This document shows, in pieces, positions 1 through 11,804 of a DNA stretch of 11,804 nt. This DNA is from a bacterium (GTDB lineage: Bacteria > UBP7 > UBA6624 > JBBIMK01): NCBI GenBank assembly GCA_037444445.1, contig JBBIMK010000042.1, positions 1-11,804 on the forward strand, in the 5' to 3' direction. How positions within the stretch are numbered: the first letter of the stretch is position 1; the number at the start of each line of letters is the position of its first letter. Under the pieces are notes generated by a model. The model was given only the letters and a program-made list of their open reading frames with translations, ran no database searches and had not been told where the DNA came from. The position numbers and the translations under genes were made by a program.

Positions 1-168
1 TTCTTTAGTTTCTCTTATGATTTCATCGTAAGTCATCGTTTGTTCCTCTATTTCCCTCAAATACCGATAGTAATGAATGTCTTGTAGGGCCTTGCAACCT
101 GGAAATTCACGCTGAACCCGTTTTTGTATCTTTTCTTTTTCTTTTTGGGTGACTTCTTTTTTGGGCAT
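1..168 (-). CDS. hypothetical small protein, partial (runs off the window start)
   Basis: Not in the ORF track because it is under 60 aa in the window. ATG at 168-166 follows GGAGGTG (complement of 174-180). Hand translation: MPKKEVTQKEKEKIQKRVQREFPGCKALQDIHYYRYLREIEEQTMTYDEIIRETKE..., open to position 1. It starts 2 nt after the stop of the PIN remnant. Lys/Glu-rich, loosely like small TA-associated proteins, but no family is recognised. Confidence 0.5.
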   Translation of the reverse strand, partial: MPKKEVTQKEKEKIQKRVQREFPGCKALQDIHYYRYLREIEEQTMTYDEIIRETKE

Positions 169-170
169 TT

Positions 171-445
171 CTACACCTCCTCTTCTTCAAAAAAATCTTC
201 AGGCGTTACAATTACAGGAATGGGAAGTCTTAATCGGGTGTTTACTTCTTGAATCATCTCTTGTGTCCCTCGTTTATAAAGATGCTTGAGATTCCAGGTA
301 ACCATAAAATTCATCCCCCCAAAGTTGCGACCGCCAGGTGCCGAGCCTCCATTCTCGGTAAGCGTCTATATGACAAATAAATATCTGCCAACTTCAGCAC
401 ATCTTCAGTAATTTCCAAAACCTTAAATATCCCCCTCCTGCCCAT
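171..445 (-). pseudogene. PIN-domain (VapC-like) toxin remnant, missing its N-terminal half and frameshifted
   Basis: Two consecutive minus-strand reading frames. Frame A (445..311): MGRRGIFKVLEITEDVLKLADIYLSYRRLPRMEARHLAVATLGG*. Frame B (314..171): MNFMVTWNLKHLYKRGTQEMIQEVNTRLRLPIPVIVTPEDFFEEEEV*. Joined, they resemble the C-terminal half of the VapC-like PIN family with the motif ..DALHIAIAT..GMDYLLTWNCKHI.....P.I.TPEEL. The frames switch in a run of 6 C (315-320, plus strand); one extra base would fuse them. The N-terminal ~75 aa of the fold is absent because the FHA gene ends at 449. The conserved acidic positions read EARH and MNFM. Confidence 0.55.
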
Positions 446-448
446 TCT

Positions 449-1198
449 TCATCCGCCTCCTTTCATAAAACTCAGGCGGGTTTTCCCGATTTCTATCACA
501 TCGCCTTCGTGGAGTTCCGCTTTCACGATTTCTTTTCCATTGACCCGGGTGCCGTTAGTGGAAGCCATATCGTAGAGGAGGAACAGGGTTCCCTCCCTCT
601 TGATTCGGGCGTGGAGGCCCGAGGCGAAGAAGTCGTGTAGCACCAGGTCGTTGGATTCATCCCGCCCGATGTTCAGCACCTCTTTATCCAGTGGTAAAAT
701 CTTGCCCTTGTCCTCTCCTTCCTTCACCAGCAGGTAAGGCAGGGCAGGCGTGGGAGGGGAGGGAGACTGGAAAACTCGGGTTTCCTTCATTACTGCGGGC
801 TTTTTGAGGTTCTCTATTTTAATATCCGGCGGGGGGGGCTGACGCCAGAGTTCATACCCGCAGTAAGGGCAGGCACGCCATTCCCTGTGCAGGCGTTTTC
901 CACAATCGGGGCAGAACTGTCCTCTCCCGGCGAGCCTCTCCAATGTCAGGGACCCCATCAGAAAGGAATACAGCCCTAAAACCACCACATATCCCGCCAC
1001 AGCCAGCAGCAATCCATACCAGGGGTTTTGTGTGAGATATCCACCCCACACTCCCATCAGGACAGGCACGCCGATGCTTCCTGTGAGGAGAATCCACTTC
1101 TCCACGGGTGAGCGGTCGGGGCTCGCCAGTAGAAAATAAGACACCGCTCCCACTATCCCCAAAAAAATCGCAACCGCCAGTATATATAAGGCTATCAT
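449..1198 (-). CDS. membrane-anchored zinc-ribbon / FHA domain-containing protein
   Basis: 249-aa ORF with three hydrophobic N-terminal segments (MIALYILAVAIFLGIVGAVSYFLLA; WILLTGSIGVPVLMGVWGGYL; WYGLLLAVAGYVVVLGLYSFLMG). These are followed by a CxxC-X11-CxxC zinc ribbon (CPDCGKRLHREWRACPYCG), a Pro-rich linker and a C-terminal FHA signature (LNIGRDESNDLVLHD..ASGLHARI.....LFLLYDMASTNGTRVNGKEI....L.EGDVIEIG). Confidence 0.85.
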   Translation of the reverse strand: MIALYILAVAIFLGIVGAVSYFLLASPDRSPVEKWILLTGSIGVPVLMGVWGGYLTQNPWYGLLLAVAGYVVVLGLYSFLMGSLTLERLAGRGQFCPDCGKRLHREWRACPYCGYELWRQPPPPDIKIENLKKPAVMKETRVFQSPSPPTPALPYLLVKEGEDKGKILPLDKEVLNIGRDESNDLVLHDFFASGLHARIKREGTLFLLYDMASTNGTRVNGKEIVKAELHEGDVIEIGKTRLSFMKGGG

Positions 1199-1211
1199 CT
1201 ACTCATCCGAA

Positions 1212-1220
1212 ATTATACCA
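1212..1220 (-). promoter_or_regulatory. extended -10 promoter element TGGTATAAT upstream of the FHA gene
   Basis: The minus strand reads TGG (1220-1218) TATAAT (1217-1212), then 13 nt (1211-1199), then ATG at 1198. No convincing -35 hexamer and no Shine-Dalgarno in the 13-nt gap. Confidence 0.45.
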
Positions 1221-1373
1221 TATTCCCCTGTTTCCATCCCTCCACGGGCAGGGGTGCGGGGCGCCCGGATTATCGGATAGGGTTAACTTCCCGCGCCTGA
1301 ATGACTCAGGGAAATTCTCGGGTCCTGAACCGAATCCGTTCTCACCCGGGATAATTCCCTGGTGCCACGATGT

Positions 1374-1994
1374 TTATGGGGTGCCACCTGCGGGCGTTTG
1401 CTCGCCTGCGCCAGGGGTCTTAAAGGTTTCCCTGTACAGGTTCTTGAAGTGATTGAGGATGTCCGAGTCAATTCTGGCGGCGAGGCGGGCGGGGTTGGGA
1501 AAAGAGGCAGGAACCTCGATATGGTAAAACACTTCGCCCACCTGGCGAGCCAGGACCGCTCGCTCTCCCGGCACCAGGAATGAGGCGAAAGAGTTGTTGC
1601 CTCGCCAGATGTCTGTGTTTTTCTTATTCGTCACGACATCCCGAATGGTGGTCTCTAACCGGCTCCAGAAGGCTCTGGCGGCGCCATCGCTCTGAAATTT
1701 GCAAACGGTGATAGTCACTGTCCCTCCAGCCCCTTCGTAGGTTCTCTTCTGGGGCGACGGCATATAATTCTCAAATCCCTCCCCTTCCACGGCAAAGATG
1801 GCCTCAGCCTTTTTCAATGTGAGCCCTGCGGTGGGGAAAGAGTCGGGGAGTATTTGCTCGGGTCCAAGGCCACTCGGTGGTGGCTTATTCACCTGCCGCA
1901 GGTCGTTGACCATTTCCTTCATCACACGGGGACTGCAAGCGGTGAAAAGTATCCACAAAACCAGAAGTCCCTTCCCATACTGGAATGATTTCAT
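1374..1994 (-). CDS. hypothetical lipoprotein
   Basis: This is the ORF 1374..2057 trimmed to the internal ATG at 1994, which follows GGAGGTGAGGTG. The N-terminus MKSFQYGKGLLVLWILFTACSP has a signal peptide and a lipobox (LFTAC). It starts 5 nt after the stop of the upstream CMD gene. No family is recognised for the mature part. Confidence 0.7.
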   Translation of the reverse strand: MKSFQYGKGLLVLWILFTACSPRVMKEMVNDLRQVNKPPPSGLGPEQILPDSFPTAGLTLKKAEAIFAVEGEGFENYMPSPQKRTYEGAGGTVTITVCKFQSDGAARAFWSRLETTIRDVVTNKKNTDIWRGNNSFASFLVPGERAVLARQVGEVFYHIEVPASFPNPARLAARIDSDILNHFKNLYRETFKTPGAGEQTPAGGTP

Positions 1995-1999
1995 ACACC

Positions 2000-2368
2000 T
2001 CACCTCCGTTTGAGGACGCTGAGGGCAGCCCGAATGCCCTGTATGGTCTTCGGCCACCCGGCGATTAGATGGATATGAAAAAGGGTTTCAAAAATCTCTT
2101 CCTCCGTGGCGCCGCACCGGCGAGCACCGAGGATGTGCGTTTTCAGCCCTTCCTCTTCCCCCAGAACCGCCAGCCCGGCCACCATCACTAACTCCCGTGT
2201 TCGCAGGTCCAGCCCTCCTCTCGCATACACACTCCCGAAGGTGGACTCTACGAAATGTGTGGCCATTTCCTCATCCACGCTTTTTAACTCTTCCATTACC
2301 CTTTTTAACACGGCTTTGCCATCCACCCGCTCCCCCAGTTTTATTCCCCGCTGATATTTCTTGCCCAT
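2000..2368 (-). CDS. carboxymuconolactone decarboxylase family (AhpD-like/PcaC-like) protein
   Basis: 122-aa ORF. The size and the pattern ...FGSVYARGGLDLRTRELVMVAGLAVLG...LKTHILGARRCGATEEEIFETLFHIHLIAGWP are typical of CMD-family proteins. The ATG at 2368 lies 2 nt after the ELM1-like stop. Confidence 0.85.
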   Translation of the reverse strand: MGKKYQRGIKLGERVDGKAVLKRVMEELKSVDEEMATHFVESTFGSVYARGGLDLRTRELVMVAGLAVLGEEEGLKTHILGARRCGATEEEIFETLFHIHLIAGWPKTIQGIRAALSVLKRR

Positions 2369-2370
2369 TG

Positions 2371-3411
2371 CTACTTATATAGTTTACTCCTTCTAACGAG
2401 AAGAGAAAAGAGGAAGTGGGCGATGGCGGATGCTTCATCCCTTTTTTTCCCCTGACAGGGAGAGGAGAGGTAAGCACCTACCGCAGATTTTCCCCCGAGG
2501 GTCAGGTAACCTTCCTCCTGCAACCGATGGTAAGAGGGGAGGAGTTTCGGCTCGCTCCGACCCGAATCTGCGGTGGTAAGAACGAGCGGAAATTTCCCCG
2601 CAGAGACCGCTTCAGATACCATAGAGAAGGAGTCCTCCGTTACCAGTATCTTCTCGGCAAGGGTCAGGAAGTAAGGAACCGGGTTTTCGGGGGAAGAATG
2701 GGCCCACACCGCATAAGCAAGGCAGGGCTGTGAGGAAAGGAAATCCTGGAGGGCTTCTTCCAGCGGGCGGGGCGTCCTTCGGGAGGTGGTGAGCAGAAGC
2801 CGCCACCCTTCCTTTTCACAGATTTCTACGAGGAATCGGGCGATGGCGATTATCTCCTTCTCCGGCAGGCGATACCGACGCGTGTGGCCCCCTATCAGGA
2901 AAGCGATATAACGGTAGGAGCGGGATAAGCCCCGTTCCTCCGCCCATTTTTCTGCCTCCTTTGCCACTTTCTCATACGGGCGTGCGGGTGTGAGGAGCAT
3001 GCGATATCCGGGCGGACGGGGTTCCTTCGGGTCGTCGTGAAAAGTTACACCGATGAAGTCAAATCCTTTCAAAGGCATCAGGGTGGGAAGGGTGAGGCTC
3101 ACCGCAAGGGCACCGGAGGAGGAGGCAAGGAGAACCGTCAGCGGCGCCATCTTCGTCCCCGCAGACATTACTACTTCCGGGGGTGGATTCATTGCCTCCA
3201 ACCCTATCCCTGTCAGGCGAAGCAGGAACCGACTCCCCTTTTTTCCACGCCACCATGCTTGCGGGATGATTGCCAGCAGAGCCTTAAGAAGAAGGCTTTT
3301 CGCTGTGCTGATGGCCGGAGAAAGAACGGTGACCTCCCCCATCTGCTCCGCCACCGCAAGGCAGGGATTCAGATGCCCCCGCCTCCCATCCGAAACCACC
3401 ACCACTCGCAT
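2371..3411 (-). CDS. ELM1/GtrOC1 (DUF1022) family putative glycosyltransferase
   Basis: Family landmarks seen by eye: N-terminal VVVVSDGRRGHLNPCLAVAEQMG, central IAFLIGGHTRRYRL, LLLTTSRRTP, and VTEDSFSMVSEAVSAGK. The track ORF starts at TTG 3438, inside a strong hairpin. I prefer ATG 3411 (MRVVVVSDG...), which follows AGGA and lies 10 nt below an extended -10. ATG 3426 and ATG 3417 are alternatives. Confidence 0.75.
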   Translation of the reverse strand: MRVVVVSDGRRGHLNPCLAVAEQMGEVTVLSPAISTAKSLLLKALLAIIPQAWWRGKKGSRFLLRLTGIGLEAMNPPPEVVMSAGTKMAPLTVLLASSSGALAVSLTLPTLMPLKGFDFIGVTFHDDPKEPRPPGYRMLLTPARPYEKVAKEAEKWAEERGLSRSYRYIAFLIGGHTRRYRLPEKEIIAIARFLVEICEKEGWRLLLTTSRRTPRPLEEALQDFLSSQPCLAYAVWAHSSPENPVPYFLTLAEKILVTEDSFSMVSEAVSAGKFPLVLTTADSGRSEPKLLPSYHRLQEEGYLTLGGKSAVGAYLSSPCQGKKRDEASAIAHFLFSLLVRRSKLYK

Positions 3412-3421
3412 TTCCATCCTT

Positions 3422-3430
3422 ATCATACCA
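3422..3430 (-). promoter_or_regulatory. extended -10 promoter element TGGTATGAT upstream of the ELM1-like operon
   Basis: The minus strand reads TGG (3430-3428) TATGAT (3427-3422), then 10 nt, then ATG 3411. It lies immediately downstream of the terminator-like hairpin. Confidence 0.35.
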
Positions 3431-3436
3431 GAAATC

Positions 3437-3458
3437 AAGCCTGCCCCCGGGCAGGCTT
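3437..3458 (-). terminator. GC-rich hairpin, likely intrinsic terminator of the MFS gene
   Basis: AAGCCTGCC / GGCAGGCTT stem (3437-3445 with 3450-3458, about 9 bp) and a 4-nt loop. It lies 24 nt after the MFS stop. On the minus strand it is followed by GATTTCTGG, which is moderately T-rich and not a clean U-tract. Confidence 0.5.
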
Positions 3459-3481
3459 TCAGGGGTAGACTGGAGCGGGCG

Positions 3482-4762
3482 TTAACGGACGCCGCGAATT
3501 CGGCTCACCAGCACCGTGCCTGAAACGAAGCAAATAATGGCGAGCAGGAAGACCGTCGTGTACCCCAGAGTGGGAATTCCCGTTCGGCTTCCGATGCTCT
3601 GGAAATAATCCAGCAGGGCGCCGCCGATGACCGTGAGCACCTGAGGGAAAACGGTGGCAATATGCCAGATGCCCATATCTTTTGCATAATCGCTGGTGGA
3701 GGGAAGGGTATCGGTGGCTAACGCCCAGTCCACGCTCACATACATTCCATACCCGAGGCCAAAAACCAGCCCGATAAAAATCGCCGTCCTGTATGAATGG
3801 GTGGTGAGGAAGATGAAGCCGGTGAAAGCCATAAGGCCTCCGGCGAGGTAGACCATTACTTTTCTTCCGAAGCGGTCGGACATAGCCCCAGCCTGCAGGG
3901 TGCTTATCGTGGCTCCCAACAATAGGGGGAGACTAAAAAATGCCACCGCCGCCTTCGGGTCATCCCCCAGCGACCATCGGAAGAAAACATAGGGGCTGGT
4001 AATCACATCTTTGAAATAATACTGGATAAAAACTTCCACCGTATAGAACCCAAACATCACGAAAAGGCGGGTGAGGAAGACCCAGGAAAAATCGGGATAT
4101 TTCTTCGGGTCAATCCAGAGGGAGTGGAAGAATTCTCGCCAGTGAAATGGAGCGGTAGGAGGTATAGATGGCTCCCGAATGCCGAAGAAGGTGAGGAGGA
4201 ATCCGAAAATGAGAACGGGGGCGATGATGCCATAGATGGCTTCCACCGGAACACCCAGCCTCTGTGGGACGAAGCCTGTGAAGGCTCCCAGCAAATTTCC
4301 CAGCATGCTCATCAGCCCCATCCAGCCCGAGGCGGTGCCCCTTTGCCTTTCTCCCACCAGGTCAGGAATCAGGGCAGAATACGGCGCCGTAGCCAGGTTG
4401 TTCCCGAATGCCACCACGAGGAAAAAAAGAATACACCCCACATACGAATGAGAGAGGGCGAGGCCAGGCAATCCCGCAAGGTTGATCAGGATGCCTGCAA
4501 GCATATAAGGCTTTCGTCGGCCGATGGGGGTTCGGGTGCGGTCGCTCCAGGCGCCCGCCAGAGGGGGTAGAGCGAGAGAGAGGATGGCTCCCAGCGCCAC
4601 CACGCCCGCCATTCCCTTCCCTTTATTCACTTCTCCCACCATCTGAAGCACCTGCACTGGCAGGAGTATCACCAGTATTGCCATCCAGTGGAAACTCGTA
4701 GAAAACCAGAAGGCGCTCATCAGGAATAACTGCTTCGCCGTTAAATTTGCCCTCTCCGTCAT
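3482..4762 (-). CDS. MFS transporter
   Basis: 426-aa ORF, hydrophobic throughout with about 12 predicted helices. The loop 2-3 motif GAWSDRTRTPIGRRKPYMLAG is typical of MFS (GPH/SLC45/FBT-like) carriers, and there is a second MSDRFGRK motif in the C-terminal half. Confidence 0.85.
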   Translation of the reverse strand: MTERANLTAKQLFLMSAFWFSTSFHWMAILVILLPVQVLQMVGEVNKGKGMAGVVALGAILSLALPPLAGAWSDRTRTPIGRRKPYMLAGILINLAGLPGLALSHSYVGCILFFLVVAFGNNLATAPYSALIPDLVGERQRGTASGWMGLMSMLGNLLGAFTGFVPQRLGVPVEAIYGIIAPVLIFGFLLTFFGIREPSIPPTAPFHWREFFHSLWIDPKKYPDFSWVFLTRLFVMFGFYTVEVFIQYYFKDVITSPYVFFRWSLGDDPKAAVAFFSLPLLLGATISTLQAGAMSDRFGRKVMVYLAGGLMAFTGFIFLTTHSYRTAIFIGLVFGLGYGMYVSVDWALATDTLPSTSDYAKDMGIWHIATVFPQVLTVIGGALLDYFQSIGSRTGIPTLGYTTVFLLAIICFVSGTVLVSRIRGVR

Positions 4763-4775
4763 CCGATGTTACCTA

Positions 4776-4803
4776 ATTATAGCATACAGTCACCCCCATA
4801 CAA
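4776..4803 (-). promoter_or_regulatory. promoter of the MFS gene: -35 TTGTAT, 16-nt spacer, extended -10 TGCTATAAT
   Basis: The minus strand reads TTGTAT (4803-4798), a 16-nt spacer that includes TGC (4784-4782), TATAAT (4781-4776), then 13 nt, then ATG 4762. No Shine-Dalgarno in the gap. Confidence 0.45.
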
Positions 4804-4844
4804 TGGAAGGACCGATACAGAAAAGCCTCTCTATTGTCAGTGGG

Positions 4845-5951
4845 TTAGCCCAGACGCTTCTGGAAGCGGAAGGTGGCTACGCTGACCATCAGAATGCAGA
4901 AACCGACCAGGATGGCGATGGGTTCCAGGAGAGCGGACAACCGGGCGCCACGAATCACCAGTCCTCTTACCACAAGAATCGCATAAGTCATAGGTAAAAT
5001 GAGTGTAATCGGATACACGGGTTTGGGCATACTCTCCCGGGGGAACATAAAGCCAGAAAGAAGTATGGATGGAATCACCACCAGAATCGCCATCAAGATG
5101 GCTTGAAGTTGTGTTCTTGCTATGGTGGAAATCATCAAGCCCAGGGAGAGGGAAGTGATAATCCATACCGTCATCACGAACAGAAGGGCAGGAAGACTGC
5201 CCACGATGGGGATATGGAAAAGGTAGACCATCACCAGCAGGACGCTGCCTCCCTGAAGTAATCCTAAAACAAAGAAGGGCACTATTTTCCCCAGCATTAA
5301 GCCCAGCCGGCCGATGGGAGTTACAATGAGTTGTTCCAGCGTTCCCTCCGCTTTCTCCCGAACGATAGACAGAGAAGTGAGAATCATCAGGGGCAGGTGT
5401 AAGATGAGAACCACCAGGGCGGGGAGAAAGAAGGTGGAGGATTTGAGTTCCGGGTTAAACAGGATGCGTGAGCGTGCTACATATCGGGGTTGGAATTCCA
5501 CACCGACTCCATTCTTCTGTGCCAGTATTCCTGCCACCCCCTCCACCGTGCTTAACACATAGTTGGCAACGGTAGAGTCGCTGCCGTCCACCAGAACCTG
5601 GAAAGTAGCGGAGGCGTGCCCGGAAGACCCTGGCGTAAATCCGGGAGGAATGAGGATGGCTGCCTTCGCCTTTCCATCCCGGATGGCATCGTAAGCCATA
5701 GCATAGGAAAGTAGATAGCCCCGGATGTGGAAGACCCCCGTGTTGTTCAGGGCAACCACCAGCGACCGGCTGGCTTCATCCTGCCTCATATCCACAATCA
5801 CGGTGGGGACATTCTGCACATCGGTGCGTATGGCATAACCGAGGATAGCCAGTTGAAGAGTTGGAATTGCGATGGCAATGACGATGGTTACGGGGTCCCG
5901 ACGCAACTGCCGAAATTCTTTTCGTGTCATTGCCCAGAAGCCTCTGAGCAT
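4845..5951 (-). CDS. ABC-2 type transporter permease (YbhS/YbhR/YhhJ-like)
   Basis: 368-aa ORF. N-terminal MTRKEFRQLRRDP and TM1, a large extracytoplasmic loop, then 5 C-terminal TM helices, as in ABC-2 membrane proteins. AAGGAG lies 8 nt upstream. The start is 2 nt after the ATPase stop. Confidence 0.85.
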   Translation of the reverse strand: MLRGFWAMTRKEFRQLRRDPVTIVIAIAIPTLQLAILGYAIRTDVQNVPTVIVDMRQDEASRSLVVALNNTGVFHIRGYLLSYAMAYDAIRDGKAKAAILIPPGFTPGSSGHASATFQVLVDGSDSTVANYVLSTVEGVAGILAQKNGVGVEFQPRYVARSRILFNPELKSSTFFLPALVVLILHLPLMILTSLSIVREKAEGTLEQLIVTPIGRLGLMLGKIVPFFVLGLLQGGSVLLVMVYLFHIPIVGSLPALLFVMTVWIITSLSLGLMISTIARTQLQAILMAILVVIPSILLSGFMFPRESMPKPVYPITLILPMTYAILVVRGLVIRGARLSALLEPIAILVGFCILMVSVATFRFQKRLG

Positions 5952-5953
5952 AT

Positions 5954-6904
5954 TCAGGTGCTCCTTTCCTGTGAGGAGGTTAAGGCAATAAACACATCCT
6001 CCACAGTGGCACGGGAGGGAAGAACGAAGACTTCCAGCCCCAGATTCTGGTAGAGTTGCTGATTCAGGGAAGCATCATCCAGTTCACTCCGAACGAGCAT
6101 GTGAACGGTGTTTCCATATACAGTGGCGCGCAGGATGCCTTCCATACGGCGAAGGATATGCAGTTTTTCGCTGGCGCCAGCAAGATGGAAGTCTGCCCAT
6201 CGGGTGCCCGGCGGGGTGATTCCTGCCATCTGGGTGAGTTGCTCCGGGGGTCCCAGAGCCAGAAGGCGGGAGAAGTAGATATATCCCAGTCGTCCGCATC
6301 GCTCCGCTTCATCCATAGAGTGAGTCGTGATGAACAGGGTCTTCCCCTGTCCGGAGAGTTCAAACAGGATATTCCAGATTTCTGCTCGTGCCACGGGGTC
6401 TATGCCGGCAGTAGGCTCGTCCAGGAATAGCACCGGCGGGTCGTGCAGCAGCCCGCAGGCAAGGGACAAACGCATCTTCCAGCCCCCTGAAAGGCTGCCC
6501 GTAATCTGGCGAAGATACGGTGATAGGGATAGCCACTTCCCTATCTCATCCATTCGCTTCCGAAAGGGTCGTCCCTTCAAGCCGTAGAGATTACCGAAGA
6601 ACTCCAGATTTTCCTGCACCGTGAGGTCGGAATACAGGCTGAACCGCTGGGGGACATAACCGATGACCTGTTTGACCCTTTCCGATTGTCGCGTGCAATC
6701 GTAGTTCAGGACTCGGGCTTCTCCGCTGTTGGGCTCCAGCACTCCGCAGAGGATGCGAATCAGTGTGGACTTACCGCTTCCGTTGGGGCCTAAGAAGCCG
6801 AAAACCTCCCCCCGATGAACGCTTAAGGTTACATCGGAGAGTGCGGTGATGGGGCCGAAGGTGCGACACACATGCTCCGCTGAGATGGTGACTTCCGCAT
6901 TCAT
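5954..6904 (-). CDS. ABC transporter ATP-binding protein (single NBD, YbhF/CcmA-like)
   Basis: Walker A GPNGSGKST, Q-loop, signature LSGGWKMRL, Walker B VLFLDEPTAGID, H-loop TTHSM, plus a ~90-aa C-terminal extension. There is an ATGA start/stop overlap with the HlyD gene at 6901-6904. Confidence 0.92.
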   Translation of the reverse strand: MNAEVTISAEHVCRTFGPITALSDVTLSVHRGEVFGFLGPNGSGKSTLIRILCGVLEPNSGEARVLNYDCTRQSERVKQVIGYVPQRFSLYSDLTVQENLEFFGNLYGLKGRPFRKRMDEIGKWLSLSPYLRQITGSLSGGWKMRLSLACGLLHDPPVLFLDEPTAGIDPVARAEIWNILFELSGQGKTLFITTHSMDEAERCGRLGYIYFSRLLALGPPEQLTQMAGITPPGTRWADFHLAGASEKLHILRRMEGILRATVYGNTVHMLVRSELDDASLNQQLYQNLGLEVFVLPSRATVEDVFIALTSSQERST

Positions 6905-8022
6905 CGGAGCGGAAGGGAGGCGTTCACATTCATCCCCGCCCTGAGAACCGCCGGCGGGTTCACGGGGCGAGCCTTCACACGATACACTTGATTGATACGC
7001 TCCTCGGGGGTGTAGATATTTCGCGGGGTGAATTCTGCTTCCCGGCTGATGTAGAAGATTTCTGCCTCAAAAGGCTGGTGAGGATACGGGTCGGCAACGA
7101 TTCGGAGTCGTGTGCCTACTGCCAGTTTATTCAGGGCGCTCTCGGGCACAAAGAGTTCAATCCAGATGTCGGAGGTATTCAGGAAAAAGAGGACGGGCTG
7201 ACCCGGGGCGGCAATTTCGCCGGGCTGAATCAGCACCGTTTCTACGACGCCATCGTCGGGTGCGAAAATGGACAGGTCGGCAATGTCCAGTTCCAGACGC
7301 CTGATTTCCGCTTGAACCTGCCTGACCCGGGCTTCTGCGACGGCTAACTGGTTGGGCGTTGCCCCAGCCAGAAGCCGCTGAAGCACCGCTTTCCGGGCCG
7401 CCACCGAAGCCTCAGCGGCTTCAATCTCCTCCTTTCGCAAGCCAGCGGTCACCTTTGCCAGCCGCTCCCGGGCGGCGTCCAGTTGTGCCAGGAGGGCATC
7501 CCGTCTGGCGATGGCGGTATCCCGGTCGGAGGCGCTCACCGCTCCTTCCTCAAACAGGCGAAGCACCCTCTCCGCCCGCCTCTGTGCTTCCTCATATTGT
7601 GCCTGGAGGGCGGAGACCTCCTTTTCTGCTGCGGCAATGTCCTCTGCCCGGAAGCCTGATAGGGCCTGGCGGTATTGGGCTTCTGCCCCGGCGAGTTCAG
7701 CCCGTGCACGCTCAATTTCCTCCTTCGTGGCACCTGCTTTGAGGTCTAAAAACTGAGCCTCCGCCCCTGTTAGAGATTCCTCTAACACCGCCTTCTGAGC
7801 CCGGAGTTTAGAATCATCCAGCCGTGCCAGGATTTCCCCCTTCTTCGCCGTCTGTCCTTCCTTCACAAAAATCTCAACGACCGAGCCGCCCATCCGGCTT
7901 CCAAGGGCATATTCCTGCACTCTCACCATACCCGAGATTTCATACGCACCTGCACCGCAAGAAACGCTCCCATACACCAGAAAAATCCACACGCTAACCC
8001 GTATCGCCAGATGCTTTCCCAT
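6901..8022 (-). CDS. HlyD-family periplasmic adaptor / secretion protein (YbhG-like)
   Basis: This is the track ORF 6901..8280 trimmed to ATG 8022 (MGKHLAIRVSVWIFLVYGSVSC...), which follows GGAGAGAGGG. The upstream part of the ORF is antisense to the tRNA. It has a signal anchor, a lipoyl-like segment (VKEGQTAKKGEILARLDD), a long Ala/Glu/Arg-rich coiled coil, and a beta-barrel C-terminus (DIWIELFVPE). Confidence 0.85.
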   Translation of the reverse strand: MGKHLAIRVSVWIFLVYGSVSCGAGAYEISGMVRVQEYALGSRMGGSVVEIFVKEGQTAKKGEILARLDDSKLRAQKAVLEESLTGAEAQFLDLKAGATKEEIERARAELAGAEAQYRQALSGFRAEDIAAAEKEVSALQAQYEEAQRRAERVLRLFEEGAVSASDRDTAIARRDALLAQLDAARERLAKVTAGLRKEEIEAAEASVAARKAVLQRLLAGATPNQLAVAEARVRQVQAEIRRLELDIADLSIFAPDDGVVETVLIQPGEIAAPGQPVLFFLNTSDIWIELFVPESALNKLAVGTRLRIVADPYPHQPFEAEIFYISREAEFTPRNIYTPEERINQVYRVKARPVNPPAVLRAGMNVNASLPLR

Positions 8023-8097
8023 CCCTCTCTCCGCTCTCCTTTCGCAGAGTTTCCGCTTTTTTGAAAGAAACCGTTCCTGCCACCTGTGCCGATTACA

Positions 8098-8106
8098 ATC
8101 ATACCA
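8098..8106 (-). promoter_or_regulatory. extended -10 promoter element TGGTATGAT for the HlyD/ABC operon
   Basis: The minus strand reads TGG (8106-8104) TATGAT (8103-8098), about 75 nt upstream of ATG 8022. It is divergent from the tRNA-His promoter. Confidence 0.35.
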
Positions 8107-8131
8107 CCAACAATCTACGCACCCGAAACAT

Positions 8132-8158
8132 TTGAGAAGGAGCGACGGATGGTATAAT
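8132..8158 (+). promoter_or_regulatory. promoter of tRNA-His: -35 TTGAGA, 15-nt spacer, extended -10 TGGTATAAT
   Basis: TTGAGA at 8132-8137, TG at 8150-8151, TATAAT at 8153-8158. The tRNA G1 lies 13 nt downstream at 8172. Confidence 0.5.
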
Positions 8159-8171
8159 AATCTTGCTGAAT

Positions 8172-8244
8172 GCAGGCGTAGCTCAATGGTCAGAGCGCCT
8201 GACTGTGGATCAGGAGGTTGTGGGTTCGAGCCCCACCGCCTGTA
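8172..8244 (+). tRNA. tRNA-His (anticodon GTG), 73 nt, no encoded CCA and no encoded G-1
   Basis: Hand-folded cloverleaf. Acceptor GCAGGCG/CGCCTGT (G1-U72 wobble, then 6 Watson-Crick pairs), U8. D stem GCTC/GAGC with a GG-containing loop. Anticodon stem CCTGA/TCAGG with loop CTGTGGA (anticodon GTG at 8205-8207). 5-nt variable loop AGGTT. T stem GTGGG/CCCAC with loop TTCGAGC. Discriminator A at 8244, followed by TGG. Confidence 0.9.
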
Positions 8245-8249
8245 TGGGA

Positions 8250-9719
8250 ATGCCCGACAAAAATCGTCGGGTCGCAGCATTGAATAGAGGAGGAAATTCT
8301 ACGGGGAAAATCAGGGTCAGGCTATTGAAGGGGTTTCGGGATTATTTGCCGGAGCAGATGATTGCCCGCCAGCAGGTGCTGGAAAAGATTCGCCGGGTGT
8401 ACGAGCGATACGGCTTCATGCCCCTGGATACGCCCGCTTTAGAGCATGCCGAAGTCCTTCTGGGGAGATACGGAGAGGAATCGGATAAGCAGATTTACCG
8501 ATTTATCACGAAGGATGAGGAAGATGTGGCATTGCGGTTTGATTTAACCGTGCCTCTGGCTCGCGTGGTGGAGCAATATGCGGATTTACCTCTTCCGTTC
8601 AAGCGGTATCAACTGGCGGCAGTGTGGCGGGTGGATAAGCCGGACCCCGGACGGTTTCGGGAGTTTTTGCAGTTTGATGTGGACATCGTGGGGAGCGGGA
8701 GTATACTCGCGGATGCTGAAATTATCGCCGTGATGTGCGAAGCGATGGAAGAACTGGGCGTTCGCTATCAGGTCCGCTTCAGCAGTCGCAAGGTGTTGAA
8801 TCTGCTGGTGAAGTGGGCAAAGGTGCCGAACCCACTCACATTGCCCGTATTTCGTGTGCTGGATAAAATGGACCGCATCGGTTTTGAGGGCGTGGCGCAG
8901 GAACTCACCGGCGGTAGAGTGGATGCCTCCGGCGACCGCATCCCGGGACTGGGGCTTACCGGAGAGCAGGTGGATACCATTCAAAGATTCCTCCACATCC
9001 CGCATCAAACTCGTCAGGAAGCCATTACCGGGTTGAAAAACCTTTTCAATGGTGTGGAAGGAGCGGAGGTAGCCATTGGACAGTTAGAAGAACTCTCCGG
9101 GCACTTGAATGTGATGGGCATCCTGGAGGAGCAGGCACGAATTGACCCGGGGCTTGCGAGGGGGCTGGATTATTATACGGGCCCCATTTATGAGGCTTCT
9201 CTACTGGATGCGCCCGAGTTCGGCAGTGTGATAGGCGGAGGGCGGTATGATGAACTCATCCAGCGCAGAGGGGTTTTCATCCCTGCCACCGGCTCCTCTA
9301 TCGGTGTGGACCGCCTGATGTCCGCACTGGAGAAGATTCAGGGAAGAGCAAAGAAACGCTCCCCCGCTCAGGTGCTCGTTACGGTTATGAACCCTTCCTT
9401 CTTGCTGGAATATCAAAAAATAGCCCGGGAGTTGCGTAATGCCGGCATTCACACAGATTTGTATATGGGGCAGGAAAAAAACATCGGGAAGCAAATCCAG
9501 TTCGCCGACCTGCTGGGTATTCCCCTCGTGATTATCGCAGGAGAGGACGAGTTCTCTAAAGGCATCGTCTCGGTGAAAGACCTCAGCGCAGGGAGGGTAA
9601 AGAGCCGGGAAATCGCCAGCCGCCAGGCCTGGCTGAAGGAACGAGCCGGCCAGGTTTCCATCCCACGACCTCAACTCGTCCAGGAAATCCTCCGACTGCT
9701 CCGTGAGGCGAAGGGATGA
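8250..9719 (+). CDS. hisS: histidine--tRNA ligase (HisRS), divergent archaeal/eukaryote-like / Caulobacter-like type
   Basis: KGFRDYLP N-terminal motif, histidine-A LRFDLTVPLAR, motif 2 WRVDKPDPGRFREFLQFDVDIVG, motif 3 GGGRYDELI, histidine-B PATGSSIGVDRLM. The C-terminal anticodon-binding domain (VLVTVMNPS...GIPLVIIAGEDEFSKGIVSVKDL) rules out HisZ. The end at 9719 is firm. The start is uncertain: the track start 8163 overlaps the tRNA, and in-frame candidates are ATG 8244, ATG 8250, TTG 8280 and TTG 8325. Confidence 0.88.
   Translation: MPDKNRRVAALNRGGNSTGKIRVRLLKGFRDYLPEQMIARQQVLEKIRRVYERYGFMPLDTPALEHAEVLLGRYGEESDKQIYRFITKDEEDVALRFDLTVPLARVVEQYADLPLPFKRYQLAAVWRVDKPDPGRFREFLQFDVDIVGSGSILADAEIIAVMCEAMEELGVRYQVRFSSRKVLNLLVKWAKVPNPLTLPVFRVLDKMDRIGFEGVAQELTGGRVDASGDRIPGLGLTGEQVDTIQRFLHIPHQTRQEAITGLKNLFNGVEGAEVAIGQLEELSGHLNVMGILEEQARIDPGLARGLDYYTGPIYEASLLDAPEFGSVIGGGRYDELIQRRGVFIPATGSSIGVDRLMSALEKIQGRAKKRSPAQVLVTVMNPSFLLEYQKIARELRNAGIHTDLYMGQEKNIGKQIQFADLLGIPLVIIAGEDEFSKGIVSVKDLSAGRVKSREIASRQAWLKERAGQVSIPRPQLVQEILRLLREAKG
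8253..8271 (+). other. stem-loop in the tRNA 3' trailer / hisS 5' region
   Basis: CCCGAC (8253-8258) and GTCGGG (8266-8271) form a perfect 6-bp stem with a 7-nt loop AAAAATC. No U-tract follows, so it is not a canonical terminator. Confidence 0.35.
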
Positions 9720-9782
9720 TAGATGAAATGCCCTGCCACGATAAAAGGTAAAGTAGCAGGCGGGGGCAGGTGATGGGATAAA

Positions 9783-11501
9783 ATGATGCGGGCGTATCCG
9801 GAGGAGATTCGCAAAGTGAGAGTGGATGGCCAGTCGTTGACCATCCCTCAGGTGGTGGCGGTGGCACGCAACCCGGCGGTGAAAATCCTCTGCCCGCCCC
9901 CTCGTCTGAATGCCCTGAAAAAAATGCATCTCAGGGTCATCCAGAAGTGTGAGGAAGCCTTTGACTTTTATACGCACACTCCTGACGATGAAAAACGGGG
10001 AGTTTTGATGCGGGAAAAATCCATTTACGGCGTCACCACAGGCTTCGGGGCTATGAAAAAAACCTATCTGAAATCCCTCAAAGATGCGGAAGCATTGCAG
10101 AAGCAATTGGTCATCAGCCATGCGGCGGGCGTGGGGGAGAAATTCACCATAGAAGAGGTTCGTGCCCTGATGCTGATTCGGATGAATACCTTGATGTCAG
10201 GGAAGTGTGGGGTTCGCCCGGAAGTGGTGGAACGCCTGCAAAAAATGCTCCAGATGGGCATACATCCTGAAATCCCGTCCCAGGGGTCGGTGGGCGCCAG
10301 CGGAGACCTGGCTCCTCTGTCTCACCTGGCTCTGGCTTTCATCGGGGAAGGAGAAGCCAGAGTGCAGGGTAAGGTTTATGCCGGCAGAGCCCTCCAAAAA
10401 AAATTCAAGAGCCTGGGCCTGGAGCCCACCTTCTCTCTGCAGGTGAAAGAGGGGTTAGCCCTGGTGAATGGCACTGCGGTGATGACAGCCATAGCCGCCC
10501 TGACTTGCTACGATGCGGAGCGTCTTTTACAATATGCCGACCTATCCGGCGCTATGACCTTAGAGGCGACCCTGGGCTCCACTCGCCCCTTTGACGAACT
10601 GGCGGAGAAAACCTTCGCAACGGGGGGACAGAAGGAATCCGCACGCCGGGTCAGGCATCTGATTCGGGGCAGTCAACTGGTGAACCGGAAAGAGGCAGTC
10701 CACGATGTCTATTCCATTCGCTGTATTCCCCAGGTTCACGGAACGGTGAGGGAAGCCCTTCGCTTCGCTCGCTTTCTGGTGGAAAAGGAACTGAATGCCA
10801 TCTCCGATGACCCCATCTTCTTCACAGAAGAAGAAATCCGCCAGCACCCACCCATAGATGGCTGGCTGACCCGCCTTCACTTTGAAGTGGGCAACTTCCA
10901 CGGTCAGATGGTCTCCCTAACTATGGACACTCTCGGCATTGCCCTGACCACCCTGGGAGCCATCTCGGAACGCAGAATTCAATTGCTATTAGACAAGAAT
11001 TTCAACGAGGGCTTGCCCCCGAATTTGATTCACAATCCAGAAGGGCTCTATTCCGGGCTGATGCTGGCGCAGTACACCGCCGCCTCCCTCGTTTCTGAGA
11101 ATAAAATTTTAGCCCATCCCGCCTCTGTGGATTCCATCCCTACCTCCGCCGGTATGGAGGATTATGTAAGTATGGGAACCATTTCCGCACGGAAAGCCCG
11201 AAAAATCTTAGAAAATGTGGAGCATATTCTCGCTATAGAACTCCTCTGTGCCTCTCAGGCTCTCTCCTTCCGAACGGGTGAACTGGATTGGAAGCCCCCG
11301 GACCCCGGTGCAGGAAAGACTATGGGGCAAGCGGGCCAGGGCACCACCACCGCCCTGAAAGCCATCCGAAAGGTGCTGCCACCTCTTATCGCTGACCGAA
11401 GGCTGGATGAAGACATCCACAAAATACGCCAGTGGATGCTCTCCACCCCACTCACCTCTTTTTTGGGGCCCTCTTCGCGAAGGAAGAGACAAAAGTTGTA
11501 G
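9783..11501 (+). CDS. hutH: histidine ammonia-lyase family (MIO-dependent aromatic amino acid lyase) protein
   Basis: 572-aa ORF with AGGTGA 9 nt upstream. MIO-forming Ala-Ser-Gly in SQGSVGASGDLAPLSHLAL, IYGVTTGFG, and LQKQLVISHAAGVG. The Ser-His at the substrate-selectivity position is as in histidine ammonia-lyases, versus His-Leu in TAL and Phe-Leu in PAL. The N-terminal pattern V.VDGQSLTIPQVVAVAR is typical for the family. Confidence 0.85.
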   Translation: MMRAYPEEIRKVRVDGQSLTIPQVVAVARNPAVKILCPPPRLNALKKMHLRVIQKCEEAFDFYTHTPDDEKRGVLMREKSIYGVTTGFGAMKKTYLKSLKDAEALQKQLVISHAAGVGEKFTIEEVRALMLIRMNTLMSGKCGVRPEVVERLQKMLQMGIHPEIPSQGSVGASGDLAPLSHLALAFIGEGEARVQGKVYAGRALQKKFKSLGLEPTFSLQVKEGLALVNGTAVMTAIAALTCYDAERLLQYADLSGAMTLEATLGSTRPFDELAEKTFATGGQKESARRVRHLIRGSQLVNRKEAVHDVYSIRCIPQVHGTVREALRFARFLVEKELNAISDDPIFFTEEEIRQHPPIDGWLTRLHFEVGNFHGQMVSLTMDTLGIALTTLGAISERRIQLLLDKNFNEGLPPNLIHNPEGLYSGLMLAQYTAASLVSENKILAHPASVDSIPTSAGMEDYVSMGTISARKARKILENVEHILAIELLCASQALSFRTGELDWKPPDPGAGKTMGQAGQGTTTALKAIRKVLPPLIADRRLDEDIHKIRQWMLSTPLTSFLGPSSRRKRQKL

Positions 11502-11523
11502 CATTTTTGTTTTTTTATGATAG

Positions 11524-11529
11524 TATAAT
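11524..11529 (+). promoter_or_regulatory. possible -10 hexamer TATAAT upstream of the small Cys-rich ORF
   Basis: Perfect TATAAT in an AT-rich stretch 22 nt after the hutH stop and 32 nt before ATG 11562. No good -35 and no TG extension. Confidence 0.3.
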
Positions 11530-11561
11530 GTTTGACCGATGGCAGGAATAGGAGGTGCAAA

Positions 11562-11792
11562 ATGTGGTGGTGTGTGGTATGCAAGAGAGAATTTGATGAT
11601 GTTGAACTGGCCTTGAAGGTGATATGGGGGTTCGTCGACTCGGAGAAGGTGAAAAACGAGAATGACCAGTATTTCGCATTCACCCCGAAGTACTGTGCAG
11701 TGCCGCTGTGCAGGGCCTGCGCCGTGTCCTATATCCGGGCTGGTCCCTATGTCTGCCCTATCCCCTCCCCCTGGGACCTCCCTTCCAGGTGA
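11562..11792 (+). CDS. hypothetical small Cys-rich (putative zinc-binding) protein
   Basis: This is the track ORF 11532..11792 trimmed to ATG 11562, which follows GGAGGTG (11551-11557). 76 aa: MWWCVVCKREFDD...KYCAVPLCRACAVSYIRAGPYVCPIPSPWDLPSR. Cys residues are at 4, 7, 45, 50, 53 and 65 (CxxC ... Cx4CxxC). No family is recognised. Confidence 0.55.
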   Translation: MWWCVVCKREFDDVELALKVIWGFVDSEKVKNENDQYFAFTPKYCAVPLCRACAVSYIRAGPYVCPIPSPWDLPSR

Positions 11793-11804
11793 TACCCCGA
11801 AGCA

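Follow-up and report, generated by a model that had tools for sequence, protein, structure and literature searches.

A tRNA-His without an encoded G-1 and an adjoining histidyl-tRNA synthetase of the G-1-independent type in a bacterium outside the alpha-proteobacteria

How would tRNA-His be recognized by its synthetase in a bacterium whose gene for this tRNA encodes no G-1? The question is raised by the window analyzed here (i.e., the whole stretch of DNA, 11,804 nt in length), because G-1 is regarded as among the most universal of tRNA identity elements. In the canonical bacterial system, as in E. coli and T. thermophilus, an encoded G-1:C73 pair is kept by a shifted RNase P cleavage and is read by the motif-2 loop of histidyl-tRNA synthetase (HisRS), with its Gln118 and Arg cluster. 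Where bacteria have lost G-1, the loss has been seen as a one-off event, a synapomorphy of one alpha-proteobacterial clade, and it has even served as a phylogenetic marker for placing SAR11. This alpha-proteobacterial ‘deltaG-1’ pair of tRNA-His and HisRS, reportedly described from the RRCH group (whose carriers are Caulobacter crescentus, Sinorhizobium, Rhodobacter and most SAR11), has long been treated as either a unique invention or a eukaryotic import.

The tRNA-His gene and its flanks

ARAGORN finds a single tRNA in the window, a tRNA-His(gtg) at 8171..8245 on the + strand, and the Rfam model RF00005 aligns end-to-end over 8172-8244 with 74.5 bits (gathering score 29; E = 3e-15); the ARAGORN span exceeds the Rfam alignment by one base on each side, which leaves positions -1, 72 and 73 unaffected. 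All seven acceptor pairs are standard in the Rfam alignment (G1•U72 at 8172/8243, C2-G71, A3-U70, G4-C69, G5-C68, C6-G67 and G7-C66), and they are followed by discriminator A73 (8244) and by a 3' flank, TGGGA, that encodes no CCA. The anticodon loop reads CUGUGGA (with G37 and A38), and the variable loop has 5 nt. An earlier, sequence-only reading had placed a T before G1, a G1-U72 pair and A73 at this site, and every base proves correct: ARAGORN agrees on the isotype, and by the covariance-model alignment the base ahead of G1 is T and base 73 is A, not the G at -1 or the C at 73 that would have spoken otherwise. The same reading's account of a GTG anticodon in an otherwise canonical cloverleaf, with no encoded CCA, also holds.

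Two relatives of the window, loci L001 and L002 (HisRS 96% and 80% identical to the window's), keep the tRNA gene with compensatory changes in the T-stem, and for this reason we take the gene to be no chance match.

Table 1. Features of the window that bear on histidine decoding.
Feature	Position	Strand	Basis
Sigma-70-like promoter upstream of the tRNA (predicted)	8132..8161	+	Consensus scan
Position -1 of the tRNA-His gene: T, not canonical G	8171	+	Sequence; T in 3/3 lineage members (window, L001, L002)
tRNA-His(GUG) gene: G1•U72, C2-G71, A73, no encoded CCA	8172..8244	+	ARAGORN, Rfam RF00005, structural split, family comparison
Small hairpin CCCGAC / GUCGGG with 7-nt loop, in the tRNA-hisS spacer	8253..8271	+	Sequence
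Shine-Dalgarno-like AGAGGAGG before hisS	8286..8293	+	Sequence; conserved in L001; AGAGG at the equivalent place in L002
hisS, histidyl-tRNA synthetase of G-1-independent (deltaG-1) type	8301..9719	+	TIGR00442, Pfam, alignments, PDB comparison
Histidine ammonia-lyase-like (HAL-like) MIO enzyme: ASG triad, SHAAGVG motif, ~70-aa N-terminal extension	9783..11501	+	NF006871, Pfam

The candidate promoter consists of TTGAGA (8132-8137) followed by either TGG-TATAAT (8150-8158, of the extended -10 type) or AATAAT (8156-8161), and both options leave a leader of only a few nucleotides ahead of G1. A consensus scan of 7900-8500 gave one site, against 0.4 expected from shuffles, and the GGTATAAT box recurs in L001 and L002 with its spacing to G1 unchanged; we infer that 8132-8161 acts as a promoter. 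The hairpin in the tRNA-hisS spacer is not terminator-like, because no U-run follows its stem, and a scan of 7900-8500 found no terminator-like sites. L001 has indels that would throw a reading frame out of register, yet it keeps this hairpin, whose role may lie in processing or in stability. Taken over its full length, the spacer has no more folding potential than shuffled sequence (z = -0.23). When 7950-8450 was scanned with Rfam at permissive settings for leaders such as a T-box, the tRNA was the only element to emerge. A 459-aa minus-strand ORF that overlaps the tRNA (6901..8280) was rejected as a real gene extension: its HlyD homology stops near 7950.

The adjoining synthetase and its relatives

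A full-length hisS, which the sequence-only reading passes over, lies 80 nt downstream of tRNA-His on the same strand. Its product scores 362.7 bits against TIGR00442 (cut-off 286.75) and has the Pfam domains tRNA-synt_His and HGTP_anticodon. The conservative start is TTG at 8325; because of a conserved N-terminal ‘RLL’ and the spacing to the Shine-Dalgarno-like sequence, an earlier start is suggested, possibly the ACG at 8301.

The deltaG-1 class of tRNA-His is defined by the lack of G-1, by A73 and by G1-U72 (Yuan 2011, PMC3064791), and its conserved second acceptor pair, printed in that paper as ‘C3-G71’, is taken here as C2-G71. The window tRNA shows each of these (no encoded G-1, A73, G1•U72 and C2-G71) and departs from the class in its D-loop, which should have 9 nt with an extra U20a: in the window and in L001 it has 8 nt (AAUGGUCA), and in L002 it has 9 nt (AACUGGUUA). 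On the side of the enzyme, two features, a missing motif-2 Gln and an anticodon-binding domain with an insert, have been linked to lost recognition of G-1:C73 and gained recognition of the anticodon (PMC3937112, PMC3064791, PMC3245924). The window HisRS has both hallmarks: its motif-2 loop reads VWRVDKPDPGRFREF as against MFRHERPQKGRYRQF in E. coli, such that Asp replaces Q118, and its anticodon-binding domain carries an insert of about 20 aa (RVKSREIASRQAWLKERAGQ) that aligns with the insert of the RRCH enzymes. The sequence-only reading had likened the tRNA to that of Caulobacter, and the comparison now extends to the published definition of the class and to both published correlates in the enzyme.

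Aligned HisRS sequences fall into two types. ERPQxGR without an anticodon-domain insert is found in E. coli, Parabacteroides, Vescimonas and Embleya (which has merely a short unrelated stretch at the insert site), as well as in L102 and L103 of the sister lineages, whereas [DE]KP[DG]PGR with an insert of 17-25 aa is found in the window HisRS, its family and four RRCH enzymes. What the window shares with the canonical system is the amino acid, the GUG anticodon and the class IIa architecture (i.e., a catalytic domain plus an HGTP anticodon-binding domain); in place of G-1:C73 identity it has T at -1, A73 and Asp at the Q118 position, with no equivalent of Gln118. Its HisRS is 25% identical to that of E. 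coli, and the canonical enzyme is kept in its sister lineages.

The resemblance to RRCH is closer. The two tRNAs have in common the lack of an encoded G-1, G1•U72, C2-G71, A73 and G37, and the two enzymes the missing motif-2 Gln, a segment of the insertion domain (GR.D.SGD...G.GL) and the anticodon-domain insert. The best named PLSDB matches of the window HisRS in tblastn are all RRCH alpha-proteobacteria, at 40-42% identity and with alignments that cover 99% of its length, insert included, and RRCH and window-family enzymes are each other's closest relatives among the sampled sequences. They are nevertheless distinct. The window HisRS is 57% identical to Acidobacteriota/Ignavibacteria-type enzymes and at most 42% to those of RRCH, and it lacks the 8-aa RRCH-specific insert after YYTGPVFEA. 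At the Q118 position the window has Asp, and its family Asp or Gly, whereas RRCH always has Gly; the D-loop of RRCH is always 9 nt with U20a, whereas those of the window family range from 7 to 10 nt; and some members of the family have G at base 73, unlike the A73 of RRCH. In a neighbor-joining (distance) tree, RRCH is monophyletic (bootstrap 99) with the window HisRS outside it, the non-alpha-proteobacterial family that includes the window is recovered at 94, and both together are separated from the canonical enzymes at 70.

Recent transfer from an alpha-proteobacterium was considered and ruled out, because the window HisRS and those of RRCH share just 40-42% identity and the tree puts the window in a sister position. 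The AspRS encoded in L002 is closest to that of an unclassified MAG, then to those of thermophilic Firmicutes and Nitrospirota; from this and the HisRS identities we judge that the window's lineage is not alpha-proteobacterial, as the sequence-only reading had supposed. The window tRNA likewise shows no special nucleotide similarity to RRCH, whose tRNA-His is represented here by its published consensus only: blastn against PLSDB (including mislabelled Sinorhizobium, Shinella and Methylobacterium chromosomes) returned tRNA-Asp, Trp, Thr and others and no tRNA-His, and with a GC-rich family tRNA as the probe E. coli phage-plasmid tRNAs dominated the output and no RRCH tRNA-His was found.

Conservation and linkage across the family

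The sister family to RRCH HisRS, with the window included, occurs in at least 556 species genomes, and that reading's conjecture of a wider distribution is thereby borne out. Its taxa comprise Acidobacteriota, Ignavibacteriota/Bacteroidota-labelled MAGs, Planctomycetota, WOR-3, Zixibacteria and Nitrospirota, although these labels are those of MAG records and may be imprecise. The window's own lineage is known from L001 and L002 alone; metagenome scans gave no matches to the lineage's tRNA pattern and no relatives of its HisRS as a single protein.

Because the motif-2 signature was part of the pattern by which 80 genome loci of the family were found, the uniformity of motif 2 across these loci is by construction; the insert and the tRNA features are free of this. 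A tRNA-His lies near hisS in 46 of the 80 named loci, and on the same strand, no more than 250 nt upstream, in 36 of 78. These 46 linked tRNAs and five more, that of the window among them, form a set of 51 sequences (38 distinct), in which G1•U72 and C2-G71 are invariant (38/38 distinct), as are G37 and the anticodon. Neighboring stem pairs covary freely, and in the 38 distinct tRNAs the 1-72 pair is never repaired to Watson-Crick. Elsewhere there is variation: base 73 is A in 44, G in 7 and C in none of the 51, and the D-loop has 9 nt in 33 of them.

In Caulobacter, U72 and the anticodon are the major determinants of charging, with effects of at least 91-fold (Yuan 2011, PMC3064791), and the minor ones are G37 (3x for G37A) along with base 73, base -1 and D-loop size, at 2-5-fold (PMC3064791). 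Although the 8-nt D-loop of E. coli acts as an antideterminant for the Caulobacter HisRS, removal of U20a from the native tRNA costs just 2-fold (PMC3064791). The positions invariant in the family (U72 and the anticodon) are thus the major determinants in Caulobacter, and those that vary (73, -1 and D-loop size) are minor ones. Across phyla, the type of tRNA-His and the type of HisRS strictly co-occur and are linked.

After tRNA-His and hisS, the third conserved gene of the cassette is the HAL-like gene, which directly follows hisS in 60 of 76 family loci. The window's copy scores 526 bits against NF006871 (cut-off 524) and 507 against TIGR01225, under that model's cut-off of 539, and matches Pfam Lyase_aromatic. 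The order tRNA-His/hisS/HAL is usual in the non-alpha-proteobacterial sister family, whereas the two RRCH loci examined have hisZ after hisS (and, in L003, hisG after that), with no tRNA-His observed near hisS. Arranged as a cassette, the two halves of an otherwise incompatible identity system could pass to descendants or to other lineages as a unit.

How the window tRNA would be made and charged can be outlined from these features. Transcription probably starts from the promoter-like site and likely runs jointly into hisS, because there is no terminator between the two genes. With no G-1:C73 pair to shift it, RNase P would cut at the ordinary -1/+1 site, such that the mature tRNA begins at G1 and has a normal 7-bp acceptor stem; the 3' trailer would be removed after A73, presumably by the RNase Z route, and CCA added enzymatically. 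The adjoining HisRS would then read the GUG anticodon (via its insert), G1•U72 and, less so, base 73, but not G-1:C73. The same logic of charging has been shown experimentally for Caulobacter crescentus (PMC3064791). Seen directly here are the anatomy of the genes, the diagnostic features of the HisRS sequence and the co-occurrence of tRNA and enzyme; from there on, the mature 5' end, the co-transcription and the charging rules are inferred.

Competing readings and implications

An unlikely alternative, which nonetheless survives better than the others, is that the cassette is an accessory copy: a canonical G-1/C73 tRNA-His and its HisRS would be encoded elsewhere, and the cassette would be an extra orthogonal pair, such as mobile cargo or a histidine-regulation module with HAL. 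The two types of HisRS and tRNA-His are mutually orthogonal and could therefore coexist (PMC3064791), a tight cassette of tRNA, synthetase and enzyme resembles transferable modules, and in L001 it adjoins a defence-like island and a restriction-modification system. However, the cassette of L002 lies upstream of aspS-DUF8413/SpoIIM, exactly where L102, from a sister lineage, has a canonical 423-aa hisS; because it occupies that site, the arrangement suggests replacement rather than addition, and it also favors the horizontal acquisition that had been raised from the sequence alone. Nor would an accessory role be expected of an enzyme that passes the hisS equivalog threshold and whose family is so widespread, with housekeeping contexts such as that of L009, where hisS adjoins the histidine biosynthesis genes. 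No second tRNA-His or hisS was found within 10 kb in any of 85 loci, and in RRCH alpha-proteobacteria the homologous pair is the sole one (PMC3064791).

It is less probable still, indeed very unlikely, that, once RNase P has cut, G-1 is supplied opposite A73 by a Thg1-like 3'-5' nucleotidyltransferase, for a HisRS that still depends on G-1 in the manner of eukaryotes. A73 without an encoded G-1 is the eukaryotic arrangement, and scattered bacteria have Thg1-like proteins (PMC3245924). The window HisRS also scores 208 bits against the human structure 4g84 but only about 85 against E. coli or T. thermophilus, and about 150 against HisRS of T. brucei and T. cruzi; on these scores, it is assigned to a broad eukaryote/archaeal-like class. 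Yet in this enzyme the motif-2 Gln that goes with recognition of G-1:C73 is missing and the Caulobacter-type insert is present, the addition of G-1 to Caulobacter tRNA-His lowers efficiency 5-fold (PMC3064791), and the G1•U72 that is invariant in the 51 tRNAs is a Caulobacter determinant and not a eukaryotic one. Bacterial Thg1-like enzymes, moreover, favor templated addition opposite C73 (PMC3245924), and no match to the Thg1 family was found among the window's ten substantial ORFs or in Pfam listings of the relatives' neighborhoods. Some protists do without G-1: passages of Rao & Jackman 2015 (PMC4338351) describe tRNA-His with A73 and no G-1, charged by a non-canonical HisRS, in Acanthamoeba castellanii and Trypanosoma brucei, and describe no requirement for G1•U72 in these systems, which belong to independent eukaryotic lineages and are compared with the window by PDB scores alone.

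Least credible among the readings that take the gene to be functional, and only slightly behind the last, is retention of U-1, which would pair with A73, shift RNase P to -2/-1 and give an 8-bp acceptor stem with a U:A pair. T stands at -1 in all three members of the lineage and, mostly with A73, in 25 of the 50 linked family tRNAs, and the ARAGORN call is longer by one base at each end. Among bacterial pre-tRNAs at large, however, U is the most frequent base at -1. In the other half of the family, -1 is C (8 tRNAs), A (6) or G (11, or 22%, with some Thermoanaerobaculia and a TA06-like contig among the carriers of G); close sisters can differ at -1 alone, and no covariation between -1 and 73 is seen that would compare with that of real stem pairs. 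The features of the HisRS speak instead for recognition as in Caulobacter, where an additional 5' base has a mildly adverse effect (PMC3064791). That the tRNA is a non-functional relic or a chance tRNA-like sequence merits almost no credence, as only the unusual -1/72/73 combination could be cited for it, against a perfect cloverleaf in Rfam, a promoter-like site upstream, a linkage to hisS conserved across phyla, and a covariation and conservation among relatives by which this reading appears effectively refuted.

We therefore regard it as probable that promoter, tRNA-His, hisS and the HAL-like gene together form, in the window, a self-contained module for G-1-independent decoding of histidine. 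Far more tentatively, and with somewhat more doubt than belief, we suggest that this module represents an ancient, self-sufficient identity-swap cassette that spread over at least eight phyla and in places displaced G-1:C73, that the alpha-proteobacterial deltaG-1 system is one of its offshoots, and that HAL is a functional third component (e.g., one that ties histidine catabolism to charging capacity). The pylT-pylS system likewise sets a tRNA with unusual identity rules beside its dedicated synthetase, and in both cases this placement makes co-transfer of a mutually dependent, orthogonal pair possible. The analogy is one of organization only: the amino acid and the codons served by the window pair are standard ones, and the pair has no homology to the Pyl system.

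Our search of the literature found no report of this tRNA-His/HisRS system outside the alpha-proteobacteria. If the present analysis holds, recognition of the anticodon and G1•U72 by an insert-bearing HisRS would be found in hundreds of species (of Acidobacteriota, Ignavibacteriota, Planctomycetota and several candidate phyla), packaged with its tRNA. For genetic-code engineering, the family would be a large source of varied HisRS/tRNA-His pairs, which may prove orthogonal to the pair of E. coli. Apart from this, the strongly conserved linkage of hisS to histidine ammonia-lyase is a lead of its own. The question of how the alpha-proteobacterial system arose would be reopened and, with a sister family at hand, made testable by phylogeny; and the cassette would offer a natural example of a resident identity system replaced via co-transfer and displacement in situ.

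The tRNA-His gene and its surroundings

According to ARAGORN the window holds a single tRNA gene, and its isotype, His(gtg), bears out the sequence-only reading, as does direct inspection of the bases: the T at -1, U72, the A discriminator and the lack of an encoded CCA had all been correctly described, the last because the 3' flank of the gene is TGGGA. The gene matches the Rfam tRNA model end to end (74.5 bits; gathering score 29) with all acceptor pairs standard, and this covariance-model alignment, which starts at G1, places neither a G at -1 nor a C at 73. A permissive Rfam scan found no leader RNA; on the antisense strand, RF04354 (Plastid-ycf2 5'UTR) matched the precise extent of the tRNA gene at a sub-threshold 27.4 bits (gathering score 65.7), in all likelihood a tRNA-like artefact of the RF04354 model.

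Features of the tRNA-His region and their coordinates in the window
Feature	Position	Strand	Reading
Over-extended HlyD-family ORF	6901-8280	-	459 aa; homology only ~6901-7950
Sigma-70-like promoter	8132-8161		upstream of tRNA-His; sole such site in 7900-8500 (shuffles expect 0.4)
tRNA-His(gtg)	8171..8245	+	ARAGORN
Rfam tRNA model match	8172-8244		G1 at 8172
RF04354 match	8172-8245	-	sub-threshold
Position -1	8171	+	T (sequence reading)
Acceptor stem		+	G1•U72, C2-G71, A3-U70, G4-C69, G5-C68, C6-G67, G7-C66 (sequence reading)
Discriminator	8244	+	A (sequence reading)
Strong SD	8289-8293		GGAGG
In-frame ACG	8301		
TTG	8325		sole canonical hisS start
HAL-like gene	9783-11501		NF006871, 526 bits (cut-off 524)

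About 80 nt 3' of tRNA-His, on the same strand, begins the ORF of a full-length histidyl-tRNA synthetase (TIGR00442, 362.7 bits, cut-off 286.75; Pfam tRNA-synt_His and HGTP_anticodon domains), and no terminator-like site was found between the two genes. The sequence-only reading had mentioned neither the neighbouring hisS nor the gene resembling histidine ammonia-lyase (HAL). The window's genes beyond the tRNA, on the opposite strand (HlyD, ABC-2 transporter, MFS, ELM1-like, CMD and FHA), look unrelated. An ORF running antisense through the tRNA gene was rejected as an over-extended HlyD-family adaptor; in L001, the locus of the closest HisRS relative, P0001 as called automatically likewise begins hisS within the tRNA.

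Where hisS starts (8286-8327 in the window, 8650-8690 in L001, and 340-378 in L002, the locus of the next closest relative), the sole canonical start codon of the window, a TTG with a weak SD, sits within the conserved N-terminal motif RLL-KGFRDY. A strong SD stands 7 nt ahead of an in-frame ACG that is kept in each of the three members of the lineage; in L002 this ACG is the only start candidate past the stop at position 322. From these sequences, hisS may be initiated at a non-canonical ACG.

A synthetase of the deltaG-1 type and its family

In alpha-proteobacterial deltaG-1 tRNA-His, G-1 is missing, the discriminator is A73, the first acceptor pair is G1-U72, and the D-loop counts 9 nt including U20a; its synthetase is divergent, with several inserts, of which the one in the anticodon-binding domain is thought to read the anticodon (PMC3064791; PMC3245924), and Gly takes the place of the motif-2 loop Gln that contacts G-1:C73 (PMC3937112). 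In our alignment this loop is FRHERPQKGRYRQF in E. coli, with the Gln numbered Q118 by counting along the E. coli sequence, and ERPQxGR in Parabacteroides, Vescimonas and Embleya, whose enzymes are canonical, like that of E. coli, and have no anticodon-domain insert. The window enzyme reads VWRVDKPDPGRFREF, with Asp where Gln stands in canonical enzymes, and carries an insertion-domain segment of ~40 aa (GRVDASGDRIPGLGL...) and an anticodon-binding-domain insert of ~20 aa (RVKSREIASRQAWLKERAGQ), and all three features align with the HisRS of Rhodobacter, Ruegeria, Sinorhizobium and Methylobacterium. Its best tblastn matches in PLSDB plasmid and chromid records were exclusively RRCH alpha-proteobacteria (36-42% identity over 99% of the length), and matches to Bacteroides, Prevotella and Firmicutes (31-33%) end before the insert. 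Compared with solved structures, it scores 208 bits against human cytoplasmic HisRS vs ~85 bits against E. coli or T. thermophilus, and so resembles the eukaryote/archaeal-like class far more than either of the latter.

That such a system may be more widely distributed had been suggested from the tRNA gene. In agreement, two family motifs run against GTDB, one genome for each species, picked out at least 556 genomes, from many phyla, that encode a HisRS relative. The best 80 of these matches are 49-57% identical to the window enzyme and come from Acidobacteriota (Thermoanaerobaculia, Blastocatellia, Holophagales, Solibacteraceae), Ignavibacteriota and MAGs labelled Bacteroidota or Chlorobi, Planctomycetota, WOR-3, Zixibacteria, Nitrospirota, Kryptoniota and Deferrimicrobium. 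Since the scan itself required the motif-2 signature, that feature is uniform by construction in these 80 loci; the insert and the tRNA features are not. ARAGORN found tRNA-His, and almost no other tRNA, in 46 of the 80. Of the 78 loci with enough upstream sequence, 36 have tRNA-His on the hisS strand no more than 250 nt ahead of that gene, as do 23/26 from Acidobacteriota. One Acidobacteriota-like lineage (L009/L010, 11500-15900) has a deltaG-1-type hisS with no tRNA-His within 10 kb; this hisS is beside a histidine biosynthesis cluster on the opposite strand (Pfam matches hisI, hisF, hisA, hisH and hisB-like), with a HEPN/nucleotidyltransferase pair in between.

A neighbour-joining tree of 93 HisRS sequences, computed over 465 columns with 100 bootstraps, recovers the four RRCH enzymes as one clade (99) and the non-alpha-proteobacterial family as another (94), and the two together separate from canonical outgroups with a bootstrap of 70. 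The window enzyme groups with sequences from WOR-3, Nitrospirota, Zixibacteria and Deferrimicrobium. Because it falls in the sister family, recent import of the pair from an alpha-proteobacterium was rejected.

Lineage and cassette

A collection of 5.8 billion proteins yielded only two close HisRS relatives, in L001 (96%) and L002 (80%), all others being at most 58% identical; no enzyme more than 57% identical was present among the GTDB-based species genomes, and two metagenome scans found no further lineage members. Both loci have the order tRNA-His, hisS, HAL of the window, and their tRNAs have T at -1, G1•U72, A73 and a conserved GGTATAAT box upstream; in that of L002, a T-stem change is compensated and the D-loop has 9 nt, with U20a. 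The AspRS encoded beside the L002 cassette is 57% identical to that of the unclassified MAG 'bacterium JZ-2024 1', ~50% to thermophilic Firmicutes and 48-49% to Nitrospirota, and alpha-proteobacteria are absent from its top 120 matches, in agreement with the earlier impression that nothing here indicates an alpha-proteobacterium. Judging from the AspRS and HisRS matches, the organism is a poorly sampled, deep-branching bacterium outside that class.

A HAL-like gene follows hisS by 12-333 nt on the same strand in 60/76 loci with enough sequence, so the conserved unit is the same as in the window: tRNA-His, hisS, HAL. Across the family the MIO triad of the HAL-like proteins is SSG (29), ASG (27), ACG (7) or GSG (2), and the His-type dipeptide SH occurs in 50/65, with NH in 15. 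The window protein has an N-terminal extension of ~70 aa outside HAL models, and neither hutU nor hutI adjoins HAL in the window or L002. In L001, a ~2.7-kb block missing at the window position lies between hisS and HAL (10079-12855; AAA_15/AAA_21 ATPase, DUF4276 protein, small ORFs, PhdYeFM-like antitoxin), and a MwoI-like restriction enzyme and N6/N4 methyltransferase follow HAL (14909-17261); both resemble insertions of a defence island beside the cassette.

L002 reads tRNA-His, hisS (463 aa), HAL, aspS, DUF8413/SpoIIM, and L102, from the lineage with the nearest AspRS (64%), reads hisS (423 aa), aspS, DUF8413/SpoIIM. The L102 hisS is canonical and E. coli-type (FRYERPQAGRYRQFHQ, no inserts), only 25% identical to the window enzyme; that of 'bacterium JZ-2024 1' is likewise canonical. 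The simplest reading of these gene orders is that the cassette displaced a resident canonical hisS in situ, at the L002 position, which argues, short of proof, that its HisRS is the working enzyme rather than a spare.

Proposed histidine identity without G-1

We parsed 51 tRNA-His sequences (38 distinct): the linked ones and those of the window, L001, L002, a TA06-like contig and an NCBI MAG. Each of the 51 forms seven standard acceptor pairs, among them G1•U72 and C2-G71; 44 carry A as discriminator, 7 carry G and none carries C, and position -1 (n=50) is T in 25, G in 11, C in 8 and A in 6, with G seen only in GC-rich Thermoanaerobaculia and in the TA06-like contig, whose close sisters have A. 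Because pair 1-72 is G•U in 38/38 distinct sequences while double-sided changes are plentiful at 3-70, 5-68, 6-67, 29-41, 49-65, 50-64 and 51-63, the wobble pair is itself under selection. U72, the anticodon and G37 are invariant, and base 73, base -1 and D-loop size vary, a sequence pattern that matches Caulobacter biochemistry, in which U72C and anticodon changes cost 91-1000-fold and A73C, added G-1, U20a loss and G37A only 2-5-fold (PMC3064791).

G73 accompanies G1•U72 in the TA06-like contig, one WOR-3 MAG, Holophagales and some Thermoanaerobaculia (loci L011, L034, L063, L074, L075, L083, L094). CCA is encoded in most of these and in many members from Acidobacteriota and Nitrospirota, and is mostly absent from Ignavibacteria-like, Planctomycetota and window-lineage genes. 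In L012 (7520-7560; compare L011, 9866-9995), a Logan contig with a TA06-like HisRS identical to that of L011, the upstream tRNA-His is truncated at the anticodon loop (...GCCTGACTG|ATCAAGCGGG), removing its 3' half and the spacer, either by assembly artefact or as a natural deletion variant.

DeltaG-1-type HisRS is strictly associated and linked with G1•U72/non-C73 tRNA-His across phyla. By analogy with Caulobacter, and given how RNase P generally acts, a precursor with no G-1:C73 pair would be cut at -1/+1, the mature tRNA would start at G1, and HisRS would read U72, the anticodon and, to a weak degree, base 73. That no terminator intervenes and that the spacing is short and conserved suggest co-transcription of tRNA-His with hisS, and absence of an encoded CCA points to endonucleolytic 3' processing followed by a CCA-adding enzyme. 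Addition of G-1 opposite A73 by a Thg1-like enzyme is disfavoured: it disagrees with the HisRS features and the invariant G1•U72, and no Thg1 family occurs in the window or is listed for the neighbourhoods. An accessory, redundant tRNA-His/HisRS pair fits poorly with the displacement in situ and with so broad a family, and retention of U-1 through a U-1:A73 pair is disfavoured by the lack of covariation between -1 and 73. Conservation and covariation of the tRNA exclude a pseudogene.

An additional insert of 8 aa is present in RRCH enzymes and missing from family enzymes, RRCH hisS is followed (in two loci) by hisZ, and in the RRCH locus L003 also by hisG, rather than HAL, and RRCH genomes show no special nucleotide similarity to the family tRNAs. 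A 2023 review of tRNA identity (PMC9976931) ascribes bacterial G-1 loss only to alpha-proteobacteria, as do the Mukai papers of 2017 and 2020; our full-text searches, whose incomplete coverage of the literature makes an earlier mention possible, turned up neither the system nor the tRNA-His/hisS/HAL cassette in other phyla. The family appears to share the identity solution and enzyme lineage of the RRCH system; it differs in a new and far wider taxonomic range, in forming a sister clade, in looser rules for the D-loop and discriminator, and in its conserved cassette of three genes.

What the first reader, a model, noticed from the sequence alone, without database searches (positions are those of the whole stretch)
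8250..9719. HisRS of the divergent class that matches the G-1-less tRNA next to it
The motif-2 loop reads WRVDKPDPGRFREFLQFDVDIVG. Aligned by eye to the E. coli loop (..ERPQKGRYRQFHQ..), the Gln implicated in G-1/C73 recognition (Gln118 in E. coli numbering, quoted from memory) falls on an Asp. The overall pattern is archaeal/eukaryote-like (LRFDLTVPLAR, GRFREF.QFD.DIVG). The insertion domain contains GGRVDASGDRIPGLGLTGEQVD and the C-terminal tail contains RQAWLKERAGQVSIP. Both resemble, from memory, features of the ~500-aa alpha-proteobacterial HisRS that charges G-1-less tRNA-His. Enzyme and tRNA therefore look like a co-evolved, potentially orthogonal pair.
Basis: partly seen in the sequence, partly recalled or inferred. 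Interest (0 to 1): 0.62.

Follow-up and report, generated by a model that had tools for sequence, protein, structure and literature searches.

The report
G-1-independent HisRS beside its tRNA
This uncultured bacterium's only histidyl-tRNA synthetase is the rare type known from Caulobacter and Sinorhizobium that charges a histidine tRNA lacking the usual extra 5' G, and it sits directly behind that tRNA, showing that this altered decoding rule also exists outside the Alphaproteobacteria.

Summary
Window 8250-9719 encodes the genome's only HisRS. It lies 5 nt downstream of the genome's only tRNA-His, which has T at -1, G1:U72 and A73.

- **Phylogeny.** With the trait columns removed, the enzyme falls in one clade (support 96/88) with the HisRS of Sinorhizobium, Methylobacterium, Paracoccus, Cereibacter and Ruegeria. 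All HisRS whose genomes have a C72/C73 tRNA-His lie outside that clade.
- **Shared enzyme features.** E. coli Gln118 is replaced, by Asp132 here and by Gly in the alphaproteobacteria. The Gly-Gly G-1 pocket is acidic (Asp89-Glu90). An insert in the insertion domain and an insert in the anticodon-binding domain are both present.
- **Rival routes to a -1 base.** No Thg1 was found, and T at -1 is the commonest -1 base among this genome's tRNA genes.
- **Lineage.** The seven other genomes of its small phylum have canonical HisRS, and the four whose tRNA-His was read have G-1/C73. Replacement by horizontal transfer is therefore likely.

The kind is known (Yuan 2011). The papers I could search ascribe it only to Alphaproteobacteria. 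This scan has already reported the same pair in at least eight other genomes. Charging and the mature 5' end remain untested.

The parts
8132..8161 (+). Promoter-like site upstream of the tRNA: TTGAGA-N18-AATAAT, overlapping an extended -10 TGGTATAAT at 8150-8158.
   Evidence: Consensus scan scores 10 of 12. GGTATAAT is conserved 12-14 nt upstream of the tRNA in the 95% and 80% relatives, although the sequence further upstream has diverged in the latter. Function is inferred, not shown.
8172..8244 (+). tRNA-His (GUG) of the G-1-less type: T at -1 (8171), G1:U72, C2:G71, A73, G37, 8-nt D-loop AAUGGUCA, no encoded CCA.
   Evidence: Rfam tRNA 74.5 bits, ARAGORN, sequence read. It is the only tRNA-His among 44 tRNA genes of the genome.
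8250..9719 (+). hisS, a 489-aa histidyl-tRNA synthetase of the G-1-independent clade. The start codon is uncertain: ATG 8250 or the conserved TTG 8325.
   Evidence: TIGR00442 363.7 bits. Only hisS in the genome. Clade placement. Start-codon comparison.
8514..8519 (+). Asp89-Glu90, at the position of the Gly-Gly dipeptide that forms the G-1 pocket in Thermus thermophilus HisRS.
   Evidence: Alignment. Tian 2015 (PMC4357726) reports two Asp at this site in Caulobacter HisRS that block the G-1 site.
8625..8693 (+). Motif-2 loop, residues 126-148. K130/P131/D132/P133 align with E. coli R116/P117/Q118/K119.
   Evidence: Alignment. The Gln118 position is Gly or Asp in every clade member shown in that alignment, and Gly (11), Glu or Lys in 13 more enzymes picked by tRNA type alone.
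8910..8957 (+). Clade-specific insert in the insertion domain, GGRVDASGDRIPGLGL (residues 221-236), predicted as a beta-hairpin.
   Evidence: Shared with Sinorhizobium, Methylobacterium, Cereibacter and Paracoccus HisRS and absent from G-1-type long HisRS. Strands at 222-224 and 230-232 with block-mean pLDDT 86-95.
9591..9653 (+). Clade-specific insert in the anticodon-binding domain, GRVKSREIASRQAWLKERAGQ (residues 448-468), predicted as two short helices.
   Evidence: Present in all clade members and absent from all others, including the sister clade. It matches the unique anticodon-binding-domain insert that Yuan 2011 proposed as the basis of anticodon discrimination. Helices at 445-452 and 458-464.
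9783..11501 (+). Histidine ammonia-lyase-like gene (572 aa) directly downstream, a conserved third member of the block.
   Evidence: PF00221 E 8.7e-160. NF006871 scores 526.3 bits against a cut-off of 524. The same position after hisS is seen in L141 and in 12 further loci of the non-alphaproteobacterial subclade, and in L140 after an inserted block of genes.

Best explanation
This is the housekeeping histidyl-tRNA synthetase of an uncultured bacterium from a very small, unnamed phylum. It belongs to the G-1-independent HisRS clade so far characterised only in Caulobacter and Sinorhizobium-type Alphaproteobacteria.

Inferred mechanism, none of it assayed here:
- The tRNA and hisS are transcribed together from the promoter at about 8132-8161.
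- RNase P cuts between U-1 and G1, giving a tRNA-His with a normal 7-bp acceptor stem and no extra 5' nucleotide.
- The 3' end is trimmed and CCA is added.
- The enzyme cannot hold a -1 base, because the pocket is acidic and Gln118 is lost. It identifies its tRNA by G1:U72 and A73 through the altered motif-2 loop, and by the GUG anticodon through the extra helices in the anticodon-binding domain.

The pair was probably acquired horizontally as a linked tRNA-hisS(-hutH) block that replaced the canonical system in this lineage.
For: - **Sole copies.** The genome, 93.8% complete, has one hisS and one tRNA-His.
- **tRNA features.** T at -1, G1:U72, A73.
- **Tree.** IQ-TREE with motif-2 and both inserts removed gives a clade of 25 rows with support 96/88. 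It holds five alphaproteobacterial HisRS plus the window and 19 others. All 21 rows with C72/C73 tRNA-His lie on the other side of one branch with support 99/95 (quick tree of 98 rows).
- **Shared enzyme characters.** Gln118 replaced, R116 to K, acidic G-1 pocket, two inserts.
- **Covariation in named genomes.** Among 80 named loci, every genome with a HisRS at least 44% identical whose tRNA-His was found has A73: U72 in all but one, which has C72. For one such genome no tRNA-His was found. Every genome at or below 43% whose tRNA-His was found has a C72/C73 tRNA-His. Two of the lower-identity loci (L033 and L035) also carry an atypical tRNA-His gene next to hisS.
- **Prospective test.** Fourteen genomes chosen only by a U72/A73 tRNA-His all carry this HisRS type. 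None of the 13 extracted has Gln at the 118 position.
- **Processing enzymes.** Thg1 and Thg1C were not found. RNase P RNA and the CCA-adding enzyme family are present.
- **The -1 base.** The Sinorhizobium meliloti and Methylobacterium genes also have T at -1. For Sinorhizobium, a mature tRNA with no extra 5' nucleotide is on my own recollection of Wang 2007, which was not held. The papers I read state only that tRNA-His of this alphaproteobacterial group lacks G-1.
- **Biochemistry of the type.** Yuan 2011, PMC3064791.
- **Phylum contrast.** The other 7 genomes of the phylum have canonical HisRS, and the four whose tRNA-His was read have G-1/C73.
Against: - Nothing was assayed. The mature 5' end and the charging rules are inferred from homology at 36-42% identity to the studied enzymes.
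- The association of tRNA type with enzyme features amounts to one evolutionary event on the tree, so it shows clade membership rather than repeated co-evolution.
- U-1 could pair with A73. T at -1 is conserved in 22 of 24 such genes, against about 44% for all tRNAs of this genome.
- The D-loop has 8 nt, not the 9 nt with U20a described for the alphaproteobacterial tRNAs.
- The residue at the Gln118 position is Asp, not Gly.
- The window is a short contig (11.8 kb) of a metagenome bin.
Confidence: 0.85

Rival explanations
1. The enzyme still needs a -1 nucleotide. Either U-1 is kept because RNase P cuts one position upstream on a U-1:A73 extended stem, or a G is added after transcription opposite A73, as in eukaryotes.
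For: U-1 and A73 can pair, and ARAGORN extends the gene by one base on each side. T at -1 occurs in 22 of 24 genes of this tRNA type. One relative (L022) has G at -1 opposite A73.
Against: No Thg1 or Thg1C was found in the genome. T is also the commonest -1 base of all tRNA genes here, about 19 of 43. By established knowledge it is the base RNase P prefers. S. meliloti has the same T at -1. From memory of Wang 2007, which was not held, its mature tRNA has no extra nucleotide. The pocket glycines are replaced by Asp-Glu. In Caulobacter, adding G-1 made the tRNA a fivefold worse substrate.
Confidence: 0.05
2. It is simply a long, archaeal/eukaryote-like bacterial HisRS that uses G-1/C73 like most of that class, and its position next to an odd tRNA-His is coincidental.
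For: Many long HisRS at 36-43% identity go with C72/C73 tRNA-His. The best solved-structure matches are long-type enzymes such as human HARS.
Against: It lies inside the G-1-independent clade, not with those enzymes. It lacks Gln118 and the pocket glycines. No G-1/C73 tRNA-His exists in the assembly for it to charge. The tRNA-hisS adjacency is conserved in relatives and in 9 of 14 independently chosen genomes.
Confidence: 0.03
3. The contig is a binning error from another organism, so the 'sole hisS, sole tRNA-His' argument and the contrast with the rest of the phylum do not apply to this genome.
For: The contig is 11.8 kb with GC about 55% against 50.8% for the genome. The nearest relatives are known only as short metagenome contigs.
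Against: Estimated contamination is 0.03%. Without this contig the 93.8%-complete bin would lack both essential genes.

Even if the contig were misbinned, the identity of the enzyme and tRNA would stand. Only the horizontal-transfer inference would weaken.
Confidence: 0.05

Closest known systems
G-1-less tRNA-His with divergent HisRS of the Rhizobiales, Rhodobacterales, Caulobacterales and Hyphomonadaceae group of Alphaproteobacteria (Caulobacter crescentus, Sinorhizobium meliloti; Yuan 2011 PMC3064791; Wang 2007 and Ardell & Andersson 2006 as cited there)
   Same: Same HisRS clade (support 96/88). Gln118 is lost, R116 is K, the G-1 pocket is acidic, and the same two inserts are present. The tRNA has no G at -1, G1:U72, C2:G71, A73 and G37. 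It is the sole pair in the genome.
   Different: The host is not an alphaproteobacterium. The enzyme sits in the sister subclade, with Acidobacteriota, Planctomycetota, Ignavibacteriota, Bacteroidota and Zixibacteria, at only 36-42% identity to the alphaproteobacterial enzymes. It has Asp rather than Gly at the Gln118 position. The D-loop has 8 nt with C, not 9 nt with U20a. The tRNA is fused into one unit with hisS and a histidine ammonia-lyase-like gene. In the three alphaproteobacterial loci whose annotation covers this stretch, hisS is not preceded by the tRNA. In two of them it is followed by hisZ.
Canonical bacterial HisRS with G-1:C73 tRNA-His (E. coli; Thermus thermophilus complex, Tian 2015 PMC4357726)
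   Same: Same class IIa fold, catalytic motifs and GUG anticodon. The RNase P RNA in the genome is of the ordinary type A.
   Different: Identity to E. coli HisS is only about 23%. The major identity element G-1:C73 is absent from the tRNA, and the residues that accommodate it are replaced. The enzyme is about 65 residues longer.
Long 'archaeal/eukaryote-like' bacterial HisRS that keep G-1/C73 (for example Planctomycetota, Chloroflexota, Clostridia; solved structures 6nhi and 3net)
   Same: Same RFDLTVPL and GRFREFxQxD sequence style and overall length class.
   Different: They keep Gln at the 118 position and Gly in the pocket loop. They lack both inserts. Their genomes have C72/C73 tRNA-His.
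G-1-independent HisRS of the protists Acanthamoeba castellanii and Trypanosoma brucei (Rao 2013, 2015; cited in PMC9976931)
   Same: They charge a tRNA-His without G-1 in organisms that lack Thg1.
   Different: They are eukaryotic lineages and were not placed in my tree, so no shared inserts were tested. I treat this as a functional analogy only.

Membership tests
G-1-less tRNA-His / G-1-independent HisRS pair (Caulobacter type) | The tRNA-His gene has no G at -1. | tested here: met
   T at 8171. The same holds in the 95% and 80% relatives.
G-1-less tRNA-His / G-1-independent HisRS pair (Caulobacter type) | A73 discriminator and a G1:U72 pair. U72 is the major acceptor-stem determinant in Yuan 2011. 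| tested here: met
   The acceptor strands are GCAGGCG and CGCCUGU, followed by A73. S. meliloti and Methylobacterium show the same ending.
G-1-less tRNA-His / G-1-independent HisRS pair (Caulobacter type) | 9-nt D-loop with an extra U20a. | tested here: not met
   The D-loop is AAUGGUCA, 8 nt, with C after G19-U20. The 80% relative has 9 nt. Deleting 20a cost only twofold in Caulobacter.
G-1-less tRNA-His / G-1-independent HisRS pair (Caulobacter type) | The motif-2 loop lacks the Gln (E. coli Gln118) that reads G-1:C73. The alphaproteobacterial group has Gly there. | tested here: met
   Asp132 aligns with Gln118. The Gln is absent as required, but the residue is Asp rather than Gly.
G-1-less tRNA-His / G-1-independent HisRS pair (Caulobacter type) | The Gly-Gly dipeptide of the G-1 pocket is replaced by acidic residues (Tian 2015). 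| tested here: met
   Asp89-Glu90 occupy that position.
G-1-less tRNA-His / G-1-independent HisRS pair (Caulobacter type) | A unique insert in the anticodon-binding domain, and an insert in the insertion domain. | tested here: met
   Residues 448-468 and 221-236 align with the inserts of S. meliloti, Methylobacterium, Cereibacter and Paracoccus. The inserts are absent from all other rows.
G-1-less tRNA-His / G-1-independent HisRS pair (Caulobacter type) | Phylogenetic placement with the characterised enzymes. | tested here: met
   One clade with support 96/88, computed with the trait columns excluded.
G-1-less tRNA-His / G-1-independent HisRS pair (Caulobacter type) | The mature tRNA-His starts at G1. 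| not testable with these tools
The evidence is indirect only: no Thg1 was found.
G-1-less tRNA-His / G-1-independent HisRS pair (Caulobacter type) | Charging is independent of G-1, depends on U72 and the anticodon, and does not accept E. coli tRNA-His. | not testable with these tools
   This needs an in vitro aminoacylation assay.
G-1-less tRNA-His / G-1-independent HisRS pair (Caulobacter type) | The host belongs to the alphaproteobacterial group to which the literature restricts the trait. | tested here: not met
   The genome's phylum holds only 8 species genomes. The 7 others have canonical HisRS, and the four whose tRNA-His was read have G-1/C73. The best named uS3 hits reach only about 54% identity.
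Canonical bacterial G-1:C73 histidine identity system | Encoded G-1 paired with C73, with Gln118 and the pocket glycines in HisRS. | tested here: not met
   T at -1 and A73. Asp132 and Asp89-Glu90.

The most novel reading that the evidence does not exclude
The tRNA-His, hisS and histidine ammonia-lyase-like genes form a self-sufficient, horizontally mobile block that can swap a cell's histidine identity rule in one step. Such a block replaced the canonical G-1 system in this lineage. The alphaproteobacterial system, long treated as a unique synapomorphy that arose once inside that class, is then just one branch of a wider clade spread over many phyla, and may itself have been imported.
Probability: 0.45. 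Interest if true: 0.65.

Novelty: new member of a known kind. Interest (0 to 1): 0.48.

Why it matters
The extra G-1 of tRNA-His is one of the most conserved tRNA identity marks. Its loss has been described as a single event in one alphaproteobacterial group, and has even been used as a phylogenetic marker for placing SAR11 (PMC3937112).

This locus, with its relatives in Acidobacteriota, Planctomycetota, Ignavibacteriota, Bacteroidota and Zixibacteria, shows that the same enzyme clade and tRNA type occur well outside that class. They often form one physically linked unit, which is the arrangement that would let an identity rule move between genomes.

It also provides new natural pairs that are probably orthogonal to the E. 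coli pair. Such pairs are of practical interest for genetic-code engineering. Caulobacter HisRS works poorly in E. coli (PMC7590224).

Tried and rejected
- **Covariance model.** The model of tRNA-His (R1) scored all tRNAs highly and often ranked another tRNA first. I replaced it with an IUPAC pattern running from U8 to N73. That pattern misses tRNA-His genes with unusual D-arms, so 29 tree rows have no tRNA label.
- **Primary papers not held.** Ardell & Andersson 2006 and Wang 2007 were not in the library. Their content is taken from papers that cite them.
- **Literature search for non-alphaproteobacterial reports.** One query was swamped by 'g-1' used as a unit. Targeted searches found only alphaproteobacterial and protist cases.
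- **Naming the phylum.** A uS3 search gave only unclassified MAGs at 58-66% and Thermodesulfobacteria at about 54%. An earlier scan note calling the organism an Ignavibacteria relative is not supported by this.
- **tRNA body similarity as a test of co-transfer.** The window tRNA is least like those of its class-mates (64-67%), but it is as close to some canonical tRNAs (83-88%) as to G-1-less ones (71-90%). The result is inconclusive.
- **Structure.** The AlphaFold model was used only for secondary structure and confidence. No fold search was run because it could not discriminate between the hypotheses.
Full report
**What is there.** The window is a whole 11.8-kb contig of a 2.07-Mb metagenome bin (93.8% complete, 0.03% contamination). 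On the + strand, a promoter-like site lies at 8132-8161, with an extended -10 TGGTATAAT at 8150-8158. It is followed by a tRNA-His (GUG) at 8172-8244 (Rfam 74.5 bits). Five bases later comes an ORF at 8250-9719 encoding a 489-aa HisRS (TIGR00442 363.7 bits against a cut-off of 286.75; PF13393 plus PF03129). After 63 bases comes a histidine ammonia-lyase-like gene at 9783-11501. The genome has one tRNA-His among 44 tRNA genes and one hisS.

**The tRNA.** Position -1 is T. The acceptor stem is G1:U72, C2:G71, A3:U70, followed by A73. G37 is present and CCA is not encoded. This is the acceptor end that Yuan et al. 2011 describe for the alphaproteobacterial G-1-less tRNA-His, in which U72, A73 and the anticodon are the identity elements. 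The D-loop differs: it has 8 nt rather than 9 nt with U20a.

**The enzyme against E. coli and Thermus.**
- Alignment with E. coli K-12 HisS puts R116/P117/Q118/K119 on K130/P131/D132/P133.
- Tian et al. 2015 showed that a Gly-Gly dipeptide from the other subunit forms the G-1 pocket. They noted that Caulobacter has two Asp at that site. The window has Asp89-Glu90 there.

**Is it the Caulobacter type or just a long HisRS?** This was the key question, because the long, archaeal/eukaryote-like class is broad.
- *Sampling.* I collected 80 named hisS loci from species-representative genomes. I added six from unnamed relatives and five alphaproteobacterial genes found in the plasmid collection: Sinorhizobium meliloti, Methylobacterium, Paracoccus, Cereibacter and Ruegeria. 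E. coli and other canonical enzymes served as outgroups. I read the tRNA-His of each genome with a pattern spanning U8 to N73.
- *Tree.* A quick tree of 98 rows and a careful tree of 59 rows agree. The careful tree had the motif-2 loop and both inserts removed.
  - Its other branch is a 19-row subclade (93/87) with the window, Zixibacteria, Chitinophagales, Ignavibacteriota, Planctomycetota and Acidobacteriota.
  - Every labelled row inside the clade has A73: U72 in all but one, which has C72.
  - All 21 rows with C72/C73 lie on the other side of a 99/95 branch.
- *The long class is not diagnostic.* Long HisRS at 36-43% identity from Planctomycetota, Chloroflexota, Clostridia and others keep G-1/C73. 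The long class alone therefore says nothing about G-1 use; the subclade does.

**Shared derived characters.** The clade, and only the clade, has these features:
- Gly or Asp instead of Gln118.
- Lys instead of Arg116, with one exception.
- An acidic pocket loop.
- An insert of about 12 residues, GRxDxSGDxxxGxGL, in the insertion domain (window 221-236).
- An insert of about 20 residues in the anticodon-binding domain (window 448-468).

The last matches the insert that Yuan et al. called unique among class IIa anticodon-binding domains and proposed as the basis of anticodon discrimination. The model (mean pLDDT 79.8) predicts it as two short helices between the last two strands of that domain. 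It predicts the first insert as a confident beta-hairpin.

**A prospective check.** In 400 further genomes at least 90% complete, the U72/A73 tRNA-His pattern matched in 16, spread over 13 families. I took 14 of these, chosen by tRNA alone. All carry a HisRS 39-51% identical to the window's enzyme, and in most the match runs through the C-terminal insert.

| Feature in the 13 enzymes extracted | Count |
|---|---|
| Residue at the Gln118 position | Gly 11, Glu 1, Lys 1; never Gln |
| Lys at the Arg116 position | 13 of 13 |
| Both inserts present | 12 of 13 |

The tRNA gene lies next to hisS in 9 of the 14 genomes. On the tree, though, the whole association is one evolutionary change. It shows clade membership, not repeated co-evolution.

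**Could a -1 nucleotide still be present?**
- Thg1 and Thg1C were not found in the genome.
- T at -1 is striking, in 22 of 24 genes of this tRNA type, and it could pair with A73.
- T is also the commonest -1 base of all tRNA genes in this genome, about 19 of 43. By established knowledge it is the base bacterial RNase P prefers.
- The S. meliloti gene has the same T. From memory of Wang 2007, which was not held, its mature tRNA was shown to have no extra nucleotide; the papers I read say only that this group's tRNA-His lacks G-1.
- RNase P RNA of type A and CCA-adding enzymes are present.

I rate retention or addition of a -1 base at about 5%.

**Origin.**
- The genome's phylum contains only 8 species genomes. 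The 7 others have canonical HisRS of about 420 aa, and in the four where I read it, a G-1/G1:C72/C73/CCA tRNA-His. Replacement by horizontal transfer in this lineage is the economical reading.
- The 95% and 80% relatives keep the same promoter box, tRNA and hisS.
- The lyase gene follows hisS here and in both close relatives. In the 95% relative an inserted block of genes lies between them. It also follows hisS in 12 further loci of the non-alphaproteobacterial subclade. Among the loci outside the G-1-independent clade, only L035 of the sister clade has such a gene within 3 kb.
- Similarity of the tRNA body does not settle whether the tRNA came in together with the enzyme.

[quoted passage not shown] The kind is therefore known. 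This locus is a new member in a new phylum and in a sister subclade. The scan itself has already reported the same pair in at least eight other genomes, including Zixibacteria, Acidimicrobiales, a Bacteroidales-like genome, Hydrogenedentota and Patescibacteria (CPR). Within the scan it is therefore a repeat observation.

**Open points.**
- *Start codon.* ATG 8250 is TTG in the 95% relative. In the 80% relative an in-frame TAG overlaps the tRNA end, and no canonical start follows until the TTG that corresponds to 8325. A GAGG box 7-8 nt before an in-frame ACG (8301) is conserved in all three.
- *Untested functions.* Charging specificity, the mature 5' end and co-transcription are all untested.

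Noticed in passing
window 9783-11501; L015-L023, L025-L027, L140, L141: A histidine ammonia-lyase-like gene follows hisS in 15 of about 19 loci of the non-alphaproteobacterial subclade that have enough flank (4 phyla). Among the loci outside the G-1-independent clade, only L035 of the sister clade has one within 3 kb. tRNA-His, hisS and hutH look like a conserved three-gene unit. Urocanase lies elsewhere in this genome (contig C38).
   Followed up: partly
L033 4386-4462, L035 4417-4494; second copies at G050:C124 and G052:C26: The sister clade of the G-1-independent HisRS comprises Patescibacteria (CPR), a Lutibacter MAG and a 0.8-Mb 'Gammaproteobacteria' MAG. It keeps Gln at the 118 position and lacks the anticodon-domain insert. 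Two of its genomes have, next to hisS, a tRNA-His with T at -1, G1:C72 and C73 or A73. They also have a second, canonical G-1/C73 tRNA-His elsewhere. This may be an intermediate or accessory identity system.
   Followed up: partly
L027 (uncultured Planctomycetales); tRNA at G044:C151:6310-6376: Inside the G-1-independent clade, one genome has a tRNA-His with G1:C72, A73 and A at -1. Its motif-2 loop reads DNPGRGRF, with Lys130 changed to Asn and Pro133 changed to Arg. This may be a secondary co-change of tRNA and enzyme.
   Followed up: no
window 8250-8345: The annotated ATG start of hisS is not conserved in relatives. A GAGG box followed 7-8 nt later by an in-frame ACG (8301) is conserved in all three genomes, as is the TTG at 8325. 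The first 23 residues are predicted to be disordered.
   Followed up: partly
L140 7512-10288: In the 95% relative, about 2.7 kb with an AAA_15/DUF4276 gene pair and a PhdYeFM-like antitoxin gene is inserted between hisS and the lyase gene. It looks like a small defence or toxin-antitoxin island.
   Followed up: no
window 6901-8280 (- strand): The longest ORF of the upstream HlyD-family gene overlaps the tRNA-His, so its real start must lie further in. The relative's gene call is 376 aa against 459 aa here. It heads a divergent ABC-2 exporter operon at 4845-8100.
   Followed up: no
L022 2897-2971: One Thermoanaerobaculia relative has G at -1 opposite A73 on an otherwise G-1-less-type tRNA-His (G1:U72). 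This is the eukaryote-like arrangement and may be chance.
   Followed up: no
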